Part shown: positions 1 to 64,000 of the stretch, in pieces
Layout: every line of letters begins with the position of its first letter
Position numbering within the stretch: position 1 is the stretch's first letter
Sequence record: MK373782.1
DNA length: 64,000 nucleotides
Reading direction: 5' to 3' (one strand)
From: Escherichia phage vB_EcoM_KAW3E185
The notes under the pieces: model-generated
Database searches by the model: none
What the model saw: the letters and a program-made list of their open reading frames with translations, nothing else
Told to the model about the DNA's origin: nothing
Program-made: the position numbers and the translations under genes

Positions 1-2214
1 TTATTTGGCCGCTTCCACGGCCTTCATGAATTTAACGATTTGAGCGACCTGTTCTTTTGAAAGAGTACCACGTCGTCCCATGTATTCTGACACAATATGA
101 TAATTGGTTTCGAATTCAATAACCATTTTATCATCATTATCGTAAGCATTATCTTTAAGCTTATCGAAAATTTTAGCACACAATTCTAACTTCTTATTCA
201 GGTCTGTATTAGTAGCACCTGCGAATCGATTCCATCCCCAGCGATTATTTACTGTGGAGAGTTTTGCAAAATCTTTACTGATTTCTTTGTTCTTAGAGCT
301 AAAATACTTACTAAGGAAGTTAAGCTCTTCATTACGAGTAATATGGTTTAGATAGGGCTGTGCTCTACGACTTGGTGATACATACTCATCATAATCTACT
401 TTATCGATTAGCGTAATATAGTCATTAATTGATTTTTCGAACAAGCATTCTACTTCACCAAGTTTACGAACTTTCTTAGCAATCTGTGGACGGACTACAG
501 TGAACTCTTTAATATCTGACAAATCAGCAATACGGGTCAAGAAATTAGAGTCATAGTTCAACCAACCTTTATCTGCGTCAAGACATTCAGCATTAGAACG
601 ATTACGAACTATAGCATAACCTTGGATTTCACCAGCTTCACTCGCTGGAATAAAGAGATCTTCCGATACCCAAACATCGTTTTCATTCTTAAAGAACCGA
701 TGAGCACTTGGGGATTTAGGACGAGGCTGCGATGAACGTTCTTTAACTTCAATCCATGGTTTAACTAATGCAAGAATTTCAGAGGTCTTATAAAATTTAA
801 GGCTATCACCAGCGAAAATAACCTTTAATCGTTCCAGAAGTTTCATTGCAACTTCATCTTCCGGGTTAATGAATAATACGCTACTACCCCATCCGGAAGG
901 AACCTTATCAACGAGTGTTGATGCATCGGTGGAAGTCAAAGCATCGTTCAGAGCACGCATCATTGGTACGCGGCCTTTCACATCGTCAATAACGATATCA
1001 ATATGCTTACGACTAATACCTAGCAGGCTATTAATTGAAATAGTTGCAGACGAGCTTCCGCTTTCACGAATACGACGAAGTCGTGGGTCTGAAACGATAT
1101 CATATACAACGCCAAGGTTGCACCATTCGGGTCCCATTTTAAAACGTTTGTACAACTCGGAATAAGTTAGTTGTTCTTTAGAGTATTTCAGTGATTCAAT
1201 ATTAGACCCAGCCTTTTCCATGTATTTACGAGCGGTATAGCCAAGAGAATCAATTTCACGGAACACATGACGTGGGTATTTACAATCAATCCATTTCTTA
1301 GAATCTTCAGCGAACAATTTAGCATCGATTTCTGCAACGCGTTTATGGATATTTGCTACTGTACGTTTATCAAATGACAATGCTTCACGAGACGGGGCTA
1401 CATCTAGTTCACCCATAGGGAATTTAATATAAGCTGTAGTGCATCGCGTCATCATCCATGTTTGTTCTTTAATAACACTTCCGATTGGATATACAATACC
1501 ACCATAAACAGCCATGATATTACCACGTTCACCCCATGGAGCTTCCTTGGCCAAATATACATCGTCAAATTCTGGGAAGTATTTAATATCTTTAACACCA
1601 CGAACTTCTGCAATATCACCTAGAGGACGCATAACATATGCAATTTCGGATGCGAACTTTTCAAAATCTTCCGGGTTAACCGGTACAACTACTTCTACAC
1701 CCGTACGGTCATCAGGGCCCATCTTATCTACAAAGGTTGGCTTAATTTGTGGACCCGTATCATCTTGGTAGATTACGTAACCACGAACTTCACCGTTGTG
1801 ATAAGACGTAAGGTTAAACGTATCGGTATATGCTAGTGGAGCTTTAGAGCCGAGTCCGAATCCACCAATGAAATCATTACTCGATGTTTTAGTTGAAGCA
1901 AAATATGAGTTATAGATTCCTGGCTCTTCGTCATTACCTCGAATGGTGAAATCACTCATACCAGGACCAAAGTCTCGAACTACAAAACGTGGGTCTAAAC
2001 GACCTGGTGCCTGAACAATAAACTTATCAGTGCAACCATTAAGAATTTGCCCATCAATACAGTTTGTGATTAATTCACGTACACAAGCCAATTCTTTGTT
2101 TGTATAAAGGTCATTAGACAAAATCTTATAAACTTTGCTATTGCCTTGAATAGTGAATGCTGTGCTCTTACCGCCTGAACCAATAATCGTTTCTTTAGCC
2201 GTTTCAATAATCAT
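1..2214 (-). CDS. rIIA: rIIA protein (737 aa)
   Basis: Complete ORF whose stop codon is window bases 1-3; size and position directly before the gene 39 block as in T4-type genomes; GSGGKS motif near N-terminus. Confidence 0.8.
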   Translation of the reverse strand: MIIETAKETIIGSGGKSTAFTIQGNSKVYKILSNDLYTNKELACVRELITNCIDGQILNGCTDKFIVQAPGRLDPRFVVRDFGPGMSDFTIRGNDEEPGIYNSYFASTKTSSNDFIGGFGLGSKAPLAYTDTFNLTSYHNGEVRGYVIYQDDTGPQIKPTFVDKMGPDDRTGVEVVVPVNPEDFEKFASEIAYVMRPLGDIAEVRGVKDIKYFPEFDDVYLAKEAPWGERGNIMAVYGGIVYPIGSVIKEQTWMMTRCTTAYIKFPMGELDVAPSREALSFDKRTVANIHKRVAEIDAKLFAEDSKKWIDCKYPRHVFREIDSLGYTARKYMEKAGSNIESLKYSKEQLTYSELYKRFKMGPEWCNLGVVYDIVSDPRLRRIRESGSSSATISINSLLGISRKHIDIVIDDVKGRVPMMRALNDALTSTDASTLVDKVPSGWGSSVLFINPEDEVAMKLLERLKVIFAGDSLKFYKTSEILALVKPWIEVKERSSQPRPKSPSAHRFFKNENDVWVSEDLFIPASEAGEIQGYAIVRNRSNAECLDADKGWLNYDSNFLTRIADLSDIKEFTVVRPQIAKKVRKLGEVECLFEKSINDYITLIDKVDYDEYVSPSRRAQPYLNHITRNEELNFLSKYFSSKNKEISKDFAKLSTVNNRWGWNRFAGATNTDLNKKLELCAKIFDKLKDNAYDNDDKMVIEFETNYHIVSEYMGRRGTLSKEQVAQIVKFMKAVEAAK

Positions 2215-2226
2215 ATTTTTCTCTCA

Positions 2227-2427
2227 TCACAAGTTACGTTTAAAAATTTCTGCCACTTCGAGAAGTTCTTCTTTAGTAGCTGTATCGGTTTGTATTTTAT
2301 ATCGAATTTCTTTAAAGCGTTCTTTAAAGGACTCTGCTGACTCGATATCAAAAAATCTTTGGATAAGCCGGAATTCCCGGAGCACTGCTTTATCAAAAAG
2401 TTCCAAGTCCACGTTATATGTTCTCAT
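2227..2427 (-). CDS. small hypothetical protein (66 aa) at rIIA.1 position
   Basis: ORF 13 nt upstream of rIIA start, same strand; assignment positional only. Confidence 0.5.
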   Translation of the reverse strand: MRTYNVDLELFDKAVLREFRLIQRFFDIESAESFKERFKEIRYKIQTDTATKEELLEVAEIFKRNL

Positions 2428-2452
2428 AATATTCTCTTCAGTATATTCCTAG

Positions 2453-2503
2453 GGCACTATTACTAAAGACCATATAATCTATCATCTTATGTGTAATAGT
2501 GCC
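2453..2503. repeat. inverted repeat, about 11-bp arms (ggcactattac / gtaatagtgcc) with about 29-nt spacer
   Basis: Read directly in the intergenic region between the glycosyltransferase stop and rIIA.1 start; coordinates approximate. Confidence 0.45.
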
Positions 2504-2519
2504 TCAGGCTATTCAGGAT

Positions 2520-3620
2520 TTACGCTGTGAAGATTTTATCCCACATCGCAACAACTGCATCTCGGTTATACTTCTTCCATACTGCTTCAGCACGTTTAAC
2601 TCGAGCTTCGTATGTGTCAGTGAATTCTAATACAGCTTTTGTGTAAAGCGCAACTACTTCTTTCTTAGGAGTAGAGGAATCAATTTCTACACGCACAGTA
2701 TCTGGGTCGTATTCAAATGTCGCATGAGGATAATCCTTAAAAACTAACTGGATTACAGGGACACCTTTAGAGATGGCTTCAATAGAACTATTCTCTACCG
2801 TACCTGTGTCAGGACACGTATTAATAAGTGCTTTAGCTGTTTTAAGGCGTTCCATGATTTCACTGTGTGGAGCATCAATAATAACAGGATATTTAGCCGG
2901 TGGTGCCCATTTGCTTGGACAGTATCCTACACCATTTTCGCCTAGTGCTTTAATCGCTTCAAGAGCAACATCAGTACGACGCATTTTAGTGTCATAACGT
3001 TGTGCACTAATAATCAGATCAGTCGCCGGAAGAACTTCAGGTTTCTCATTCAAACAAATAACCGGATAATCTTCGGTTTCAAACAACGGATTTGCTCGCC
3101 AATAATCATAATCAATTTTGTCAGTCAGACCTGAAGTCATATAACAATATTTGCGTTCAAATTCACGGAAGGCTTTAGTAGGAGCATAACTCTTACCACC
3201 GTTCTTACGAATTTGAATAGTCTGGTCCCAAATTTGAACAATGCCACGAGATACTGGTTCAAATGGTGTTGCCATAAAATTCTTATGAACTTTAGAGAGA
3301 CCTGCGTCTTTAATTGCCTGAACGGTTAGTTTAGTCGGTTCCATAGTAACAACAAAATCGTATTCATGGATGCCGGCTAGTTCAACAATCTTACGAGCCA
3401 TAGTATAACTCATACCTAGACTGAATTTAGTCAGATGACCAACAGGATGATGATTAACCTTCCAATCACCAAATGTGTCATTATCAAAACCGATATAATC
3501 AATATCGGCACCGATGGACACAAGATATTTCAACACATTTAAATGTACTGCTTCAAGACCACCTTGTACACGTTCTGGGTTAAATGGGACTGCACGAGAT
3601 GGGATAAACATAACTTTCAT
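2520..3620 (-). CDS. putative GT-B fold (GT4-like) glycosyltransferase, 366 aa
   Basis: N-terminal MKVMFIPSRAVPF...GGLEAVHLNVLKYL and C-terminal ...TGTVENSSIEAISKGVPVI resemble GT4 donor-binding motifs; occupies the slot where T4 has gene 60/mobA. Confidence 0.5.
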   Translation of the reverse strand: MKVMFIPSRAVPFNPERVQGGLEAVHLNVLKYLVSIGADIDYIGFDNDTFGDWKVNHHPVGHLTKFSLGMSYTMARKIVELAGIHEYDFVVTMEPTKLTVQAIKDAGLSKVHKNFMATPFEPVSRGIVQIWDQTIQIRKNGGKSYAPTKAFREFERKYCYMTSGLTDKIDYDYWRANPLFETEDYPVICLNEKPEVLPATDLIISAQRYDTKMRRTDVALEAIKALGENGVGYCPSKWAPPAKYPVIIDAPHSEIMERLKTAKALINTCPDTGTVENSSIEAISKGVPVIQLVFKDYPHATFEYDPDTVRVEIDSSTPKKEVVALYTKAVLEFTDTYEARVKRAEAVWKKYNRDAVVAMWDKIFTA

Positions 3621-3640
3621 AATTAAGCCTTATTAAAATT

Positions 3641-3664
3641 AAAATGAAGCTCCCGAAGGAGCTT
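3641..3664 (-). terminator. hairpin aagctcc-UUCG-ggagctt followed by U-rich tract on minus transcript
   Basis: Perfect 7-bp stem with UUCG loop overlapping the gene 39 stop codon, followed by cattttaatttt; coordinates approximate. Confidence 0.5.
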
Positions 3665-5480
3665 AGGACATCCATTCTTTACGAAGTTCTGAATCATCAC
3701 CCATCAACATTTCAAAGAGTTCTTTCCAATTTTCAGGAAGTTTAACTACGTCGTACACAGGGTTCTGAATCATTTCACGATATTCTGACTTTTCAAGGGA
3801 GCCTAATCCCTTGATGTATCGAATACTATGCTTAGGCAGTGTATCTTTAACTTCTTCATACTCAGCTACAGTATAAAACCATTTTTGAGCTTTGCCAATT
3901 TGTGCAATAATTACAGGTGTTTTAACAAAGCGAATACGTCCTTGTTCAAACAATTCAGGCCAATTACTAAAGAAAGCAAGCAAAGCCGGATAGATACTTC
4001 CAAGACCGTCATGATCGGCATCAGTCATAATTGCAATATTACGATAGTTCGTATTCTCTGCCTTTTCACCAAGAATAAGACCCGTGATAGCACAGATATC
4101 AAAGAGCTCTTTGTTCTTCATCATATCAGCATATGACATACCCCAGCTATTCATCACCTTACCACGTAATGGGAATCCGCCGTGTAGTTCACGGTCACGA
4201 ACATCAATGAGATAACCAATTGCCGAATCACCTTCTGTTAAAAACAATGTCGTATCTGCATCTTTACCACATTGGTTAGCTTTAATATGCTTATGAACCT
4301 TAGCTTTAGTTGCCTTTTTAGCTGCTTTAGTTTCTGCAGCCTTTTCTGCTGCCAATTTACGAGCTAATGCTGCTTCAACAATAGGCATAATCAAGGCTTC
4401 GTTTTTAAGAAGTGCCTGAGCAATTTTCTTAGCATCTAATTGGATATGATTACGAATATCACCATACGTTGACGTTAAACGTTCTTTAGTCTGAGAATCA
4501 AAACGCATGTTGCTCATGTCTCTAATAAACATCAACATTGTGAGACATTCTTTAACACGAGCTTTAGTGACTTCAATACCCTTATATTTCTTTTTAATAC
4601 CAGGCAAAAGATGTTCACAGATATCATCCATTACACATTCAACATGATGACCACCATTTTTAGTATGGATGTTATTCACATAAGTTAAATGACGGAAGCC
4701 ATCTGGTGATGTTGTGAATGCTATAGAGACTTTATCATTTTCTTGAATGATGTTATCTTCGCCAAATTGTTTAGCAAATCGTTTAAAATTACCATCAACC
4801 TTTTTACCATTAAATGTGAACTTGATATCAGGATAAACGACTGCCAATGTTTGAAGTCTGTCTAAAGTAATATCTAAATAAATTTGAGATAAATTATGCT
4901 CTTCAAATGAAGAGAAATCAGGAGTGAAGATTACTTTAGTGCCTTTACATTTAGATTTCTTAGAAGACCATGATTTGTTTTCCATTCCGTTTGAACAGTT
5001 AACAGTGATTTCATTTTCGCCATCTGACGTGATGCCTGTAAACAACGTAGAGAAGATATTAGTTAAACTACTCCCGACGCCGTTCATACCACCAGTCTTG
5101 CGTTCAGAATCATCACCAAAGTTACCACCAGCCTTTGGAATAGTCCAGGCTGCTACAGGCCCAGGAATTTGTTCACCTGTTTGGTCGGTAACTAAACCTT
5201 GAGGAATACCACGTCCGTTATCTTCCACCGAAACTTGATTATTTTTAATTTGCACATCAATTTTATTTGCAAACTTAAATGATGTACGAATAGATTCATC
5301 AACCGAGTTGTCAATAATCTCATCGATTAATTTAACCAGACCAGGAACATATTCAACTTGTTGATATTTACCAAACAAAAAACGCTCATGTGCTTCTTTA
5401 GCAGAAGAACCAATATACATACCACTACGTTTCTTAATATGTTCTACATCTGACAATACCTTAATTTCATTTTTAATCAT
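3663..5480 (-). CDS. 39: DNA topoisomerase II large (ATPase) subunit, unsplit 605-aa form
   Basis: GHKL ATPase motifs (GLVKLIDEIIDNSVDE, GGMNGVGSS); length equals the fused gp39+gp60 form known from T2/T6-type phages. Confidence 0.9.
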   Translation of the reverse strand: MIKNEIKVLSDVEHIKKRSGMYIGSSAKEAHERFLFGKYQQVEYVPGLVKLIDEIIDNSVDESIRTSFKFANKIDVQIKNNQVSVEDNGRGIPQGLVTDQTGEQIPGPVAAWTIPKAGGNFGDDSERKTGGMNGVGSSLTNIFSTLFTGITSDGENEITVNCSNGMENKSWSSKKSKCKGTKVIFTPDFSSFEEHNLSQIYLDITLDRLQTLAVVYPDIKFTFNGKKVDGNFKRFAKQFGEDNIIQENDKVSIAFTTSPDGFRHLTYVNNIHTKNGGHHVECVMDDICEHLLPGIKKKYKGIEVTKARVKECLTMLMFIRDMSNMRFDSQTKERLTSTYGDIRNHIQLDAKKIAQALLKNEALIMPIVEAALARKLAAEKAAETKAAKKATKAKVHKHIKANQCGKDADTTLFLTEGDSAIGYLIDVRDRELHGGFPLRGKVMNSWGMSYADMMKNKELFDICAITGLILGEKAENTNYRNIAIMTDADHDGLGSIYPALLAFFSNWPELFEQGRIRFVKTPVIIAQIGKAQKWFYTVAEYEEVKDTLPKHSIRYIKGLGSLEKSEYREMIQNPVYDVVKLPENWKELFEMLMGDDSELRKEWMS

Positions 5481-5523
5481 GTTGTCTCCTCGTTATGAAG
5501 GTATTCTATCATCCGAAATCTAA

Positions 5524-5546
5524 AGCAAAAAGGGCCGAAGCCCTTA
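5524..5546 (-). terminator. hairpin gggc-UUCG-gccc followed by U5
   Basis: Stem-loop immediately after the stop of the 140-aa ORF, before gene 39 start; coordinates approximate. Confidence 0.5.
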
Positions 5547-5966
5547 TTTAAATTTAATTTTCTGAAGTGCATCAATTGCAGCCAAACGCCCTTGTTCACT
5601 TTTAACTGTAATGACCACATCACCTGATACGATCACCGAACCATCAACAAATTCTATAGAGCCTTTTTTGAAATCTACGGCTGTATCTGATTCAGGAACT
5701 TCTTCAAAGAATTTAAATTCTGCACCGTAAATTAGAATATCACCTTGCATACTAATGATTGTACGTCCAGGTCCATCGGTTTCAGCGGCAATCATTGAAA
5801 CACCATAACCAATCATCTCTTCTACAATAAAATCTCTTGATAATAAAACTGTATGCAGAGTAGTGTTAAGACGTTTACCAGTCGTATTAAGAATTCTCAA
5901 GAAATTATCTTCCTGTCCTTTAATAATACGATATTTCTTACCAACTTCAAAACCTTTAAAAGCCAT
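5544..5966 (-). CDS. hypothetical protein (140 aa)
   Basis: ORF on gene strand between gene 39 and the zinc-ribbon ORF; no recognisable motif. Confidence 0.5.
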   Translation of the reverse strand: MAFKGFEVGKKYRIIKGQEDNFLRILNTTGKRLNTTLHTVLLSRDFIVEEMIGYGVSMIAAETDGPGRTIISMQGDILIYGAEFKFFEEVPESDTAVDFKKGSIEFVDGSVIVSGDVVITVKSEQGRLAAIDALQKIKFK

Positions 5967-5968
5967 AA

Positions 5969-6148
5969 TTAACCCTTCTTAAGTAAGTCGTAAAAACCAC
6001 CGTTCACATGTTTAGGAGCAGAAACCCGACGAGTAGACAGACGATGACATTCAGGGCAAACATCGTTTTCTCGTTCAGAAATCCTTTTAATTTTTTCATA
6101 TTCATGGCCACAATCTTCAGATTGGCATTTATAGTCGTATAATGGCAT
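5969..6148 (-). CDS. FmdB-like zinc-ribbon protein (59 aa, CxxC...CxxC)
   Basis: Not in ORF track (under 60 aa); hand translation gives MPLYDYKCQSEDCGHEYEKIKRISERENDVCPECHRLSTRRVSAPKHVNGGFYDLLKKG; fills a 180-nt gap. Confidence 0.45.
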   Translation of the reverse strand: MPLYDYKCQSEDCGHEYEKIKRISERENDVCPECHRLSTRRVSAPKHVNGGFYDLLKKG

Positions 6149-6150
6149 TA

Positions 6151-6561
6151 TTATTCCTTAAAATGTGCTTTCAACATTTGATACAAAGACCATGCCTGGT
6201 CGTTATTTTTGATAGTAATCGTCATCACCGGAAATTCAGACAATTCGTCAAGTTCACCAGAATCTTGCTCTTCAGACTCTTGATATGGATTTCCAACTTC
6301 GTCAAAGAACTCTGCTTCATTCGTGGAGAGCCAGATAAAGTTTTCATCAAGGATATCACCGCCTGTTGCGTATCCAACCATGCCAGTAGATGTCACAATT
6401 TTAGTAGGACGCCCAAGATGGTCAACATCTAATACTTTAAATGGTTCCATGCCAAGACGTCGTGCGTAAATCCCATTATCAGTATGGTCTTTAATAAACT
6501 CTTCTTGGGCACGTTTATCTTTAAATTGGTACCATGAGTTAACGCGGAATTTATTAGCCAT
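6151..6561 (-). CDS. hypothetical protein (about 136 aa)
   Basis: Track ORF 6151-6579; start chosen at the ATG (MANKF...) that overlaps the upstream stop in a TAATG arrangement. Confidence 0.5.
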
Positions 6562-6788
6562 TAGTAAGTTTCCTTCCAATAAGTTGTACCGTTTTCAGTG
6601 ATTTCACGGAAGATACCATAGATAGGCATTTCATCACCGAGTTTTTCGTAAACGTAAACCACTTCAGTGTAGCATAAAAATTCAGTCCAGTTTTTCTGTA
6701 CAACAACTAAATCAGGATTAAACAGAACATCTTCAAACTCATCGATGTTTGAATCAGTAGTTACGTTTTTAATGATTTGACGTTTCAT
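6561..6788 (-). CDS. hypothetical protein (about 75 aa)
   Basis: Track ORF 6561-6833; start chosen at Met16 (MKRQ...), which has a GAGGAG Shine-Dalgarno. Confidence 0.45.
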
Positions 6789-6845
6789 AATATTCTCCTC
6801 TTGTTTTGATAGGTCTATAGTATCATAGACCATAGTTGTTGTACA

Positions 6846-7370
6846 TCATTTTAGCAAAATAAAATCAACTTGTTCTGCCAATGAACGTCTAAACATTAAT
6901 TGACAACTTCCGAGGATGAAATCAGGTGCTTCATAGACGGCGATGTAGTATCCTTTAGCTTTCAAGAGTTCAACATCCACCTGGTCATCAAACCATGCAT
7001 AAACCGCGTCAACACTTTCAAATCCAAAATAGAACCCTTGAGCCCAATCTTCACTCAATTCAAATGTGTGCTCAATTCTATAGTATCTTAAGATATTTTG
7101 TTCAAGGAGTTTGTCTTCATTTACTGTAGGACGATTAGGGACATTATAGTTGTCGCCATGATGGTAGAAGTTACCCGAGAGTATTCCATGCTTATCAAGG
7201 AACTCCCATGTTTCTTCAGAGTTGTCGGTGCCTGACCAACCGTATGGTGAGCGAGGTTCTTTATTCCAAGAGGTTTCCCAAATTCTGATGGCTTTACCGT
7301 CTTCGATAGCAATTCCTGGTAATGATTCACGTTGAGTACAAAAACTACGTTCTACGCGGTAAACTATCAT
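6846..7370 (-). CDS. hypothetical protein (174 aa)
   Basis: ORF with GGAG Shine-Dalgarno and upstream early promoter. Confidence 0.5.
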   Translation of the reverse strand: MIVYRVERSFCTQRESLPGIAIEDGKAIRIWETSWNKEPRSPYGWSGTDNSEETWEFLDKHGILSGNFYHHGDNYNVPNRPTVNEDKLLEQNILRYYRIEHTFELSEDWAQGFYFGFESVDAVYAWFDDQVDVELLKAKGYYIAVYEAPDFILGSCQLMFRRSLAEQVDFILLK

Positions 7371-7396
7371 ATTATTCTCCTCTGGTTGATATGGTT

Positions 7397-7425
7397 ATAA
7401 TATCAAAACCGGAGGAGAAGTAAAC
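7397..7425 (-). promoter_or_regulatory. sigma70-type early promoter (-35 GTTTAC, 17-nt spacer, -10 TATTAT)
   Basis: Consensus hexamers read on minus strand upstream of ORF 6846-7370; coordinates approximate. Confidence 0.45.
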
Positions 7426-7429
7426 AACT

Positions 7430-7849
7430 TTATGCAAAAGATGCTGGACAATATTTTTTGATTTGGAACTCAGGAACTACCATGAACTGACCAGCGAAAA
7501 CGATGTTATAAAGCTTAACACCATCTTCAACCCATTGGTCTGAAATAAAACCAGCGACTTGATTCGTTGTCCATGGAGACCCATCAGTTGCGGCAGCAAT
7601 AGTAAATTCATGGTCTTTTACAACTAAAACTGACCTGCACAGTTTCCATTTGAACGCTTTTTCTTCTGGTTCAATGAACTGGCTTGAGACGTAACCAATG
7701 TTACCATTAACATCTCGAACTTTAACTTCGTTACATCCAAAAACCGGATCACTCACAGAAAGAACTTCAACCAACTTCCCGGCAACTTTAGAGCGAGAAG
7801 CAACAGATACATATACGTAATCACCTGTAGAGAGATTTACAATATTCAT
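7430..7849 (-). CDS. hypothetical protein, paralog A of a three-member family (139 aa)
   Basis: Shares N-terminal (ASRSKxAGKLVEV) and C-terminal (GFISDQWVEDGxKLYNIVF) blocks with the next ORF. Confidence 0.55.
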   Translation of the reverse strand: MNIVNLSTGDYVYVSVASRSKVAGKLVEVLSVSDPVFGCNEVKVRDVNGNIGYVSSQFIEPEEKAFKWKLCRSVLVVKDHEFTIAAATDGSPWTTNQVAGFISDQWVEDGVKLYNIVFAGQFMVVPEFQIKKYCPASFA

Positions 7850-7858
7850 AATAATTCC

Positions 7859-8323
7859 TTAAGCTTTACGAGGAGACACATAGCGAGTGATTTCAGATTC
7901 TTTAACAACTCGGAAGTCACCTAAGAATACGATATTGTATAACTTTTCACCATCTTCAACCCATTGGTCGCTAATGAAGCCACACATAGTATCAGTTTTG
8001 CTTGGATAACCATATTCATCGATGAAGTCAAATTCTTTATCAGTCTGGAATTCAACACCTTTACACAAGGCCCATTTGAACTGTGTAGTAGGCTCAACGA
8101 TATCGCTTGAAGCAAAGTGGGCACTTACACGAGTTTCCAAGAATTTAGGACTTACATAGGCGAACTGAGTTTCAGTTTTTCCAGAACTAGGAATGATTCG
8201 AACTTTAACTTCTTTAATACGGCCCATGCCATTAGTACGAAGTCCTACTACTTCAACCAGCTTTCCTGCAGCTTTAGAACGAGACGCTGTCGATACACGC
8301 TTAATTTCACCAATAGTAATCAT
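7859..8323 (-). CDS. hypothetical protein, paralog B (154 aa)
   Basis: See paralog A; same conserved blocks. Confidence 0.55.
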   Translation of the reverse strand: MITIGEIKRVSTASRSKAAGKLVEVVGLRTNGMGRIKEVKVRIIPSSGKTETQFAYVSPKFLETRVSAHFASSDIVEPTTQFKWALCKGVEFQTDKEFDFIDEYGYPSKTDTMCGFISDQWVEDGEKLYNIVFLGDFRVVKESEITRYVSPRKA

Positions 8324-8351
8324 AATTTCTCTCTTTGTTTAAGTTGAATTC

Positions 8352-8381
8352 ATTATACTCCATCCATCCTTGGATGTACAA
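8352..8381 (-). promoter_or_regulatory. early promoter (-10 TATAAT; -35 TTGTAC-like) with ccaaggatgg-type spacer
   Basis: Near-copy of the promoter cassette at 8910, 52881 and 53901; coordinates approximate. Confidence 0.4.
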
Positions 8382-8383
8382 CA

Positions 8384-8878
8384 TTAATTAAGGATATTAA
8401 CCACAGCACTACGCGGAACTACACTAAAATCACCTGCATGAACTACGTTCAGAAGTTCAACACCGTCTTCAATCCACTGATCAGTTGCCCATCCATTTAC
8501 TGGACCAGCGAATGGGCGTCGAATTGAAACATATTTACACAACAAATCAGTAGGCTCAATAGGCTTAATCAGAGTACCGTACATACAAGCGATATCCATA
8601 TCAATACAGATGTCTTTAACGGGTTCTACTTCTTCAATCAACAATTCAAAGTCAGTGCTTGGAAGGGCGGTAGTAGAAATTGTACCGTGTGAATTTTTAA
8701 TTTCTAAGAATAACCAAGGGCCTTCAGCTTGTTTGATGAAGTTAACAATAGTGAAACTATTACCTTGAGTGGCACCTAAAATTTCACAAAACTTTTCATA
8801 AGCTCGCACTGAAGCACCGTACCAGTTGATTTGTTTTTCGTCTTTCAGGATGTAAGTAGCCGTAGTATTGATATTCAT
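8384..8878 (-). CDS. hypothetical protein, paralog C (164 aa; shares only the C-terminal module)
   Basis: C-terminus WATDQWIEDGVELLNVVHAGDFSVVP aligns with the paralog A/B C-termini. Confidence 0.5.
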   Translation of the reverse strand: MNINTTATYILKDEKQINWYGASVRAYEKFCEILGATQGNSFTIVNFIKQAEGPWLFLEIKNSHGTISTTALPSTDFELLIEEVEPVKDICIDMDIACMYGTLIKPIEPTDLLCKYVSIRRPFAGPVNGWATDQWIEDGVELLNVVHAGDFSVVPRSAVVNILN

Positions 8879-8909
8879 AATGTTTTTCCTGTTTGGTTAA
8901 GATAGAAAG

Positions 8910-8939
8910 ATTATACTCCAACCATCCTTGGTTGTAAAC
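8910..8939 (-). promoter_or_regulatory. early promoter (-35 GTTTAC, 18 nt, -10 TATAAT), cassette family A
   Basis: Minus strand reads GTTTACaaccaaggatggttggagTATAAT; coordinates approximate. Confidence 0.5.
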
Positions 8940-8944
8940 AGGTT

Positions 8945-9622
8945 TTATCGCTGTTTTACACTTAACGGGTCAGGATTCTCAGGGACATCTTCAAGGCCAA
9001 GCGCATAACGCTGAGCATATTTTAACATCAAAATATCTTTAGCACAATCATGAATACTATCATGGGCAACGAATCCTTTTAGCGTACCCATCGGTAATGG
9101 ACACATACTTAATCCTCGTGTCAACGAGTAAGCTTCGATTGCCGTACGAATATCGCGTTGAGCCCAGAATTTAACCGGTTCTAATTTATCAGTATCAATA
9201 TCTGGTTCAAGAACACCTTCATCACGATAGAGGTCACGAATCAAATCGACCAAGATCGGGAAGTCAAAGCTCATACCACGGCACCACATCTGTGATTTCC
9301 ATTGGTCAACTTTATTAGCTCGGCAATAGTCTAAAAAGATTTTAATGCCTTCAAGCGTAGTGACATCGTCTTCAGACGGAGCCAGGTTTTTACGCGCTTC
9401 TGCTGACTGTTCTTTCCACCATTTCATAGTGGATTTAGCGAAAACTCGCTTCCCTTTCTGAGAAGCTAAATTAAATTTAATTCGCTTACCTCGTTGAACA
9501 AGTTCTTCAAATGATTCAACAACTTCAGGGTCGGAATTATATGCAATAACCGCAAGGTCAATAACAGCCGCTTTTGATGTATTGCCGAATGTTTCAAAAT
9601 CTATAATAACATCAGTGCTCAT
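8945..9622 (-). CDS. dexA: exonuclease A (DnaQ-like 3'-5' exonuclease), 225 aa
   Basis: N-terminal IIDFETFG DEDD exonuclease motif; position next to dda as in T4. Confidence 0.75.
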   Translation of the reverse strand: MSTDVIIDFETFGNTSKAAVIDLAVIAYNSDPEVVESFEELVQRGKRIKFNLASQKGKRVFAKSTMKWWKEQSAEARKNLAPSEDDVTTLEGIKIFLDYCRANKVDQWKSQMWCRGMSFDFPILVDLIRDLYRDEGVLEPDIDTDKLEPVKFWAQRDIRTAIEAYSLTRGLSMCPLPMGTLKGFVAHDSIHDCAKDILMLKYAQRYALGLEDVPENPDPLSVKQR

Positions 9623-9631
9623 AATTTTCTC

Positions 9632-10945
9632 TCAAATAAAATGGACGTCAAAACGACCACGAGTTGTGCCGACATACAATAACTGTTTAGCTAATTCTGA
9701 ATCGGCATAATGGATACACGGTGTATAAACAAAGGCTGTGTCAACAGACATACCCTGGGCCTTATGGAAGGTTGATACAGGTAGTGCCTTCACCTTAGTG
9801 AACATACGTTTAGCATCCCAGAATTCGCTCCATGGAGCTTTACCGCCTTTATTCCAGAATTTGTATGTTTCTGCGGTCTTAGCCAAAAACAAATTGAATT
9901 TATAAAGCTCTTCTTCAGAAGAAATAACCTTTATATCTTCGCGGATGTATTCTTCATCATCCCCATATGTTTCTACTGTAAGATTCCAGTATCGTATCAT
10001 ATATTCGCCTGAAACACCACGTGCTTTAACGAATGTAGACGTTTCTACAGCATCTCGAATACGAACGAATTGCCCGTTATTGAAAAGCATTTCGGTCATA
10101 TTTTTGCCATCTAGTTTATATGTCTTAGTAAATGGCTCTTGTAGAACAATGACTTCGTCTTTAATAAATGGTTTTTCTGTTTCAAGAAGTTTTCGGCGAA
10201 TAATTGAATTCAACTTGTCCACCGACTTATTTGTGAATGCCATCATTCGATTTTCGAAAAGGTCTTCAGGAGTTTTAACGACATTAAAATAGTTCGTCAT
10301 ATACGATTTAAGGTCTGTATATCCGTGAACACCGTGTCCATCAACTACTTTATCGTAAATCCATTTGCCATTACGAATATCAGTCGCAACATCAATAATT
10401 GGTGCATTGCTACGTTTAACTTCTGTAAGGTTGCATTGCACGAAGTCTTTGTGAGTGAAGAAAGGACTTAGATACGCAGTTGATTCGCCTGGGTCTACCG
10501 GACGAATCTGGCATCGGTCGCCGATGCCAATTACTGTACACCATTTAGGGATACTAGCTAACATTATTTTAAACAGAGAACGGTCGCACATTGACGCTTC
10601 ATCAAATAACAGTACACGACACAAGGCTAAGTCGGGAACCTTTTTCTGTTCAAACAATACGTTTTCTTCGTATGTAGTTGGGTTGATTTTAAGAATGCTA
10701 TGAATAGTCGATGCTTCTTGGCCCGCAAGTTTGCTTAGAACCTTTTTAGCAGCATGTGTAGGGGCTGCTAAAATAATACCTGATTCTCCAGAAGAAATAA
10801 GGGCTTCAACGATGAATCTAGTAAGGGTTGTTTTACCTGTACCAGCGGGCCCGTTAATAGTTACGTGATGTTTCTTTTCTTTAATAGCGTTCATAACAAC
10901 GTTGAAGGCGTTTTTCTGGCCTTCAGTCAAATCATCAAATGTCAT
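9632..10945 (-). CDS. dda: Dda DNA helicase (SF1), 437 aa
   Basis: Walker A GPAGTGKTT; N-terminus MTFDDLTEGQKNAF matches T4 Dda as I recall it. Confidence 0.9.
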   Translation of the reverse strand: MTFDDLTEGQKNAFNVVMNAIKEKKHHVTINGPAGTGKTTLTRFIVEALISSGESGIILAAPTHAAKKVLSKLAGQEASTIHSILKINPTTYEENVLFEQKKVPDLALCRVLLFDEASMCDRSLFKIMLASIPKWCTVIGIGDRCQIRPVDPGESTAYLSPFFTHKDFVQCNLTEVKRSNAPIIDVATDIRNGKWIYDKVVDGHGVHGYTDLKSYMTNYFNVVKTPEDLFENRMMAFTNKSVDKLNSIIRRKLLETEKPFIKDEVIVLQEPFTKTYKLDGKNMTEMLFNNGQFVRIRDAVETSTFVKARGVSGEYMIRYWNLTVETYGDDEEYIREDIKVISSEEELYKFNLFLAKTAETYKFWNKGGKAPWSEFWDAKRMFTKVKALPVSTFHKAQGMSVDTAFVYTPCIHYADSELAKQLLYVGTTRGRFDVHFI

Positions 10946-10969
10946 CGTAAAGTCCCTGCAATTGGAATA

Positions 10970-11308
10970 CTAACAATACGGCCTGTGTCTAGGATTCGTT
11001 GATACAATCTTTGCGTCTCCGCATCTAGCAATACGGCCTGTGTCTAGGATTCGTTGATACAATCTTTGCGTCTCCGCATCTAGTTTAATGTGTTTCATTT
11101 CAAGCTTATTAAACCAGAACTTACGCGGAGTTTCGACCATTCTTAGAACTCCCATTTTTAAATCTGTTTTATACTGTGTTTTCAAAGTATCGAAAACTTT
11201 ATCTGCAATATCCTTTCTAAAAAATACTGCAGGACGATGCTCATCAAGTGGAACCGGGACAGTAAATCCTTCCATATCTCGATAAACTATTGCATATACA
11301 TAAACCAT
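10970..11308 (-). CDS. hypothetical protein (112 aa) with C-terminus altered by a 55-bp tandem duplication
   Basis: ORF upstream of dda; the last 20 codons are read from the second repeat copy in a shifted frame. Confidence 0.45.
   Translation of the reverse strand: MVYVYAIVYRDMEGFTVPVPLDEHRPAVFFRKDIADKVFDTLKTQYKTDLKMGVLRMVETPRKFWFNKLEMKHIKLDAETQRLYQRILDTGRIARCGDAKIVSTNPRHRPYC
10974..11083. repeat. perfect direct tandem repeat, 2 x 55 bp
   Basis: caatacggcctgtgtctaggattcgttgatacaatctttgcgtctccgcatctag occurs twice back to back. Confidence 0.9.
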
Positions 11309-11310
11309 AA

Positions 11311-12057
11311 TTAACCTTTAATCAGTTGGAATAATGATGCGCTAAGTGGTAAGCCACGTTTCAATTTTAATTTACCAATGAAACCAATCTTTTCAAAACG
11401 TTGCAGACCTTGGATAACTTTATCATATGTATCGAAAAGCGATTCAGCGTCAGTTAATTTAGTTTTAGTTTTCCAGTCAGAGCCTTTAAGAAGAACGTTG
11501 AGTTTAGTAAGTTCATGGCCTTCTGCTTGATGTGAGCCATTAATGCGTGCTTTCAAAGCAACAATTCTAAGTTTAGATTCGTTAGATAAAGGTTGATTTT
11601 TCATCATGTTCGCCATATGCTTAACACGATTTTCACGTTTTGCTCGGATTTTTAAAATAGTACCATAAACCTTTTTAATTTGGGCCCATTTCTTCTCGTC
11701 GAGATTAAGTTTCTCTACTTTACAGACAGAAGGATTAGCGATACGTCTTGCAATGGCATCACGTTTCTCAATAAGTTCTTCTAATGTTAAATCAGAACGA
11801 GCCGTGTTATATTTTTTCTTAACTGGGATAACATTACCTTTAATGTAGCCTATATCATTATTAAAACGTTCTAAGGATAATTTCTCACATTCAACAGAGT
11901 TATTAAAAGATTCACCTGAGTAAGCGCAGACCTTTTGATCAAGAATGTTTTTAAGGTAATTAAAGTCTAAGTTAAAATCCTTAGAGCGTCTCTTCGCAGA
12001 AGCTCTGGTGTGGTCAAGACGACGATTGATTTTGTTAATTTTATTATTTGATAACAT
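11311..12057 (-). CDS. hypothetical basic protein (248 aa) at the srd position
   Basis: ORF between the dda-upstream gene and modA; assignment positional only. Confidence 0.45.
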   Translation of the reverse strand: MLSNNKINKINRRLDHTRASAKRRSKDFNLDFNYLKNILDQKVCAYSGESFNNSVECEKLSLERFNNDIGYIKGNVIPVKKKYNTARSDLTLEELIEKRDAIARRIANPSVCKVEKLNLDEKKWAQIKKVYGTILKIRAKRENRVKHMANMMKNQPLSNESKLRIVALKARINGSHQAEGHELTKLNVLLKGSDWKTKTKLTDAESLFDTYDKVIQGLQRFEKIGFIGKLKLKRGLPLSASLFQLIKG

Positions 12058-12209
12058 AATATTTTCCTCTGTCTTACGGACGTTAGGTCATTTAGCTGAT
12101 AAGCTTATAATATCATGCCCTCAGGTAGTGTACACTCTTTTTTCGTAAAATGCTTTAATTTTTTATGTGTTATAATGGTTCTGAGTTCCATCCGGTTATT
12201 CCAATTCAG

Positions 12210-12818
12210 TCAGTAACTGACAATAGACAGATTCCAGATTGTATAACGTCCATCTTGAATAATAGAATCTACACGCAGTGTAGTCCCTATAGGGAGCATA
12301 AATTCACATTCGTCGGATATAAGTCTAGCATTAGACCGTCTTGTCGCTTCAGGGAAAGCTCCATTGAACTCACAAGATGGCGCAGCCAGAATCATGTTAA
12401 GCATATGTTCACGGAAGTTGAAAGCAAATGGTGCATCTTTGATGCAGAACATATTAAATGTTCCGTAAAAATTATACGAAGCAAAGTTACGTGCTACACC
12501 GAACACTGGGCTGAAGCTCATTACTCTGTCAAATTTAATAATACTACCAATGCCTTTATCATCAAGTGTGGCCATAGTTTTCTTAGAGATTCCACGATAC
12601 ATTGTCTCAGGAACAGAAGACGTCCAATTTCTACGAACGATTGAACTTAACTCCTGTTGAATACAGTCTGGCTTGTTTTCCATACACTGCCACAGGACAC
12701 TTTGTTCGTTATCGTTGAATTGACTATCAATTTCATACTGCAATTCATCTTGATATTCAGGGTTTTGAGCACGACGAACCATTTCTTCGATTTCACAGTC
12801 ATTATATGGCATGAACAT
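12210..12818 (-). CDS. modA: ADP-ribosyltransferase, ModA-like
   Basis: Paralog of the next ORF; Arg/Ser-Thr/ExE-type ART features; start chosen at Met6 with GAGGAG Shine-Dalgarno. Confidence 0.6.
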   Translation of the reverse strand: MFMPYNDCEIEEMVRRAQNPEYQDELQYEIDSQFNDNEQSVLWQCMENKPDCIQQELSSIVRRNWTSSVPETMYRGISKKTMATLDDKGIGSIIKFDRVMSFSPVFGVARNFASYNFYGTFNMFCIKDAPFAFNFREHMLNMILAAPSCEFNGAFPEATRRSNARLISDECEFMLPIGTTLRVDSIIQDGRYTIWNLSIVSY

Positions 12819-12847
12819 TTTATTTCTCCTCACGTTTCGATAAAGTA

Positions 12848-12877
12848 ATCATAACACCGTCCGTGGTGGTTGTAAAC
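12848..12877 (-). promoter_or_regulatory. early promoter (-35 GTTTAC, about 18 nt, -10 TATGAT)
   Basis: Hexamers upstream of modA, overlapping the modB stop; coordinates approximate. Confidence 0.4.
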
Positions 12878-13458
12878 TAAAAATTCAACATTTTCAAATG
12901 AATGATTTTGTATAATCGAGATAAAGGGTCATATTCTAAGTCTTCAATTTCCACAATCTCAAATCTAGAGATACCTGAAACCATGTACTCTTGTTCAGAT
13001 TCAATCATATCTAGGACGTCAACACGCTTTTCTTCCATAACATGCTTAGGGTTCTTTCCGGCGAGTACAATGTTAATCATGTTTTGGTAGTAATCAAAAA
13101 TGAATGGAGCATTCCTGAGACTAAGAATAGTGTACGTCTGATATTCCCATCTCCCAGAGAATTGACAAGCTGTACTGAAATCAGTTGTGAACGATGTTAC
13201 TCGTCCAGGAGACCAATGGCATCCAACAGAAAGAAGGGAAAGACGTTCTACTTCTTCTGGAGTTACACCACGGTAGAGTTCTACTGGTACTGTAGAAGTC
13301 ATATGCTTACGAACAAGATGGTCTAATTCATAGTGGAAATCCGGGTCTTCCTTAGAATCGGTGCAAGCCCAGAGAATGTTTTGTTCTTGGCGGGTGAATT
13401 TGCTATCAATCAGATTTGTTAGGTATTCACGTTCTTGAAGTTCAGATTGACATGTCAT
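12877..13458 (-). CDS. modB: ADP-ribosyltransferase, ModB-like
   Basis: LYRG...TSFT...EQEYMV (R-S-ExE ART motifs); start chosen at Met14 with GGAGG Shine-Dalgarno. Confidence 0.6.
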   Translation of the reverse strand: MTCQSELQEREYLTNLIDSKFTRQEQNILWACTDSKEDPDFHYELDHLVRKHMTSTVPVELYRGVTPEEVERLSLLSVGCHWSPGRVTSFTTDFSTACQFSGRWEYQTYTILSLRNAPFIFDYYQNMINIVLAGKNPKHVMEEKRVDVLDMIESEQEYMVSGISRFEIVEIEDLEYDPLSRLYKIIHLKMLNF

Positions 13459-13485
13459 GATAGACCTCCATTTAAAGATAAGCCT

Positions 13486-13514
13486 ATCATAACACAAGAG
13501 GAGGGAATGTAAAC
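13486..13514 (-). promoter_or_regulatory. early promoter (-35 GTTTAC, 17 nt, -10 TATGAT), cassette family B
   Basis: Minus strand reads GTTTACattccctcctcttgtgtTATGAT upstream of modB; coordinates approximate. Confidence 0.45.
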
Positions 13515-13678
13515 TACTTTTTAAGCTTTCCTACTAAAGGTCCATCAGGGCCAGGTTGTTCTAACATGAATAAGGATGCTTTAAAAAGCAATGTCAACCC
13601 TTTCACCATTCGATACCATGTCTCAAAGTCTTTTTCCTTGATTTCTAGTAAGAATTTCTCTTTCAATTTATCTTTCAT
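13514..13678 (-). CDS. small hypothetical protein (54 aa)
   Basis: Not in ORF track; hand translation MKDKLKEKFLLEIKEKDFETWYRMVKGLTLLFKASLFMLEQPGPDGPLVGKLKK; ATG overlaps upstream stop as ATGA. Confidence 0.35.
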   Translation of the reverse strand: MKDKLKEKFLLEIKEKDFETWYRMVKGLTLLFKASLFMLEQPGPDGPLVGKLKK

Positions 13679-13863
13679 TTCCAAGGACTCCATGGTGGAG
13701 GGTCGTCATAATAAGAGGCAAGGTCTTTCAGGGCTTCGACAGGTAAACTAAAGCCGTGTCGTTGTATAATACTATCTAGTTCATCAACAAGTTCACTACG
13801 ATGCACTTTAGGAGCCTCAACTTCAGGCTCGTCAAACATACTCATAAGGTCCATATTATTCAC
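13675..13863 (-). CDS. small acidic hypothetical protein (62 aa)
   Basis: ORF on gene strand, overlaps neighbours by a few nt. Confidence 0.45.
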   Translation of the reverse strand: MNNMDLMSMFDEPEVEAPKVHRSELVDELDSIIQRHGFSLPVEALKDLASYYDDPPPWSPWK

Positions 13864-14320
13864 CGAGATAAAAACTAACAGGTTCAGAGAATGTTTCTAG
13901 CGCTACACCTTTTGTCTTAAAAAATTTCCAAATAGCTCGTTGCAAATGGATTAAATCTGCTAATGATGTAATAAAGTATTTTTTGGCAAAATACTTATGG
14001 TCTCGCGTTTCAAACAAGTCTAAACGCTTTTCAGGATTCACATAAACGGCATTTTCCGTAGATTCATAACCTAAGTCCTTTATGCCTTCTTCAAGACTAA
14101 ACGGAGAATTTTTAGAATGAGTAATAGCTCCAACTCGCTCTACACGAATTTTGTAACCTTTAGGAATCTGCAATTTGCAGAATTCTTCTACGATATATTG
14201 CGGATTATTTAGACTTTTGTTAATGAGAATAGCTATTTCTAGTGGAGTCTTATCTTCCACTGGTATATGTTTAAATGACTTGGCTTCAAGCAAATACATT
14301 TTAAATAGCATAGCATCCAT
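13856..14320 (-). CDS. hypothetical protein (154 aa)
   Basis: ORF on gene strand; ATG at 14320 overlaps upstream TAA. Confidence 0.5.
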   Translation of the reverse strand: MDAMLFKMYLLEAKSFKHIPVEDKTPLEIAILINKSLNNPQYIVEEFCKLQIPKGYKIRVERVGAITHSKNSPFSLEEGIKDLGYESTENAVYVNPEKRLDLFETRDHKYFAKKYFITSLADLIHLQRAIWKFFKTKGVALETFSEPVSFYLGE

Positions 14321-14499
14321 TATAATTTCCTCGATGGTTCACCCATATAAAGTTTTACAATACGTTCGCCTTCATCTTCGACGAGCTTTTCTTCATGTTT
14401 CTGGAATTCTTTAGCCATATTCTCTTCAAGAACATCCAGCCAATCTTCTGGACCGACACCATCGTCCCAGCTTTTAAACCATTTAACTATCTTGTTCAT
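14320..14499 (-). CDS. small hypothetical protein (about 59 aa)
   Basis: Track ORF 14320-14526; start chosen at Met10, which overlaps the upstream stop as ATGA. Confidence 0.4.
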   Translation of the reverse strand: MNKIVKWFKSWDDGVGPEDWLDVLEENMAKEFQKHEEKLVEDEGERIVKLYMGEPSRKL

Positions 14500-14696
14500 T
14501 CGCAGCTCCCTGAGCTTGAACCACAATCAGAATAACTTGACCCAGAATCACCAGGCCAAGACGATACGTATGAATGATTATAACTTGAAGAGCTTGAAGC
14601 ATTAACCTGTTTTGTTTTTGGACGAATAACTTCTTCCATCATTCCGTCACCAATATATTCCCAACTTTTTTCATGTGTATCAGGAATAGGCATCAT
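14496..14696 (-). CDS. small protein with Ser-rich C-terminal tail (about 66 aa)
   Basis: Track ORF 14496-14819; start chosen at Met42 just below the upstream stop; C-terminus ...NASSSSSYNHSYVSSWPGDSGSSYSDCGSSSGSCE. Confidence 0.4.
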   Translation of the reverse strand: MMPIPDTHEKSWEYIGDGMMEEVIRPKTKQVNASSSSSYNHSYVSSWPGDSGSSYSDCGSSSGSCE

Positions 14697-14709
14697 ACCT
14701 TCGCCTGGT

Positions 14710-14937
14710 TTAACAGCAAAAAACTTCTTCAGCATCGTAAGCATTAATTGTTCCTCGAACAAAACGAACACCACCATCATCCCAACGGATTTCGGCATTA
14801 AATTTGACGTCTTCACCATCCATCATGAATGAGTGTACGACTACATCATCGTAATATCCAAGACCGTATTTCAACGAAACTTCTTGAGCAATCAAAGCAC
14901 CTAATGTGTTATTAGGTTTAATCCAACGATTTAACAT
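14710..14937 (-). CDS. hypothetical protein (about 75 aa)
   Basis: Track ORF 14710-15006; start chosen at Met24 with GGAG Shine-Dalgarno below the promoter. Confidence 0.45.
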   Translation of the reverse strand: MLNRWIKPNNTLGALIAQEVSLKYGLGYYDDVVVHSFMMDGEDVKFNAEIRWDDGGVRFVRGTINAYDAEEVFCC

Positions 14938-14965
14938 ATTGTTCTCCTCTTGAGTAAGTAAGAAT

Positions 14966-14995
14966 ATCTTAACACAGTTTTTAGTGGTTGTAAAC
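14966..14995 (-). promoter_or_regulatory. early promoter (-35 GTTTAC, -10 TAAGAT)
   Basis: Hexamers on minus strand upstream of ORF 14710-14937; coordinates approximate. Confidence 0.4.
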
Positions 14996-15001
14996 TGTAG
15001 A

Positions 15002-15030
15002 AACAAAAAAAGGAATCCCGAAGGATTCCT
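15002..15030 (-). terminator. rho-independent terminator after soc (aaggaatcc-UUCG-ggattcctt + U7)
   Basis: Perfect 9-bp stem, UUCG loop, U-run on minus transcript just after the soc stop. Confidence 0.65.
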
Positions 15031-15038
15031 TAAATTAT

Positions 15039-15275
15039 TTAACCACTTACTGGTGTAGGGGTAAACATTGCAGCGTTCTTAGTTTTCCAGTCAGCTGCAT
15101 CAGAAACTACAGTAGAATAAGCTGCCTTTTCTGATGGAAAGATTTGGTAATGAGAATCTGCAATCCGATGTTCGTTTGAATAAATCTCAAACGGCACAGA
15201 AACTTCCATACCTTTAACTTCTTTACCTTCACCAGCAGGATGCGTAAAGGTTTTGATGTTTACATAACCACCCAT
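15039..15275 (-). CDS. soc: small outer capsid protein Soc (78 aa)
   Basis: GYVNIKTF...HYQIFPSEKAAYSTV matches T4 Soc as I recall it; late promoter upstream. Confidence 0.8.
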   Translation of the reverse strand: MGGYVNIKTFTHPAGEGKEVKGMEVSVPFEIYSNEHRIADSHYQIFPSEKAAYSTVVSDAADWKTKNAAMFTPTPVSG

Positions 15276-15277
15276 AA

Positions 15278-15616
15278 TTAACTCCTTTGTTGTTTAATTA
15301 CAGGTGTATTTATAATGAATTTCTTCGGGGCAATAAAATATCCGAATTTAGCTAATATAACAACATCACCGTTAATTATTACCGGAGAATAATCATCTGG
15401 AGTATTAAATTTCCAGTGGAGTCTAGTATTATATCCATCAGAGCCGAATGCTTTATTAGCCGGTCTCCCGGCTTTTTGCCATGCATAAAAATCAAGTTTC
15501 ATTCGCAACCTAATCAACCATATGTAGATGGTCTGATAATTGACTAACATGCTGAAGCTGATTAGACAGGAGCTTACAAATAAGCTCACTGTTATCATTT
15601 TTAAATAGTTGGTCAA
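15278..15616 (-). CDS. hypothetical protein with hydrophobic N-terminus (112 aa)
   Basis: ORF between soc and gene 56; start uncertain. Confidence 0.4.
   Translation of the reverse strand: MTNYLKMITVSLFVSSCLISFSMLVNYQTIYIWLIRLRMKLDFYAWQKAGRPANKAFGSDGYNTRLHWKFNTPDDYSPVIINGDVVILAKFGYFIAPKKFIINTPVIKQQRS
15307..15314 (-). promoter_or_regulatory. T4-type late promoter TATAAATA for soc
   Basis: Exact TATAAATA on minus strand about 30 nt upstream of the soc ATG. Confidence 0.6.
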
Positions 15617-15664
15617 TACGTTTCTTATGAGCTTTCTTAAGCTGACGTTTATTTAAACGAGCCA

Positions 15665-16186
15665 TTAATAACCTCGGTCTTGACGAGCAAAGTTTTCAGC
15701 ATTCTTCAGATAATACAGTTTAAAGATTTCTTCAGCAGAAAGACCCAGACCTTGGAACATGTTCAGAACGAAGTGCAGAATATCAATCATTTCGAATTTA
15801 ATTTCGAGCTGGTCTTCAGGAGACAGTTCATCAATACGACGATTACGATATTCAGCATGTTGTGCTTTCCATGGCTTCCACACAGAGCTGGCAGCTTTTT
15901 CACCGTTGGACATACCACCAAGTGAAGTCAGCAGTTCACGGAATTCATCATCAATATAATCTTTCTGATTACGCAGCCAATCAACAACATCGCCAGCAGT
16001 AGCCAATTCATCAGGATGTTTGTTATGTTCAGGCTTGTCATTTGCCAGACGAACCTGTAAAGATTTCTGCATATCAAGCATTACCTGCAGTGGGTCTTTA
16101 TCTTCGTGAATCAGAGCATTAAAATAAGCTTCTTCTGCTTTATCAACACCAGAAATAAGTTGTGAACATTCGTTAAAGTGTGCCAT
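15665..16186 (-). CDS. 56: dCTP pyrophosphatase (MazG-like), gp56
   Basis: MAHFNEC...DPLQVMLDMQ...LYYLKNAENFARQDRGY matches T4 gp56 as I recall it; start chosen at Met6. Confidence 0.85.
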   Translation of the reverse strand: MAHFNECSQLISGVDKAEEAYFNALIHEDKDPLQVMLDMQKSLQVRLANDKPEHNKHPDELATAGDVVDWLRNQKDYIDDEFRELLTSLGGMSNGEKAASSVWKPWKAQHAEYRNRRIDELSPEDQLEIKFEMIDILHFVLNMFQGLGLSAEEIFKLYYLKNAENFARQDRGY

Positions 16187-16274
16187 TATTTTTCCTTTCA
16201 ATTCAGTATAAGAGAGTTAATTCTAACATTAATTTTATAAAGCGTAATAAATAATAGGTAACTAAGGAGATATT

Positions 16275-16472
16275 ATGTTTAAACTTCCATCGTTAATCAA
16301 CGCTATTAAAGGCAATAAAAAGAAAACTGCTATCGCCGCAATAGTTGTAGGTGGCATTATTTCATGGAACTTCGGGATTGCACCATTGTTAGTTGCCCAT
16401 GGTATTATAGTTCCTTCTGTTCCATTGGATACTGTAGTTGATTTGGCCTTTGCTATTATAGGACTTGTTTAA
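16275..16472 (+). CDS. small two-helix hydrophobic peptide (65 aa), only plus-strand gene candidate
   Basis: AAGGAGA Shine-Dalgarno 4-5 nt before ATG; sits in the 56-61 intergenic region; 3' end overlaps the primase stop. Confidence 0.4.
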   Translation: MFKLPSLINAIKGNKKKTAIAAIVVGGIISWNFGIAPLLVAHGIIVPSVPLDTVVDLAFAIIGLV

Positions 16473-17491
16473 ATCTTCGAATAACGAGATAATCTCATTT
16501 TAGCATGCAACCCACTTGAAATATTCTGTTTCATATATTCTAAAATTTCTTGTGGTGTTGCATTTTCTTTCATTACCATATCATTCACATCCTTTGAACT
16601 CCATGGAGCTCTATCCCAGAACATGACACGTTCGCCTGCATCAACTAATCGCTTCATGCGAGCTATAGTATCCGGATGCCTAGGTTCATTATCCATTACC
16701 CATACCCGACGTTCTTTAAATGGTACCACATCTAAATCTATCGAGCCGCCTGTAATAGCGATTGCATTGGGTATGAATAAACTATCAATAGGGCCTTCCA
16801 TTACCCAGACGTCTCCTTCCTTAACACGTTCAACGCCATAAATTTTTGTTGCAGACTCAAACGCTTTAATAGTGATATATTTCTGAGGAGCATCTTTACG
16901 AAGTGCACGTCCTTGGAATGACTCGGCCTTCCCATCTTTATTAAAAATAGGAATCACTAAACGTGGTTCGGGGATCTCTTTCTTATACGTACCAGGTTGA
17001 ATCTTGTTGACCAATTTGGGCCATTCTAATGTGAACCATAATCTGTTCCATGATTCTTTAGGAATGCATCTAGACTTAACATATTTAACAATAGGATGCT
17101 CTTCAGGCAACTTGTCCAGACGAGAACAAGACGGCAAAGAATTTATAGTCTTTTTCTCCGGTTCTGGTTTATGTTCAGGAACCTTTTCAATCTTTGGTTC
17201 CATTCTAGCTTTTTCTTTACGGACTTCCATTAGATATTCGCGATAAAGCTCTTCATCATACTCTTTTAAGTATCCGGAAATTGTATTGTGGTATTGACAG
17301 TTATAGCAATGTACATTACCAGGAGTACCGCCATAATACCAACCGCGAGCTTTCATTGCATCTGTCTGAGAGTCGCCACAAACTGGACAACGAAACGTTA
17401 ATTTAAATGTGCTTGAATTATTGATTTGTCTAAAACGAGGGAGGTGAGAAAACGCACGATAAGCAAATTCATTATCTATCCATTCAGCCAT
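16469..17491 (-). CDS. 61: DNA primase gp61 (340 aa)
   Basis: N-terminal zinc ribbon CPVCGD...CYNC; size and position as T4 gp61. Confidence 0.85.
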   Translation of the reverse strand: MAEWIDNEFAYRAFSHLPRFRQINNSSTFKLTFRCPVCGDSQTDAMKARGWYYGGTPGNVHCYNCQYHNTISGYLKEYDEELYREYLMEVRKEKARMEPKIEKVPEHKPEPEKKTINSLPSCSRLDKLPEEHPIVKYVKSRCIPKESWNRLWFTLEWPKLVNKIQPGTYKKEIPEPRLVIPIFNKDGKAESFQGRALRKDAPQKYITIKAFESATKIYGVERVKEGDVWVMEGPIDSLFIPNAIAITGGSIDLDVVPFKERRVWVMDNEPRHPDTIARMKRLVDAGERVMFWDRAPWSSKDVNDMVMKENATPQEILEYMKQNISSGLHAKMRLSRYSKI

Positions 17492-17530
17492 AGTATTCTC
17501 CAGAGGCCTTAAATTAATAAGGCCATCTTA

Positions 17531-17998
17531 TCACAACTTATTAATATTTACTTTAATTCGCTTTCTTTTCTTGGAAGGAATTTGTTCGGGACCTTTATTT
17601 ACGACTGCACCTGTAGTTGTTCCTGATGCAATAGCTTGAGGATTGCCGTCTGAATCACCAGCAACCATATCCTCAAATAAAGGGAGTTCTTTAAATATTT
17701 CTTTCTGTTGTTCTTCCGTAATGTTATAGCGTGAAGCTACAGCACTCCAGGCAGACATCATTGAGGCCATTCCATTAAGACCTGGAACAGTGTTCATCAT
17801 TCGCTTCATTGAACGAACTGAAGCATGAAAAGGTGTATAAGCCGCTTTCTCTTCAGGAGTGGAAGGACGTTTAAGAACACTTCCACGTTCATCGATGATT
17901 TTGGCTTCGTATGCTTTCCATTCGGTAAAAGGTTTTTGCATTAGTCGAATAAACTTATATGCGTAAACAGAATCTATTGCAGTGTTAATAATACCCAT
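17531..17998 (-). CDS. hypothetical protein (about 155 aa)
   Basis: Track ORF 17531-18025; start chosen at Met10 with AGGAGG Shine-Dalgarno. Confidence 0.5.
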   Translation of the reverse strand: MGIINTAIDSVYAYKFIRLMQKPFTEWKAYEAKIIDERGSVLKRPSTPEEKAAYTPFHASVRSMKRMMNTVPGLNGMASMMSAWSAVASRYNITEEQQKEIFKELPLFEDMVAGDSDGNPQAIASGTTTGAVVNKGPEQIPSKKRKRIKVNINKL

Positions 17999-18017
17999 AG
18001 GTACCTCCTGAGTATAT

Positions 18018-18215
18018 TTAATCAATTACAAAGATTGCTTTGTCACCATTTATATCTGTGACTTCATATGTAGTGCCTTCATACTGTGGAATATTCCAAA
18101 TTACACCATCATTAGCTTTTACGCTAATATGGCATTGGTGTTTTGAAACAACTTCATAATCTTCAAAACTTGTAAAAACACTAATTTTAGAACCAGTGCA
18201 AATTGCAGTAGTCAT
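18018..18215 (-). CDS. small hypothetical protein (65 aa)
   Basis: ORF on gene strand. Confidence 0.4.
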   Translation of the reverse strand: MTTAICTGSKISVFTSFEDYEVVSKHQCHISVKANDGVIWNIPQYEGTTYEVTDINGDKAIFVID

Positions 18216-18216
18216 T

Positions 18217-18876
18217 TTAACCTCGATTCATAAATGCATTAAATATTTGGTCATCAACAGAAATTTCTAATTCGACTTCAATTGTTTCAGCCTTTTCTTC
18301 AGGTGGTAATTCGTATCCACACACTACAATTTTTTCATCGATATCAAAATATACAGAAGCAATACGATTAATGTTACTTTCAGTTAAGTCTAAATCAACA
18401 TCAACATCTTTTTGGCCTACACTTAGAGGATAACTAATACGGGTTATTTTATTATCTTTAACAAAGAGTCCACCAACATACTCTGTACTACGTTTGAAGT
18501 TTACACGTTTCCGAATTGAAAGATATGATACATCTTTACCGTGAGCTCGGCTCATAGGACATAATGAATAGCTAGAATAAGAGATGTCAAATCCTACACC
18601 TTCAATATGAGCCAACGTGTCATGATTAAACCAATTATAATCATATGCCAAATCCATTATATTGTAATATGTGAAAGGCACAGGATTAACATCATATGTT
18701 GTACCTTTAAAATCTGCCCAGGCAACGATTTCGTTATCTTTAACAATTACAAAAATTACACCAATATGATATCCGTTGTTATTTTCGTTCGGCGTTATAT
18801 TATAACATTGTGCATTAGGAAATTTACCATATTTAAATGGTGCGTTTTTGTGCATATAATAAATCATATTATTCAC
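18217..18876 (-). CDS. hypothetical protein (219 aa)
   Basis: ORF on gene strand; no recognisable motif. Confidence 0.5.
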   Translation of the reverse strand: MNNMIYYMHKNAPFKYGKFPNAQCYNITPNENNNGYHIGVIFVIVKDNEIVAWADFKGTTYDVNPVPFTYYNIMDLAYDYNWFNHDTLAHIEGVGFDISYSSYSLCPMSRAHGKDVSYLSIRKRVNFKRSTEYVGGLFVKDNKITRISYPLSVGQKDVDVDLDLTESNINRIASVYFDIDEKIVVCGYELPPEEKAETIEVELEISVDDQIFNAFMNRG

Positions 18877-19162
18877 CTGTGATTTCGGTTACGATATCTT
18901 TGTTATCGAAATTAGGGTCACAATACAAAACATAGTTGTACTGCATGATACCGCCAGACTTAAGTTGTTCAACAACTTTATTAACCATATTAGGACGGTC
19001 TCGTTTAGTGATGTTCATGATATCAGAGAAGATTTGTTGTTCAACATCTTCTTGATTTGCAGTCATTGACCACTCACAGAGGTCTTTATCATAACCTGCC
19101 GTAACTGGAGCCGGTGCACATGATACTGCAAGTAAGATTGCTGCCAATGATAACTTTTTCAT
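18869..19162 (-). CDS. sp: spackle periplasmic protein (97 aa)
   Basis: Signal peptide; GYDKDLCEWSMTA...SGGIMQYNYVLYCD matches T4 Sp as I recall it. Confidence 0.7.
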   Translation of the reverse strand: MKKLSLAAILLAVSCAPAPVTAGYDKDLCEWSMTANQEDVEQQIFSDIMNITKRDRPNMVNKVVEQLKSGGIMQYNYVLYCDPNFDNKDIVTEITGE

Positions 19163-19225
19163 TTTAACTCCTTAGTTGATTTGATAGGACTACTATACTA
19201 TAGTCCATCTATAATGTAAACAAGT

Positions 19226-19474
19226 TTATTCTTTTTCGCGAATAATAATTACTTGTTGAGGCTGCTGAGCTGATTTCTTTTCGGCAACGATAGACCAAAT
19301 TAAAGTTCCAATCCAACCAACCATCGTCCAGTTAAAGAGTAAAGATACAAAGAAGATTGCTGTTGTGCTTTTTGTGCCACGAATAAGTGCGATTACCCAA
19401 GGCAACATGTAAATGATGATTGAACCAATACCTGCGATTAAAACTGCTACTGAACTAGCTACGAATAATTCCAT
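19226..19474 (-). CDS. small membrane protein (82 aa, two hydrophobic segments)
   Basis: Hydrophobic composition; ORF on gene strand. Confidence 0.45.
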   Translation of the reverse strand: MELFVASSVAVLIAGIGSIIIYMLPWVIALIRGTKSTTAIFFVSLLFNWTMVGWIGTLIWSIVAEKKSAQQPQQVIIIREKE

Positions 19475-19535
19475 GTTAATTTCCTCTTGATTTGTTATGT
19501 TTATAGTATCTTATTTTAACTTTGGTGTAAACCAA

Positions 19536-19904
19536 TTAATTAAATTTGTTTAAACGTTCAATACACTGGACGTAGTTATTCGCGATTTGTTTCTGGGTAG
19601 GCTCTTTACCAGTTGTTTCAACATAGCGAATGAATGCGATTTCAGTAGCCTGTAGACAATGTTCTTTAACGCGTTGTTCTTTTGACAATGCTACGGTATC
19701 AGAGTCACGATAACGTTGAGCATGGGCATCAGCTTGAATCATTCGATTACCTACAGTAACCGGGTCTTCCACTTCAACTTTAGGTTGGTCGTACTGTTTA
19801 ACATTCGGATTGTAAATCAATTGGCCGACGTTATTAGGGATAAAGCCATGGGCACCACATCCGGTTAATCCAAATACCATTGCTAAAGCGATTAATTTTT
19901 TCAT
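19536..19904 (-). CDS. putative lipoprotein (122 aa)
   Basis: Signal peptide with lipobox LTGC. Confidence 0.5.
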   Translation of the reverse strand: MKKLIALAMVFGLTGCGAHGFIPNNVGQLIYNPNVKQYDQPKVEVEDPVTVGNRMIQADAHAQRYRDSDTVALSKEQRVKEHCLQATEIAFIRYVETTGKEPTQKQIANNYVQCIERLNKFN

Positions 19905-19932
19905 TTCAATTTCCTCTGTAGTTGATAGAAAG

Positions 19933-19962
19933 ATAGTAACACAGTATGTGGTGCTTGTAAAC
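19933..19962 (-). promoter_or_regulatory. early promoter (-35 GTTTAC, -10 TACTAT)
   Basis: Hexamers upstream of the lipoprotein ORF; coordinates approximate. Confidence 0.35.
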
Positions 19963-19964
19963 AG

Positions 19965-20177
19965 CTATTTTAAACTTTTTCGAAATTTGCGTTTTTCTTG
20001 ACGAATCTGTCGTTTAGTCGGACGTACAGCAAATTTAACGAAGCCCACTTTGCCGTGTGGAAACTTTTCAGATGCTTCGCAGTCCATCATTAGTTCCCAT
20101 CCTTCCAGAATAAGAGCTTTCCATTGTGTAGTTGATGCAAATTCGTATGTTGACGGTTTAAACACAGTTGAATACAT
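19965..20177 (-). CDS. small protein with basic RPTKRQIR tail (about 70 aa)
   Basis: Track ORF 19965-20216; start chosen at Met14 with GAGGA Shine-Dalgarno; tail motif shared with ORF 50276-50473. Confidence 0.45.
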   Translation of the reverse strand: MYSTVFKPSTYEFASTTQWKALILEGWELMMDCEASEKFPHGKVGFVKFAVRPTKRQIRQEKRKFRKSLK

Positions 20178-20178
20178 A

Positions 20179-20370
20179 TTATCCTCTGAAATCAGCTTCA
20201 AAAACTTTCTCGTCATTAATAAATGCTTTAACTAATGCATTGTTCACTTCAGCAAGTTGTACCGTAACCCACTCGATTTCTTCGCGATCACCTGATAACA
20301 TGATATCTTTAGTGAACATCTCACCGCTTTTAAACCAACCGATAAAAGTAACTTTAGTTAATTTGCTCAT
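20179..20370 (-). CDS. dmd: Dmd-like antitoxin (inhibitor of RnlA/LsoA RNase toxins)
   Basis: KVTFIGWFKSGEMFTKDI...AEVNNALVKAFINDEKV resembles T4 Dmd as I recall it; start chosen at Met8. Confidence 0.65.
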   Translation of the reverse strand: MSKLTKVTFIGWFKSGEMFTKDIMLSGDREEIEWVTVQLAEVNNALVKAFINDEKVFEADFRG

Positions 20371-20684
20371 ATTTCCTCGCAAAATGCCCATTCAGCGTGA
20401 TAAACTGTAGCGCCTTTAGTATCATTCATTTGAACTACATCTACCGGAGAAATTACTCGATAGAGACGTGGTTCACCTCCATAAGAGCGTGCTGCTCGTC
20501 CTGCATAAATCTTTGCTAAACCGATATCTTCAGTAAAGAATACACGATCCAAGTTTTTCTTACGTCCAGTTTCAGACAGAACTCCTGTTTCTTCAGGAGG
20601 ACAAAGCATGTTTTCGATGTTAGCTGAACTACTTGAACCGTGATAAAAAATCTTAAATTCTGCTTTACAATCGATGGTTTTCAT
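20367..20684 (-). CDS. hypothetical protein (105 aa)
   Basis: ORF on gene strand with upstream early promoter. Confidence 0.45.
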   Translation of the reverse strand: MKTIDCKAEFKIFYHGSSSSANIENMLCPPEETGVLSETGRKKNLDRVFFTEDIGLAKIYAGRAARSYGGEPRLYRVISPVDVVQMNDTKGATVYHAEWAFCEEI

Positions 20685-20710
20685 TTTGTTCTCCAGTAGT
20701 TGATAGGTCT

Positions 20711-20739
20711 ATAATAACACAACTACTGGAGAAGTAAAC
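20711..20739 (-). promoter_or_regulatory. early promoter (-35 GTTTAC, 17 nt, -10 TATTAT), cassette family B
   Basis: Minus strand reads GTTTACttctccagtagttgtgtTATTAT; coordinates approximate. Confidence 0.5.
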
Positions 20740-21114
20740 TTAAAAATGTAATTTAGATATATCTGCGTTGATTTCGTTTTGGTTTGCGTCATATGCAATT
20801 AAACGAACCGCTTTAGATGGGTCATTCAATGCATAGAAATGATGGAACATTGCTCGAACGATATCACCATTTACGAGTTCTACCTGGATAGGAGAACCTT
20901 TTTCGAGTTGGAAATGTTCGTAAGCTTTGATGGTTCGTAGATAATCAAGTTTTTGATTTCCAGCTCCAACTATTTGTACGATACGTTTGCCTGTGTTTTC
21001 CATACGAGATACAATAGTTTTAGGAGCAAGAATAACGTAGGTTGCCAGCGGAGAAACTACTTCAACAGTTGTGTTTTCGGTGATTGCAGTAAAAATTGCT
21101 TGAGACATATTCAT
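20740..21114 (-). CDS. hypothetical protein (124 aa)
   Basis: ORF on gene strand. Confidence 0.5.
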   Translation of the reverse strand: MNMSQAIFTAITENTTVEVVSPLATYVILAPKTIVSRMENTGKRIVQIVGAGNQKLDYLRTIKAYEHFQLEKGSPIQVELVNGDIVRAMFHHFYALNDPSKAVRLIAYDANQNEINADISKLHF

Positions 21115-21143
21115 AATGTTTTCCTCTTTGTTGGTGTAAATAC

Positions 21144-21173
21144 ATCATATCATGCCTAGAGGAAGATGTAAAC
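21144..21173 (-). promoter_or_regulatory. early promoter (-35 GTTTAC, 18 nt, -10 TATGAT)
   Basis: Hexamers upstream of ORF 20740-21114; coordinates approximate. Confidence 0.4.
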
Positions 21174-21177
21174 CCCG

Positions 21178-21199
21178 AAAGGAGACCGAAGTCTCCTTT
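21178..21199 (-). terminator. hairpin aaaggagac-UUCG-gtctccttt after gene 41
   Basis: 9-bp stem with UUCG loop directly after the gene 41 stop; weak U-tract, so could be a stability element rather than a terminator. Confidence 0.45.
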
Positions 21200-21202
21200 T
21201 TA

Positions 21203-22645
21203 TTAAAATTTTAACTCGTTGGCTAAGCTATCTAGGTCAGCACGTGTTGCTTTGGCTTTACCTACGCGTTCCGTGCGATTCACCTCTGCCTGACGCATCT
21301 GAGCACCTGCGTTTTCATTTACTGTGTTAGGTGTGTTCATGCCTTCTTGCTCAATCTCAATCCATTTCTGGTTGCCTTTACGTACACCCATCAGGAATTT
21401 ATTCCACTTATTCTTATCACCATATCGTGATTTGATTTGTTTGATAAGTTGTTGTTCAGCTTGTGCAAGTTCTTCGGTTTCAATTACAGCCAACATGAAA
21501 TCTGCCGTTGCTGGTAAACCTGCTGATTCTGCGATATCACTCATGTTCATGTCTGAAGCATCCCATGCTGCACGCCCTACTTGAGCTGCAGTCCATAGAA
21601 CTGTTTCAGATTCTACTGCTAATGCACGAAGTTCTTCTGCGATAGCTTTAACTAATGTGTAGCTATTTTCAGTGTAAACTCTGATACGACACGACCCACA
21701 AATACCTAAGTAATCAACCATGATTACAGATGGCACAAAGTTCTTCTTAAGTTTTAACTCATTAAGCAATGCACGGAATGTATTAGCATTAGCTCCGCCA
21801 GTAGGATACTGTTTAACTACTAAACGTCCTAATGTTGTTTTTGAACGCCATTTTTCCATCTTGGCTTTATATTCAGCATAAGATACGTTACCATCATCGA
21901 TATCATCGAGTGATACGTCAAGCATGTTTGCATCTATACGCTTAGCACAAACTTCTTCAGCCATTTCCATGGAAATATAAAGAACATTATGACCTGTTTG
22001 AAGATAATCTGCAGCAAGTGAACAAAGACCTAAAGATTTACCAACGTTAACACCGGCCATTAAAACATTCAGTGTACCTGTTTCTGCACCGCCTTTGGTG
22101 ATTTTATTCAAAATGTTTAATTTGAACGGGACCTTACGTGCTTTATTTAGATAAGAAAGCCAGCGTGCTTCGTAGTCTTCCATCCAGTCATGTCCAACAT
22201 AACTATCGAACGAAATTGAAAGTGCTTGACGCATAATATCAGGAATAGCTCCTACGTCAGGCATTTTCTTGTTACGTTGTTCTGGAGGTAGTTCAGCATT
22301 AGACTGAATCTCAATGATTTTGGATGTAGCATTATACATCGCTTTTTGCTGGACATATTTCTCAGTTTCTTTAACCAACCATTCGTGGTCTTCAGGAGTA
22401 TCAGCCAATTTTTCAATTAGGTCTGAAGTTCCTTTATATTCGGCTTCAGTTAAAGAACTGTTATCTAAAGCCACCTTTAACGCATTGATAGATGGCATTG
22501 CATTATATTCGTTAACGTGGCTCTTTATAATTTTAAAGACATTTTTTGCCGGTCCACGCTCAAAATACTCAGAATCCATATAAGGCCAGACCTTAGAAAA
22601 ATAAGCCTGGTCATATACTAGATGAGACAAAATAATTTCTACCAC
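21203..22645 (-). CDS. 41: replicative DNA helicase gp41 (DnaB-like), 480 aa
   Basis: N-terminus MVEIILSHLVYDQAYFSKVWPYMDSEYFE and Walker A GVNVGKS match T4 gp41 as I recall it. Confidence 0.9.
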   Translation of the reverse strand: MVEIILSHLVYDQAYFSKVWPYMDSEYFERGPAKNVFKIIKSHVNEYNAMPSINALKVALDNSSLTEAEYKGTSDLIEKLADTPEDHEWLVKETEKYVQQKAMYNATSKIIEIQSNAELPPEQRNKKMPDVGAIPDIMRQALSISFDSYVGHDWMEDYEARWLSYLNKARKVPFKLNILNKITKGGAETGTLNVLMAGVNVGKSLGLCSLAADYLQTGHNVLYISMEMAEEVCAKRIDANMLDVSLDDIDDGNVSYAEYKAKMEKWRSKTTLGRLVVKQYPTGGANANTFRALLNELKLKKNFVPSVIMVDYLGICGSCRIRVYTENSYTLVKAIAEELRALAVESETVLWTAAQVGRAAWDASDMNMSDIAESAGLPATADFMLAVIETEELAQAEQQLIKQIKSRYGDKNKWNKFLMGVRKGNQKWIEIEQEGMNTPNTVNENAGAQMRQAEVNRTERVGKAKATRADLDSLANELKF

Positions 22646-22654
22646 GATAACTCC

Positions 22655-23017
22655 TTAAAAGAATTTAAATTTTTTCTTGGTTCGTTCATTAAAAGCTTGT
22701 TGTACTTGCATTGTAACACATTTTTCAACATGTGGTGCAAGTTCTGCTTTTCTGTCCTGGTCAAGAACTGCAAAGTCCATTACGATTTTACCATCAACCC
22801 AGTCTAGTTTTGTAATATAGACTATATGATGGGAACCGTCTTCAAGTGTAATCAGAATCTCTTGAATGACATTTTCCATTGCTGAACGGACAATTTTAAG
22901 AGATTCATTAAACACTCGTTCTTTGCGAATGTCCTCCCCTTCCGAAGAAGGGGATTCATCAACGATTTCTAGATTTAAATCATCGAGATTATTCATCGAA
23001 ATCTTCCATTTCGTCAA
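22655..23017 (-). CDS. 40: gp40-position protein (120 aa)
   Basis: Position between 41 and uvsX and size as T4 gp40; no motif evidence. Confidence 0.5.
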   Translation of the reverse strand: MTKWKISMNNLDDLNLEIVDESPSSEGEDIRKERVFNESLKIVRSAMENVIQEILITLEDGSHHIVYITKLDWVDGKIVMDFAVLDQDRKAELAPHVEKCVTMQVQQAFNERTKKKFKFF

Positions 23018-24161
23018 GGTCGTTTTCTATATCTGCTGCAGACGGAGCATCAGAAGTTTTAACCGGAACTTTAGTTGTTGCTTTGCAATTAATAAGGTCG
23101 TTAACAGCGTCATCAACTTCTTTAATAGAAGAGATAGCACCTAGTTTATATTTAGTTTCAATTGCATCTCGGAAAGGTTTGTGTTTAAACAACGGACCCC
23201 AGAATTCTACACAATCAGTAGCTTTAGCACGCCACGATTTCTCTTCACGAATCATTTCACCTGTTTCTTCGTCAAGGAATTCACGAGCATACCAACCAGC
23301 TTTAGGCTTAACAACAAATCCAATTTCAGTTGCCATTTCTAACAAGCCACTGAATGGGTCGATACCACCATCAAAATTAACTGTGATTGGGAAAGTAGAT
23401 TTCTCTTTAACTGTACGAGATTTTTCTGCTTTCAGTGTGAAATCGTACCCAGTCAATTCTGTACCTTCTTTAACCTGACGTTTAGAGATAAAAAATACAG
23501 TGTTAGCAGAATAAAGAATACCTGTACCACCACCCATAATCTCTTTAGGATACAATCCGCCAATTTCCATTGCGGTATGGTTGATTGCAACACACGGAAT
23601 ATCTTTAATAGTCAGATACGGTGTCACAATACGGAAAAGAGATTTAAGTGCTTTAGCACGAGACATATCACCTACAACTTTCTCGTTCAACGCATCTTCG
23701 GTTTCTTTCTTAGATGCAGTATTACCGATTGAATCGATAAAGATAATAACTTTATCACCGCGTTCAATAGCGTCAAGCTGATTAGTCATATCAACTTTAA
23801 GTTGTTCGACAGATTGAATCGGAGTATGAACTACACGGTCTAAATCAACACCCATCGAACGGAAGTAAGATTCTGAAGCACCGAATTCTGAGTCATAAAA
23901 CAAACAAATTGCATCTTTATATTTCTTCATATATGCTGCAACCATGGTCAGCCCAAACAATGTTTTAAAGTGTTTAGAAGGAGCAGCAAAAATAGTTAAG
24001 CCTGATTGCAACCCGGCATTCAGTGCACCACCTAGTGCAATATTCAACATCGGAATACGAGTAGGGACTTCATCACGATTATTAAACAGCTTAGACTTAG
24101 TCAAGTCTGCAGTCATTTTAGAAGTAGAAGCTTTAATCAGACGAGATTTTAAATCAGACAT
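22989..24161 (-). CDS. uvsX: UvsX recombinase (RecA-like), 390 aa
   Basis: N-terminus MSDLKSRLIKASTSK and RecA core motifs match T4 UvsX as I recall it. Confidence 0.9.
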   Translation of the reverse strand: MSDLKSRLIKASTSKMTADLTKSKLFNNRDEVPTRIPMLNIALGGALNAGLQSGLTIFAAPSKHFKTLFGLTMVAAYMKKYKDAICLFYDSEFGASESYFRSMGVDLDRVVHTPIQSVEQLKVDMTNQLDAIERGDKVIIFIDSIGNTASKKETEDALNEKVVGDMSRAKALKSLFRIVTPYLTIKDIPCVAINHTAMEIGGLYPKEIMGGGTGILYSANTVFFISKRQVKEGTELTGYDFTLKAEKSRTVKEKSTFPITVNFDGGIDPFSGLLEMATEIGFVVKPKAGWYAREFLDEETGEMIREEKSWRAKATDCVEFWGPLFKHKPFRDAIETKYKLGAISSIKEVDDAVNDLINCKATTKVPVKTSDAPSAADIENDLDEMEDFDE

Positions 24162-24259
24162 TGTATTTTTCCATAGGCATCATTATATTTTACTCATGTT
24201 TAAAAGATAAGATGATTATATACTAAGGGTTATACAGCATTTAAAACTTTAAATGGCTC

Positions 24260-24808
24260 TTAACGAGCCCATTTGATAATTTCTGTAATCAAATAATTAC
24301 GTTCGCTTGCATTAAATCCTATAACTTTGTTAGCACCATCATGATTAAGTAATTGATACGTTTGGATTTTGTTATGAATTGCAAACTCTTCAAAATGTGA
24401 AATGACTGTATTAAAACCGAATGAAGACAAAGTAATAAGGTCGTCTTCAAAACTTTCAGTCATTTCGTTACGTGTTAAAATAATTGTGAACACATCATGG
24501 TTTTGGCAAAGACGAATATAATCCTGTTCATAAACGTCAAGAACCGAGTCCGCATCTTGTCGAATACGTCCATAAACCCAGTTACTAATATATCCACGGT
24601 CTAACAGATAAATCTTAGTAGGGTCTAAATAATTCAACATCGTTTCGAAACAACCAACTTCATTTCGAGACTTAACATCGAAACGTCCATCAACTGTTCG
24701 TTTAGGGAAATCAATCTTTACATATCTTTCACTAATTTCCATTATGTCATTAATGAAAGTTGTTTTACCAGCATTATCCGGGCCATCTACTAAAATAATT
24801 TTAGCCAT
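24260..24808 (-). CDS. P-loop nucleoside/nucleotide kinase-like protein (182 aa)
   Basis: Walker A GPDNAGKTT and LLDRGY motif typical of dNK/TMPK-family kinases; sits in the T4 beta-gt slot. Confidence 0.5.
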   Translation of the reverse strand: MAKIILVDGPDNAGKTTFINDIMEISERYVKIDFPKRTVDGRFDVKSRNEVGCFETMLNYLDPTKIYLLDRGYISNWVYGRIRQDADSVLDVYEQDYIRLCQNHDVFTIILTRNEMTESFEDDLITLSSFGFNTVISHFEEFAIHNKIQTYQLLNHDGANKVIGFNASERNYLITEIIKWAR

Positions 24809-24809
24809 T

Positions 24810-25709
24810 TTATTCCTCGATTACGACATCTTCATATTTAGGTATATTATACGGTGAAGAAATTAAAGCATTAAAATAGATGAACTCACCAAGACCTGGA
24901 TGAAATACTTCTTCAGGATTTTCGAAATATTGAATCTTCGGACGTCCTTTAAGAATTTGATAGTACTCAGTTTTAGTTGGTTTAAAAATTCGAATTAGCG
25001 CTTCTTCAGGATACTTATTTCTGTCAAAGCTATTATTTGGATCGGTTATATAAAGCGGTTGACCTAATTGAATTGCGCATTCAACAACTTGTTCAAAACG
25101 ATAGCATGGGTCACTAATTCGAAATGGATGAAAAATACCATCTAGATGAATAGGAGCCAAATCACCTACAAGACGCTGCATGATGGAAGGACGTATAACT
25201 TTCTGCGTTACGATAATCTTATTACCATCTGCACCAGCGTTAACCAGCACTTCTTTTTGACGTTCATTCAACACAGTAGTTTGAAGTGAACGATTAACCG
25301 ACAACATATCGGTTTTTAAGAATTCGTCAATATAAAAACGTGGTTTATTAGGGTCTGCAGTGATATTGAAATTGAATTCCACATCAAAAGCGCCGTCATA
25401 TCCAGTGATATCTGTGATTAGAAAATCACAATCATAATAAGCAATTAATGAATCAACCACAAATTCATTTTCAGACCAGAAATATTTACGAGTGTTATAC
25501 GCGTTATCTTTATACCATAATGGAACAAACTTAAATTCTGGAAAAAGACGTTCGCATTCTTTAATATCAGATGCATTACGTGGATATGTAATCACATCAC
25601 CCGGATTAGCACGGTGCAAATGAAGTTGGAAGTTGCCATCCTTAAGGATAGCATACTGTCCAGTTTCATAAGACCTCATACTCAAGATAGGTACGCGGAA
25701 AATAGCCAT
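24810..25709 (-). CDS. hypothetical protein (299 aa), candidate DNA-modification enzyme
   Basis: Occupies the beta-gt position between uvsX and 42; stop overlaps the gene 42 start; no recognisable motif. Confidence 0.5.
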   Translation of the reverse strand: MAIFRVPILSMRSYETGQYAILKDGNFQLHLHRANPGDVITYPRNASDIKECERLFPEFKFVPLWYKDNAYNTRKYFWSENEFVVDSLIAYYDCDFLITDITGYDGAFDVEFNFNITADPNKPRFYIDEFLKTDMLSVNRSLQTTVLNERQKEVLVNAGADGNKIIVTQKVIRPSIMQRLVGDLAPIHLDGIFHPFRISDPCYRFEQVVECAIQLGQPLYITDPNNSFDRNKYPEEALIRIFKPTKTEYYQILKGRPKIQYFENPEEVFHPGLGEFIYFNALISSPYNIPKYEDVVIEE

Positions 25710-26425
25710 TAGTCAAGGAATCCTTTAACATAATCAAAATCACGTTCAAACACATGGGCACTTACCATGGTATGAGTATAATCACCAACTTCTACACCGC
25801 ATTCGTTAGCGATATAATGAAGTAATTTTCCTTGGAGATAAAAATCCAACTGCATAACAACAGCGCAGTTCTGAGAACGCATATGACAGTGGGTATAAAG
25901 CTTACCATCACGGATATAATAAGTCACTGAGTCAGTACATGGATATTCAAGCGTTTCGTCTGAATCAAGCAAAGCCTGATCAGAACTTTCTAGAATTTGG
26001 AACACAACTCTTCGAGAGTTAGGCTTCTCTTTAAGTTCTTTTAGAAGAGCTGGTAATTGGGCCGCAATGCGAGGACCATAGAAAGTGTTGAAGTTCGCCG
26101 GCAAAACATCTGATTTTGGTTTAGAAATAAATTTAGCGACACTAGGATATGCCTTAAACGCTTCTTCTGCGTTGGTACCACCAGAAATCATAAACTTCCA
26201 GAAGTCTTCGGCGTATTCATAAGAGATGCGGTTAATACGCGGGTCGGTCATTTTGAATGATGATGGAGTGTCAACAACTACTGTCATAGACCCAATTTCA
26301 TTACAACGTCCAATACGAGAATCAGTTACGAATTCCGGGTTTTCTAAAATTTCACGATTGACTGCTTTAAATGCGGTTTGAAAATCTGCGGCTTTGATAT
26401 ATTTCATTGTGTTATGTTTTCCCAT
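25709..26425 (-). CDS. 42: ThyA-family deoxypyrimidylate hydroxymethylase (gp42-like, divergent), 238 aa
   Basis: ThyA-fold motifs PNSRR..., YPCTDSVTYYIRDGKL...HMRSQNCAVV, HVFERDF; gene 42 position and size. Confidence 0.7.
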   Translation of the reverse strand: MGKHNTMKYIKAADFQTAFKAVNREILENPEFVTDSRIGRCNEIGSMTVVVDTPSSFKMTDPRINRISYEYAEDFWKFMISGGTNAEEAFKAYPSVAKFISKPKSDVLPANFNTFYGPRIAAQLPALLKELKEKPNSRRVVFQILESSDQALLDSDETLEYPCTDSVTYYIRDGKLYTHCHMRSQNCAVVMQLDFYLQGKLLHYIANECGVEVGDYTHTMVSAHVFERDFDYVKGFLD

Positions 26426-26467
26426 GTTTACCTCAATACAATTTATTATATACTCAATTCGTAAAGC

Positions 26468-26707
26468 TTATTTGAATTTCTTGACAATGTTGATATAACG
26501 TAAAGCTTCAGCACCGATACTTCCAAGAACACTATGAAGAAATGCATCAGCGTAGTATTCCAATTGAACAGGTTCTTTAATCACTTTAGCCGCTTTAGTT
26601 TCAAACAGGCCCATCAGGGCCCTTTTAAGAATTTGTTCGTTAGTGTTCAGTTTCATAGTCAAAATCTCTTCATTAAGTTGGTGGTTAAAAGTTTTTCTAG
26701 AAATCAT
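26468..26707 (-). CDS. small hypothetical protein (79 aa)
   Basis: ORF on gene strand, overlaps next gene by 4 nt. Confidence 0.45.
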   Translation of the reverse strand: MISRKTFNHQLNEEILTMKLNTNEQILKRALMGLFETKAAKVIKEPVQLEYYADAFLHSVLGSIGAEALRYINIVKKFK

Positions 26708-27876
26708 TCCGGGTACCTCAAAGCGTCATCAGAGTTAGTTATATCAATAATAGATATAGAGTTTTCTGCTAACCCGTTTTTAGATAATTGACGTTTATAA
26801 TATCTTTCACAATATGTACACGTCGTCCCGCAGATTTCATTAGCACAATCGAAATCTGGATGTCTGAACCACCTTTTTTCTAAAAAGCCATCTAACAAAG
26901 AGGTTTCAATATTTACTGTATGTGAAAACTCAGTTTCGTTTTCAAGAGTGAAAATAGTCTCTAAAGGCTTCCACAGTTCTAACAAATTACCTTCAAACTT
27001 TTCAGAAGCGTATGCTTCAAGAACTTTCAAAATGTAGTCTGTGCTACCTGTACGTCCTGAAACTTTGAATTGAGTGATACCAATATCATTATAAAGTTTC
27101 AAATCTTGAGGACGAACAAAACGAGTTCTCAACCAGTTAAATGGGTCTGTATCACGAGCTTTAATACAGTGCTGCATAGGATATCCGTTTAAGGATTTAG
27201 CATCATCAGCTGTAACATCAGTACTATGGAAAATATAGCAAGAGTCACGATAGCTACAATGTGTTGTATACCCTTTACCAGCATTAGAACAGAACTCATT
27301 TACAAGAACTTCAAATATTATATTGTTCTTATTGCAAAACTCTGCTGCACGCTTCAGGAAAGAAACTGAACGGTTCTTATGAATTCCGCAACAGACCTTT
27401 TTGATGTTATATTGGTCATGCAAGTATTTGATTTGAGTTACAGCATCGACATGTAGAATTGTTGAAACTTCAATCTCAATATCTTTATTGACTTCACGAA
27501 CAATTTCCATAACAACAGGGTTAGCGATAGTAATACGCCATACGCCTATTGACCAAAGATACTGAACATAATCCTGAATAGCTTTCTTCTTCCACTCAAC
27601 TAGTTCTCTTTTTGAACCAGGATTTATCGTGTTGAGTGTATAGTTAAAGCAAATACCTAATTCGTTACAACGTTTAACGTAGTCTTCTAACATTTTTTTG
27701 TCAACGTCAGGAAGCCTAAAATCAGGTCTGGCTGCTACAAAAGCCATTTCTCTTGTAGAGCCGTATACTTCATTTATCAAGCTATTAGGATAAGTTTTAT
27801 TGAGCTCTACGATTTTATCAAGAAGAGCTAAATCAAAATTCGTTCCGATTTTAAAAGTATTCATTTTTTTTTGCAT
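26704..27876 (-). CDS. Cys-rich enzyme-like protein of unknown function (390 aa)
   Basis: Clustered Cys (CSYRDSC, CANEICGTTCTYC); part of the cassette between genes 42 and 43. Confidence 0.5.
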   Translation of the reverse strand: MQKKMNTFKIGTNFDLALLDKIVELNKTYPNSLINEVYGSTREMAFVAARPDFRLPDVDKKMLEDYVKRCNELGICFNYTLNTINPGSKRELVEWKKKAIQDYVQYLWSIGVWRITIANPVVMEIVREVNKDIEIEVSTILHVDAVTQIKYLHDQYNIKKVCCGIHKNRSVSFLKRAAEFCNKNNIIFEVLVNEFCSNAGKGYTTHCSYRDSCYIFHSTDVTADDAKSLNGYPMQHCIKARDTDPFNWLRTRFVRPQDLKLYNDIGITQFKVSGRTGSTDYILKVLEAYASEKFEGNLLELWKPLETIFTLENETEFSHTVNIETSLLDGFLEKRWFRHPDFDCANEICGTTCTYCERYYKRQLSKNGLAENSISIIDITNSDDALRYPE

Positions 27877-27922
27877 CTCACGTTAATTGATGCGATGGTT
27901 TTTGCAGGTCTTACTTAAATTA

Positions 27923-28324
27923 TTATAGATTCGGTTTATATGATTTAAATGTTTCGAATTCGCCTTTATTCATAAGAGCTTTGAATTCGTCAGGACGCAT
28001 AGCTTTGTCGTCGATAATCCAATCATATACTGGTTTATGTGTTAGCAAATTATGGTACTTCAAGCCAATGTTTGCCAAGTTCTGAATCAGACTTGGGAGA
28101 ATGTCAATTGCTATACGACCAGGACCTACTGACTTCATACCACGAGCAGTGTAAAGCGTTATGGTATGCCCTGCATCATACAGGGCATTAATGGCAGACA
28201 CCATTTCGACGTCTGGTTTGAAGTTCACGTAATCACGATTGTTATTCCATTCCGTGATGCAATCATCGACATCAAAACAAAGATTAAGCATGTTTTCTAC
28301 ACGGTGCATTAGATTCGTTCCCAT
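27923..28324 (-). CDS. small DxD-motif protein, possibly HAD-like phosphatase (133 aa)
   Basis: N-terminal LCFDVDDCIT resembles HAD motif I; assignment tentative because the protein is short for a HAD core. Confidence 0.35.
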   Translation of the reverse strand: MGTNLMHRVENMLNLCFDVDDCITEWNNNRDYVNFKPDVEMVSAINALYDAGHTITLYTARGMKSVGPGRIAIDILPSLIQNLANIGLKYHNLLTHKPVYDWIIDDKAMRPDEFKALMNKGEFETFKSYKPNL

Positions 28325-29994
28325 TGATGAGTGATATCGCCACCGATTGGACGATAAGAAACACCAGTTTCTTTATCAGTTAGTACCCATTTACCAGGAT
28401 TTTTTGTAATCAGAGTAGCCGTTACAGGTTCTGCTACGTCATAACTAATAGAGCCGTCCTGAAGTACACGGCCCATGTTACGTAATTGCTTAGTCAGAAG
28501 TTCCATACCTTTATAATATGCGGCTACCGCTTTAAGTGGATTATTCTTGAAATAACCACCTAATGCAATCCAGATAATTGCCACTGCCAAATGATGATAC
28601 TCGTTAAACGAACTCATCTTTCCATATTTGTAAACTAATGGATTGATGTTAATAGTCACATTACAAGTTGTTTCATCAATAGTAAACTGTCCCCAGGTCG
28701 GATTAGCATTGAATTCATCATAACCTGAAACAGCGTAAAGCACTTTAGCTTCATCATACAATTTTGGCCCGTAAATCTTGGTTTCGCCAAAATATCCACG
28801 AGGGTCGATAAACTTGACTTCGCCGTTATCAGTAATCATAGTATTACTGAAGTTCGGGTCGCCATGAATAACAGAGTACTGTCCCTGAGAACGGTTATGA
28901 TAACGAATAAGGTGTTCTAAAGCTTGTTTCAGCATTGGCTTCAGACGTCCAATCTTAGTGTAGTTCACATGTGTGATTTTACCAAATGAATCAATCAATG
29001 GTTGAATGCTTTCACAACGATCAATAACTTTCGTATAGAATTCTTTAGTGAAATCACGACGAACAGTTTCAGGACTTACAAAATAAGTGTCTGTGCTGAA
29101 TTTCAGTGCATCTAAAATTGCATCAACAATTTGTGGACGAGCAAGACTTGATTTGGATTTAATATATTCAAATGCCGGCTTACCTTTAATGCGTTCCATT
29201 TCAAAGTTATTTTCATTAACAGAAACTAACTGAGGAACTGAATCCGATTTCACTTTAAGATACCATGAAATCTCATCTTTCTGAAGAGCTCGACCCTGTT
29301 CGGTTAATGCGAATTTAGTTACAGTTTCTTCACCAATTTCAACTGCATTAAAACTACGATTAAGTTCACGAACTTCATGAGCCTTTTCAAGTTTAGGCAT
29401 ATCACCTAAATCAATTAGATTCATAAGCTCTGATTTATTGAATGCGCTGCCGTAAAGGAATTCTACGAAATCACGTCCTTTGCAGTATTCATGAATTTCC
29501 TCATCAGTAGAACCCATGTAGAATTCCCAGTCTTTGAACTGGTAAATTCCCACAACATTACCGCCTGTTTCACCTACATTAGTGATATTTTCACCATCGA
29601 AATTATACCGACATTCATCACCCTTAACATAGATTGCGTTAACATTCCAAGACCATGAACCAAAATCGGGAATAATATCACACCAGTTAACAATTACGTT
29701 ATGGCCGTCTAAATCTTTGTGTAATTTAGCAAGAGCATAAGCAGAACCGTATGCTTCATCAACTGTACGAATAGTCACATTGAACCCTTCTTGCTCACAA
29801 TAAGCTCGAACAGTTTCAGCAAATTTTGAATGAACTACTACGATAATTTCATCTGCGCCAAGGTCAGAATAAATTGTATACAAATTGCTCAGAATAGTGT
29901 CTTGTTTATAGTTAACAAGCACCTTAGGAATATGATGCGTTATTGGATATAAACGAGTTGCCAGTCCAGCACCAAGAATAACAGCTTTTTTCAT
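28309..29994 (-). CDS. bifunctional sugar-1-phosphate nucleotidylyltransferase / APH-fold sugar kinase (561 aa)
   Basis: N-terminal KKAVILGAGLATRLYPIT...PKVL nucleotidyltransferase signature; C-terminal HGDPNFSN...FIDPRG kinase motifs. Confidence 0.6.
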   Translation of the reverse strand: MKKAVILGAGLATRLYPITHHIPKVLVNYKQDTILSNLYTIYSDLGADEIIVVVHSKFAETVRAYCEQEGFNVTIRTVDEAYGSAYALAKLHKDLDGHNVIVNWCDIIPDFGSWSWNVNAIYVKGDECRYNFDGENITNVGETGGNVVGIYQFKDWEFYMGSTDEEIHEYCKGRDFVEFLYGSAFNKSELMNLIDLGDMPKLEKAHEVRELNRSFNAVEIGEETVTKFALTEQGRALQKDEISWYLKVKSDSVPQLVSVNENNFEMERIKGKPAFEYIKSKSSLARPQIVDAILDALKFSTDTYFVSPETVRRDFTKEFYTKVIDRCESIQPLIDSFGKITHVNYTKIGRLKPMLKQALEHLIRYHNRSQGQYSVIHGDPNFSNTMITDNGEVKFIDPRGYFGETKIYGPKLYDEAKVLYAVSGYDEFNANPTWGQFTIDETTCNVTININPLVYKYGKMSSFNEYHHLAVAIIWIALGGYFKNNPLKAVAAYYKGMELLTKQLRNMGRVLQDGSISYDVAEPVTATLITKNPGKWVLTDKETGVSYRPIGGDITHQWERI

Positions 29995-30035
29995 GTTGAA
30001 GTCCTCATTGGTAAGTAGGAGTATTGTACACTATT

Positions 30036-30179
30036 CTAGTTAAAGCATTCATACTTTGCTTGTAGTCCAATCATAATCCATCCAATTACAAGTGTTGGAA
30101 TCATTACCGGAGCCGTTAAGCTCCAGTAGATAGTCATGACAAGCATCAATAGTAAAAGTCCTATTGTTATTGCTTTCAT
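30036..30179 (-). CDS. small hydrophobic protein (47 aa)
   Basis: Not in ORF track; hand translation MKAITIGLLLLMLVMTIYWSLTAPVMIPTLVIGWIMIGLQAKYECFN; ATG overlaps the SIS gene stop as ATGA. Confidence 0.35.
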   Translation of the reverse strand: MKAITIGLLLLMLVMTIYWSLTAPVMIPTLVIGWIMIGLQAKYECFN

Positions 30180-30811
30180 TGTTCGCCTCGTAACATGGCA
30201 CCTAGTGCACCGCCTGGATGGAACTTAAGGAAGTCATTAGAGGTAAATCCACGTTCAGACGAAAGGTTGATAGCAAACGTATCGATAAGCGCTAACAACA
30301 ATGTAGTGGACATAGTCGGAGCCAGAGAATTCTCATCAACCTCTACCGCGATGCCGGTGCAGAACGTATAATCAAAAAGAGCTTCGTATTCTTGTGGAAT
30401 GTCAGGGTTACAATGTAACAGAATCTGTTTAACCTGAGGACGAATCATACGAAGATGTTTAGCAACACCTATCATTTCTTCAGTCTTACCAGAACGACTG
30501 ATGTGGACTAATACATCATTAGGTGCAATAAATCCTGCGTCACCATGAGAATAATGCCCGGTATTCAAATACATGCTAGGAATACCTAGTGAAGCAAAAG
30601 TCTCGGAAGCTTTAGTTGCGATATTAGCATTCTTACCAACACCTGTAATAATTACCCGGCTTTCATAATTACTAAGTCCAGGGCGTCGAAGAGTTTCTAG
30701 AATAGCATTATAACGAGCAGGGTTTTGACTAATTACTTTAGCCATAGTGGCAAGAGATGAAGCTTGTTTTACGATTGCGTCAATAGCGATAGTGATTGGT
30801 GTAGTTTTCAT
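30176..30811 (-). CDS. SIS-domain sugar-phosphate isomerase, KdsD-like (arabinose-5-phosphate isomerase-like), 211 aa
   Basis: ITGVGKNANIATK...HGDAGF...HISRSGKTEE...FHPGGALG parallel KdsD/GutQ SIS motifs; no CBS domains. Confidence 0.65.
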   Translation of the reverse strand: MKTTPITIAIDAIVKQASSLATMAKVISQNPARYNAILETLRRPGLSNYESRVIITGVGKNANIATKASETFASLGIPSMYLNTGHYSHGDAGFIAPNDVLVHISRSGKTEEMIGVAKHLRMIRPQVKQILLHCNPDIPQEYEALFDYTFCTGIAVEVDENSLAPTMSTTLLLALIDTFAINLSSERGFTSNDFLKFHPGGALGAMLRGEQ

Positions 30812-30851
30812 ATTTCTCTCATTTAATTAGTTGGCCGTCCTTGGCATTATA

Positions 30852-33563
30852 TCAAAAATCAAACATATCGAACAGAGATGCTTTCTTCTCGTAATCGAGT
30901 TTAGCTGCTGATGTGAATCCTTCAAGTGGTTTAATAAATGTCTTCTCAAGGAGAACAGTGTAGTCCATCCAATGAAGTACATCGTCTTTAATTAAATCTG
31001 TGATTTCAGTACCAGAAGGCCATGCGATACATTTATCACCGAATGGGTTTCCTTCACGTAAAGGCAGAACATATACTTTTTCACCTTCTACAACTTGTGG
31101 TGCATCAATATTACCTTTGATAGCTCGGTTATATGTCAGAATTCCACGAATATGGAACGGACATTTAGGACCAGGGAATCCACCTACGTCATATTTAGCA
31201 ATGTTATTCGCAGAAGATACCGACGCGATGCTAATATAATTCAATTGACGGAATTCTTTTTCAAACTCTTTAAAATATTCTTGTAATGATTCTTCACCTT
31301 CTTGAAGCATACGACGAATACATTCTTTAAGAGCTTTCTGTACTGCTTTAGGAGTCGAAGATTTCTGAGTCTCTAGACCCATGATTTTGAGTTTAGGCTC
31401 AGCGTAACGAGTACCTTCCATATCCCACACGTTTAATGCATAACGTTTCTTACCAGTCCAAAATCCGCCAATACCTTTAGAACCAAGCGGAGGCCCAGCG
31501 ATAGCTTCTCGGTCCATGAACATTAAGTGTTGTTTATTGTTCATGTATTCACACATTTCACGGAAACCTCTATCAATAGCAGGTTCCATACGTTCACGAG
31601 CGAACTTATCTAAGAAGTCTACCCAATGGTTGGTATCACGGAATTTAGATTCACCAACCTTATCGATAATTTTATCAGCAGATACGTAAATAGAGTCTGT
31701 ATCACCATAAAGAACGAAAGCTTCACCTTCTGTACCACAAACTTCATTCAGGTATTCATTAACTTTACGTTCAATCCACTGTAAAGCCATTTGCCCGAAT
31801 GTTGTGATTGCAGTAGCATTACGCAAATCATAATAACGGAACCAAACGTTTCCAAGTGCACCATAAAGTGAGTTGATAAGCAATTTACGGTTAATTTGGG
31901 CAGTCATACCTGCAACTTCAGTACGTTGAGCTCTAAACAACATTTCATTAAGAGATTTAGCAGACAACTTTTTAATCTTTTCTTTAATCTCGTCAGTGAA
32001 GTCAAAACGATAATCAACATCTAATGGTTCGTCAACAGAAAGATTAGGATTATGCAATGCCTCTTTAATTATTTCACCATTACGTTGAGCTGCAAGCATA
32101 TAACCTTTATGTTCTTTACGTTGATTAAAGACCTTAGTGATTTCAGTTGGAACTACACCATCACGGTCTTTATAATACATCATGCCGTTAGGAGAACAAC
32201 TGTACACATCTGAAGGACGTTCAGCGATTGCGTTAATATAATCATGCAATGGAGCTACTTTAAACGTTCCTGCTATTGTTTCCGGGCTAATATTCACTTG
32301 GCGAATAATACTTGGATACAGAGATGTAAGGTCGAAACTCATTACATATTTGTATCGATTTGGAATAGGTTCCTTAACAAAAGCGCCAGGATAAGGTTGA
32401 ACCGGGTGAGAACGACCTTGTGGAATCACCTTGTTTTGTTCTTTAAGGCTATTAAAAATAATAGCATCCCAAGTTTTAATTGGACTGAACACAGATTGAA
32501 TCTGAATTTTAGCATAATAACCCATGTCCAAACTCAAGTTGATGAACTGACGCTTAGCATCAATTTGCAATACACGATACACGTCGATAATGTTATAAGA
32601 AATATATCGTTGGTGATTGCTTTCACGAAGCTTAGAAATAGGGCCGTCATATTTCAGTTTACCAACGTTCAATTCAAATTCTGAAATGTAATCCAGAGAA
32701 TACGACGGTTGGTTCGTGAAAGAGAACTTTTTGTAAAGGTCAATGTAATCAAGAACAGAGATACCGAACAATGTAATGATTTCACGAGAACCATACATGT
32801 TTTCGATAACTTTAACACGAGTTTTACGATGTGGTGATAAACGTTTCGCAGTAGATTCGCCAAAAATATTCTTGATTCGGTTATACACATATGGAATATC
32901 AAATGACTCAACGTTCCATCCAGTCAAAATGACAGGAGTTTTCTGTTGCCAGAAGTTGAGATATTCCATCAACAATTCTTTTTCGTTATCGAACGGCATA
33001 TAAATGATTTTATCGATAATTTCGGATGGAACTTCATCACCACCTTGTTCTTGAAGCTTAGCCGCAATTTCGATAGACCATTCTTCTACATTACCATATG
33101 GAGAATTCAATAGATCAAATACGTAGAACCTGTCGTCAATTGAGTCATAATGGGTGATAGCATCAATCGGATGTTTTGCTTGTGACGGCTCAGGGAACCC
33201 ATCCGGAGATGTTACTTCGATGTCGAAGTTAGCCACACGAATTTTTGTATGGTCGTATTTGATTTCATAGTTATAAGTGTCAGACAAATACGCCAATTTG
33301 AAATCGTCCATGCCAAGTGCTTCAAGTCCGATATCTTCCATGCGTTTAATCCATTGGGAGGCATCACGCATATTAGCGAACAACTTACGAGTACACGGCT
33401 TACCGTAGATATCGAAATATTTCGTAGCCTGACTTTCTGGACAATGAGCAAACAGTGATGGTTTATATTCTACTTCACGAGTACGTTCACGGCCATTAGA
33501 ATCGATGTAACGTTCAAAAATTGAATCACCAATCTGTTCAACCGTTAAGTAAAATTCTTTCAT
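30852..33563 (-). CDS. 43: DNA polymerase gp43 (family B), 903 aa
   Basis: N-terminus MKEFYLTVEQIGDSIFERYIDSNGRERTREVEYKPSLFAHCPESQ matches RB69 gp43 as I recall it; exo and pol motifs present. Confidence 0.95.
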   Translation of the reverse strand: MKEFYLTVEQIGDSIFERYIDSNGRERTREVEYKPSLFAHCPESQATKYFDIYGKPCTRKLFANMRDASQWIKRMEDIGLEALGMDDFKLAYLSDTYNYEIKYDHTKIRVANFDIEVTSPDGFPEPSQAKHPIDAITHYDSIDDRFYVFDLLNSPYGNVEEWSIEIAAKLQEQGGDEVPSEIIDKIIYMPFDNEKELLMEYLNFWQQKTPVILTGWNVESFDIPYVYNRIKNIFGESTAKRLSPHRKTRVKVIENMYGSREIITLFGISVLDYIDLYKKFSFTNQPSYSLDYISEFELNVGKLKYDGPISKLRESNHQRYISYNIIDVYRVLQIDAKRQFINLSLDMGYYAKIQIQSVFSPIKTWDAIIFNSLKEQNKVIPQGRSHPVQPYPGAFVKEPIPNRYKYVMSFDLTSLYPSIIRQVNISPETIAGTFKVAPLHDYINAIAERPSDVYSCSPNGMMYYKDRDGVVPTEITKVFNQRKEHKGYMLAAQRNGEIIKEALHNPNLSVDEPLDVDYRFDFTDEIKEKIKKLSAKSLNEMLFRAQRTEVAGMTAQINRKLLINSLYGALGNVWFRYYDLRNATAITTFGQMALQWIERKVNEYLNEVCGTEGEAFVLYGDTDSIYVSADKIIDKVGESKFRDTNHWVDFLDKFARERMEPAIDRGFREMCEYMNNKQHLMFMDREAIAGPPLGSKGIGGFWTGKKRYALNVWDMEGTRYAEPKLKIMGLETQKSSTPKAVQKALKECIRRMLQEGEESLQEYFKEFEKEFRQLNYISIASVSSANNIAKYDVGGFPGPKCPFHIRGILTYNRAIKGNIDAPQVVEGEKVYVLPLREGNPFGDKCIAWPSGTEITDLIKDDVLHWMDYTVLLEKTFIKPLEGFTSAAKLDYEKKASLFDMFDF

Positions 33564-33591
33564 TTAATTTCCTTTAGACGAGTTATTGTCT
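33564..33591 (-). promoter_or_regulatory. gene 43 translational operator: hairpin AGAC-AAUAACUC-GUCU next to Shine-Dalgarno AAGGAAA
   Basis: Hairpin with AAUAACUC loop directly 5' of the gene 43 RBS, as described for T4/RB69 gp43 autoregulation. Confidence 0.55.
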
Positions 33592-33622
33592 TTTGTTTGT
33601 TGATGAACTTATTATACTCCAA

Positions 33623-33640
33623 ATGGGACCGAAGTCCCAT
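33623..33640 (-). other. RNA hairpin atgggac-UUCG-gtcccat after regA
   Basis: Perfect 7-bp stem with UUCG loop a few nt after the regA stop; coordinates approximate. Confidence 0.45.
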
Positions 33641-33644
33641 TGCT

Positions 33645-34013
33645 TTAATTACCAATTGTATATTTTGCTTTCAAAGTCCAGTCATCTTTCTGTTTAAAAG
33701 AGATAACACGGAAGTTATTAGTCAGGCCAAACAGATCTTCACGAGCAGAGTCTTCAATAACAATCAATCCCCAGTCTTCAAGCAACTGGGCAATCGAATC
33801 ACGTCGCTGATAGTCTTCACCGTTAATATCAACCTGACGTCCATCCATACGCAACATTTCTTTAAAGTGGACGATGTAGTATTTACCTTGCTTTTGGAGG
33901 ATATGACAGGACTGATAAAGAACTTTATCCTTGTTATTAGCGATGCCCATACGGGTCAAAGTCTCTTTGACTTTCAGAAAATCTTCGGGGTTCTTCAATT
34001 TAATTTCAATCAT
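33645..34013 (-). CDS. regA: translational repressor RegA
   Basis: MIEIKLKNPEDFLKVKETLTRMGIANNKDKVLYQSCHIL matches T4 RegA as I recall it; start chosen at Met4. Confidence 0.85.
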   Translation of the reverse strand: MIEIKLKNPEDFLKVKETLTRMGIANNKDKVLYQSCHILQKQGKYYIVHFKEMLRMDGRQVDINGEDYQRRDSIAQLLEDWGLIVIEDSAREDLFGLTNNFRVISFKQKDDWTLKAKYTIGN

Positions 34014-34015
34014 TT

Positions 34016-34579
34016 TTACCATTCCAATGCTAATTTTTTAAATTGTTTTTGTTCTTTTACATTTTTTGTAACTTCTTTGAGAAACTCATCAGTGACCATG
34101 GCCTTCAGTTCTTTAAGGACTATTGGCAACTTGTTATTTTTTTCAAGGAGCCGCTTATACTCGGTAGCATCATTCATGTTGATTGTGTAACGTTTCATCA
34201 ACAGTTTGATAACTAGTAACTCTGAAGTGTCTTCGACTAGTTTAGCCCATTTAGAGAATCGACGACCACGTGGAATTGCCGCCATCATATAGTTGAAGTG
34301 CGCTTCATCACTTAATTCAGAACCGACTAAGTTCATCATGTAAACAGCTGGCATACATTCCGGGAACTGGGATAATGAGTTCTCAACCATAAATTTTGAG
34401 TAGTCGACCTGAGCAATTGACATAGATTTCTTTTCATTAATAGCATTAATGATTTTAAAGAATTCATTCTCAGGTTTTTCTTTAAACATGTCAGCACATT
34501 TTTGAATCGCATCAGCGTCATTAGACTTCCATGCAATTTGGTGCTCGTTAAGTTGGACGTCATCATCAAATAAGTTCAT
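34016..34579 (-). CDS. 62: clamp loader small subunit gp62 (187 aa)
   Basis: Position between regA and 44; size as T4 gp62. Confidence 0.75.
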
Positions 34580-34580
34580 A

Positions 34581-35543
34581 TTATTTCCAAGACAGTTCGC
34601 AGGTCAGTTGAAGAAGCATATACATAACATGTAATTCAATATTACTTGCTAATCCATGAAACTTATTATTTTCGCCTGCAATTTCATAAAGCGAAATAAT
34701 ACTTTTACCTGGCGCAACTTTGTCATAACACTCAGAAACTAATTTATCGATGAACCATGAATAATCTGCGGCATATTTTGGAGCTAATGCACGAAGCTGT
34801 TTGATATCTTTGTTCTTCATTGCTTCGATAACATCATCTACCGTGCCACGATCATTGGTTACAATCGACAAAATACCTGCATCAAGAACACCTTTAGACG
34901 AGTACTGGTCTAATTGACCAATTGTACGTCGAAAGTCTGGGAAGTTCTTTTTAACCAGAGCTGCAACAACTTTCATATCAGCGATTTCGATATTTTCGTT
35001 CTTACAGATTTCAACCATGCGATGAATCATTTTCTTCATCATTGAGATTTTATCTTCTTCGGTTGGACGTCCGAATTCGATAACTCGACAACGACTACGT
35101 AACGGTTCGATAATTCCATCGATGTTGTTGGCAGTAATAATAATAGAACAGTTACTAGAGAATTCTTCCATGAATGTACGAAGGTGACGTTGTGATTCAG
35201 CGAGGCCACTACGGTCAAATTCATCAATAACAATAACTTTAGGCTTGCCTTCCATTGAGACTGAACGAGCGAATGCAGTTAATGGACCACGCACAAAATC
35301 AATCTTACAATCAGAACCGTTGACGAACATCATTTCGGCATTGATATCATTACATAATGCTTTTGCTACGGTTGTTTTACCGGTACCAGGAGATGGAGAG
35401 TGTAAAATAATATGAGGAAGTTTTCCTTTAGATACTAAAGACTTGAATGTTTCATGGTCATACGCAGGCAGAATACATTCGTCAATGGAAGAAGGACGAT
35501 ATTTCTGTTCTAGAATGTGTTCTTTGGAATTGATAGTAATCAT
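34581..35543 (-). CDS. 44: clamp loader ATPase subunit gp44 (320 aa)
   Basis: AAA+ motifs [10 protein letters not shown] and VIVIDEFDR; position. Confidence 0.85.
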
Positions 35544-35568
35544 GTAATTTTCCTCATTATCATTAAAC

Positions 35569-35586
35569 TGGAGGATTTCTCCTCCA
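35569..35586 (-). other. RNA hairpin tggagga-GAAA-tcctcca between genes 45 and 44
   Basis: 7-bp stem with GNRA loop on minus transcript in the 45-44 intergenic region; coordinates approximate. Confidence 0.4.
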
Positions 35587-35618
35587 TAATCGTATCACAA
35601 TAAACGTAAAGCTTTGAC

Positions 35619-36305
35619 TTAGAAGTCGTGAGTAGAATCGGCTTCCATCGCAATAACATAACTTACTTGAGAGCTTTCAAACTTGGCTGCAACTTTATCA
35701 CCAGCTCCCCACAACATTACTTTATAGTTACCTGGCTGGATTTTCATATTAGCCATATTGATTACGAAGTTAAAGTTGTTAGAACCATCATAATCGGTAA
35801 GAGTCAAAGAATACTTAGGACGAGTTAGTCCGGAATCTTCAACTTTATTATAGCCATTGATAACAATTTTACCATCTTTATTTGTAATAGCAATTGTATC
35901 AATCTGAAGACCACGTGAAACTCGAAGCAATTGTTGAAGGTCTTCAGCTTTAATTTCAGTAATCACAGAAGCCACTGGGAATTGAATTGGCTTATTAGGA
36001 AAAACAATGGTGCTCTTGTCGGCAGCAGGCCAATAAACTGTGGAACGTGTATCTGCAATTTTAATATTGCCATCAGTATGCATTGAAATTTCGGCATCAT
36101 CAGACACTAGACTCAAAATGCTTAAGAAGCTATTCAAATCATAAAGTGCTACGTCAAAATCAATTTCATCAGAGATATTTGCTTCCGCATAAGTGGTGCC
36201 ATTAACTGCACGAGTCATAATAAATTTACCTTGACTCAGCAGAATGCCAGAGTTAATAGAGGCAAAGTTTTTCAGAATAGCGATAGTATCTTTAGACAGT
36301 TTCAT
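35619..36305 (-). CDS. 45: sliding clamp gp45 (228 aa)
   Basis: MKLSKDTIAILKNFASINSGI...EADSTHDF matches T4 gp45 as I recall it; start chosen at Met6. Confidence 0.85.
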   Translation of the reverse strand: MKLSKDTIAILKNFASINSGILLSQGKFIMTRAVNGTTYAEANISDEIDFDVALYDLNSFLSILSLVSDDAEISMHTDGNIKIADTRSTVYWPAADKSTIVFPNKPIQFPVASVITEIKAEDLQQLLRVSRGLQIDTIAITNKDGKIVINGYNKVEDSGLTRPKYSLTLTDYDGSNNFNFVINMANMKIQPGNYKVMLWGAGDKVAAKFESSQVSYVIAMEADSTHDF

Positions 36306-36347
36306 TTTATTTCCTTTCAAGACAATTCAAAGTTTATAACAAATTTA

Positions 36348-36764
36348 TTATGCAGCAACCATCTGCTTTTTAATAGCTTCAGGCAGTGATTCAATATATT
36401 CTGGAATTTTAGAAGCAACAATTTCGCCAGCTGCAATTAGTTGTTCGTCGGCATCAACACAGTAAAAATCTTCAAGGCGTTCAGAACCGTCTTTATCAAG
36501 AACGATTTTAGCACCTGCTTCGATAGAATCTTTATAGTGCTTACGCATCAAATGAATCCACATATCAGACACATCGTTATCAATAAAACCATAAATCATA
36601 AAACGAGTTTCTTGTGGCAAAGATTGGAGTTTTTTAGCACTTGCGTCATCACAATGCAGGACCCATGCTTTACGAACACGATTATGGTTATGCGGGTTAG
36701 CGTCAGTACGGATAGAAGTAACTTTCAGATCAGCAGCGGTAAAACCTTTAGCAGTAGTAAACAT
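36348..36764 (-). CDS. hypothetical protein (138 aa) at the rpbA position
   Basis: Positional only. Confidence 0.45.
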   Translation of the reverse strand: MFTTAKGFTAADLKVTSIRTDANPHNHNRVRKAWVLHCDDASAKKLQSLPQETRFMIYGFIDNDVSDMWIHLMRKHYKDSIEAGAKIVLDKDGSERLEDFYCVDADEQLIAAGEIVASKIPEYIESLPEAIKKQMVAA

Positions 36765-36776
36765 ATTATTTCTCTC

Positions 36777-36977
36777 TTATTCGTAGAAGTCGGTAACTGT
36801 CCATGCGGAATTGCGATTAGACATTATTTTATTATACTCATCTTTAAAAGCAGATTTGAGCATTTGTTCAGTGACAATATGTTCTTCACCTGAAAACGTA
36901 TTGGTCAAAACATATTTTTTAATTTCAGGGACAACGAGAAGATGTTGTCCAGTTGAATACTCCATGTTGTTCTCCAT
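36777..36977 (-). CDS. small hypothetical protein (66 aa)
   Basis: ORF on gene strand between the clamp gene and gene 46. Confidence 0.4.
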   Translation of the reverse strand: MENNMEYSTGQHLLVVPEIKKYVLTNTFSGEEHIVTEQMLKSAFKDEYNKIMSNRNSAWTVTDFYE

Positions 36978-37019
36978 TTAATTTGATGTGGTCATTATAA
37001 CCACATCGTGTTAAAGCGT

Positions 37020-38708
37020 TTATGAAACAGTCATTACCGTAAATCGTCCAACTTTGCTCATTTGAAGATGTTGTCCATAAGCTTGTGGGTCATGGTCTCT
37101 GTGACTAATTATAAACACGTTTGCATCGGTTAGAGAGTTAAGAATTGTTGAAATGGCTTTAATACCTTCGGAATCAGTCGCGGAATCCATGACTTCGTCC
37201 ATAATTAATGTATTGATTCTAACACCAGAGACCTTTTCAGCAATATCTCGCCATGTAAACAACAATGCGATATCGATACGTGCCTTTTCACCTTGACTAA
37301 ATGAAGCATAACTGAACTCTTCACGACCGCGTGATTTTATAGATTCATTGAATTCTTCGTCAATAGAAAACACGTAATCAGCTTCCATGATTTTAAGATA
37401 ATGGTTAATCTGCTTGTTGAACAGAGGCACATATTTTTTAATGATAGCACCTTTAATACCAGAATCTTTTAACATATCTGTGATAATACCACGATGGTAT
37501 TTTTCAAGAACGATATCTGATTTTGTTTTAATGATTTTATCAAGTTCTTTTTGAAGCAAAGCTATCTCATCGGCATGGTCGATAAATTCTGCTGAGGCTT
37601 GCTCTATTGCAGCTTTAACTTTCTTAGCTTTATCAATAGTGGCAATCATTGCTTGTTTCTTGGTACGAATATCAGATGCAAGGTCCTGTTTAGTCTTAAC
37701 ATTAGCTCTATATTCATCAACTAGGACACTCAGATTATCTCTGTGACAGGTAAGTTGCTCGAATGAGTGATTACATTCATGAAGCTTATCGGTAATCTTA
37801 GAGACAATAGGGTCACCCTGGTGCAATTGTGATGCACAAGTAGGACATGTGCCACCGTCATGATACATCTTAATAACTTTGTTATATGAGTCGATTTTAG
37901 ATTTAATCAAGAATGCTTCTTGTCCTATCTTGTTGAATGCCTCAGTAGGGTCTTCATCAAGAACGATATTAAGTAGTCGCTCATTAGCTTCTTCGATTTC
38001 TGCTTTTAATGAACGAGCTTCTTTGGCTAGGTCGTCATACATATTCTGTAGACGCGCTACATTATCACCAGATAATTTCTTTTGACGTTCGATATTCTCA
38101 TTATAAATCTTAATTTGTTGGATAACACCATCTTTCTTGGCATCGAGAACTTGTCCCTGGGAATTAAGTTCTCGAACTTGAGACTTATTGATTTTATCCA
38201 TTTCAGCGAGTGTGCCGACTTCTAAAAGGTCTTCGACAAGTTTTCTACGAGCAGGGGTGCTAAGAGCCATGAAAGGGGTATACCCTGCCGTCCCAAGCAC
38301 AACGATCTGTTTAAAAGACGCGTATGACATTCCGATGCTACGTTCAAATTCTTCTTGGAAGTCACGACTGCTGGCAGATTCATCGAGACGAACACCGTCA
38401 ACGGAGATTTCGAAAATATTGGGCTTTTGGCCGCGTCTAATGAAGTATTTTTTATCATCGAATTCCATCCAAAGCTCAACTAAGAGCTCTTTCTTGTTCG
38501 TGCTATTAATGATTTGTCCTTTCTTAACATCACGAAATGGTTTACCGAAAAGTCCGAAAGTAATGGCTTCTAACATCGTAGATTTACCACCGCCATTTTT
38601 ACCAGTGATTAATGTCTTTTGGACTTTATCTAATTGGATATCAATAGGATTCCCACCTACCGACATGATGTTTTGATAACGAACACGATTTAATTTAAAT
38701 GATTTCAT
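37020..38708 (-). CDS. 46: recombination nuclease subunit gp46 (Rad50/SbcC-like ATPase), 562 aa
   Basis: Walker A GKNGGGKST, long coiled-coil middle, zinc hook CPTC, C-terminal ABC signature region. Confidence 0.85.
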   Translation of the reverse strand: MKSFKLNRVRYQNIMSVGGNPIDIQLDKVQKTLITGKNGGGKSTMLEAITFGLFGKPFRDVKKGQIINSTNKKELLVELWMEFDDKKYFIRRGQKPNIFEISVDGVRLDESASSRDFQEEFERSIGMSYASFKQIVVLGTAGYTPFMALSTPARRKLVEDLLEVGTLAEMDKINKSQVRELNSQGQVLDAKKDGVIQQIKIYNENIERQKKLSGDNVARLQNMYDDLAKEARSLKAEIEEANERLLNIVLDEDPTEAFNKIGQEAFLIKSKIDSYNKVIKMYHDGGTCPTCASQLHQGDPIVSKITDKLHECNHSFEQLTCHRDNLSVLVDEYRANVKTKQDLASDIRTKKQAMIATIDKAKKVKAAIEQASAEFIDHADEIALLQKELDKIIKTKSDIVLEKYHRGIITDMLKDSGIKGAIIKKYVPLFNKQINHYLKIMEADYVFSIDEEFNESIKSRGREEFSYASFSQGEKARIDIALLFTWRDIAEKVSGVRINTLIMDEVMDSATDSEGIKAISTILNSLTDANVFIISHRDHDPQAYGQHLQMSKVGRFTVMTVS

Positions 38709-38953
38709 ATGTATTCTCTTCGAATGAAGTCCTCTACATATTTTAACATGTCATCTCTATCAGCAAAATATTCATCTAGTTCCGCATACATAACAACACC
38801 TGGTGCATACTCGCAAGTAACATACATTGTTCCAAAGAAACGAGGAGTTGATTCCTCGTAATTCTCAGTCCATTCAACGATGCCAATATAACCGTCACCA
38901 ATACTAAATTCATGACGATGGATTTCATAATCAGTCTTCGTCATTATACGCAT
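38705..38953 (-). CDS. small hypothetical protein (about 82 aa)
   Basis: Track ORF 38705-38959; first listed Met is probably a non-ATG codon, start chosen at Met3. Confidence 0.4.
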   Translation of the reverse strand: MRIMTKTDYEIHRHEFSIGDGYIGIVEWTENYEESTPRFFGTMYVTCEYAPGVVMYAELDEYFADRDDMLKYVEDFIRREYI

Positions 38954-39188
38954 CCTCAATACACGCTTCAGCCATTTTAAGAATAGAGCCGGGAGTATCG
39001 TTGTCCATTATATTAAAGCTAAATTCAATAGCCCAGTCGGTGCAGACATGAACTGCTTTAACTTCATTGCCTTCAACGCGTAATGGCTCAATCCAATACT
39101 TGATAGTGTTCTCGAATCCATCATCGTCTTTAACGTCCATTTCAACTTCAAGTCCAAGCCCAGCATTATTAAATTCATCTAAAGTCAT
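38931..39188 (-). CDS. small acidic hypothetical protein (85 aa)
   Basis: ORF on gene strand. Confidence 0.4.
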   Translation of the reverse strand: MTLDEFNNAGLGLEVEMDVKDDDGFENTIKYWIEPLRVEGNEVKAVHVCTDWAIEFSFNIMDNDTPGSILKMAEACIEDAYNDED

Positions 39189-40204
39189 TGTGTTGCCTCA
39201 ATATAAAGTTCGTTGGAATATTTGACCAGCGCTTCTCTGTCTTCGTCTGAGATATCTGGAATCGCGTCAATATATTCTTTAATGATATCTTGAAGTGATT
39301 TAATCTCGATTTCCTGGTCATCATCAGATTCAACACTGTTATCAACTTTAGAAACCATACGAAGAGAGTGAACTACTTTTTCAAGTTCAGATTCAAACTT
39401 AGTCAACTCTGAATCAATTTCTGATACTATAACACGTACGGCTAGATTAGTATAATCAGAATAATTGATTTTGCCTTTAAACGGATAAGTGATTCGTCGA
39501 TGCCATGTTGTTTCATTAGGAATAAATTCCATACGTTCAACATCAGTGTCAAATACCCAGAATCCGCGCGGGTCGTTCTCATCGCCTGCAGTAAGGGTCC
39601 ATGGTGTCCCAATATATTTGACGTTAGCAGCTTCAGAGATTGTGTGGAAGTGGCCGGACCAGACTTGTTTATAGGTCTTTAAGAAATCAGGTTCAAGCCC
39701 ATGAGACTTCATTCCTTTATAGAAATAAAAGCCATTCAGTTCCCAGTGCCCAACACAATACGCTGCGGAAGAAGTCTTGATGTGCTCTAAGATTTCACCT
39801 GTATTTTCTTCACACATCCATGGAACGATATCAATCAGACATCCGTCAAAATCTACAGTAGTTGGATGTTCGTAAATAGTAAAGTTTTCAAATTGAGTTA
39901 ACAATTCAGAAACAGTGTTAGGTGTTATTGTATTCTTAAACGCCATGTCATGGTTTCCTATCGTGACATGAACGTGAATGCCTGCTTTAGAAATCATATC
40001 AACGATTTCACGATTGAATTCCATTGTACGATGTGTTATTGCTTTACGGACGTCAAACCAATCACCATACTGAATCCAAGTTTTAATCCCGTGTTTCTTA
40101 GAGTATTCAATTGCTTGACGAATACCATCACGTTGAATATCTTGAACCCATGGGTCGTCTTGTTTGACTCCGATATGGAAGTCGCCTAAGTGCAAAATTT
40201 TCAT
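39185..40204 (-). CDS. 47: recombination nuclease subunit gp47 (Mre11/SbcD-like phosphoesterase), 339 aa
   Basis: Calcineurin-like phosphoesterase motifs (LHLGDFH, GDWFD, GNHD, GHxH). Confidence 0.85.
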   Translation of the reverse strand: MKILHLGDFHIGVKQDDPWVQDIQRDGIRQAIEYSKKHGIKTWIQYGDWFDVRKAITHRTMEFNREIVDMISKAGIHVHVTIGNHDMAFKNTITPNTVSELLTQFENFTIYEHPTTVDFDGCLIDIVPWMCEENTGEILEHIKTSSAAYCVGHWELNGFYFYKGMKSHGLEPDFLKTYKQVWSGHFHTISEAANVKYIGTPWTLTAGDENDPRGFWVFDTDVERMEFIPNETTWHRRITYPFKGKINYSDYTNLAVRVIVSEIDSELTKFESELEKVVHSLRMVSKVDNSVESDDDQEIEIKSLQDIIKEYIDAIPDISDEDREALVKYSNELYIEATQ

Positions 40205-40250
40205 ATTATTTCCTCATTAGTTAATTCATTTTATCATCCGTTTATAAAGC

Positions 40251-40275
40251 AAAAAAGGAACTCCGAAGAGTTCCT
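40251..40275 (-). terminator. terminator hairpin aggaactc-UUCG-gagttcct + U5
   Basis: 8-bp stem, UUCG loop, U-run on minus transcript; coordinates approximate. Confidence 0.55.
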
Positions 40276-40447
40276 ATCCACATAGTACACCGTACAGAGG
40301 CTCATTTGAACTTTTAAATCGAATGGGCTTGTATGTAATAGTTCCTTCGGCTTTAGCTTTATCATAAGACTCTTTAAAACGTCTCATTCTTTCTGCTTTG
40401 CCTTTACGGATTTTATCGAAATTTTCAGAAGTCGGGATGTTCGTCAT
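40274..40447 (-). CDS. small basic hypothetical protein (57 aa)
   Basis: Not in ORF track; hand translation MTNIPTSENFDKIRKGKAERMRRFKESYDKAKAEGTITYKPIRFKSSNEPLYGVLCG. Confidence 0.3.
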   Translation of the reverse strand: MTNIPTSENFDKIRKGKAERMRRFKESYDKAKAEGTITYKPIRFKSSNEPLYGVLCG

Positions 40448-40486
40448 GCATAAGCACCTCTCAGAAAATGCCTAAATCAATTTCTC

Positions 40487-40693
40487 TCATCGTTTCCACC
40501 ATTTCTTAACTTGAAATGAATCGACCCACACGAGTTGTTTTGGGTCTGCCTTTACAATAGGCGGACAAATTTCTGTAATAGAACCGTCGTGATATTCCTT
40601 TTCAGAAATTTTAACACAAAGAGGACCTCCCAATTTAAGGGTGAACCCTGCGTTCAGCTTCAGACGTTTAAACTTTGTTTGAACTAGCGCCAT
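40487..40693 (-). CDS. small hypothetical protein (about 68 aa)
   Basis: Track ORF 40487-40708; start chosen at Met6. Confidence 0.4.
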   Translation of the reverse strand: MALVQTKFKRLKLNAGFTLKLGGPLCVKISEKEYHDGSITEICPPIVKADPKQLVWVDSFQVKKWWKR

Positions 40694-40991
40694 TAATGAT
40701 GTCCTCAATAGCCTGACGAGTAGTAACCCACTGGATTTTAATTAACTTGTCATTATATGGTTGTCGTAGAATATCCCGAGATTTCTTAATAGCATATTCG
40801 TAAGCTTCGAAGTTGTTTTGAATTGCTGCTTCTTGAGCATGAGCATAAAGGCGGTTTAGTTCAAAACGATTCTTTTTAAGAATCTTTTCGGATTTTTTAC
40901 GTGCTTCAGCTTCATTTTTCTTTTGGATTTCTTGTAGCATTTTAGCTACTGCATCTTCTGTTTCTTTATTTTCAATAATCTCGGTAGTCAT
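40668..40991 (-). CDS. hypothetical protein (107 aa)
   Basis: ORF on gene strand. Confidence 0.45.
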   Translation of the reverse strand: MTTEIIENKETEDAVAKMLQEIQKKNEAEARKKSEKILKKNRFELNRLYAHAQEAAIQNNFEAYEYAIKKSRDILRQPYNDKLIKIQWVTTRQAIEDIINGASSNKV

Positions 40992-40992
40992 A

Positions 40993-41202
40993 TTATCTCA
41001 TTAAATTAAAATAAAAACGTCCATCCTCTTCAATACAGAACTCATACTCAACCGGAGTCCCATTTATCGAAAATGACACGTCATGTGGGTTCAAAGGGTC
41101 GATGTCAAAATTAATTTTAAATTCACGACCCAACAGTTTTACTAAATAAGGGATTGCTTCGTCAAAAGGTTCTTCTAAGTAGTTAGAGATGTCAATTGTC
41201 AT
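40993..41202 (-). CDS. small hypothetical protein (about 69 aa)
   Basis: Track ORF 40993-41286 overlaps gene 55; start chosen at an internal Met, uncertain. Confidence 0.3.
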
Positions 41203-41749
41203 CCTCATATAAAAAATCCAAACTAGGCGAATCGCTAACAACTTCCTTCTTTTCAGCCCCAGGAGCTTTATAAGCGGATTCTTCATAATGCGTCATTTTA
41301 TCGTAGATGTCTTGAATAAACGTTTCATCTACCAACGCTACCATATCATCGTCATGACTGTCGTAGACATTATGAACGAAGTAACTATATTTCTTTGCAA
41401 CTTCCTTACGTTCTTTTTTGATACGTTGGACAAAAGCATTAAAACAAGCTCGAGTTATGTATGCATGTGGGTTATTGTACTTAGTTTCGTCGAAATTATG
41501 AAGTCCCTTAATAGAGGCTTCAATCCCATCTGCAATCATCTCCTGCTTCCAAGACTGGGTATATCCTGAAAAGTTGAAACGTTTAGACAGGCCTTCGGCA
41601 ATAAGCATAATTGCTAAACCGATGGTATCATTCTGACGAATAATTTTGTTTGGGTCTTTATTATTTAAGAGCTCCTTTTTCCACTCGATTATAGCGGCGA
41701 GAAGCTCTTTATTATTCACATAGTTATTTTTAGGTTTTTGTTCAGTCAT
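41192..41749 (-). CDS. 55: late-transcription sigma factor gp55
   Basis: [21 protein letters not shown]...[36 protein letters not shown] matches T4 gp55 as I recall it; start chosen at Met7. Confidence 0.85.
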
Positions 41750-41770
41750 AAGTACCTCTTGGCTCAATTC

Positions 41771-41804
41771 ATAGGTCTATTATATCATAATATTTAGAGA
41801 CCTA
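41771..41804. repeat. inverted repeat ataggtct ... agacctat (8-bp arms, about 18-nt AT-rich spacer)
   Basis: Read directly just upstream of the gene 55 start; coordinates approximate. Confidence 0.4.
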
Positions 41805-41821
41805 TCTTAAAGCACGAGATA

Positions 41822-42091
41822 CTATCGGAGCAAACAATAAGCCTGAAACACCTTTTTCATTAAACGTTTGAACTCATAGATATCGATATAAAGCTCAGTA
41901 AGACCGGCGTTATAAAGAAAATCTAAAAAGTTCTCATGCGTTTCGTTATAGTCGCCTTCATTTAATTGAGATACATGAGTTTCCCAAAAACCAACACCTT
42001 TAACGAATGGAAAATACGTGACTTTCATGTATTCGTCAACATAAAATTCGCCCAGATTTTCTTCAGTTATACTGATTCGAGTTAATTTCAT
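41822..42091 (-). CDS. hypothetical protein (89 aa)
   Basis: ORF on gene strand, translationally coupled chain. Confidence 0.45.
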   Translation of the reverse strand: MKLTRISITEENLGEFYVDEYMKVTYFPFVKGVGFWETHVSQLNEGDYNETHENFLDFLYNAGLTELYIDIYEFKRLMKKVFQAYCLLR

Positions 42092-42315
42092 TCTAGTTCC
42101 TTTGCTGCTTCAAGAGCAGCATCCAGTGAATCAAATTGGTCAACGAAATCAATATTCAACGCATCGTCAGCCGTAGCATATAACCACCATTGTTTGAATT
42201 CGTATTCTAGGATAAATCCGGGCCCTTCAATCTGAGGAAGACCTAGGCTATTTGTACCAACTTCGTAACCAGCTAGACGCAGATCATTAATCAAAGTTTC
42301 TGTTAATACGCTCAT
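42088..42315 (-). CDS. hypothetical acidic protein (75 aa)
   Basis: ORF on gene strand. Confidence 0.45.
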   Translation of the reverse strand: MSVLTETLINDLRLAGYEVGTNSLGLPQIEGPGFILEYEFKQWWLYATADDALNIDFVDQFDSLDAALEAAKELE

Positions 42316-42644
42316 TTTACCGCCTTAACAATTTTTAAGTCAACGAATTTTTTCTTACGTTGATTTTTCATACGACGGATAGTCTTTTCAGAGATTTCAT
42401 GTTTCTGATAAGCTTTAGATTCAACACCAAATGCAGCAACGTCAAATTCAGAAAGAATATATTGTACTAGAATTTCACGAATAGAATTACGTCCAATTTT
42501 CTGGTCGTGTTTTTGCATGATTTCATAAAGACGGAATTCCAACGCATCAAGAACTTGAGGAGTAACAATATTGCCAGATTCCAGAAGAGCAACAACTTTA
42601 TCGAAAGCGAAAGAATTAACTACGTTTTTGATTTTAGTAGACAT
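42312..42644 (-). CDS. hypothetical protein (about 110 aa)
   Basis: Track ORF 42312-42674; start chosen at Met11 with GAGGAAA Shine-Dalgarno. Confidence 0.45.
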   Translation of the reverse strand: MSTKIKNVVNSFAFDKVVALLESGNIVTPQVLDALEFRLYEIMQKHDQKIGRNSIREILVQYILSEFDVAAFGVESKAYQKHEISEKTIRRMKNQRKKKFVDLKIVKAVK

Positions 42645-42710
42645 ATTATTTTCCTCGGTTATTTTATTATCCAACGAGAGAATTATACTCTGCTCTCAAG
42701 AGTTTGTATA

Positions 42711-42950
42711 CTATTTTTTAAGCATGAAAAGCAAGTAATTTGTATCGCGTGGAGTAATATCAACACCCATATCAAAGATGCCTTTATAGATTGGGTATTT
42801 GTTTTCGGTTGTATCGAAGCTGAAACTATTTCCATCACAACTAACAGTAATAGCATCTGTTAAAATGTCATACTCAATCCTAACAATTGAATCCCCAATT
42901 TTAACGTCGAGGTGTTTTTTGAATTTGATAAAATCTAATTCTTGGGCCAT
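42711..42950 (-). CDS. hypothetical protein (79 aa)
   Basis: ORF on gene strand. Confidence 0.45.
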   Translation of the reverse strand: MAQELDFIKFKKHLDVKIGDSIVRIEYDILTDAITVSCDGNSFSFDTTENKYPIYKGIFDMGVDITPRDTNYLLFMLKK

Positions 42951-43013
42951 GATATTTTCCTCATTTTAAGACGATAGGAAGATAATAACATGTCTTCCTA
43001 TCGTTGTACATTA

Positions 43014-43214
43014 TTAACCGAACTTTTTAGCGCCTTTCCAGCCTTCGTACATAACTGCACAAGTCAGTAGTACAGCGTGCTGGCATTCTTTGTATTTGTA
43101 AATCCAGAACCAGCGTAAGAAGTCTTCATCCTCAACGCCGTTGAGTTTCATATTGGCAAAGAATTCGGCACGTTCTTCACGAAGCTTTTGCGATAACATA
43201 GATTCAGGATTCAT
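43014..43214 (-). CDS. small hypothetical protein (66 aa)
   Basis: ORF on gene strand. Confidence 0.4.
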   Translation of the reverse strand: MNPESMLSQKLREERAEFFANMKLNGVEDEDFLRWFWIYKYKECQHAVLLTCAVMYEGWKGAKKFG

Positions 43215-43345
43215 TTTGTGTTCCAGGCCCCATTTTCATCGATGAACTTAATCCAGTCATTTACAGACCATTTAGTTGTATCACCCTTTGGATTAACATT
43301 TAAAGTATATAATCCCTGCTTAAAAAGCATTCGTTTGATATTCAT
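43211..43345 (-). CDS. small hypothetical protein (about 44 aa)
   Basis: Track ORF 43211-43438 overlaps its neighbour; start chosen at Met32 with GAGGA Shine-Dalgarno; uncertain. Confidence 0.3.
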   Translation of the reverse strand: MNIKRMLFKQGLYTLNVNPKGDTTKWSVNDWIKFIDENGAWNTK

Positions 43346-43352
43346 AATTTCC

Positions 43353-43646
43353 TCAACTGTAACGATAACATTCGTTAGCTTTACGTTTGGCTTCAGTATG
43401 AGAAGTATTATAATCATACTCTTCTTTACTGTAAACATCTTTTTTCAACTTACGAACTTCTTTGCGGAGTTGTCGATTCATTTCATTCTTGACTTCAGAA
43501 TCAACGCCTTTCATACGTTTCCATTTATCTGAGCGGAAGATGTTTTCAACCATGTCTTTGTGGCTAACACCGTCAGGAGCTTTACGCTTACCAAAATAGT
43601 CGTAATCGCGAACTTTCAAATCTTTACGACGATACGTTTTACCCAT
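43353..43646 (-). CDS. basic hypothetical protein (about 97 aa)
   Basis: Track ORF 43353-43673; start chosen at Met10 with GAGGT Shine-Dalgarno. Confidence 0.4.
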   Translation of the reverse strand: MGKTYRRKDLKVRDYDYFGKRKAPDGVSHKDMVENIFRSDKWKRMKGVDSEVKNEMNRQLRKEVRKLKKDVYSKEEYDYNTSHTEAKRKANECYRYS

Positions 43647-43653
43647 AAGTACC

Positions 43654-43902
43654 TCAGAGGTTGATTGATACAACGCGTTTGATAAAATTCACTTCACTTA
43701 CTGAAAGGTCTTTAAGACCGATTGATTCTAAACGCTGAGTAAGCGTCAACATCGGGATATAATCCCAATGAGTTTTAGTTGCTTGATAAGTACGAACTCC
43801 ATTAGCAATTTCAACGTTCAAATCGGAAATGGTAATGAATATCGGACGCTCGTCATTAACTTTAAGGGTTAGAACAACTTTCTTTGAATCTAAACTAATC
43901 AT
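43654..43902 (-). CDS. hypothetical protein (82 aa)
   Basis: ORF on gene strand. Confidence 0.45.
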   Translation of the reverse strand: MISLDSKKVVLTLKVNDERPIFITISDLNVEIANGVRTYQATKTHWDYIPMLTLTQRLESIGLKDLSVSEVNFIKRVVSINL

Positions 43903-44081
43903 GACTTAATTTCCTTCGCAATTGAACAGAAGATACCACGGTCACAAAGCATTTCACCAATTTCTGGATATTTGATTGAATGGTACCAAACATCCAGGCT
44001 TGAAACTCTGGTTATCTGTACTGCATTACCGTTGACAGAATAGTACTGGTCAACCTTAATTTCTTTATCTTCAATTGTCAT
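43899..44081 (-). CDS. small hypothetical protein (about 60 aa)
   Basis: Track ORF 43899-44243; start chosen at Met55 with GAGGAAA Shine-Dalgarno below the promoter. Confidence 0.4.
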   Translation of the reverse strand: MTIEDKEIKVDQYYSVNGNAVQITRVSSLDVWYHSIKYPEIGEMLCDRGIFCSIAKEIKS

Positions 44082-44109
44082 TTTATTTTCCTCTATAGTA
44101 GATGGTTTA

Positions 44110-44138
44110 ATCTTAACACATTTATTGAGGATGTAAAC
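44110..44138 (-). promoter_or_regulatory. early promoter (-35 GTTTAC, 17 nt, -10 TAAGAT)
   Basis: Hexamers on minus strand; coordinates approximate. Confidence 0.4.
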
Positions 44139-44247
44139 TGTTTTATGAAAATATTTTTTGATTTGAGAGGGGCACAAGGAGATAGTGAAGTGAAGATTCC
44201 AATGGATTATATTAGAAATGAGATAAAGAAGACCAGGCGGCACCTGG

Positions 44248-44700
44248 TCAATCTTCTATGATATCAGAGTCATATCCTAATGAAATCAAGGACTTTTTAA
44301 ACTCTGCAATATTCTTTTGTTTCTTATCATTTAAAAATATGACAGGATAACGAATATTAAGTGAAGTGAATCCTGCACGTTTAGCAAGAGATACGATTAA
44401 AGGACGGTCATATTCAATCTTACCATTATTAGTGAGGACTTTATAAAATGTATAAGGAGCATTGAGCTCCTTTAAAAGTTTTGTAACAGTATAACATCCT
44501 GGACAACGTCCAACTTCTTCAGGGATGCCATAAATTTCAATCTTGTTCTTTAAGTTCGAGTTTTGTTCCACGAGAAATAATTCCTTGGTAAGCCCAATAA
44601 GGAGGATTAACAGAATCCTCACCAGAGTTTTCTTCAGGAAAATAAACCTGGATAACGAAGCCGGATTCATCAAAGGTAAAATAAACCGTAGGCAATTCAC
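44248..44700 (-). CDS. glutaredoxin/NrdH-like redoxin (CPGC active site); true start probably internal
   Basis: EIYGIPEEVGRCPGCYTV thioredoxin-fold motif; 5' third of the track ORF overlaps the upstream gene and has no in-frame ATG near the expected start. Confidence 0.45.
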   Translation of the reverse strand: MNCLRFILPLMNPASLSRFIFLKKTLVRILLILLIGLTKELFLVEQNSNLKNKIEIYGIPEEVGRCPGCYTVTKLLKELNAPYTFYKVLTNNGKIEYDRPLIVSLAKRAGFTSLNIRYPVIFLNDKKQKNIAEFKKSLISLGYDSDIIED

Positions 44701-44854
44701 CTAACAATTCGGCACGAGCATTAATTTCTTCTAGATCTCGTTCACGTCCAGCCCAAAAACTAGGATTTAGATTACATTCGTAAAAATAATAGTCATTACC
44801 GAACATATCAAAACCCTTCCAACTCTCTACCACATACCGCTCAAAACTAATCAT
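44537..44854 (-). CDS. hypothetical protein (105 aa)
   Basis: ORF on gene strand. Confidence 0.45.
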   Translation of the reverse strand: MISFERYVVESWKGFDMFGNDYYFYECNLNPSFWAGRERDLEEINARAELLGELPTVYFTFDESGFVIQVYFPEENSGEDSVNPPYWAYQGIISRGTKLELKEQD

Positions 44855-44856
44855 AA

Positions 44857-45072
44857 TTAAGCCTTTTTATCAAGAACAGAATTCAGTTTATTAGTAATTT
44901 TGTCCAAACGTTCATTGAATTCGCTGGAGGATAAACCCTTTTCTGGAGAAATTAAACTAATCACGAAAAATACACCAGTAAAAGGAATAAGAAAAATAGC
45001 TCCAACTGCCATAAACAGAAAGAATGTTACAGTTGTAAGAAAATCAGCTAAACCTTTACGAAATTTATACAT
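44857..45072 (-). CDS. small membrane protein (71 aa)
   Basis: Hydrophobic segments FFLFMAVGAIFLIPFTGVFFVISLI. Confidence 0.45.
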   Translation of the reverse strand: MYKFRKGLADFLTTVTFFLFMAVGAIFLIPFTGVFFVISLISPEKGLSSSEFNERLDKITNKLNSVLDKKA

Positions 45073-45084
45073 TTACATTTACCT

Positions 45085-45198
45085 TTAATTGATTAACCAA
45101 GCATTGATAATCATTAAACTATATTGCGAATAAAATTCTGGACCAAAACGAAAAATCATATCATTTATAGTATCCATAATGTAATTCAATTTAATCAT
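45085..45198 (-). CDS. small hypothetical protein (about 37 aa)
   Basis: Track ORF 45085-45309 overlaps nrdG; start chosen at the Met overlapping the nrdG stop; uncertain. Confidence 0.25.
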   Translation of the reverse strand: MIKLNYIMDTINDMIFRFGPEFYSQYSLMIINAWLIN

Positions 45199-45661
45199 GT
45201 TTCCACACCCCATCGGTATTTGACCAAAGTCGCTGATTATCTGATCCTCGCCACAGCTTTTTAGTCGGAAGATTTTTCTCATACTTCCCATCAATAATAA
45301 CATCAACATATTTAAGCATTTCTAGTTGTTTAATATCTTCAAACTTATATCCTGTCCACAACCAAATGCTTTTATTGGGATAAAGATTTTTTACTGTTTG
45401 AGCAATGCGATGAATAACATCTCGGTTATCAGGATAGAGAGGGTCTCCTCCGGTTATAGTTAATCCTTCTATATAATCATTATTCAAACATTCAATCAAT
45501 TGTTCTAGTGTCTCTCCAGTGAATGGAATACCATTTCTAGCATTCCATGTTGATTTATTATAACACCCTTCACATTTATGCAAACAACCTGTAACGAAAA
45601 GAACGACCCTGCATCCAGGGCCATTCACAAAGCAGCACGGGTATATTCTGTCATAATTCAT
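45191..45661 (-). CDS. nrdG: anaerobic ribonucleotide reductase activating protein NrdG (radical SAM)
   Basis: CxxxCxxC cluster motif CLHKCEGC; start chosen at Met8 because the first listed codon is not ATG. Confidence 0.8.
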   Translation of the reverse strand: MNYDRIYPCCFVNGPGCRVVLFVTGCLHKCEGCYNKSTWNARNGIPFTGETLEQLIECLNNDYIEGLTITGGDPLYPDNRDVIHRIAQTVKNLYPNKSIWLWTGYKFEDIKQLEMLKYVDVIIDGKYEKNLPTKKLWRGSDNQRLWSNTDGVWKHD

Positions 45662-46488
45662 AATAATATCCAATTTTTCCAAGCTTCATCAGTAGAATTA
45701 CAGCGTTTTAGTATAAGATGTCTAGAAACTTTTATGGCATTTGAGCACTTTTTAATTGAATCATACTTAATACCGTCAACTGAAACGGTTTTGCTAGTTG
45801 GAGAAATTTTTCCATACATTGGATTTTTTGAACCAACTTGAAGTCCTTTTAAAGCTTTTGAAAGCTTTTGTCTAGATTCCAATGACATGGGAGAATTCTT
45901 TTTACCTTCAATAATTCGCTTGCGATGAAGTTCGCGTTCTTCTTCACTCAAAGAATTGTAATATTTTTTAACACCGTTTGATATAGATAATTTATCTTTC
46001 TCAGACCGCTCTCCAGCTAATTTACTTCTAACATCTTTTCGCTTCATAGCTATGCTTACGGCTTTATTTAAATTTGCTTGATGCTCTGGCGTACGTTTAT
46101 ATTTCTTTAAAGCACGTGAAATAGCTATTTTAGTTTCTTCTGTTCTCTTTTTACCTTTATTTGCTAAACTATTTTTGCGGCGATGTTCAAGTGTCTGTTC
46201 ATAGGCAGTTCCACCTTTTCCACCAGGTTTAATATTATATGTATTTTCTTTTAGACAATACTCTTCGGTTACGAGTTCAGCTTCTTTATCATACATTTGC
46301 TTTTCATTATCAAAAACATATAAAATTTCTTTATAAAAATTTTTTCTACCATATTTTAATAAAGCAGCACGAATCAATGTTCCTGATCCCATATAACCGT
46401 CATTTATGTTATCGGTGCTATGCGCACCGATATATTCCTTTGAATTAATTATATTTGTTATTTTATAAATTATATAATACCTATGCAT
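45658..46488 (-). CDS. free-standing GIY-YIG homing endonuclease (Seg/Mob-like), 276 aa
   Basis: N-terminal YIIYKITN...KEYIGAHS GIY-YIG motif; repeated basic helix (NUMOD-like) modules; stop overlaps the nrdG start. Confidence 0.7.
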   Translation of the reverse strand: MHRYYIIYKITNIINSKEYIGAHSTDNINDGYMGSGTLIRAALLKYGRKNFYKEILYVFDNEKQMYDKEAELVTEEYCLKENTYNIKPGGKGGTAYEQTLEHRRKNSLANKGKKRTEETKIAISRALKKYKRTPEHQANLNKAVSIAMKRKDVRSKLAGERSEKDKLSISNGVKKYYNSLSEEERELHRKRIIEGKKNSPMSLESRQKLSKALKGLQVGSKNPMYGKISPTSKTVSVDGIKYDSIKKCSNAIKVSRHLILKRCNSTDEAWKNWILL

Positions 46489-47760
46489 GTTTTACTCGTT
46501 TTACCATTTCTTTCATTTTACCTAAATTCCATGGGACAACGCTAGGAGTTCCAAGATATCCGCATGTTCTTCTTATGGTATTCATCTTTTTAGGATCAGT
46601 TTCTCCACAAATAGAACAAACAAATCCGTTTTCAGTAGGAGTCATTTCATGGGTACTTCCACATGTAAAACATTTATCCACTGGCATATTAACACCAAAA
46701 TAATCTAAATGTTGTGCAGCATAATCCCAGACGGCCTCAAGCCCCTTTAAATTGTTTTTCATATCTGGAAGTTCAACATAAGAAATGTGACCGCCTGTCG
46801 CAATGAAATGATATGGGGCTTCGCGAGAAATCTTTTCAAACGGAGTGATATTTTCTTCTACTGAAACATGGAAACTGTTAGTGTACCATCCTTTATCGGT
46901 AACATCTTTTACACTTCCATATTTTTCAGTATCAAGTTTACAGAAGCGATAGCAAAGGTTTTCAGCAGGAGTAGAATACAAGCTAAAAGCAAAACCGGTT
47001 CTTTCGGTCCACTGCTTAAGACGAGCATTCATTTTAGTTAAAATTTCTTGTCCAATATCACGACCGACAAGAATATTCAATTCGTGAATACCGATGTATC
47101 CTAGGGACACTGAACTTCTACCGTTTTTAAATAACTCAATTATATCATCATCAGGTTTAAGACGGACCCCAAATGCACCTTCTTGGTAAAGAATAGGAGC
47201 AACAGTAGCTTTAACTCCTTTTAAGGAACTAATTCTACACATCAAGGCTTCAAAGCACAGATCCATTCGTTCATTAAATAACTCAACAAATTTCTGTTCA
47301 TTGAACTGTGTTCCAATATAAGAATCTAACGCGATGCGAGGAAGATTCAGTGTTACAACGCCAAGATTATTACGTCCATCAAGAATTTCATTACCAGTCG
47401 AATCTTTCCATACACTCAAGAAACTACGGCAGCCCATTGGAGAAACAGGAACTGAAGAACCGGTAATAGCTTTATTATTCTTAACCGAAATAATGTCAGG
47501 ATACATTCTTTTGCTTGCACATTCTAACGCAAGTTGTTTAATATCATAGTTCGGATCATCTTTATAAAGATTAACACCTTCTTCAACAAACATAACAAGT
47601 TTAGGAAAAATAGGAGTTATTCCATCACGACCAAGACCTTTAATGCGGTTTTTAAGAATTGCCTTCTGAATCATTCGTTCAGTCCAGTCAGTTCCCGTAC
47701 CAAATGTAATTGTTACAAAAGGCGTTTGTCCGTTTGAACTAAAGAGAGTATTTACTTCAT
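46481..47760 (-). CDS. nrdD: anaerobic ribonucleoside-triphosphate reductase NrdD, exon 2
   Basis: C-terminal glycyl-radical motif RRTCGYLG and Cys cluster CFTCGS...CSICG; exon boundary placed so that the spliced product is 605 aa. Confidence 0.8.
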
Positions 47761-48805
47761 CATTATATTCAGCATGAGTCGCAAATTCATGCTCGTTTAT
47801 ATGAAACAACAAAATTTGGATAGTCCATAGATATGCAACGTTCTTTTATAGTGCTAGGATGAAAATTTAGCGCTTTAGCTGCTTCTATATAAGACGTATA
47901 CTTAATACCGTCAACAACCACATATTCAGGAACTTTATGAATAGTAGTCTTAATACTCAAAACAAGAGGATGAGTTTCGACTTCACTTTCAGTGCAATTT
48001 AAATATTCCGCTGCTTTTTTAAAACTTCTAAAAGTTTTATTTTTAAGCTTTATCGATACTTGTTTTTTACTTTTTCGACTATTGATATTATTTTGCACAT
48101 GTTCCTTAGATCTTCCGTTTTTAGCATAATATTCAGCTACAGAAGATTTTATATTGTTTTTATGAGATTCGGATAACACTTTACCCTTATGAGCATCTCT
48201 TAATTTTTGAATATGTTCTTCAGTATCCGGATGCTTATAAAACTTTTTACCGCCTATGGATTTATTTAAACATTTTTTGCTATAAAAATATTTACGTATG
48301 ACCTCTTCTTCATGTTTTAATGCATCTTTATAACTATCAAATGTTTTTAAAATTATCCATTTAGTAGGTGTATCAGTTTTTAAGCGTTCATTTATATACT
48401 TAGATGACGTTGTGTAAGTTTTCCAGTTTGTGGGCTTATTTTTAATTGTTCTAAATTTTTTATAACCGATATAAATGTCGCCATTAGAAAACTTAACTAA
48501 GTATGTAAATGCGTCTTTATCTTTTATTTTAGTACAACGTCTTTTTATCCATTTCATTGTTTCACCTCGTATTCATAAGATAATCTTATTTATACAAGAT
48601 GACTGCTGCATGTCGCCATGCAGATTAGACTATATCTTCATCTTTCGATGCCGGCCGTTTCGAATAGCATTAGCTTCTATTCTACACCGCTACATTCATC
48701 ACGGTTAGTCGTTAGGCATTTAGTTCAAAAGAACATTTAGCACGGGATTGTCTACTAGAGAGGTTCCCCGTTTAGACCGGTTTTACATGAGCCTGAATTA
48801 AATTA
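47761..48805 (-). mobile_element. group I intron in nrdD (about 1045 nt) carrying a homing-endonuclease ORF
   Basis: nrdD reading frame is interrupted; exon 1 ends in U and the intron ends in G; GC-rich conserved core CUAAACGGGGAACCUCUCUAGUAGACAAUCCCGUGCUAAAU; splicing restores ...AFQAYE-YEVNTLF... Confidence 0.65.
47787..48557 (-). CDS. intron-encoded GIY-YIG homing endonuclease (I-TevII-like), 256 aa
   Basis: FTYLVKFSNGDIYIGYKKF GIY-YIG motif; located entirely within the nrdD intron. Confidence 0.7.
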   Translation of the reverse strand: MKWIKRRCTKIKDKDAFTYLVKFSNGDIYIGYKKFRTIKNKPTNWKTYTTSSKYINERLKTDTPTKWIILKTFDSYKDALKHEEEVIRKYFYSKKCLNKSIGGKKFYKHPDTEEHIQKLRDAHKGKVLSESHKNNIKSSVAEYYAKNGRSKEHVQNNINSRKSKKQVSIKLKNKTFRSFKKAAEYLNCTESEVETHPLVLSIKTTIHKVPEYVVVDGIKYTSYIEAAKALNFHPSTIKERCISMDYPNFVVSYKRA

Positions 48806-49343
48806 ACTCATACGCCTGGAATGCGTCATAGACATCTTTTTCTGTTTTAGATTGAGCATAATTCAACGCATCAGCGATTTGCCATTTTTCTGCATCCTCA
48901 ATATGTTTTGCATAGGTGCGTTTAACATAAGGAGAAAGTACTTTATCTACATTAGCAAAAGTCGTTCCGCCGTATTGATGGGAAGCAACTTGTGCAGTAA
49001 TTTGTGCCATAATTGCAGTAGCAACACCAATAGATTTAGGCGTTTCAATTTGAGCATTGCCTAATTTAAATCCATTCTCAAGCATCCCCTTTAAATCGAC
49101 TAAACAGCAATTGGTAAACGGAAGAGCAGGAGAATAATCAATATCATGCATGTGAATGATTCCGCGTTCATGCGCATTCATAATAAAAGACGGGACCATA
49201 TTTTTGGCAATGTGTTTAGACACAATACCAGCCATAAGGTCCCGTTGAGTTGGAAAAACACGAGAATCTTTATTAGCATTCTCGTTCAAAAGATCTTTAT
49301 TAGTTTTATAAATTAATCCTTCAATTTCTTTTTCAATTTTCAT
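48806..49343 (-). CDS. nrdD: anaerobic ribonucleoside-triphosphate reductase NrdD, exon 1
   Basis: N-terminal NrdD sequence MKIEKEIEGLIYKTNKDLL...; the track ORF runs 3 codons into the intron before a stop. Confidence 0.8.
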
Positions 49344-49813
49344 TTTAAACTCTTTCTAAGCTGCTTTTTGAATGAAGCTATTAATTGTGTTTTAGTATCG
49401 GATTCATTATATTCAAATCCTCTTTGAAGCATCTCGGACATCATTTCCTCTTTACCTAGTCTTGAGAACTCTTTAGTTTTGTCTGGAACAAAATTAGGAT
49501 GGATATTATTATCAGAATAATCTTGTTTCAAATAAGCAAGAAGAGATTCAAGCCATTCGAGGTAATCAACGTTTTGACCTTTAAGACCAGAACGGTTGAA
49601 CTTATGCTTCATTTGACCTTCTGCTGTGTTGCACAGATTACAGAGTAACCCACGAACTCTACCGGCTTTTGGCCCGTTTAATTCGTGGTCGTGGTCAAGA
49701 TGGTTACCTTGAACATCAGGGTCTAATTCACGGTGGCAAATAGGACACTTACCGTTCTGTGCATCATAAAATTTTTGTTTTTCTTCTTTATATTTTGCGC
49801 CTGATAATAACAT
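49340..49813 (-). CDS. 49: endonuclease VII (Holliday junction resolvase) gp49, 157 aa
   Basis: Zinc-binding CPICHRE...HLDHDHELNG...CNLCN matches T4 endo VII as I recall it. Confidence 0.9.
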   Translation of the reverse strand: MLLSGAKYKEEKQKFYDAQNGKCPICHRELDPDVQGNHLDHDHELNGPKAGRVRGLLCNLCNTAEGQMKHKFNRSGLKGQNVDYLEWLESLLAYLKQDYSDNNIHPNFVPDKTKEFSRLGKEEMMSEMLQRGFEYNESDTKTQLIASFKKQLRKSLK

Positions 49814-49848
49814 GATAAACCCTTACCTTAAATAGATAAGGGTATTTA

Positions 49849-50274
49849 TTAACTTAAACGTCTTTCTAAATATTCAATGTATTCTGCGGCTGCTTGCATC
49901 AGGTTACCTTCATAGCCGTCGTTATTTTCTTGTCCGGCTAATTTAGCTAATGCATAAGAAATTCGTTCACCTTCGAATTCGCCAAGTTTACTACCTAGCA
50001 CATCCGCAATATCAGCCGAATCAATTTCTTCGAGTTCATCTATTGAATGTGATTCCCAGAAGCACCAAAGAGAAGTATCACGGTCATAGATGCAAAGTTT
50101 CTCACCAGTGTTCAACATCACTTCAATAATGCCATGGTCGCCATAACCATCTTCGGTCGTAGTACCAATTACCTTGATGATTGTTCCTTTCTTTAATTCA
50201 GGAAACTTGACTTGTAGTTCTTCATCTTCTTTAACAATCTTGAACCATTTACCACGTGTGTCAGAAATATTCAT
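49849..50274 (-). CDS. hypothetical acidic protein (141 aa) at the pin position
   Basis: Positional only. Confidence 0.4.
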   Translation of the reverse strand: MNISDTRGKWFKIVKEDEELQVKFPELKKGTIIKVIGTTTEDGYGDHGIIEVMLNTGEKLCIYDRDTSLWCFWESHSIDELEEIDSADIADVLGSKLGEFEGERISYALAKLAGQENNDGYEGNLMQAAAEYIEYLERRLS

Positions 50275-50275
50275 A

Positions 50276-50473
50276 TCAATATCCTCTATAAAAGTTGCGA
50301 TGCGTGCGTTTCGCTTTGCGAAGCTGACGTTTAGTTGGTCGAACCGTAAATGGTCGTCCGGAGAAAAAATTTGGTTCAGTTTTAATCAACACATACCAAT
50401 CGTGTTCGCCACTTTTTAATAAACGGTATAACAATTTAACTTGCATAATAATCTCTTCCCATTTCCAAATCAA
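50276..50473 (-). CDS. small protein with basic RPTKRQLR tail (65 aa)
   Basis: Tail motif FTVRPTKRQLRKAKR shared with ORF 19965-20177. Confidence 0.45.
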   Translation of the reverse strand: MIWKWEEIIMQVKLLYRLLKSGEHDWYVLIKTEPNFFSGRPFTVRPTKRQLRKAKRTHRNFYRGY

Positions 50474-50574
50474 TCATATCGTTTACTGTAGGTTCATCAT
50501 AACACGTTTCTTCGTCGTTGTAAACTGTTTCGACGTCTGGCTCGACAGTTTCCCATCGAGCCGAATACCATGGC

Positions 50575-50931
50575 TTAACCCCGGAGTTTATTGAGCTCTT
50601 CATAATCAATCCAGGATTCTAGCCCTGACGGCAGGTCACATTCAATGTTCCACAGAAGCTCTTCAATGGCTTGCAGGCGATTATATTCTTCAACGGTAAT
50701 GGTAACCATTGGTGCAACCGGTTCTGCCTTTTTAACCATCATGTCGTTCATCAGGACGTAAAGGTCATCACGAACGACAGTGTCGTTCCAACCCCATGAT
50801 TTGGCTTCGTAAGCTAATGATGAAGGGAGCACATTTAAAACTTCAATAATAGTTGGAGCATCAGGACCAAGTTCATTGGCACAAACTTCGTATACATCTT
50901 GGAAATCTTTAAGATTTAATGAATATGTCAT
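50575..50931 (-). CDS. hypothetical protein (118 aa)
   Basis: ORF on gene strand; stop overlaps the nrdC start region. Confidence 0.45.
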   Translation of the reverse strand: MTYSLNLKDFQDVYEVCANELGPDAPTIIEVLNVLPSSLAYEAKSWGWNDTVVRDDLYVLMNDMMVKKAEPVAPMVTITVEEYNRLQAIEELLWNIECDLPSGLESWIDYEELNKLRG

Positions 50932-51191
50932 TTAAAATATTCTCGCAGTTGGTCAAATCCACCAATATGACTTCCATCAGGAGCAAATACCTGAGGCATA
51001 GTCAATCCAACTTGTGATTCACGTCCTAGTTTATTCAGAAGCTCGTCAATTTTTTCTTCATCAAATACACCTTTCTCTGGCATCACGTTAATGAATTCGA
51101 ACGGCTGTTTCTTAACAGTCAGCAATCGTTTCGCATTATCACAATAAATGCATTTATGAATAGTAGAGTCATACCCGTACACTTTAAACAT
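50928..51191 (-). CDS. nrdC: thioredoxin NrdC
   Basis: MFKVYGYDSTIHKCIYCDNAKRLL (CxYC active site) matches T4 NrdC as I recall it; start chosen at Met7. Confidence 0.85.
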   Translation of the reverse strand: MFKVYGYDSTIHKCIYCDNAKRLLTVKKQPFEFINVMPEKGVFDEEKIDELLNKLGRESQVGLTMPQVFAPDGSHIGGFDQLREYFK

Positions 51192-51597
51192 TATTTTTCC
51201 TTTCATCAATTAAATATGCAATGCCAAATACAATACATGTAATAAAACCTGTGATACAGATAGAAACCAACAACACTGTACCAAAGAACCAAATCAAGTT
51301 ATCTTTAGTAGTTTGTTTGATATCCATCTCACGAATTTCTATAGCTATCGTATCACCTTTATTCAGAAGCGTATAAAACGATGGCGATACACGCCTGTCA
51401 AAAACTCGTCCTTGCTCATCTTTATAGACTGCAATAAATTCTAATTTAGAATATTTTCCTGTAGATTGACCTGAGATTAGCTCTACTACCTCCACAGGAA
51501 TTACTTTAGTTTCCATGTAAGTATTTTGGCTGTTCCAAATGAATGGAATAATAGCAAAAACTAAAGCTGCGATAAAACAACGAAGGCTATATCTCAT
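51184..51597 (-). CDS. membrane protein (137 aa, N- and C-terminal hydrophobic helices)
   Basis: Hydrophobic segments at both ends. Confidence 0.45.
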   Translation of the reverse strand: MRYSLRCFIAALVFAIIPFIWNSQNTYMETKVIPVEVVELISGQSTGKYSKLEFIAVYKDEQGRVFDRRVSPSFYTLLNKGDTIAIEIREMDIKQTTKDNLIWFFGTVLLVSICITGFITCIVFGIAYLIDERKNNV

Positions 51598-51902
51598 TAT
51601 AATGTTCTCTCAAATTTGTGGAAGCATTTACGGCATTTCAATTTCAAGTTATCAGTGGTCCAGTTAACCAGTTGGACTTGGATAGTTCCACATTCCGGGC
51701 ATGGATGTTTTGCTGCCGATTTGGCAGCATTTTCACGTCGTTCAACCATTTTCATTATTTCGTTCCATGCCGGAGGAACGAACTCTTCTTCACCGTGGAT
51801 TTTATCTCGCTGAACAAATTCAATCTTTGAACTATCGTCAATAAACTTAACCAAGCGGTGATTAGTGCTCATATCAATATCCTCTAAAAGGCGTAGTTTC
51901 AT
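51597..51902 (-). CDS. zinc-ribbon protein (101 aa)
   Basis: CPECG...CRKC motif pair. Confidence 0.45.
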   Translation of the reverse strand: MKLRLLEDIDMSTNHRLVKFIDDSSKIEFVQRDKIHGEEEFVPPAWNEIMKMVERRENAAKSAAKHPCPECGTIQVQLVNWTTDNLKLKCRKCFHKFERTL

Positions 51903-52852
51903 TATAACACCTCAATGGCATTTCGTAAACCATCCGCTTTCGCATTCAGAGCTTTTAACGATTTAGTTTGTTCTGCAATCTGGGCTTCGACTTCTTTCAG
52001 ACGAGATTTGAGATATTCGCGTTCTTCTCTTAAGTTATCAACTTTTTCTGCTTTAGGCTCTTTAATAGACTTAGGCTTATACTCGTTAGGGTTCTTCAAC
52101 TTAATTTGAATGCGAGAACTGTATAACATTGAACCATTATCTTCGGTTTCATCATACATTTCTACCACGTCCATGATTCTTAACATCATGCGAAGTTTAT
52201 AAGACAGCGAACGAATGGTTTTATTGTGCTTCTTAATTTCTTCAACTTTCATGGTGCCGAGATTACGTGAGTAATAATAAGGAACCTGAATATCAATTGA
52301 TAATGATGCGGTACCATTACCGGTTGGTTTGAACACTGCAGTAACCCAATCTTTAGCATGAACTGTATTTGTACGATCATCGCCGCCTGTGAATAATTTA
52401 CGAGAATGTTTAAAAAGCATATTCACTTGGTTATTGAATTCACAAGCAAATTTATCAGCAAATTTAGTTTCAGGAATGGTAGTTAACCAATCAGCCAAAT
52501 GAGTCTTTTTAACATCATTAACAATAGTGAATTCAACCAAATCGGTTTTAGATGTCACAGATTTAATAAAGCTCGGCTTCATAAAGTTTTTAATGTTATC
52601 GCGAGCTACAGTAGAAGATAATAAACGAGAACGTTTGAACCATTGAAGCAGTGTCCCTAATGAATGAGAATATGCATTTTGAGTATCTTTACAGATATGA
52701 TTTTCTTGGCCTATGTATGTACCAAAATCTCGAAGAATACCACTTACTACATCTCGGTGTGGAACATCAAATCCTAGTACACCAGAAGCACGTTGGGCAT
52801 GAACGTTAGCGATAAGACCTGCAAAGTATTCAATGTAATGTGAACGTGTCAT
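51902..52852 (-). CDS. hypothetical protein with C-terminal coiled coil (316 aa)
   Basis: Heptad-like C-terminus; own early promoter. Confidence 0.5.
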   Translation of the reverse strand: MTRSHYIEYFAGLIANVHAQRASGVLGFDVPHRDVVSGILRDFGTYIGQENHICKDTQNAYSHSLGTLLQWFKRSRLLSSTVARDNIKNFMKPSFIKSVTSKTDLVEFTIVNDVKKTHLADWLTTIPETKFADKFACEFNNQVNMLFKHSRKLFTGGDDRTNTVHAKDWVTAVFKPTGNGTASLSIDIQVPYYYSRNLGTMKVEEIKKHNKTIRSLSYKLRMMLRIMDVVEMYDETEDNGSMLYSSRIQIKLKNPNEYKPKSIKEPKAEKVDNLREEREYLKSRLKEVEAQIAEQTKSLKALNAKADGLRNAIEVL

Positions 52853-52880
52853 AATATTTTCCTCTCGTTAAGATAAATTC

Positions 52881-52910
52881 ATTATACTCCAACCATCCTT
52901 GGTTGTAAAC
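52881..52910 (-). promoter_or_regulatory. early promoter (-35 GTTTAC, 18 nt, -10 TATAAT), cassette family A
   Basis: Same 30-bp cassette as at 8910-8939; coordinates approximate. Confidence 0.5.
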
Positions 52911-52914
52911 TGAT

Positions 52915-53874
52915 TTATGATTTTAACGCATTCATTGCGTTAAAAAGTTTAGAATACTGCAACTGGAGATTCGTTACAACACTTTGAGCATCACGAAGCT
53001 TAGCTTGTGCTTTGTCAAGTTCAACAGACAGTTGGTCCATAGTGGCCTTGATTTGATTGTAATGGTAATCTTCGGCCGGAAGAAGGTCATTAGAAACATT
53101 TAGTTTTACTGCAGACAGTTTGCACACATTTGGCAAACCTTTAAACATTGATTTACCCGAAGTAGAATAAGCACTTAGGACTTCGGCCTGTTCAATTGGG
53201 GTCCCAGTAAGCGATGCTTCAAACAATGCATTTTCCTTTTTAAGATTTTGATAGTATTCAGAGTCTTTGTGCCACCATGGCGCAGGAACCTTTTTACCAA
53301 TAGATACACGAGCCTGGATAGCGATATTGCCCTTATTCTTGATAGGGTCGATAATATTAAGCTCACGAGAATAAATTGCTTTAATCTGGTGAATATTATC
53401 ACCTAACACTTCCAACGCTTGGTGGAATACACGAGCAACGTTATCATTCTTAGGTTTATACGTAAGAGTGAACTCGTTCTCACTGATAACCATGATTTCC
53501 AACTTATCGTAAGTATATTTCAAATGTTTCATGTTAATTGCTTGAGGACGAATACGAGAAGCAATGGCCATCAGATTGTTAAGGTTATTCCGGAACTGCT
53601 TAGCGAAATATTGTCCTTCACCGCCAATACAAAAATTACGAAGTTTCTGTTTGGCCAATAAACGGCTGAACTCGCCATTTTTAATGAACTCTTTAACGGG
53701 TGTGTTAGTAACGCATTCAAATTGAGTAAACTTACGAGAATTAATCCCATAATACGAACAGATTTCCTCAATCTCTTCAGGAGTCTTTACAGGCATACGG
53801 ATAGGATTAGGTCCTGGAGTATATGCGTTCGAGGTAAATTCTTTGATAAGTTCTCTACGTGTAATAAAAGCCAT
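52915..53874 (-). CDS. hypothetical protein with C-terminal coiled coil (319 aa)
   Basis: Heptad-like C-terminus; own early promoter. Confidence 0.5.
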   Translation of the reverse strand: MAFITRRELIKEFTSNAYTPGPNPIRMPVKTPEEIEEICSYYGINSRKFTQFECVTNTPVKEFIKNGEFSRLLAKQKLRNFCIGGEGQYFAKQFRNNLNNLMAIASRIRPQAINMKHLKYTYDKLEIMVISENEFTLTYKPKNDNVARVFHQALEVLGDNIHQIKAIYSRELNIIDPIKNKGNIAIQARVSIGKKVPAPWWHKDSEYYQNLKKENALFEASLTGTPIEQAEVLSAYSTSGKSMFKGLPNVCKLSAVKLNVSNDLLPAEDYHYNQIKATMDQLSVELDKAQAKLRDAQSVVTNLQLQYSKLFNAMNALKS

Positions 53875-53900
53875 TTTATATTCCTCATGTTGAAAAATTT

Positions 53901-53930
53901 ATTATACTCCAACCATCCTTGGTTGTACAT
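53901..53930 (-). promoter_or_regulatory. early promoter (-10 TATAAT; -35 GTACA-like), cassette family A
   Basis: Near-copy of the 8910/52881 cassette; coordinates approximate. Confidence 0.45.
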
Positions 53931-54925
53931 CATTCCTTAAGAAGTTTTACTACTTGAATAAGATTAGCTCGTTCTGTTTTATTTTTACCGTTTAAGCCTG
54001 CTAATCGTGAGATTTCATCGTCAGTCTGTTGAATAGTTACATTAAGTTCGTTAATCAAAGCTTCAAAGTATTTGATTTGCTCAGCATGTTTTGATTCAAA
54101 TTTCTGAACCGGAATAACGTCTTGGTTCAGTTCATCAATAAGGTCTTTAAGAGCATCTTCTTGGTTGATATCATATTCAACTTCTTTTATTTCTTCAACG
54201 AGCTCGTCTTTATATCTAACGTCTTTTAGTCCTGGAGCTGGTCCTGAAATCTCTTCTTTAAGAGTACAAACATACCCAATACGGTATCCAACGCCGTCTC
54301 GCTTGATATCAACTTCGTCGATAAATCCACAATGTTTAAGTCCAGAGCCGATTATGTCAAAATATCCTTGACGTCGTCCTTCAAACGTTACACGAACTAC
54401 TAAGACGGTTTTGCCACCGACCTTTTGAAGCTCACATTTATAAAAGTTTGTTGAACCTGAATAACATGGATGAGTTTTAAAGTTCATCTGACGATCTAGG
54501 CCCATTTGTAAACGTGCTGTTACGGCCATAAAACGTGTTTGGTTCTCGTTAAGATGAGCAACAATCCATTTCAAAGGCATTTTACCCTGTTCACGGCCGA
54601 ACAAATCAGTACGTCCTAGATTACGCAGGATGTTGTTAGAGTTAATCATCGACAGAACGTTAAGTTTATTCAGCGCGCTGAAGATTCCATCAGCCATTGA
54701 TTTTCCATAACCTTTACACGCTTTAATAAGTGCTCGCGGCAGATTAGTATAGATTTCAGACGGCATATGAAAATCAAATTTACTAACCAGTAATTGATGA
54801 ACTTGGATAGCAATTTGTTCATAATTAAGTGCTCTGCGATCGTTATGGTCTTTAAACCACACTTTAATCTGTGAAGCACATAAACCGTTAATTTCATGTT
54901 TTACCGCATCAGATGTAATGCTCAT
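53930..54925 (-). CDS. hypothetical protein with C-terminal coiled coil (331 aa)
   Basis: Heptad-like C-terminus. Confidence 0.5.
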   Translation of the reverse strand: MSITSDAVKHEINGLCASQIKVWFKDHNDRRALNYEQIAIQVHQLLVSKFDFHMPSEIYTNLPRALIKACKGYGKSMADGIFSALNKLNVLSMINSNNILRNLGRTDLFGREQGKMPLKWIVAHLNENQTRFMAVTARLQMGLDRQMNFKTHPCYSGSTNFYKCELQKVGGKTVLVVRVTFEGRRQGYFDIIGSGLKHCGFIDEVDIKRDGVGYRIGYVCTLKEEISGPAPGLKDVRYKDELVEEIKEVEYDINQEDALKDLIDELNQDVIPVQKFESKHAEQIKYFEALINELNVTIQQTDDEISRLAGLNGKNKTERANLIQVVKLLKE

Positions 54926-54987
54926 AACTATTTCCTCAGATTGAATTGGAACTCAAAACCATTATAACCCGTCCTTGGGTAAAGCGT

Positions 54988-55515
54988 TTATGCGTGAACC
55001 GTCTTTAAACGTTCTTCAAATTTCCGAAGAGTACTAATACGTTCTGCTTTCTGTTTTGTATAGTTTGCAATACGTTCTGAAGTGAGAGCGTATCGTTCGT
55101 TTACTGATTCTTTCATGAAGTCAGGGATTTCACGAGAAGCTTTAATTTCATCAAACTTATCGAGTACTGCCTGGTCTTCAGCGATTAAATTTTCGTACAT
55201 CTCGATATCTTTCTTGATAAACTCGATATCTTCCTGGGTTACTTTGGATAAACGAGATGCTTTATCCTTTTTGTACTGCTCGTTAGTTTCACGAGACCAG
55301 AATAATGTACGTTTTTTGTTAGTGTTTTTGTAGACTTCCACAATTCCAACTGAATCGATGATAACAATCCAATTCCAGCGAGATTTGAAAATCTGACCTC
55401 CGTCCACGGTAATCTCGTTACCATAAGCAACGTCATTAAAGAACTTGCTTTGTGCTTCAGATTTAAATTTACCGTCGTTATAATTTACCAGGTTGAAAAT
55501 ATCTTTAGCGTTCAT
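54988..55515 (-). CDS. hypothetical protein with C-terminal coiled coil (175 aa)
   Basis: ORF with upstream early promoter. Confidence 0.5.
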   Translation of the reverse strand: MNAKDIFNLVNYNDGKFKSEAQSKFFNDVAYGNEITVDGGQIFKSRWNWIVIIDSVGIVEVYKNTNKKRTLFWSRETNEQYKKDKASRLSKVTQEDIEFIKKDIEMYENLIAEDQAVLDKFDEIKASREIPDFMKESVNERYALTSERIANYTKQKAERISTLRKFEERLKTVHA

Positions 55516-55542
55516 GTTTTACCTCCAGTAGTTGATAGGTCT

Positions 55543-55571
55543 ATAATAACATAACCATAGACCTTGTAAAC
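55543..55571 (-). promoter_or_regulatory. early promoter (-35 GTTTAC, 17 nt, -10 TATTAT), cassette family B
   Basis: Hexamers followed by AGACCTATCAACTACTGGAGG leader; coordinates approximate. Confidence 0.5.
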
Positions 55572-55573
55572 AA

Positions 55574-55861
55574 CTAAAAGAAACTTTTTTCGGTATTTTT
55601 TCCACTGAACCAAACAGACTTCGGGATTTTTTGTAATTTTTCAGATTTAAGTTTCTCTTCCTGTTCTTTCTTATATACACCCTTGTCGTACTGGAGCACC
55701 TCTATGGCATTCTTTTGCAAACGATCTAAGGTAATTAAGGCTTTAGTTTTTCCTTTCAAGGAAGAGTCCTGGCGAACCTCCTCGCTATATTGCATTGTAG
55801 AACTAACCATACGATGAGCATACAGTTCTACTGCGGCTTTAATTTTTTGCATAAAATCCAT
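55574..55861 (-). CDS. hypothetical protein (95 aa)
   Basis: ORF on gene strand with AGAGGA Shine-Dalgarno. Confidence 0.45.
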   Translation of the reverse strand: MDFMQKIKAAVELYAHRMVSSTMQYSEEVRQDSSLKGKTKALITLDRLQKNAIEVLQYDKGVYKKEQEEKLKSEKLQKIPKSVWFSGKNTEKSFF

Positions 55862-55962
55862 AACATATCCTCTTTGATTTGTACATCATTATTTTTAAAT
55901 ATTTCTATGCCCTCAGTAGGTTCCTGGTGTCCTTCTTTGAGGTAAGCCATATGATTATTCAT
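55828..55962 (-). CDS. small hypothetical protein (about 44 aa), doubtful
   Basis: Track ORF 55828-56037 overlaps both neighbours; start chosen at an internal Met. Confidence 0.25.
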   Translation of the reverse strand: MNNHMAYLKEGHQEPTEGIEIFKNNDVQIKEDMLWILCKKLKPQ

Positions 55963-56000
55963 CTTTATAGCTTTTGTTACCTCAGAACTTCCTATAAAGC

Positions 56001-56468
56001 TTATTTCAGTAAAGTAACTTCCGAGATTTCTTCCCAACCATCTTTATCAGTTGAAATAAAATCTGCTACATAAAGAGCCGTACGTAATGATACATTGCGA
56101 AGACGAGATACGTTAGCCTTCATCCAGGACAATGCTTTATACGTTTCTGCATCAGTCAGACCACGTTTCTGCATCATGTCAGTAGATAATATTACATCTT
56201 CAACTCGAACCATAATCTCTTCATTAGAGTGTACTCCAAGGTCGAGATACACTGAACGAGATACTAAAGCTTGAAGGTGTGGAGCAAGTTTAGAACCGCG
56301 TTCTAACTCTTTATCGATATCAACGTTTGTAATGAAAACGATAGTACCTTCAAACTCAAATTCTTTATCAATACCCTTATCCTCGAGATAAGATGACGCA
56401 GTGCTCCAACAAACTTTGCGTTTATCGCCGGTATCTAATGCTGCTTTAAGAAGGTTCAAGATGTCCAT
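56001..56468 (-). CDS. AAA+-like ATPase C-terminal fragment (155 aa); gene possibly frameshifted
   Basis: Sensor-1-like TIVFITNVD and Arg-finger-like LVSRSVYL; in-frame upstream codons continue ...LLIDDVDVFSD (Walker B-like) with no start codon. Confidence 0.4.
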   Translation of the reverse strand: MDILNLLKAALDTGDKRKVCWSTASSYLEDKGIDKEFEFEGTIVFITNVDIDKELERGSKLAPHLQALVSRSVYLDLGVHSNEEIMVRVEDVILSTDMMQKRGLTDAETYKALSWMKANVSRLRNVSLRTALYVADFISTDKDGWEEISEVTLLK

Positions 56469-56694
56469 ATCTGAGAATACGTCAACGTCGTCGATTAAGA
56501 GAACGCTGTCTGCATCACGGTTGAGCCAAAGTTGTTCGTAAAGGCCAATACCGGAGATTTTACCATACTCGCTTCAATAAGATTCACTATGCCGTTTACC
56601 ATGTTATAGGTAAACATCGGATAATTGTATTGTACTACAACATAAGCGATAAGCAAAAGTTTCATTTTGTTCTCCGTTCGTTTTGATAGGACTA

Positions 56695-56723
56695 CTATAA
56701 TATAGTCCTACCAAGATGTAAAC
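56695..56723 (-). promoter_or_regulatory. early promoter (-35 GTTTAC) with GGACTA...TAGTCC near-palindrome
   Basis: Upstream of the 56-codon ORF starting about 56663; coordinates approximate. Confidence 0.35.
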
Positions 56724-56956
56724 TACCGATTGTGTTTTAAATGTTGATAAAGTTCTTCAACTTGTTTAGGGTCCAAAACAATTAAGTCATTTTCTTGACG
56801 AAGATAAATCCATCCCTTATCCCCAGGGCCATTTTTACAAAACATCACCACCATATCATCATCTTCAGCGCTTTCAGGTAAAAGTTCAAGTACACCGTCT
56901 TCAGATTTTCCAGTATAATCGTAAAGCATAATGTCCTCACATAATCTCGTTAACAT
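56723..56956 (-). CDS. hypothetical acidic protein (77 aa)
   Basis: ORF on gene strand. Confidence 0.45.
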   Translation of the reverse strand: MLTRLCEDIMLYDYTGKSEDGVLELLPESAEDDDMVVMFCKNGPGDKGWIYLRQENDLIVLDPKQVEELYQHLKHNR

Positions 56957-57116
56957 ACATTTGCAATTCGGTGTGGGCTTCGGCCATCTTTTTCATAGCT
57001 CTGTTAATGTCGATGTCTCCATCTTCGCAACCATGAGCATTTTCCCAATCGGATACCGCATTAGCGTACTCTTCAATCAAAAACATCAACTTAGAAATCT
57101 TTTCTTTACGTGACAT
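56937..57116 (-). CDS. small hypothetical protein (about 59 aa)
   Basis: Track ORF 56937-57185; start chosen at Met24 with GAGGAG Shine-Dalgarno below the promoter. Confidence 0.4.
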   Translation of the reverse strand: MSRKEKISKLMFLIEEYANAVSDWENAHGCEDGDIDINRAMKKMAEAHTELQMYVNEIM

Positions 57117-57143
57117 AACGTTCTCCTCTAGTAAGTAAGGTTT

Positions 57144-57172
57144 ACTATAACACAACCTGAGGAGAAGTAAAC
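57144..57172 (-). promoter_or_regulatory. early promoter (-35 GTTTAC, 17 nt, -10 TATAGT), cassette family B
   Basis: Minus strand reads GTTTACttctcctcaggttgtgtTATAGT; coordinates approximate. Confidence 0.45.
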
Positions 57173-57187
57173 TGATAGATGCCAAAA

Positions 57188-57211
57188 AGCCCCAACCTTT
57201 CGGAAGGGGCT
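57188..57211 (-). terminator. terminator hairpin (agcccc..ggggct stem, GAAA loop) + U5
   Basis: Stem-loop followed by UUUUU on minus transcript after ORF 57218-57520; coordinates approximate. Confidence 0.5.
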
Positions 57212-57217
57212 AGTAAA

Positions 57218-57520
57218 TTAGATAGATGTAGGCTCTAATTTTATTTTCATGAACTCGGCAAATTGTCTGGCAGTTTTTATGCCTTGTTCATGACATTCAA
57301 ATGCATCATCACAGGGACTATTTTTGTAATGCTTTGCCATATACTTATAGAATTTTTCAGAATTCTCGACATTTTGAATTTCAAACAAAGTATATACGTT
57401 TTTAATCCCTGATTCCATAAAGTTATCAAAATATGGGTCGATATGTGCAGTACCAACGATAGGAGTTGTTGCTGCAAAAAACCCCAGCATCGCTATGACA
57501 GCTATCGCTCTTAAGGCCAT
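57218..57520 (-). CDS. secreted/periplasmic protein with signal peptide (100 aa)
   Basis: N-terminal MALRAIAVIAMLGFFAATTPIVGTA signal-like sequence. Confidence 0.5.
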   Translation of the reverse strand: MALRAIAVIAMLGFFAATTPIVGTAHIDPYFDNFMESGIKNVYTLFEIQNVENSEKFYKYMAKHYKNSPCDDAFECHEQGIKTARQFAEFMKIKLEPTSI

Positions 57521-57532
57521 ATAGGCCTCCTG

Positions 57533-57745
57533 TTAATTTTGGCCAGTATTTATTTTTCGCCTTTGGACGGCCTTAACATCTGCGAGGTATTTTTCCAGCT
57601 TGCGCTTGCGTGTATAATCAGCTTTAGAACCAGTTTGACGGATATCCTCGTTTAAATGAGAAATAGAATGTCCTAATTCTCTTCGGATTTCATCCAATTG
57701 GGTTACAGTAAGATTACGAAGTTGTCTTTCGTTTAATTGCTGCAT
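57533..57745 (-). CDS. small basic protein (70 aa)
   Basis: ORF with late promoter upstream. Confidence 0.45.
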
Positions 57746-57769
57746 ATATACCTCTTGGTTAGATATTAG

Positions 57770-57777
57770 TATTTATA
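57770..57777 (-). promoter_or_regulatory. T4-type late promoter TATAAATA
   Basis: Exact TATAAATA on minus strand overlapping the tk stop, about 25 nt upstream of ORF 57533-57745. Confidence 0.5.
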
Positions 57778-58354
57778 ACAACCCTGTCAAATCATTCCAA
57801 TGCTTCCGGCATAATGACACGTATCTATCGGTATCACCAATTTCAATTTGACTGCCATCTGTAATTGGAAGTCCGTCTTCCGTGACTCTAGCTACCATTG
57901 TGGCCTTTTTACCACAATGACAGACACCTTTAAGTTCAACAAGCTTATCGGCAATAGCCATTAATGCTTGAGAACCTTCAAATAGATTACCTTTAAAATC
58001 TGTTCGTAGTCCATATGCCATTACCGGCACATTGTACACGTCAACAATACGACTAAGTTGATACACCTTTTCAGTAGTTAAGAACTGAGCTTCGTCAACA
58101 AATACGCAGTGAATATCCTTTTGTGCTGCAGCCCATTTATAAAATTCAAAGATATCCATGTCTTTTGTAATTATATTGGCGTCCTGACGAATACCAATAC
58201 GAGAGACTATTTCACCTTTTGAATCGCGAGTATCAATAGCCGGTTTAAGAACTAATACACCCATGCCACGTTCTTTATAGTTATGTGCGGCAGTAAGTAA
58301 TGAAGCAGACTTACCAGCGTTCATAGCGGCATAGGTAAAAATTAAACTAGCCAT
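57773..58354 (-). CDS. tk: thymidine kinase (193 aa)
   Basis: Walker A YAAMNAGKS, zinc ribbon CHCG...CRKH; matches T4 Tk as I recall it. Confidence 0.9.
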   Translation of the reverse strand: MASLIFTYAAMNAGKSASLLTAAHNYKERGMGVLVLKPAIDTRDSKGEIVSRIGIRQDANIITKDMDIFEFYKWAAAQKDIHCVFVDEAQFLTTEKVYQLSRIVDVYNVPVMAYGLRTDFKGNLFEGSQALMAIADKLVELKGVCHCGKKATMVARVTEDGLPITDGSQIEIGDTDRYVSLCRKHWNDLTGLL

Positions 58355-58363
58355 AAGAGTCCC

Positions 58364-58546
58364 TTATAGTGAATTCACGTAGTCAATGAGTTCTTGTTCT
58401 TTCCTGTCAAATGATTCCAACAATGCTTGATATTCTTCGTCCGTCAAAGGAGCATATTCATCATACGCATTGGTGGCTGCTTGCTCATCCAATAGGTCAT
58501 GGATAAGTTCGAACAGTTTAGCTTTCTCTTCTTTAGTTAATTTCAT
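58364..58546 (-). CDS. small acidic hypothetical protein (60 aa)
   Basis: ORF on gene strand. Confidence 0.4.
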   Translation of the reverse strand: MKLTKEEKAKLFELIHDLLDEQAATNAYDEYAPLTDEEYQALLESFDRKEQELIDYVNSL

Positions 58547-58770
58547 TTAGGTTCACCTTCTTTAACGAAATCTGGGTAAGGGTAAAATCCTGAGTAAAAC
58601 CCTTCACCTTTATGATTGCTACAACCTTTGTTCGAACAGTAACACCAATAATCAAAATCACAAGCCATTTCGTCATTGCATAAAGCAAAAACTACAGGCC
58701 ATTCGCATTTTTCGCATTTAGCACCTGTAAGAATTTTTGTTTGACTCATAGCCATGTCACCTTTAAGCAA
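58543..58770 (-). CDS. small Cys-rich protein (75 aa)
   Basis: CEKCEW...CSNKGCSNHKGEG. Confidence 0.45.
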   Translation of the reverse strand: MLKGDMAMSQTKILTGAKCEKCEWPVVFALCNDEMACDFDYWCYCSNKGCSNHKGEGFYSGFYPYPDFVKEGEPK

Positions 58771-58973
58771 TATTCTTCTACATGTTGTTTACGGCCTTTC
58801 TTATCAATAAAGGTATATTCAACGAATGTTCCGATGTAGTCTTTATCTACATCATGTGGACTATTAATTGGACATTTGGTACGGCAAATGCGTTCCCATT
58901 GACGAATAATTACTGCCTTATTCTTTGGGTCATATGGATGTGGATAATGTATATTCATAATAACGGTTCCCAA
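58746..58973 (-). CDS. hypothetical protein (75 aa)
   Basis: ORF on gene strand. Confidence 0.4.
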   Translation of the reverse strand: MGTVIMNIHYPHPYDPKNKAVIIRQWERICRTKCPINSPHDVDKDYIGTFVEYTFIDKKGRKQHVEEYCLKVTWL

Positions 58974-59452
58974 TCAACAATCACAATTTCTAGTTTAGTA
59001 GAATACGTATCTAAAATCTCTTCGATGACATCCCAGTTTCCACCACCAATACCTGCACCAATTCTTGGCATATAAATTACAGGCTTTATTATCTTATTCT
59101 TTCCGAATTCATTTAATTCTATTATACAATTCATTAAAGCAGAGTACTCAAAATTAGGTCCCGGCTCAAACTGTGTATAAAGATTAAAGCAATAAGCTTT
59201 ATGGGTCTTAAAATATTTTTCATAAACCGAATAAGTCCCGAGTTTAGACTCGTCTCCGAATTCGGTTTGAAGTTTATCGGCTTCCAGAATTTTTGGATAA
59301 GCCTTTGCTAATTGGCCTGCTACACCGGCGCCCATTGTATGAAAACAATTACACCCATGAGCAATATTATTACCTTTAGAAAACAGGGCGACAATATCGC
59401 CCTTGATATAGTTTTTAATCACTTGCTGCAAGTCCTCTATTATAAGAGTCAA
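58955..59452 (-). CDS. macro-domain protein (ADP-ribose binding/processing), 165 aa
   Basis: NIAHGCNCFHTMGAGVAGQL and IGAGIGGGNW glycine-rich motifs typical of macro domains. Confidence 0.55.
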   Translation of the reverse strand: MTLIIEDLQQVIKNYIKGDIVALFSKGNNIAHGCNCFHTMGAGVAGQLAKAYPKILEADKLQTEFGDESKLGTYSVYEKYFKTHKAYCFNLYTQFEPGPNFEYSALMNCIIELNEFGKNKIIKPVIYMPRIGAGIGGGNWDVIEEILDTYSTKLEIVIVDWEPLL

Positions 59453-59762
59453 CTAGACGGTCCACCATAGAATTGCATGCTGCCTTATCTTTAGGTTCCG
59501 CCACCGAGCATTCTAATATTTGCCATTTTTTATAGTATCTTTTAATTAAGGTAGACGCCTTGAACCTACTAGACGCCCCGTCTTTTTCTCCGTCTTTATA
59601 CGCATATAACAATTTTTGTGAAAAATCTACTTTACACTCTTGACTTTTACCACAGTAATCAGACGCCGTTCTGTTTGTATACTCCGTTACATCAGTATAT
59701 GTAGTATTAGCAAGAGCGTTAAATGAAACCAAGCCAACTATTAAAGCCAACATTTTGGTCAT
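59415..59762 (-). CDS. secreted Cys-containing protein with signal peptide (115 aa)
   Basis: N-terminal MTKMLALIVGLVSFNALA signal-like sequence. Confidence 0.45.
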   Translation of the reverse strand: MTKMLALIVGLVSFNALANTTYTDVTEYTNRTASDYCGKSQECKVDFSQKLLYAYKDGEKDGASSRFKASTLIKRYYKKWQILECSVAEPKDKAACNSMVDRLVDSYNRGLAASD

Positions 59763-60301
59763 TCTTTTATTTCCAGTAGTTTATTTGATTTAAGGTAATT
59801 AGCCTTTTCTAGGACTTCAGAAGCATATTTACTTCCGGCACTTGTCTTCCATCCCGCATTATATGAGGATATAGCTTTTCTTATATCCCCGTTATGTATA
59901 TTTAACCAATAAGAAAATTCGATATAAGCCCATCTGGCTGAATTAGACCGCTTAGATAGCATTTTCTTAATTTGGGCATCAGTCATATTATAACCAAGCT
60001 GGTTAATTCTTGCCCTCATTGTCGGTAGATAATTTTGGAACATTCCATACGCATGGTGACCTTTCTTATCTTTAAGATTAATACCGGCAGATGATTCCTG
60101 CCATAGTATTGCGGCCATTATGTATCCAAGTCCTTTCTTATGCATATTTTCATGCGTTTTAAATTTTCCATCCTTAGAAAACTGTTCCCCAAACTGATAA
60201 GCATAATTCAAGTTATCGAGTTGGACATTACTAAAAGTATGCTCGGAGCTATGTGCTGATAACGAAAGAGCAAATAGACCAGCGAGTAGTGCTTTTCTCA
60301 T
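59759..60301 (-). CDS. secreted lytic transglycosylase-like protein (SLT domain), 180 aa
   Basis: Signal peptide; WQESS, AYGMFQ and SYNAGW motifs typical of SLT/goose-lysozyme fold. Confidence 0.55.
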   Translation of the reverse strand: MRKALLAGLFALSLSAHSSEHTFSNVQLDNLNYAYQFGEQFSKDGKFKTHENMHKKGLGYIMAAILWQESSAGINLKDKKGHHAYGMFQNYLPTMRARINQLGYNMTDAQIKKMLSKRSNSARWAYIEFSYWLNIHNGDIRKAISSYNAGWKTSAGSKYASEVLEKANYLKSNKLLEIKE

Positions 60302-60309
60302 GTTTACCT

Positions 60310-60768
60310 CTAGATTTTAATCACTGCTTTAGAAGCTTTTCCTGGTAGTCGTTTACTGTTAATAATAGCCATTCTGCATTGAAGAGTCTTCATTTTGAAT
60401 GCTGGATTTTCGCGACAAACTGTAAGTCCTAACCAAAGATTTCCGTCAGTTATTTCTAAACGGCCTGGGCGATATTCGACACCTTCGACAAAATCTTCAT
60501 CAACATCTGGACGGGCCGGCATTGATAAAAATTCTGCAACTTCTTTAACATGATTTTTTACTTTATGAAATAATTCAAAAACGTAATTCTCATCTATTTC
60601 TCTCTGGATGGCACGATCTAAGAGATGTTGAGAATACTTGATATGAAAGCCTGGTAGTCCAAGAGACTTTGCAGCATCTTTTATACCGGCATTTATTTTG
60701 CGGAACTCCGTTTCAAAGATTCGACGGAGTTTATTACGGCGGATAAAAACGTCTGAATTGATAGTCAT
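60310..60768 (-). CDS. regB: RegB endoribonuclease (152 aa)
   Basis: MTINSDVFIRRNKLRR...YSQHLLDRAIQREIDE...GRLEITDGNLWLG matches T4 RegB as I recall it. Confidence 0.85.
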   Translation of the reverse strand: MTINSDVFIRRNKLRRIFETEFRKINAGIKDAAKSLGLPGFHIKYSQHLLDRAIQREIDENYVFELFHKVKNHVKEVAEFLSMPARPDVDEDFVEGVEYRPGRLEITDGNLWLGLTVCRENPAFKMKTLQCRMAIINSKRLPGKASKAVIKI

Positions 60769-60796
60769 TTTGATTTCTCCTCTAGTTGACAGGTCT

Positions 60797-60825
60797 ATAG
60801 TAACACAACTAGAGGAGAAGTAAAC
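60797..60825 (-). promoter_or_regulatory. early promoter (-35 GTTTAC, 17 nt, -10 TACTAT), cassette family B
   Basis: Minus strand reads GTTTACttctcctctagttgtgtTACTAT upstream of regB; coordinates approximate. Confidence 0.5.
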
Positions 60826-60829
60826 TACT

Positions 60830-61045
60830 TTATTGATAAAATGGAGTTAAAGCCCAAGATTCTTTAGATACCATATTGGCGAAATGCCTCATCTCTTCGA
60901 TTTGGCGTCGACGCTGGTCAGCATAGTCTTCTTCGCCTTCTTCCTTACAATCTTCAAGGTCTTCTTCAAGATACTTTAAGTATTCACTACAAATTTTGTT
61001 GACCTTTTCTTGAAAGTCCAATAACCCAGTAATAGTAGAAGCCAT
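60830..61045 (-). CDS. small acidic hypothetical protein (71 aa)
   Basis: ORF on gene strand. Confidence 0.4.
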   Translation of the reverse strand: MASTITGLLDFQEKVNKICSEYLKYLEEDLEDCKEEGEEDYADQRRRQIEEMRHFANMVSKESWALTPFYQ

Positions 61046-61311
61046 TAGTATTTTTCCTCAGGTCGAAATACTGCACGACACGCCCACATGCTGGCTTCTT
61101 TTAGATGTTGCTTAGCATACTTAAGAGCCTGCACTGCATCCATATCTTCTTTGGTTTGTTGCTCTGTTTCATTTTCTTTCAAGATATATGCTTCTTCAAT
61201 CAGAGCATCAAACAACAATCCAAGACGGACTTCTGCATCTTTAATAGCGTTCACTTTACCGATTTTATCATCGGTATGCGGCTTGTAGCCTTTGATGTCT
61301 TCAATCGACAT
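61045..61311 (-). CDS. hypothetical protein (about 88 aa)
   Basis: Track ORF 61045-61479; start chosen at Met57 with GAGGAAA Shine-Dalgarno. Confidence 0.4.
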   Translation of the reverse strand: MSIEDIKGYKPHTDDKIGKVNAIKDAEVRLGLLFDALIEEAYILKENETEQQTKEDMDAVQALKYAKQHLKEASMWACRAVFRPEEKY

Positions 61312-61525
61312 AAGGAATTTCCTCATCAGTGGCAAGGTCATATTCGACCAATTGGATAGGCTCATTAATACCATATCCACGTACAGTGATATCAGTTGTC
61401 GGATAGTTTCCGGTAATATCACCCATTCTAAATGCTTCAGTGAATGATTGCTCGCCTGAGCAACTAAACCAGGCGGCAAAACATTTTAAAACATCTTCAG
61501 ACCCTTCTATAATCAATTTAGCCAT
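61301..61525 (-). CDS. hypothetical protein (74 aa)
   Basis: ORF on gene strand; ATG overlaps the upstream stop. Confidence 0.45.
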   Translation of the reverse strand: MAKLIIEGSEDVLKCFAAWFSCSGEQSFTEAFRMGDITGNYPTTDITVRGYGINEPIQLVEYDLATDEEIPYVD

Positions 61526-61887
61526 TATAGACTCTCAGTAAAGGTGCGAGCGATAACGTCGCGCTGCTGTTCCGGAGTCAGGGAGTTAAAGCGAACTGCA
61601 TAACCAGATACACGGATGGTCAGCTGCGGATATTTTTCTGGATGCTTAACTGCATCTTCTAGAGTTTCACGACGCAGAACGTTAACGTTCAGATGTTGAC
61701 CACCTTCAATTTTAACTTTAGGGTAATGTTCAATTTCAATTTCACGGGCATGCAAACCGTAGAAAATTTCCGGGTCTACAATAGCGTCTTCTTTAAAAGT
61801 CTTAGAGACAATAATCCGGGCTTGAGTACCGTCTTCAAAATAAATAGTGCCTTTGTGTGTGCCTTCAAGAATTTGATATGCTTTCAT
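61525..61887 (-). CDS. GrcA/YfiD-like autonomous glycyl-radical cofactor protein (120 aa)
   Basis: C-terminal ...[59 protein letters not shown], i.e. the PFL-type glycyl radical motif RVSGYAV. Confidence 0.8.
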
Positions 61888-61893
61888 ATAACC

Positions 61894-62202
61894 TCAATTA
61901 GAAAATAAATTTATCCAAGTTTTTTCTTTAATCAAAAATGGGTCGGAATTAAACGCCATTAAACTTTGAGTGATTAATCCCTTAAATGGCCCGTCAATAA
62001 ATTCCATTTTGAAATGTGGAATACTAGTCATCAACCGTGCATTAGGAGCAGTACAAAGAACCTGCTGCCCTGCGAACGGGCCTTTAGTCAAACGGTATCG
62101 TTTAGGTTTAAAATGGTAAATCTCGTAATTTTCTACAAGGGCCCTTTTATTGCATACTGGGCTGTTATAACAATATTCAAAAACTTCAATAGTGGTCATC
62201 AT
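61894..62202 (-). CDS. hypothetical protein (102 aa)
   Basis: ORF on gene strand. Confidence 0.45.
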   Translation of the reverse strand: MMTTIEVFEYCYNSPVCNKRALVENYEIYHFKPKRYRLTKGPFAGQQVLCTAPNARLMTSIPHFKMEFIDGPFKGLITQSLMAFNSDPFLIKEKTWINLFSN

Positions 62203-62738
62203 TGCATTCCAATCACAAAAAATTGAGGACGAGCATTACCGCCGATGCAATATTTGCTTTTGCAACAGTGTTGGACTGTTTTAATATGTACATTGTAAAT
62301 CTTATCCATATCAGGAGCTTTAATAGGCTCGTCAATTATATACAGAATACGAGAAAGCGTTAATCCACGGAATTTAGAACCTTCATTGCCAATAAAACTA
62401 CGAACAGAATCAGTAAATAAACGGAATCGAATATCGTCGCTAGAATAACGAGAAAATTCTTTTTCAATGTTGCCAGCAGAAATTTTAGCATAAGCTGAAG
62501 TATTAGAAAGAACAATAACCGTTCCACCATCATACAGCCAATTAGCAGCAAAGTTAGTCACAGCAATTGATTTACCTGATTGTCGGCCGCCGTCTAAACG
62601 AAGTGTACAGTACTGCTTGAGTACGTCTTCAAATGGTGGGACATAACCGTTCTTACAAATTTCTTCTACTCTAGCATCAGAATGGTGTGTAAAAGCATTC
62701 ATCAGGGATAGATAAGGTCCAGTTAAAAATGTTCTCAT
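62199..62738 (-). CDS. P-loop NTPase-like protein (about 179 aa)
   Basis: Walker A GGRQSGKS and Walker B-like ILYIIDEP; start chosen at Met13. Confidence 0.45.
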   Translation of the reverse strand: MRTFLTGPYLSLMNAFTHHSDARVEEICKNGYVPPFEDVLKQYCTLRLDGGRQSGKSIAVTNFAANWLYDGGTVIVLSNTSAYAKISAGNIEKEFSRYSSDDIRFRLFTDSVRSFIGNEGSKFRGLTLSRILYIIDEPIKAPDMDKIYNVHIKTVQHCCKSKYCIGGNARPQFFVIGMQ

Positions 62739-62914
62739 ATTATTTCTCTTAAGGTTTGGGCCATTCCGTGGCACATGTTAGGTCCTTCGACTCGCTATGT
62801 AAACCCATTACCGCATTGCGCTCGACCTTATTACAGGTTGGAAAAGGTACATCACTCAGAGGACTCGACGTTCATAAGGAGAGGTTGCGTTTCCCTTTAT
62901 TAGACAGGAATTAT

Positions 62915-63175
62915 TTAAGCTTTACCACCAGAAACAATTCCAAAGTTATCAAAATCGTATTCAATATCATCAACATCCACTTTAGGTCCCGCTACGATGT
63001 ATGCGATTTCGCGGCGCTTTGCATAGGTATTGATTTCTTTACCGTCACCACCTAAGAAAGAATATCCATTACGTTTTAATGAGCCAAAGTCTTCAGCATC
63101 ACCTGCGAATGCTTTAACTTTAAATTTAGGGCCTTTAACGACTGCTTCTGTGATAAATTCTTGATACGTTTTCAT
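62915..63175 (-). CDS. internal (capsid-injected) protein with N-terminal capsid targeting sequence
   Basis: MKTYQEFITEA is the T4 internal-protein targeting/protease-site motif; start chosen at Met5. Confidence 0.6.
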   Translation of the reverse strand: MKTYQEFITEAVVKGPKFKVKAFAGDAEDFGSLKRNGYSFLGGDGKEINTYAKRREIAYIVAGPKVDVDDIEYDFDNFGIVSGGKA

Positions 63176-63190
63176 TTTTATGTCCATTAG

Positions 63191-63604
63191 TTAGTAAATT
63201 GATTTGCCATAATATTTGTACCAAGACGGCCGTTGAGCAATTTTTTCATCTAAGCGTGCTTGACTTATCGCAATGGACGCTTCGGACGGGTCATAATTAT
63301 TACGAAATTCGGCAGGGATGTCGGAAATATCCTGGACTGTCGTGTCCTTGATTTTGAAACCACGTTTCAAGCATTCAGCGATTAGCTCGATTTGACGTAA
63401 ACGTAAAAATTCGAGTTTGTCGTAAAAGAATGTTACGTGACCTGTGCCTAAGATAAATGTTGGAGAGATTTTAAAATCCTTTACACGTTTACCGTTTTGA
63501 ACATGTTTACGGACTGCACCAAATACGCGTGGTAATTCACGATACTCAGCCATAAGATGTTGGTCGGCCAGTTCAGAAACAAGTGTTAAATTGATACGAG
63601 TCAT
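63191..63604 (-). CDS. denV: endonuclease V (pyrimidine dimer DNA glycosylase) DenV
   Basis: [35 protein letters not shown] matches T4 DenV as I recall it; start chosen at Met5 with GGAGGA Shine-Dalgarno. Confidence 0.9.
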
Positions 63605-63631
63605 AATTTCCTCCAAGTAGTTGATGAATGT

Positions 63632-63661
63632 ATAGTATCAAAGTCCTTGGAGGAAGTAAAC
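63632..63661 (-). promoter_or_regulatory. early promoter (-35 GTTTAC, 18 nt, -10 TACTAT) upstream of denV
   Basis: Hexamers on minus strand; coordinates approximate. Confidence 0.4.
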
Positions 63662-63662
63662 A

Positions 63663-63944
63663 CTATTTTTCTGAAGCGCCTGAAATATATTTTTCAAGAC
63701 GTTGTTTCATTAGCGAGCCGTTCTTAGCGATTTCTTCCGGTTTATCGCACATACGTAACAAGGCTTCAAGCTTAGCGATATCGCTGGTACGTTCAAATTT
63801 GCGAGTATCTATCTTACTAGCAAGTTCAGAAATACGTGCTAATAGACTTTCGGCTTCAACCAAAGCTGCACCTAGCTTAGTTGCAAATGTGTCAGTAGCT
63901 TCGTTAAGAATAGATTCTGATAAAAATTCACTATATGTTTTCAT
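63663..63944 (-). CDS. internal-protein-like protein with capsid targeting sequence (about 93 aa)
   Basis: MKTYSEFLSE targeting-sequence-like N-terminus; start chosen at Met6. Confidence 0.5.
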   Translation of the reverse strand: MKTYSEFLSESILNEATDTFATKLGAALVEAESLLARISELASKIDTRKFERTSDIAKLEALLRMCDKPEEIAKNGSLMKQRLEKYISGASEK

Positions 63945-64000
63945 ATATACGCTTTCCAAGTTCCTGTTTTAAATGTTGAGATTACGCGTTTCGCGCGATT

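Follow-up and report, generated by a model that had tools for sequence, protein, structure and literature searches.

A conserved plus-strand gene between genes 56 and 61 of an RB69-like phage, with a candidate late promoter and a predicted inner-membrane product

Results

Organisation of the locus and identity of the ORF

We analysed a stretch of 64,000 nucleotides from Escherichia phage vB_EcoM_KAW3E185 (MK373782.1), referred to as the window. Over the 2 kb around the feature described here, the window shares 99.0% identity with Escherichia phage vB_Eco_NicPhage and 96.8% with RB69 (Mosigvirus, Tevenvirinae), and by these comparisons it is an RB69-like Mosigvirus. An open reading frame (ORF) on the plus strand lies between genes 56 and 61, diverging from the former and converging on the latter (Table 1). 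A preliminary description of this DNA had placed a 65-codon plus-strand ORF directly behind an AAGGAGA Shine-Dalgarno sequence in the 56-61 intergenic region; the coordinates are correct, with a spacing of 4 nt, and the identity of both flanking genes was confirmed by PHROG matches and synteny with RB69. The 3' end of the ORF had been described as overlapping the gene 61 stop, and the shared TTAA is indeed seen; the identical 4-nt overlap occurs in RB69, T4, CkP1, QL01, CF1 and Clarke_MM3. The same description had singled the ORF out as the sole plus-strand gene of the 64 kb. The RB69 annotation agrees with this, since among the 125 CDS of the equivalent 64.2 kb the ORF alone is on the plus strand and the rest are on the minus strand. 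The 65-residue product reads MFKLPSLINAIKGNKKKTAIAAIVVGGIISWNFGIAPLLVAHGIIVPSVPLDTVVDLAFAIIGLV.

Table 1 Features of the 56-61 locus (window coordinates).
Feature	Position	Strand	Details
Gene 56, dCTPase, divergent neighbour	15665..16186	-	PHROG match and RB69 synteny
Predicted MotA-dependent gene 56 middle promoter	16212..16252	-	Mot box GCTTTA 16243-16238, -10 TAGAAT 16225-16220
Octamer AATAAATA, T4 late-promoter class, putative promoter	16246..16253	+	A(-13) variant, 21 nt before ATG
Predicted late transcription start	16259	+	6 nt past octamer; 16-nt leader; from motif position -13 to -6 (PMC1524935)
Shine-Dalgarno AAGGAGA	16264-16270	+	4 nt (TATT), then ATG
ORF CDS	16275..16472	+	65 aa plus stop, ATG start; RB69ORF029w / T4T dam.1 / PHROG 2024
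Predicted single TM helix, codons 18-41	16326..16397	+	Invariant W31, N32, P37; AlphaFold2 and TMHMM
Predicted periplasmic tail, codons 42-65	16398..16469	+	HG...P...P loop, short helix 51-62
TTAA stop overlap	16469..16472		ORF TAA 16470-16472 (+), gene 61 stop TAA 16469-16471 (-)
Gene 61, DNA primase, convergent neighbour	16469..17491	-	PHROG match and RB69 synteny

The gene is already on record as a hypothetical protein. In the RB69 RefSeq entry it is annotated as RB69ORF029w (hypothetical protein NP_861719), which differs from the window protein at one residue, and RB69ORF029w is listed among the novel RB69 ORFs by Nolan et al. 2006 (PMC1524935). The window protein matches the PHROG 2024 profile (unknown function) with an E-value of 1.9e-27, residues 1-65 aligning to positions 1-65 of the 65 in the profile, and the other seven genus-level forms match with E-values of 1e-22 to 1e-28. 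The T4 homologue is a protein of 66 residues, 54% identical to that of the window, encoded at the same place and likewise convergent on gene 61. It is named dam.1 in the T4T record (HM137666; protein ADJ39749) and corresponds to T4 17738-17938 (+) in NC_000866 coordinates. In the T4 reference records NC_000866 and AF158101, as in the 1984 record X01416, the 310-bp gap between dam and 61 carries no annotation. RB69ORF029w, T4T dam.1 and PHROG 2024 are thus the same gene as the ORF, with no difference of substance.

Conservation and coding selection

Using tblastn, the window form of the protein matched 692 phage records, the T4 form 698 and the Karamvirus form 934. Conservation of the ORF and its ribosome-binding site in relatives had been proposed as a check, a frame broken in closely related genomes being the outcome that would speak against a gene. 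Both elements are kept across the sampled Tevenvirinae genera: the match to the window form is unbroken over at least 80% of the protein in 685 of the 692 records, and a Shine-Dalgarno sequence, AGGAGG or AAGGAG, is present in 8/8 genus-level forms. We read the annotated context in 13 distinct phages, covering seven named Tevenvirinae genera (Mosigvirus, Tequatrovirus, Gaprivervirus, Karamvirus, Jiaodavirus, Dhakavirus and Moonvirus) together with one more Klebsiella phage and one Yersinia phage, neither with a genus in its record. In all 13 the ORF is on the strand opposite all its neighbours, next to the 3' end of the primase gene and convergent on it. The upstream neighbour varies: it may be gene 56 or dam, but also small hypothetical genes or a hypothetical gene of 1.5 kb that has a methyltransferase gene on its far side. 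In Yersinia phage vB_YenM_P8 the ORF and the primase gene are separated by a homing endonuclease gene (locus 2780-3547), and both are intact.

In the two frame-broken cases inspected, the cause is a small indel. ERS-1, a record flagged as unverified, has a 2-nt insertion, and T4_ev240 has lost 1 nt from an A-run in an otherwise complete ORF. If real, these frameshifts show that the gene can be lost; T4_ev240 is poor evidence for dispensability, because the ORF is complete apart from this single nucleotide.

When 1.84 billion cluster representatives were searched exhaustively with a profile, T-even-type clusters alone were returned, plus one false positive. The latter, P0039 (1822 aa, highly repetitive; E 2e-18), was rejected as a relative, its match being compositional and due to 7 repeated hydrophobic stretches. 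Word-indexed homologue searches reach close relatives only, and a locus search of IMG/VR with the single protein gave 2 loci. In RB49 (Krischvirus, outside the Tevenvirinae), genes 56 and 61 are 14 bp apart with no such ORF between them. From these searches the gene appears to be confined to the Tevenvirinae.

At the base composition of this DNA, approximately 6.8% of random codons are expected to be stops, and a given frame at a given site would stay open for 65 codons with a probability of ~0.01; all the genera sampled have this frame open. Comparisons between genera give a pS of 0.6-0.8, with synonymous sites near saturation, versus a pN of ~0.35, and dN/dS is ~0.2-0.4. The differences between the window and T4 number 32, 13 and 44 at the first, second and third codon positions, respectively. 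Two separate deletions in the hydrophobic segment, one in a20/P0004 and one in P0032, each remove three codons in frame. The ORF protein is less conserved between the window and T4 than gp61, which is 74% identical. At the RNA level, a search of Rfam gave no family match, and folding compared with shuffled controls revealed nothing unusual (z -0.41).

Predicted structure and topology of the product

An AlphaFold2 model computed with a 20-sequence alignment has a mean pLDDT of 82, and consists of a short helix (residues 3-11), a long helix (15-41), a loop (42-50) and a further helix (51-62). TMHMM gives one transmembrane segment at 21-41 and no signal peptide (Nolan 2006 supplement, PMC1524935). 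The first 20 residues have a net charge of +5, whereas the last 25 are hydrophobic, contain no basic residue and have a net charge of -2. By the positive-inside rule, these charges would put the N-terminus in the cytoplasm and the tail in the periplasm, and the product is probably an N-in/C-out single-pass inner-membrane protein. Besides the initiator Met, six residues are invariant across the eight genera: W31, N32, P37, G43, P47 and G63. All six fall within the outer half of the helix or the tail, whereas the cytoplasmic end varies freely. This pattern, as read from the alignment, suggests an interaction at the periplasmic face of the inner membrane.

Two glycine-rich hydrophobic helices had been proposed from the DNA alone. 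The two stretches quoted for them (AIAAIVVGGIISW and IAPLLVAHG...) belong to the one helix 15-41; a second helix does exist in the model, but it is the short one at 51-62. The term glycine-rich does not hold for the family, as only the Mosigvirus form has the Gly-Gly pair.

No homologue of known function was found in any of the family, structure or profile searches. Scans of the eight forms against Pfam and NCBIfam gave no informative family match, and no match to a holin family even at E-values up to 10, while four diverse forms gave no match to PADLOC defence models at E-values up to 1. A profile search of the PDB returned noise only (best E 0.19), and a fold search with the AlphaFold2 model against viral structures found family members only. 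Searched with the family HMM, the window's ORFs of 30 aa or more, 950 in total, yielded only the ORF itself, with no paralogue and no relative of Imm or Sp.

Promoter motifs upstream of the ORF

The T4 late promoter consensus is TATAAATA, at positions -13 to -6, and no -35 element is needed. A motif-anchored scan found exactly one NATAAATA or ATTAAATA located 15-22 nt before the ATG in 10/10 upstream regions. The octamer is AATAAATA in the window, Jiaodavirus, Dhakavirus and T4_ev240, GATAAATA in T4 and ERS-1, CATAAATA in Gaprivervirus and ATTAAATA in Karamvirus and Moonvirus, while Klebsiella phage Clarke_MM3 has a perfect TATAAATA upstream of the ORF. In T4 it occupies 17,709-17,716 (NC_000866 coordinates), ahead of the ATG at 17,738, which would put a late start at about 17,722. 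The surroundings of the octamer are otherwise not conserved between genera. In ERS-1, where the upstream neighbour is unlike that of T4, similarity to T4 starts at the octamer.

The variant with A at -13 is accepted as a late promoter in both T4 and RB69 (PMC2988020, PMC1524935). The T4 late sites listed number 50, of which 32 match the consensus perfectly and 9 carry A at -13, making this the commonest variant; two are multi-base exceptions, one of them a TA-to-AT change (PMC2988020). In RB69 and its relatives, T at -13 is poorly conserved (Nolan et al., PMC1524935). It nevertheless counts against a late promoter that the first-base T of the consensus is absent in 9/10 of the regions scanned, and the promoter may be weak. 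The list of 31 RB69 late sites in Nolan et al. 2006 gives none at the ORF (PMC1524935). Taken alone, the RB69-type octamer could also be explained otherwise, because the gene 56 middle promoter has an A/T-rich upstream edge with which it overlaps.

Within the window, TATAAATA occurs 3 times against an expected 7.2, and VATAAATA 4 times against an expected 21.8 ± 4.4 (dinucleotide shuffles). This strong depletion suggests that stray late promoters, one-off variants included, are selected against in this early region. On the plus strand of the whole 64 kb, NATAAATA is found only twice, once upstream of the ORF and once at 61839. The second site, a AATAAATA, was dismissed because it is contained in a gene of the minus strand and is followed by neither an ORF nor a Shine-Dalgarno sequence. 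No sigma-70-like promoter was found on the plus strand upstream of the ORF. In T4, early and middle transcripts all run counterclockwise, whereas late transcripts run both ways (Geiduschek and Kassavetis, PMC2988020); by this rule the clockwise ORF is compatible only with late transcription. Together, the octamers in 10/10 regions, the depletion, the orientation rule and the lack of a sigma-70-like promoter make late, gp55-dependent transcription the most likely mode of expression, with a predicted start near 16259 and a 16-nt leader. A literature search found no transcript, ribosome-profiling or proteomic support for the ORF, no T4 ribosome-profiling or small-protein study, and no paper naming RB69ORF029w, NP_861719 or dam.1.

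The predicted middle promoter of gene 56 is the equivalent of RB69 Pm:16038, which has a score of 21.6 (Nolan 2006 supplement; window-minus-RB69 offset 214). Its 5' edge overlaps the plus-strand octamer, and the two predicted promoters stand back to back, pointing apart. According to the T4 oriA feature note, the primer RNA is the transcript for genes 56, segF and 59, and the promoter at 16212-16252 is likely to be the RB69-type counterpart of the T4 oriA promoter. The earlier placement of the locus in the oriA neighbourhood is therefore reasonable, and concerns the 88-bp gap with the gene 56 middle promoter, separate from the ORF. A sigma-70-like match (TTGATT, 17 nt, CATAAT) is also present at 16272-16300 (-), its -10 element being the reverse complement of the ATTATG start region of the ORF; going by its agreement with the consensus, it could be an early promoter directed towards gene 56.

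A perfect TATAAATA is located at 15307-15314 (-), 31 nt upstream of soc (15039..15275, -). It matches RB69 Pl:15279 of the Nolan 2006 list, and by position and motif would be the expected late promoter of this capsid decoration gene. T4 late genes embedded in early regions, of which soc is an example, resemble the ORF in being short genes with an octamer near the start, set amid early and middle genes. However, soc, a minus-strand gene, specifies a soluble protein that decorates the capsid, whereas the plus-strand ORF codes for a predicted membrane protein and has the A(-13) variant. Between soc and gene 56 (15276-15664) the window is ~155 bp longer than RB69, the window-to-RB69 offset being +59 at soc and +214 at gene 56. 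Two minus-strand ORFs (15278..15616 and 15510..15665) are found here, where related phages annotate a hypothetical protein or 'soc.2'.

The ORF 3' end and gene 61

No terminator-like site was found between 15900 and 17700 on either strand. Given this and the overlapping stops, a late plus-strand transcript would run antisense into gene 61. Other members of the family are arranged differently. Gaprivervirus has an AT-rich hairpin and ~120 bp between the ORF and gene 61, and the homing endonuclease gene of Yersinia phage P8 occupies the same interval. In Klebsiella phage PKO111 (Jiaodavirus), just after position 2150, a GC-rich hairpin (AAGGGGC-UUCG-GCCCCUU) follows the ORF stop and precedes the primase gene; its C(UUCG)G places a stable UUCG loop on the ORF strand, and the hairpin looks like a dedicated 3' end for the ORF mRNA. 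These arrangements in PKO111, Gaprivervirus and P8 indicate that read-through into the primase gene is not a conserved feature.

Discussion

The ORF is a genuine gene, conserved in T-even-type phages, and we consider it probable that it is expressed late under gp55 and encodes an inner-membrane protein of N-in/C-out topology, which possibly tunes an envelope event. Early in infection, the region would be read leftward only and serve as a spacer between genes 61 and 56. Once replication has started, RNA polymerase carrying the late sigma factor gp55 (with gp33 and the gp45 clamp) would initiate at AATAAATA, about position 16259, giving an mRNA with a short leader and a strong Shine-Dalgarno sequence. 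Translation would yield the 65-residue protein, which would insert into the inner membrane through one transmembrane helix (approximately residues 18-41), its basic N-terminus remaining in the cytoplasm and its 24-residue acidic and hydrophobic tail facing the periplasm. Late in infection, the protein would most likely bind another membrane or periplasmic component, as the outer half of the helix and the tail hold the invariant residues. The dN/dS of 0.2-0.4 amounts to relaxed constraint and counts against this explanation. That the ORF encodes a small membrane peptide, one of the two options left by the preliminary description, is strongly supported by the conservation of ORF and ribosome-binding site and by the coding-type substitutions. 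The other option was a chance ORF in a promoter or origin region; on that reading the DNA would be conserved for the promoters of gene 56 or dam, for oriA or for the end of the gene 61 transcript.

The 88-bp upstream gap with its strong predicted gene 56 middle promoter, the tie between T4 oriA and the gene 56 transcript, and the fact that the gene was never called in the T4 reference annotation or the 1984 T4 record could all be taken to suggest such a chance ORF. However, all genera sampled have the frame open, with saturation at synonymous sites and sparing of second codon positions, the indels keep the frame, and the invariant residues fit a coherent helix-loop-helix model. The ORF is moreover retained where the upstream neighbour has changed or a homing endonuclease gene separates it from gene 61, and neither Rfam nor RNA folding gives a signal at the RNA level. 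A chance ORF is very unlikely on these comparative grounds, and can be regarded as excluded for practical purposes. Selection on the amino-acid sequence speaks in addition against a late antisense RNA as the main product, which would shut down primase expression late in infection and leave the peptide secondary. The overlapping stops and the lack of a terminator-like site at 15900-17700 would suit this reading, as would the transcription of both T4 strands at different times at several sites (PMC2988020), but the hairpin behind the ORF stop in PKO111, the hairpin and spacer in Gaprivervirus and the homing endonuclease gene in P8 do not, and we regard a primarily antisense function as quite improbable. 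Any effect of antisense RNA on primase may be local and incidental.

Other readings accept the peptide and differ in what it does. Homologues are called 'holin' or 'putative transmembrane protein' in a few records that give no evidence, 'holin family protein' being the EAWsc9 annotation and 'Holin' the UniProt name of the OE5505 homologue. A holin or pinholin-like lysis protein, which would make holes in the inner membrane, could well be a small predicted membrane protein with a probable late promoter, and the invariant N32 inside the transmembrane helix could drive oligomerisation. Like holins and antiholins such as T4 T, RI and lambda S, the product would be a small, late-made inner-membrane protein, and its predicted topology resembles the N-in/C-out single-pass topology of T4 T. 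Holins typically end in a charged, hydrophilic C-terminal tail; here, a transmembrane helix is predicted, but the last 25 residues are hydrophobic with a net charge of -2. The ORF protein also has no sequence or profile similarity to T4 T, RI or lambda S, and lacks a large periplasmic domain and a lysis cassette, its neighbours being the dCTPase and primase genes. None of the 8 forms matches a curated Pfam or NCBIfam holin family at E-values up to 10, and the names are submitter labels with no cited test. T-even phages already possess the holin T with the antiholins RI and RIII, and rI is annotated in RB69. A holin is accordingly a very doubtful identification, and the holin-like and toxin-like analogies drawn initially find no holin, toxin or defence family match and face a hydrophobic, acidic C-terminus. 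Less doubtful, though still unlikely, is a membrane peptide of superinfection-exclusion, anti-defence or toxin-like type, whose targets would be incoming phages or host systems and not the phage's own lysis or assembly. T-even phages have several small envelope proteins of this kind, two of which, Imm and Sp, are encoded 2-3 kb from the ORF; the conserved part of the protein is predicted to face the periplasm; and confinement to one subfamily is often seen for accessory host-interaction genes. However, Imm and Sp are made early from counterclockwise genes, whereas the ORF has the opposite orientation and would be readable only by late clockwise transcription. This orientation, together with the late-promoter motif, argues against an early, Imm/Sp-like form of the superinfection-exclusion role suggested at first; the ORF also has no sequence similarity to Imm or Sp, and the family profile finds no paralogue in the window. 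An anti-defence role gains no PADLOC match. As for type I toxins of the Hok, Ldr and TisB kind, the hydrophobic peptide is present, but there is no Rfam match to an sRNA or toxin leader, no unusual RNA structure and no antisense-RNA partner to be seen; leftward early read-through would be antisense to the ORF, but it is not a dedicated sRNA.

For the favoured reading of a late inner-membrane protein, any statement on function is conjecture that goes beyond the predicted expression and topology. A role in the envelope or in lysis as an accessory factor, in lysis timing, lysis inhibition or membrane-attached assembly, is a guess that we put forward tentatively and hold to be rather less than an even chance. 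More specific versions are unlikely: an unstudied late inner-membrane component that is an extra player in lysis timing or inhibition and binds the periplasm-proximal parts of T, RI or the spanins, or one with a dual role, its late transcript also silencing the primase mRNA by antisense pairing.

What is added here to the existing records is the consistent late-promoter motif and the omission of the gene from the standard T4 annotation. The late-promoter inference is new but modest, and neither the motif nor the omission is likely to surprise specialists much. As things stand, this is an ordinary conserved hypothetical gene, for which we provide a case that it is real, late and single-pass. 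T4 is among the best-annotated viruses, yet its reference records NC_000866 and AF158101 omit the gene, and omics work that uses the reference T4 annotation is blind to dam.1. If the product is truly a late membrane protein acting on lysis or the envelope, it would add a component to a classic system.

What the first reader, a model, noticed from the sequence alone, without database searches (positions are those of the whole stretch)
19965..20177. Paralogous small proteins sharing a basic RPTKRQ[IL]R tail (second copy at 50276-50473)
Two unlinked small ORFs end with nearly the same motif: FAVRPTKRQIRQEKRKFRKSLK and FTVRPTKRQLRKAKRTHRNFYRGY. The motif resembles a nucleic-acid-binding or nuclear-localisation-like basic tail; one copy is directly adjacent to dmd.
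Basis: seen in the sequence. Interest (0 to 1): 0.4.

Follow-up and report, generated by a model that had tools for sequence, protein, structure and literature searches.

The report
TifA anti-toxin and a shorter paralog
The two small proteins are real relatives: one is the known phage protein TifA, which binds RNA through exactly this basic motif to disarm the bacterial ToxN defence toxin, and the other is an untested, shorter family member next to the pin gene.

Summary
The window is an RB69-like T-even phage (Mosigvirus).

**Copy 1 (19965-20177, minus strand, 70 aa)** is gp61.4, renamed TifA. It is 2 residues different from RB69 TifA, a characterised RNA-binding inhibitor of the type III toxin ToxN. 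The flagged motif R52-P53-T54-K55-R56-Q57-I58-R59 is the Pro-Thr cap and basic face of TifA's C-terminal helix. Published P53A/T54A and K55A/R56A/R59A mutants lose RNA binding and ToxN inhibition.

**Copy 2 (50276-50446, minus strand, 56 aa from the ATG)** is probably an RNA-binding relative with a different partner.
- It passes the same Pfam model, DUF7279, at 6e-13.
- It keeps every mutated residue.
- It is under purifying selection, with dN/dS about 0.1.
- Its model is confident (pLDDT 91.6): three strands plus a C-terminal helix, with a shorter N-terminus and specificity loop.
- Its target is unknown.

The similarity is not compositional: 0 of 20,000 tail-only shuffles reached the observed score.

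Copy 2 occurs in 145 phage records, all Mosigvirus by name. tifA itself is cleanly missing from about half of them. RB69 also carries a third member, ORF087c, which this window lacks.

Verdict: copy 1 is already known; copy 2 is a new, uncharacterised member of a known family. Interest is modest.

The parts
19965..20177 (-). tifA (gene 61.4), 70 aa; ortholog of RB69 TifA, the RNA-binding inhibitor of ToxN
   Evidence: RB69 annotates this gene as 61.4. 61.4 was renamed tifA. The window protein differs from published TifA-RB69 at S16T and D45G. Pfam DUF7279 2.8e-19; phrog_2375 5e-29.
19980..20033 (-). Shared motif in TifA, F49-R66 (FAVRPTKRQIRQEKRKFR): Pro53-Thr54 helix cap plus basic helix face K55, R56, R59, K62, R63, R66
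   Evidence: Alignments. Published mutagenesis of P53/T54 and K55/R56/R59.
20179..20370 (-). dmd (61.5), antitoxin against RnlA/LsoA; immediately upstream of tifA in the same leftward unit
   Evidence: Pfam Dmd 1.3e-21; RB69 annotation.
50276..50446 (-). Copy 2: 56-aa TifA-family (DUF7279) paralog between 49.1 and pin; function untested
   Evidence: Pfam DUF7279 6.3e-13; phrog_3272 4e-24. Annotated as a 171-nt CDS in relatives. dN/dS about 0.1. AF2 pLDDT 91.6.
50297..50350 (-). Shared motif in copy 2, F33-R50 (FTVRPTKRQLRKAKRTHR): P37-T38 cap, then K39, R40, R43, K46, R47, R50
   Evidence: The stretch FTVRPTKRQLRKAK (F33-K46) is identical in all 10 Mosigvirus alleles examined; one allele has R47H and T48S is common. 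The helix is predicted to start right after T38.
49849..50274 (-). pin (Lon protease inhibitor), immediately downstream of copy 2; the copy 2 stop and the pin start sit in the sequence TGATATG
   Evidence: Pfam Inhibitor_I24 4.7e-49; sequence.
50436..50603 (-). 49.1-like ORF, immediately upstream; its last 11 nt (stop codon included) overlap the start of copy 2
50496..50524 (-). Early-promoter-like site (TTTACA, 17 nt spacer, TGtTATGAT) about 50 nt upstream of the copy 2 ATG, inside 49.1
   Evidence: Consensus scan only, 10/12 matches with an extended -10 TG. The hexamers are also present in RB69. This is not evidence of function.

Best explanation
The window carries two members of the TifA family (Pfam DUF7279).

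**Copy 1** is TifA itself, co-transcribed with dmd. Its published mechanism is as follows. A three-stranded beta-sheet and a variable loop contact ToxN near the toxI pocket. A C-terminal alpha-helix, capped by Pro-Thr and lined with Lys/Arg, binds RNA. Together they trap released ToxN on abundant cellular RNA, chiefly 16S rRNA, so that it cannot cut phage transcripts. The RPTKRQ[IL]R motif is that helix cap and RNA-binding face.

**Copy 2** is an old, selectively maintained paralog that keeps the cap and all the basic positions. Its N-terminus is 10 residues shorter, its loop is 6 residues shorter, and its sheet sequence is unrelated. I infer that it also binds RNA through the helix but tethers or occludes a different partner, most likely another defence RNase or toxin.

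**Shown versus inferred.** Shown: the identity of copy 1, family membership of both, selection on copy 2, and its predicted architecture. Inferred: RNA binding by copy 2. Speculative: its target.
For: **Identity of copy 1**
- RB69 synteny and annotation.
- The renaming of 61.4 to tifA and its proof as a ToxN inhibitor.
- RB69 TifA sequence.
- The mechanism and the mutants in this very motif.

**Family membership**
- The same Pfam model over its full length for both proteins.
- W27/W17, P-T, K, R, K and R are invariant or nearly invariant across 15-32 family members.
- The similarity is not compositional.

**Copy 2 is a real gene**
- dN/dS is 0.09-0.18 at dS 0.22-0.76 against 9 other alleles.
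- It is annotated in all relatives inspected.
- It is tightly packed between 49.1 and pin.

**Architecture**
- The AF2 model has pLDDT 91.6, with strands 2-9, 15-24 and 27-33 and a helix 39-55 that starts after P37-T38.
- This matches the published description of TifA, apart from the roughly 20-residue loop.

**A different partner is plausible**
- The paper shows that the loop around residue 41 sets ToxN specificity and is not conserved across the family.
- Six divergent homologs inhibited none of the seven toxins tested.

**Not merely a back-up of tifA**
- tifA is absent from about half of the 144 Mosigvirus records, while copy 2 is found in 145.
Against: - No experiment exists for copy 2 or its PHROG (3272).
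- By sequence, only the helix is clearly homologous. The N-terminal half is marginal.
- The AF2 alignment contained TifA relatives, so the shared architecture is not fully independent evidence.
- My own model of copy 1 was poor (pLDDT 50.6, 3-sequence alignment). The structural comparison therefore rests on the published description.
- The RB69 reference genome carries a frameshift in copy 2. If real, the gene is dispensable in at least one laboratory phage.
- TifA bound ssDNA and dsDNA in vitro about as well as RNA, so a DNA-related role for copy 2 is not excluded.
Confidence: 0.8

Rival explanations
1. Copy 2 is a second, redundant or back-up inhibitor of the same ToxN-type toxins. It would give the phage a higher dose or an escape-proof variant.
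For: - It belongs to the same family and keeps the RNA-binding residues.
- TifA dose matters: T4 escapes toxIN by amplifying tifA.
- Under one alignment the loop keeps an F-x-S-G turn, with Ser at the position equivalent to residue 41, and F41S strengthens T4 TifA.
- Phages that lack tifA still keep copy 2.
Against: - The sheet and loop that contact ToxN are shortened and not recognisably similar in sequence.
- All six divergent family members tested failed on every ToxN/TenpN tested.
- The position-41 equivalence depends on the alignment (compare).
Confidence: 0.15
2. Copy 2 is a general small RNA-binding or ribosome-associated early protein that serves phage gene expression or host shut-off. 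It would have no defence-system partner.
For: - The basic helix is conserved.
- TifA enriches 16S rRNA.
- Copy 2 is near-universal in Mosigvirus, unlike typical accessory counter-defence genes.
Against: - It lies in the hypervariable 49-nrdC accessory region, where neighbours come and go: pin is absent in AV116 and ESh27, and ORF087c is present or absent.
- It was found in no genus other than Mosigvirus at E <= 1e-3.
Confidence: 0.2
3. The resemblance is chance or compositional (two Lys/Arg-rich tails), or copy 2 is not a real gene.
For: Both tails are very basic, and the N-terminal halves show no significant pairwise similarity (13,177 of 20,000 shuffles score as well).
Against: - 0 of 20,000 tail-only shuffles reach the observed score.
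- Both proteins pass a curated Pfam threshold.
- The spacing P-T-K-R-Q-x-R-x-x-K-R-x-x-R is gap-free.
- dN/dS is about 0.1.
- The model is confident.
Confidence: 0.01

Closest known systems
TifA (T4 gp61.4 / RB69 gp61.4), ToxN inhibitory factor A; Srikant et al. eLife 2022 (PMC9391042), Guegler et al. NAR 2023 (PMC10853763)
   Same: **Copy 1.** It is the ortholog. It has the same position after dmd, is 70 aa, is 2 residues different from TifA-RB69, keeps H41, and keeps P53/T54/K55/R56/R59.

**Copy 2.** It matches the same Pfam family, has the same PT cap and basic helix positions, has the same conserved Trp in the sheet, and has the same predicted strand-strand-strand-helix order.
   Different: Copy 2:
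- is 14 residues shorter, with 10 missing at the N-terminus and 6 from the specificity loop in the family alignments;
- lies 30 kb away, beside pin rather than dmd;
- ends in a distinct ...HRNFYRGY tail;
- falls in a different PHROG (3272 against 2375);
- has never been tested.
RB69ORF087c-type proteins (phrog_3272) between gene 49 and pin in many T-even phages
   Same: This is the closest relative of copy 2. The two align end to end at 34% identity, E 2e-10. They have a similar length and the same ...HR[ND]FY..Y ending, belong to the same PHROG, and also flank pin.
   Different: - It sits on the other side of pin.
- It is absent from this window; only 35 nt separate 49 and pin.
- It is more widespread: 356 records including Tequatrovirus and Dhakavirus.
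- It is also uncharacterised.
vB_EcoM_005-type and JS98-type TifA homologs (Dhakavirus)
   Same: This is another case of two DUF7279 genes in one genome. Both lie in the 41-61 interval of one contig (L008). The 73-aa type resembles copy 2 in having a short N-terminus.
   Different: - Both copies are in the dmd region rather than beside pin.
- Both were tested as homologs from different phages, and neither inhibited any ToxN or TenpN tested.
Dmd (T4 61.5), protein antitoxin against RnlA/LsoA
   Same: It is a small early phage protein that directly neutralises a host RNase toxin, and it is co-operonic with tifA.
   Different: It is an unrelated family (Pfam PF17587). It is not known to need RNA binding; it binds the toxin directly (my own background knowledge, not tested here).

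Membership tests
TifA family / Pfam PF23945 (DUF7279) | Score above the Pfam gathering threshold (24.5 bits) over most of the 53-position model | tested here: met
   Copy 1 scores 69.2 bits over profile positions 2-52. Copy 2 scores 48.9 bits over positions 2-53.
TifA family / Pfam PF23945 (DUF7279) | Conserved Pro-Thr motif capping the C-terminal helix, followed at once by a cluster of basic residues (K55, R56, R59 in TifA numbering) | tested here: met
   Copy 1 has P53 T54 K55 R56 R59. Copy 2 has P37 T38 K39 R40 R43, plus K46, R47 and R50. The feature is defined.
TifA family / Pfam PF23945 (DUF7279) | [quoted passage not shown] | tested here: met
   Copy 2: AF2 pLDDT 91.6, strands E2-9, E15-24 and E27-33, helix H39-55. 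For copy 1 my shallow model was uninformative, so I rely on the published model of TifA-RB69. The AF2 alignment included family members, so this test is not fully independent.
TifA proper (orthologs of T4 61.4 that inhibit ToxN) | Gene immediately downstream of dmd in the 41-61 interval | tested here: met
   This holds for copy 1: the dmd stop is at 20179 and the tifA ATG at 20177. It does not hold for copy 2, which lies between 49.1 and pin.
TifA proper (orthologs of T4 61.4 that inhibit ToxN) | Loop of about 20 residues carrying residue 41 (H in RB69, F in T4), which sets ToxN affinity | tested here: not met
   This verdict is for copy 2. Its loop is 6 residues shorter and is predicted as a tight hairpin. 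Copy 1 meets the feature: H41 is present (sequence; for its meaning).
TifA proper (orthologs of T4 61.4 that inhibit ToxN) | Neutralises ToxN toxicity and co-precipitates with ToxN in an RNA-dependent way | not testable with these tools
   Published for RB69 TifA, which differs from copy 1 by S16T and D45G. There are no data for copy 2.
dsRNA-binding domain (dsRBD) | Alpha-beta-beta-beta-alpha fold, with specific structural similarity to solved dsRBDs | tested here: not met
- Foldseek against the PDB gives no hit with E < 0.7.
- The N-terminal helix of the dsRBD fold is absent.

The most novel reading that the evidence does not exclude
T-even phages carry a small multigene family of TifA-like 'RNA-tether' antitoxins. 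The types seen are the dmd-adjacent TifA, copy 2 upstream of pin, the ORF087c type downstream of pin, and the primase-adjacent 005 type.

All share one RNA-binding helix but have different sheet and loop modules, and each would trap a different host defence RNase or toxin on cellular RNA. On this reading copy 2, the member found in every copy-2-bearing Mosigvirus record including those that lack tifA, inhibits a defence system not yet linked to any phage inhibitor.
Probability: 0.3. Interest if true: 0.55.

Novelty: new member of a known kind. Interest (0 to 1): 0.3.

Why it matters
TifA is one of the few phage counter-defence proteins with an unusual, worked-out mechanism: it sequesters a toxin on RNA. 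The published work treats TifA homologs as one gene per phage and found that most divergent homologs inhibit none of the toxins tested.

This window shows something different. Single genomes carry two or three family members at separate loci, all with the RNA-binding helix strictly conserved and the partner-facing part different. tifA itself is dispensable in about half of the Mosigvirus records, while the pin-adjacent paralog is kept.

That gives a concrete, cheap set of candidates for finding new toxin or defence targets. It also offers a natural system for asking how specificity is swapped on a constant RNA-binding scaffold. It is an increment on a known family, not a new kind of system.

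Tried and rejected
- **Word-indexed protein search with copy 1 alone** found only 2 proteins. It became useful only when repeated with a family alignment.
- **Exhaustive profile search with a 3-sequence profile** gave just 14 hits, one of them a spurious repeat protein, P0005.
- **First structure job** used a 3-sequence alignment for copy 1 and was wasted (pLDDT 50.6). As a result I have no model of my own for copy 1 and no direct superposition of the two copies.
- **PDB sequence search** found no relative.
- **Foldseek against the PDB** gave nothing below E 0.7.
- **BFVD** returned only uncharacterised small proteins of T4-like phages: PTK, Merlin and S16.
- **IMG/VR scan with copy 2** gave only 5 loci.
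- **Literature searches** for DUF7279 found nothing. Text searches of the two TifA papers found no mention of paralogs or second copies.
- **Additional family members in the window**: none found.
- **Recent DNA duplication or gene conversion as the source of the motif**: rejected, because half of the identical residues use different codons.
- **Promoter and terminator scans** are consensus matches only, and the counts are near shuffle expectation around copy 2.

Full report
**What the window is.** The two regions match RB69-like T-even phages (genus Mosigvirus) at 99.6-99.9% identity, for example vB_EcoM_G53 and vB_Eco_NicPhage. Around the first copy the gene order on the minus strand is 41, ORF041c, ORF040c, dmd, 61.4, imm.1, imm, sp. 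Around the second it is nrdC, a 118-aa ORF, 49.1, copy 2, pin, 49, nrdD.

**Observation check.**
- Copy 1 is exactly 19965-20177 (minus strand, 70 aa) and starts 1 nt after the dmd stop.
- Copy 2 is best read as 50276-50446 (minus strand, 56 aa). It starts from the ATG that every annotated ortholog uses, not from the TTG at 50473.
- The shared segment is FAVRPTKRQIRQEKRKFR against FTVRPTKRQLRKAKRTHR: 12/18 identical, ungapped, BLASTP E 2e-6.
Shuffling only the basic tail of copy 2 gave 0 of 20,000 scores at or above the observed 62 (maximum 44). Shuffling the whole protein gave 0 of 20,000 (maximum 55).
- The motif occurs nowhere else in the six frames of the window. A family HMM finds only these two ORFs.
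- At the DNA level only 6 of the 12 identical residues share a codon. The motif is therefore conserved by selection on the protein, not by recent copying.

**What copy 1 is.** RB69 annotates the gene as 61.4. Gene 61.4 was renamed tifA after T4 was shown to escape the type III toxin-antitoxin system toxIN by amplifying the dmd-tifA locus. The protein alone neutralises ToxN and co-precipitates with it (PMC9391042). RB69 TifA is the stronger inhibitor.

- Residue 41 in the loop tunes ToxN inhibition.
- RB69 TifA binds RNA with KD of 0.36-2.3 uM.
- The P53A/T54A and K55A/R56A/R59A variants lose both RNA co-purification and ToxN neutralisation.
- ToxN is trapped with 16S rRNA in a high-molecular-weight complex.

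The window protein differs from the published RB69 sequence at only two positions, S16T and D45G, and keeps H41. The flagged RPTKRQIR is residues 52-59. It is precisely the Pro-Thr cap and the three basic residues that were mutated.

**What copy 2 is.**
- Both proteins pass the same Pfam model, PF23945 (DUF7279), over nearly its whole length, at 2.8e-19 and 6.3e-13. They fall in different PHROGs, 2375 and 3272, with cross-hits.
- In alignments of 15 and 32 family members the conserved columns are the initiator Met, one Trp in the sheet (W27 in TifA, W17 in copy 2), P-T, and the basic positions K55, R56, R59, K62 and R66. Copy 2 has all of them.
- Copy 2 is a real gene. Against nine other Mosigvirus alleles, dN/dS is 0.09-0.18 at dS 0.22-0.76. 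The stretch FTVRPTKRQLRKAK is invariant.
- With a 32-sequence alignment, AlphaFold2 gives a confident model: pLDDT 91.6, strands 2-9, 15-24 and 27-33, and a helix 39-55 starting directly after P37-T38. This is the published TifA architecture, without the long loop.
- Relative to TifA, copy 2 lacks about 10 residues at the N-terminus and 6 in the loop.

By sequence alone, only the helix is clearly homologous. The first 34 residues add about 1.4 bits against a family HMM built without the copy 2 subfamily, and 13 of 500 shuffles do as well. Homology of the sheet therefore rests on the Pfam alignment span, the conserved Trp, and the predicted architecture.

**Fold comparisons.**
- No solved structure is related by sequence or by Foldseek.
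- In the viral predicted-structure library, the only match with E <= 0.001 is an 86%-identical ortholog of copy 2 from phage PTK. The next, weaker matches are small uncharacterised proteins of T4-like phages Merlin and S16.

**Family context, found by following the evidence.**
1. **RB69ORF087c.** The closest relative of copy 2 is not TifA but RB69ORF087c, a 59-aa gene on the other side of pin.
   - It matches DUF7279 at 8.5e-16.
   - It aligns end to end with copy 2 at E 2e-10.
   - It is absent from this window but occurs in 356 phage records, including Tequatrovirus.
2. **Frameshift in RB69.** In the RB69 reference genome, copy 2 carries a +1 frameshift in an A7 run. It is annotated only as a 38-aa remnant, RB69ORF089c.
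3. **Distribution.** Copy 2 was found in 145 records, all Mosigvirus by name. RB69-type tifA is present in only 68. The other 75 or so have a clean loss of tifA. In LF82-3 the end of dmd is fused to the last codons of tifA at an ATTTC microhomology. The sampled tifA-negative phages keep copy 2.
4. **Dhakavirus.** Dhakavirus-like contigs carry two members in the 41-61 interval: the JS98 type next to dmd and the vB_EcoM_005 type. Both were tested in the NAR paper as homologs from different phages, and neither inhibited any toxin tested.

Text searches of the two TifA papers found no mention of paralogs or of several copies within one genome.

**Mechanism.**
- For copy 1 the mechanism is the published one.
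- For copy 2 I infer RNA binding through the conserved capped basic helix, with confidence about 0.7.
- I also infer a partner other than ToxN(Ec), with confidence about 0.5. The partner-facing sheet and loop are shortened and unrelated in sequence. The loop is the known specificity determinant. Divergent homologs fail on ToxN.
- That the partner is a defence toxin is a reasonable guess (about 0.3-0.4). It rests on the family precedent and on the gene's place in the variable 49-nrdC accessory region, where pin and ORF087c come and go.
- Expression is presumably early and leftward together with 49.1 and pin. The reading frames overlap or abut, and an early-promoter-like site lies 50 nt upstream. 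That site is a consensus match only.

**Verdict.** Copy 1 is already known. Copy 2 is an uncharacterised new member of a known family that Pfam and PHROGs already group with TifA. The finding is useful as a lead for counter-defence screening but is not a new kind of system. Interest 0.3.

Noticed in passing
window 19965-20177; comparison locus L016 (PV660447.1 91185-92275): tifA is a presence/absence polymorphism within Mosigvirus. Of 144 records matching window 19905-20400, only 68 contain tifA; the other 75 or so lack it. In LF82-3 the end of dmd (…GCTGATTTTCGATAA) is fused to the last codons of tifA at an ATTTC/ATTTCG microhomology. The sampled tifA-negative phages keep copy 2.
   Followed up: partly
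L003 (AY303349.1 RB69) 3376-3548, minus strand: The RB69 reference genome has a +1 frameshift in an A7 run inside copy 2. Only a 38-aa C-terminal remnant, RB69ORF089c, is annotated. Removing one A restores the full 56-aa protein. Either it is a sequencing error from 2003 or RB69 really lacks this paralog.
   Followed up: partly
L003 2772-2951 (RB69ORF087c); window 49814-49848 is the corresponding empty site: RB69 has a third DUF7279/TifA-family gene of 59 aa between gene 49 and pin (Pfam 8.5e-16). This window lacks it. Homologs occur in 356 phage records, including Tequatrovirus, where they are labelled phrog_3272.
   Followed up: partly
L008 1426-1665 and 2453-2674: A Dhakavirus-like contig carries two TifA-family genes in the 41-61 interval: a JS98-type next to dmd and a vB_EcoM_005-type next to primase. 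The literature tested these two types as if they came from separate phages.
   Followed up: no
window 20367-20684, minus strand: This is a 105-aa ORF, the RB69ORF040c homolog, whose stop overlaps the dmd start (ATGA). It is conserved upstream of dmd in Dhakavirus too (L008 760-1089). One record (HX01) labels a gene under this stretch 'ADP-ribosyl transferase', apparently this ORF, but it has no Pfam hit.
   Followed up: no
L011 (AV116) and L012 (ESh27), locus positions 1201-1884: Some Mosigviruses lack pin altogether, so that copy 2 is followed directly by gene 49. AV116 also has a homing endonuclease where nrdD is expected.
   Followed up: no
window 50496-50524, minus strand: A T4-early-promoter-like site (TTTACA, 17 nt spacer, TGtTATGAT; 10/12 matches) lies inside the 49.1 ORF, about 50 nt upstream of the copy 2 start. 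The same hexamers are present in RB69.
   Followed up: no
L015 (OQ721909.1) 392-601: In a Tequatrovirus, the nrdC-pin interval holds a 69-aa gene annotated 'antitoxin from a toxin-antitoxin system' (phrog_3402). This hints that the 49-nrdC region, like the 41-61 region, collects counter-defence genes.
   Followed up: no

What the first reader, a model, noticed from the sequence alone, without database searches (positions are those of the whole stretch)
24260..25709. The T4 beta-glucosyltransferase slot holds a P-loop kinase and a 299-aa protein of unknown fold
Between uvsX and gene 42 T4 encodes beta-gt. Here the slot holds a 182-aa dNK/TMPK-like P-loop kinase (GPDNAGKTT, LLDRGY) and a 299-aa ORF with no recognisable motif, both translationally coupled to gene 42. 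Their position next to the hydroxymethylase suggests a role in making or decorating the modified nucleotide: the 299-aa protein could be a novel-fold transferase or a second-sugar transferase, and the kinase could act on a modified nucleotide or a sugar.
Basis: inference. Interest (0 to 1): 0.7.

Follow-up and report, generated by a model that had tools for sequence, protein, structure and literature searches.

The report
Sugar transferase and kinase for hydroxycytosine DNA
The two genes are the already published RB69 gp46:47 (an ordinary-fold sugar transferase predicted to put the first arabinose on the phage's 5-hydroxycytosine) and gp45 (a thymidylate-kinase-like nucleotide kinase), not a novel fold and not part of a hydroxymethylcytosine pathway; what each acts on is not established in any paper I could read.

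Summary
ORFs of 182 aa (24260-24808, -) and 299 aa (24810-25709, -) lie between uvsX and the gene-42 homologue, carry the quoted motifs and are tightly coupled. The interpretation needs three corrections.

1. The window is an RB69-like Mosigvirus. Its "gene 42" is the flavin/O2-dependent 5-hydroxy-dCMP synthase, near-identical to PDB 9iqc and carrying the D169N signature. It is not a hydroxymethylase.
2. The 299-aa protein is not a new fold. It models confidently as a compact GT-B glycosyltransferase. It equals RB69 gp46:47 (an ORF the RB69 record splits in two), published as predicted "arabinosyltransferase 1".
3. The kinase is RB69 gp45, a thymidylate-kinase fold without the canonical LID, published as "nucleotide kinase".

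So the finding is already known as a prediction. What I add:
- The trio of synthase, GT and kinase is conserved in distant phages.
- This GT family occurs in 348 phage records, against 211 for the second, ORF003c-type GT.
- GT and kinase occur as natural fusion proteins in both domain orders.

Together with the published fact that the T4-gp1-type kinase already phosphorylates 5hodCMP, this leaves one real open question. Is the first sugar added to the mononucleotide, with this kinase acting next, or to DNA?

The parts
24260..24808 (-). 182-aa P-loop kinase with a thymidylate-kinase fold and no canonical LID (= RB69 gp45). Predicted kinase of the modified dCMP; substrate unproven.
24810..25709 (-). 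299-aa compact GT-B glycosyltransferase (= RB69 gp46:47, DLP3 gp79, Thanatos TH1_063). Predicted base-proximal alpha-arabinofuranosyltransferase acting on 5-hydroxycytosine.
25709..26425 (-). 238-aa thymidylate-synthase homologue: flavin/O2-dependent 5-hydroxy-dCMP synthase (= RB69 gp48). It is not a dCMP hydroxymethylase.
   Evidence: PDB 9iqc/9ir2 at E 4e-160 over the full length. The ThyA D169 position is Asn and the N177 position is Asp (HMRSQNCAVVMQLD), the published 5hodCMP-synthase signature (PMC13326640, sections 24 and 28).
25705..25712 (-). TAATG stop/start overlap between the synthase and the GT.
   Evidence: Sequence.
24805..24825 (-). GT stop TAA, one base, then the kinase ATG, preceded by GAGGA.
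   Evidence: Sequence.
26468..26707 (-). 79-aa conserved ORF of unknown function in the same operon.
   Evidence: PHROG 8601 at 1e-50, no function assigned.
26704..27876 (-). 390-aa peptidase-U32-family protein (= RB69 gp50); role in the pathway unassigned.
   Evidence: Pfam PF01136 at 7.5e-11. Weak UbiU match at 9e-4. Aligns with E. coli UbiU/UbiV/TrhP/RlhA with C213 and C237 invariant. Homologues of 47-50% identity sit next to the GT-kinase fusions.
27923..28324 (-). 133-aa HAD-type phosphatase (= RB69 gp51; analogous to AfhF).
   Evidence: TIGR01689 capsule biosynthesis phosphatase at 4e-13. Role taken from PMC13326640, section 27.
28309..29994 (-). 561-aa bifunctional sugar-1-P nucleotidyltransferase / sugar kinase (= RB69 ORF53_52c; analogous to AfhE), which makes UDP-arabinose.
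   Evidence: Pfam NTP_transferase at 8.5e-10, plus weak APH/EcKL kinase hits. PMC6024577; PMC13326640, section 27.
30176..30811 (-). 211-aa SIS-domain arabinose-5-phosphate isomerase (= RB69 gp55).
   Evidence: ORF. The syntenic gene is annotated arabinose 5-phosphate isomerase in NRG-P0074. PMC13326640, Table 1.
2520..3620 (-). 366-aa ORF003c-type GT-B transferase; second (beta) arabinosyltransferase with a solved structure.
   Evidence: PDB 9iqz/9ir0 'phage HY126 glycosyltransferase' at E 3e-248. Found in 211 phage records, with two copies in Acinetobacter phages.

Best explanation
The two ORFs are the downstream two-thirds of a conserved three-gene core (5-hydroxy-dCMP synthase, GT-B transferase, TMPK-like kinase) of the phage pathway that replaces cytosine by glycosylated 5-hydroxycytosine.

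Shown elsewhere: the synthase hydroxylates dCMP at C5.

Inferred: the 299-aa protein is a minimal GT-B enzyme. Its closest structural matches (MshA, BshA, PimA, sucrose-phosphate synthase) are, from my own knowledge, retaining GT4 enzymes. It takes UDP-arabinofuranose, made by the upstream isomerase, kinase/uridylyltransferase and phosphatase genes, and attaches the first, alpha-linked arabinose to the 5-OH of 5-hydroxycytosine.

Inferred: the 182-aa protein is an ATP-dependent NMP kinase of thymidylate-kinase fold. It phosphorylates the modified deoxycytidylate (5hodCMP or its arabinosylated form) to the diphosphate.

The two proteins work as a functional pair. Whether the first sugar goes onto the mononucleotide or onto replicated DNA is not settled. 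I hold the DNA-level route slightly more likely (about 0.45 against 0.3). The second arabinose is added by the separate ORF003c-type GT at 2520-3620.
For: Identity with published genes: 99.3% to RB69 ORF046c/047c. PMC13326640 Table 1 lists RB69p046:47 as arabinosyltransferase 1 and RB69p045 as nucleotide kinase.

Fold: GT-B for the 299-aa protein and TMPK for the kinase.

The neighbour is the 5hodCMP synthase.

Conserved trio: it recurs in 6 of 6 distant metagenomic contexts, in Thanatos and in the hexosylating Rhizobium phage RL38J1. The five ThyA homologues I aligned carry the D169N signature. Start/stop overlaps are common at the junctions.

Universality: this GT family is in 348 phage records, including Klebsiella, Serratia, Yersinia, Dhakavirus, Thanatos and Rhizobium phages. 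The ORF003c-type GT is in only 211. Its copy number tracks the number of extra sugars: 0 in mono-arabinosylated Thanatos, 1 in di-arabinosylated RB69, 2 in tri-arabinosylated DLP3 (sugar counts from PMC13326640, section 26).

Fusions: GT and kinase occur as single polypeptides in both orders. The fused kinase domains are homologous to the stand-alone family (hhalign 96.2%, E 2.4e-9).

The proximal arabinose is alpha-linked (PMC13326640).
Against: No enzyme assay of either protein exists in any paper I could read.

Purified DLP3 gp79, a family member, gave no arabosylation of 5hoC-containing DNA with UDP-Araf or UDP-Arap (PMC13326640, section 26, data not shown).

The Thanatos homologue TH1_063 was reported to make UDP-xylose from UTP and xylose-1-P, not to transfer sugar (PMC12838424).

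The T4-gp1-type kinase RB69 gp159 already converts 5hodCMP to 5hodCDP in vitro (PMC13326640, section 24), so a second 5hodCMP kinase looks redundant.

Neither family reaches any Pfam or NCBIfam threshold.

He et al. 2026 (Nat Chem Biol) and Mahler et al. 2025 (Cell Host Microbe) could not be read and may already settle or contradict these assignments.
Confidence: 0.7

Rival explanations
1. Pre-replicative glycosylation. The GT arabinosylates the free nucleotide 5hodCMP. The TMPK-like kinase is the dedicated kinase for the bulky ara-5hodCMP, which the gp1-type kinase cannot take. Host NDK and the phage polymerase then incorporate the already glycosylated nucleotide.
For: Gene order follows the pathway order (synthase, GT, kinase), with overlapping or near-abutting junctions. 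GT-kinase fusions exist in both domain orders, which is most natural for consecutive steps on one small molecule. The gp1-type kinase already handles 5hodCMP, so a second kinase needs another substrate (PMC13326640, section 24). DLP3 gp79 was inactive on 5hoC-DNA, and the authors state that they cannot distinguish mononucleotide from DNA as the acceptor (PMC13326640, section 26 and Fig. 5 legend).
Against: All phage DNA glycosylations characterised so far (T4 alpha/beta-GT; DLP3 gp76+77) act on DNA. 5hodC is incorporated into E. coli DNA when the synthase and the gp1-type kinase are expressed, so 5hodCTP is a usable polymerase substrate (PMC13326640). The fusions can also be explained by an obligate GT-kinase complex. 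No glycosylated nucleotide pool has been reported.
Confidence: 0.3
2. The 299-aa protein is not a transferase to the base. It is a UDP-pentose-forming or UDP-sugar-converting enzyme (pyrophosphorylase-like or epimerase-like), and another protein transfers the first sugar.
For: TH1_063 (47.5% identical) produced UDP-xylose from UTP and xylose-1-P in vitro (PMC12838424). Foldseek ranks UDP-GlcNAc 2-epimerases, which share the GT-B fold, among the top hits.
Against: The family stays next to the synthase and kinase in loci with no sugar-activation genes within the 6-8 kb fetched on each side (L003, L011, L012). It also occurs in a galactose/glucose-using phage (RL38J1 gp215), so it follows the base and not the sugar. 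A dedicated uridylyltransferase is already present. Thanatos has no other GT-like candidate (PMC13326640, section 26). The count of GT genes equals the count of sugars only if this protein is a transferase.
Confidence: 0.1
3. The 182-aa protein is simply a phage dTMP kinase for general dTTP supply, unrelated to the modification.
For: The best structural matches are TMPKs. RefSeq and some GenBank records annotate it as thymidylate kinase. The D-R...S...Y motif is shared with E. coli Tmk.
Against: It keeps its place next to the GT across very distant phages and is fused to the GT in several lineages. T4-like phages already cover dTMP with gp1 (established T4 biochemistry; own knowledge). It lacks the TMPK LID and fails the Pfam and TIGRFAM TMPK thresholds.
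Confidence: 0.1
4. One reading: a novel-fold transferase and a kinase serving a hydroxymethyl-dCMP pathway.
For: Position in the beta-gt slot. No sequence motif.
Against: The fold is GT-B. The neighbour makes 5-hydroxy-dCMP, not hm-dCMP (PMC13326640; PMC13390438).
Confidence: 0.02

Closest known systems
RB69 gp46:47 / DLP3 gp79 / Thanatos TH1_063 / RL38J1 gp215 (predicted first glycosyltransferase of 5-hydroxycytosine DNA; Lee et al. NAR 2026, PMC13326640)
   Different: Nothing differs except that the ORF is intact here, whereas the RB69 record splits it by a sequencing error. The function is still a prediction. The only published assays on family members were negative for transfer or showed a different activity.
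GT-B glycosyltransferases whose best structural matches here I know as retaining GT4 enzymes (MshA 3c4q, BshA 6n1x, PimA 2gej, sucrose-phosphate synthase 6kih, WaaG)
   Different: Only 299 aa, against 340-400. 7-12% identity. No Pfam Glycos_transf_1 hit in any of 37 members. The second Glu of EX7E is absent. The acceptor is a pyrimidine 5-OH.
T4 beta-glucosyltransferase and alpha-glucosyltransferase
   Different: No sequence relationship to b-gt (hhalign probability 0.1%). Acceptor 5-hydroxycytosine, not hmC. Donor UDP-arabinofuranose, not UDP-glucose. Action on DNA is not demonstrated.
Thymidylate kinase (TMPK; e.g. vaccinia 2v54, T. thermophilus 5x7j, E. coli Tmk)
   Different: The LID insertion is missing. 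Below the Pfam and TIGRFAM thresholds. hhalign to E. coli Tmk aligns only the P-loop. Genomic linkage and fusion to a glycosyltransferase.
T4 gp1 deoxynucleoside monophosphate kinase (RB69 gp159)
   Same: NMP kinase of a modified-cytosine phage. RB69 gp159 is shown to phosphorylate 5hodCMP (PMC13326640).

Membership tests
GT-B fold glycosyltransferase superfamily | Two Rossmann-like alpha/beta domains with an interdomain cleft | tested here: met
GT-B fold glycosyltransferase superfamily | Sequence membership in a curated GT family (Pfam Glycos_transf_1 / GT4-like models) | tested here: not met
   No Pfam hit for the protein or for any of 37 family members. No NCBIfam hit. No PDB sequence hit, even with a profile. 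hhalign probability 0.3% to the ORF003c-type GT.
GT-B fold glycosyltransferase superfamily | Donor-binding EX7E-type motif and a basic residue for the diphosphate | tested here: inconclusive
   R197 (FPFRISD), K246 and H270-P-G are invariant, and E/D275 is conserved, but there is no second acidic residue at +8. Assignment is by eye, not by superposition.
GT-B fold glycosyltransferase superfamily | Catalytic transfer of a sugar from an NDP-sugar to an acceptor | not testable with these tools
   Published assays on homologues: no transfer seen (PMC13326640, section 26; PMC12838424).
5-hydroxycytosine base-proximal glycosyltransferase family (RB69 gp46:47 type) | Clear homology to RB69 gp46:47 / DLP3 gp79 | tested here: met
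   99.3% and 45.9% identity over the full length.
5-hydroxycytosine base-proximal glycosyltransferase family (RB69 gp46:47 type) | Genomic linkage to a D169N thymidylate-synthase homologue (5hodCMP synthase) | tested here: met
   Met in the window. A ThyA homologue lies beside the GT in L002, L003, L009-L012, Thanatos and RL38J1. D169N was checked in the window, L002, L003 and Thanatos. Not met in the three fusion loci L016-L018, where no ThyA homologue lies within the fetched DNA.
5-hydroxycytosine base-proximal glycosyltransferase family (RB69 gp46:47 type) | Present in every glycosyl-5hoC phage, including those with a single sugar | tested here: met
   348 records for this family against 211 for the ORF003c-type GT. 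Thanatos has only this one.
Thymidylate kinase (TMPK) family | TMPK fold | tested here: met
Thymidylate kinase (TMPK) family | P-loop plus DR(Y/H) motif | tested here: met
   G14 and K15 invariant, D11 nearly invariant. D70, R71, S75 and Y79 align with E. coli Tmk DRHDLSTQAY. The third residue of the motif is Gly or Phe, not Tyr or His.
Thymidylate kinase (TMPK) family | LID region with basic residues closing over ATP | tested here: not met
   The roughly 25-residue E. coli LID segment is a gap in all nine phage sequences. The corresponding region has low pLDDT.
Thymidylate kinase (TMPK) family | Score above the curated model cut-offs (PF02223, TIGR00041) | tested here: not met
   No PF02223 hit. 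TIGR00041 scores 15.8 bits against a cut-off of 83. Only 'faint' PF02223 marks on distant homologues.
Thymidylate kinase (TMPK) family | dTMP as substrate | not testable with these tools
   No assay found in the papers I could read.
T4 gp1 dNMP kinase family | Structural or sequence similarity to gp1 (1dek) | tested here: not met
   Asn in the window against Asp in T4 gp42 and ThyA. Near-identical to PDB 9iqc, the HY126 flavin-dependent hydroxylase described in PMC13326640, section 24.

The most novel reading that the evidence does not exclude
The first arabinose is attached before replication, on the free nucleotide. The GT glycosylates 5hodCMP and its partner, the LID-less TMPK-like kinase, is a dedicated kinase for the sugar-bearing nucleotide. 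The two are coupled in translation here and fused into one polypeptide in other phages. The phage polymerase would then build DNA directly from a glycosylated dNTP. To my knowledge this would be the first nucleotide-level glycosylation route for phage DNA.
Probability: 0.3. Interest if true: 0.8.

Novelty: already known. Interest (0 to 1): 0.3.

Why it matters
As submitted, the finding rediscovers two genes that Lee et al. (NAR 2026) already list as RB69 gp45 (nucleotide kinase) and gp46:47 (arabinosyltransferase 1). Its premises, an hmC pathway and an unknown fold, are out of date.

Two things remain of value. First, in the literature I could read neither protein has a demonstrated activity. 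The acceptor of the first sugar (nucleotide or DNA) and the substrate of the second kinase are explicitly open. Second, the GT-kinase fusions and the conserved trio found here make that question sharply testable with a few enzyme assays.

The answer decides whether hypermodified glycosyl-DNA can be made from glycosylated dNTPs. That matters for understanding how phages evade restriction and CRISPR, and for enzymatic synthesis of glycosylated DNA.

Tried and rejected
- Sequence-family searches for the 299-aa protein gave nothing usable: Pfam, NCBIfam, PDB phmmer and a PDB profile search. PHROGs gives only a family of unknown function.
- hhalign of the GT family against the ORF003c-type GT and against T4 beta-GT found no relationship.
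- hhalign of the kinase family against E. coli Tmk aligned only the P-loop.
- Isoelectric point as a proxy for DNA binding was rejected. The GT family is acidic (median pI 5.1), but the T4 alpha-GT, a proven DNA enzyme, has pI 6.1.
- The promoter/terminator scan of 23900-30800 found fewer promoter-like sites than shuffles and chance-level terminators, so it says nothing about operon boundaries.
- Base composition shows no sign of recent acquisition: 0.33-0.35 GC against 0.37 for the window.
- He et al. 2026 (Nat Chem Biol, HY126 Afh genes) and Mahler et al. 2025 (Cell Host Microbe) are not held in the library. Searches for Afh names and 5hodC terms returned only the two papers already read.
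- Pfam scans of the unannotated neighbours of the fusion genes found no hidden thymidylate-synthase homologue and nothing reliable.
- RL38J1 gp214, the kinase next to the RL38J1 GT, is not BLAST-similar to the window kinase. I therefore do not claim orthology there.

Full report
**What is there.** On the minus strand the window reads uvsX (22989-24161), a 182-aa ORF (24260-24808), a 299-aa ORF (24810-25709) and a 238-aa thymidylate-synthase homologue (25709-26425). The synthase stop overlaps the start of the 299-aa ORF (TAATG). That ORF ends one base before the kinase ATG, behind a GAGGA. T4 has uvsX-segA-b-gt-42 at this place, so the 'beta-gt slot' description is correct.

**Which phage.** The region is 99.5% identical to Shigella phage JK36 and matches 274 phage records, mostly RB69-like Mosigvirus.

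**The premise about the neighbour is out of date.**
- The 238-aa protein matches PDB 9iqc/9ir2/9iqu at E 4e-160 over its full length.
- In an alignment with E. coli ThyA and T4 gp42 it has Asn at the D169 position and Asp at the N177 position.
- Lee et al. (NAR 2026, PMC13326640, sections 24 and 28) show experimentally that RB69 gp48 and other D169N homologues make 5-hydroxy-dCMP with a flavin and O2.
- They also show that RB69 DNA carries beta-D-Araf-(1-3)-alpha-D-Araf on 5-hydroxycytosine, not on hydroxymethylcytosine. PMC13390438 says the same for Mosigvirus NP.

**The 299-aa protein.**
- Sequence methods find nothing: Pfam, NCBIfam and PDB with a single sequence or a profile. PHROG 3891 carries no function.
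- With a 37-sequence alignment AlphaFold2 gives a confident model, pLDDT 94 and pTM 0.88.
- Foldseek agrees: MshA 3c4q at E 3e-6, together with UDP-GlcNAc 2-epimerases of the same fold.
- It is the same gene as RB69 ORF046c/047c, 99.3% identical and split in that record. It is 45.9% identical to DLP3 gp79 and 47.5% to Thanatos TH1_063.
- So 'unknown fold' is refuted, and the transferase idea is a published prediction.

**The kinase.**
- An alignment of stand-alone homologues with E. coli Tmk keeps G14, K15, D70, R71, S75, Y79 and R113, and shows that the Tmk LID segment is absent.
- It fails the curated TMPK models.
- It is RB69 gp45, 'nucleotide kinase' in Lee et al., Table 1.

**What I could add: the trio.**
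- A thymidylate-synthase homologue, this GT and this kinase lie together in six of six distant metagenomic contexts examined. These include a 355-kb contig, marine T4-like contigs and contigs of uncertain affinity.
- The same trio is present in Thanatos and in Rhizobium phage RL38J1, gp216-215-214.
- The four distant ThyA homologues I aligned carry the D169N signature.
- The kinases are 28-31% identical to the window's.
- RL38J1 gp215 is 28% identical to the window GT (E 6e-9), although its proximal sugar is galactose. The family therefore follows the base, not the sugar.

**What I could add: universality.** The family is in 348 phage records. The ORF003c-type GT (window 2520-3620, identical to PDB 9iqz) is in only 211: Mosigvirus, one Tegunavirus and Acinetobacter phages with two copies. 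Copy number matches the number of extra sugars reported: none in Thanatos, one in RB69, two in DLP3 (PMC13326640, section 26). This supports the 299-aa family as the base-proximal transferase.

**What I could add: fusions.**
- An exhaustive profile search of 1.84 billion representative proteins finds only 227 family members. Several of them are fusions.
- Some have the GT followed by a P-loop domain (P0255, P0257, P0263, P0273, P0282, P0286, P0242; 19 clusters of 519-604 aa). One has the reverse order (P0270). Others have a HAD phosphatase followed by the GT.
- The fused P-loop domains are homologous to the window's kinase family: hhalign probability 96.2%, E 2.4e-9 over 138 columns.

**Mechanism, and what stays open.** The best-supported reading is as follows.
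1. UDP-Araf is made by the upstream isomerase (30176-30811), the bifunctional kinase/uridylyltransferase (28309-29994) and the HAD phosphatase (27923-28324).
2. The 299-aa GT attaches the first alpha-arabinose to the 5-OH.
3. The kinase phosphorylates the modified dCMP.
4. The 366-aa GT adds the second sugar.

Only the synthase step, and by homology the sugar-activation steps, are experimentally shown. Two published facts keep the details open. RB69 gp159, a gp1-type kinase, already converts 5hodCMP to 5hodCDP (PMC13326640, section 24). Purified DLP3 gp79 did not arabinosylate 5hoC-DNA, and the authors say they cannot tell whether the first sugar goes on the mononucleotide or on DNA (section 26 and Fig. 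5 legend). With the gene order, the coupling and the fusions, a nucleotide-level first glycosylation followed by a dedicated kinase is a serious alternative (about 0.3).

A different rival comes from PMC12838424, which reports that TH1_063 forms UDP-xylose from UTP and xylose-1-P. The linkage of the family to the base rather than to sugar genes argues against a purely sugar-activating role.

**Limits.** I could not read He et al. 2026 or Mahler et al. 2025, which may contain direct assays. All functional statements about the two ORFs are inference from fold, synteny, phyletic pattern and fusions.

**Verdict.** The genes and their predicted roles are already published. The residual interest lies in the unresolved acceptor and substrate question, which the fusions make directly testable.

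Noticed in passing
window 26704-27876 (-); L016:10053-11153, L017:6072-7157, L018:9179-10276; L005:6462-7598: The operon contains a peptidase-U32-family protein (RB69 gp50, called 'sugar or heterocycle reductase' in PMC13326640). From my own knowledge, U32 proteins include the O2-independent hydroxylation factors UbiU/UbiV, TrhP (ho5U in tRNA) and RlhA (5-hydroxycytidine in 23S rRNA). It aligns with these four E. coli proteins with C213 and C237 invariant. Homologues of 47-50% identity sit beside the GT-kinase fusions in three loci where no ThyA-like synthase lies within the fetched DNA. It could be an anaerobic route to 5-hydroxycytosine for gut phages. The contigs were seen only in part, so a ThyA-like gene may lie elsewhere on them.
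   Followed up: partly
L002:1-523, L003:6539-7054, L004:1815-2330, L012:4715-5275: In distant phages lacking the U32 gene, a Flavodoxin_2 (PF02525) gene lies directly upstream of the D169N thymidylate-synthase homologue in three loci (L003, L004, L012). In L002 it lies about 6 kb upstream. This fits a dedicated flavin reductase for the flavin-dependent hydroxylase. The window has no such gene in this operon.
   Followed up: no
proteins P0166, P0176, P0177, P0190, P0193, P0248, P0226: Other members of the GT family are fused at the N-terminus to a domain of about 185 aa carrying DFDG...GDD motifs, which I read as a KdsC-type HAD phosphatase. This links the transferase physically to a sugar-phosphate phosphatase step. 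Domain identity was read by eye only.
   Followed up: no
window 2520-3620 (-): A 366-aa ORF virtually identical to PDB 9iqz/9ir0, 'phage HY126 glycosyltransferase' (E 3e-248). It is the RB69 ORF003c-type GT that Thomas et al. 2018 proposed as the arabinosyltransferase. It has no Pfam or NCBIfam hit despite a solved GT4-like structure.
   Followed up: partly
L017:845-1414: The 189-aa protein directly upstream of a GT-kinase fusion has a very weak chorismate-mutase type II hit (E 0.15 over 37 residues). From my own knowledge, prephenate is the reported hydroxyl donor of U32-type hydroxylases, so this would be suggestive, but the score is at noise level.
   Followed up: no
window 26468-26707 (-): A conserved 79-aa ORF (PHROG 8601 at 1e-50, no function) overlaps the end of the U32 gene (26704-26707) and lies 42 bases upstream of the synthase gene. 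No role has been proposed for it.
   Followed up: no
L001:10163-10924 (NRG-P0074) compared with window 27923-28324 / 28309-29994: In phage NRG-P0074 a homing endonuclease gene is inserted between the HAD phosphatase and the bifunctional gene. The window lacks it, and there the two genes overlap directly.
   Followed up: no
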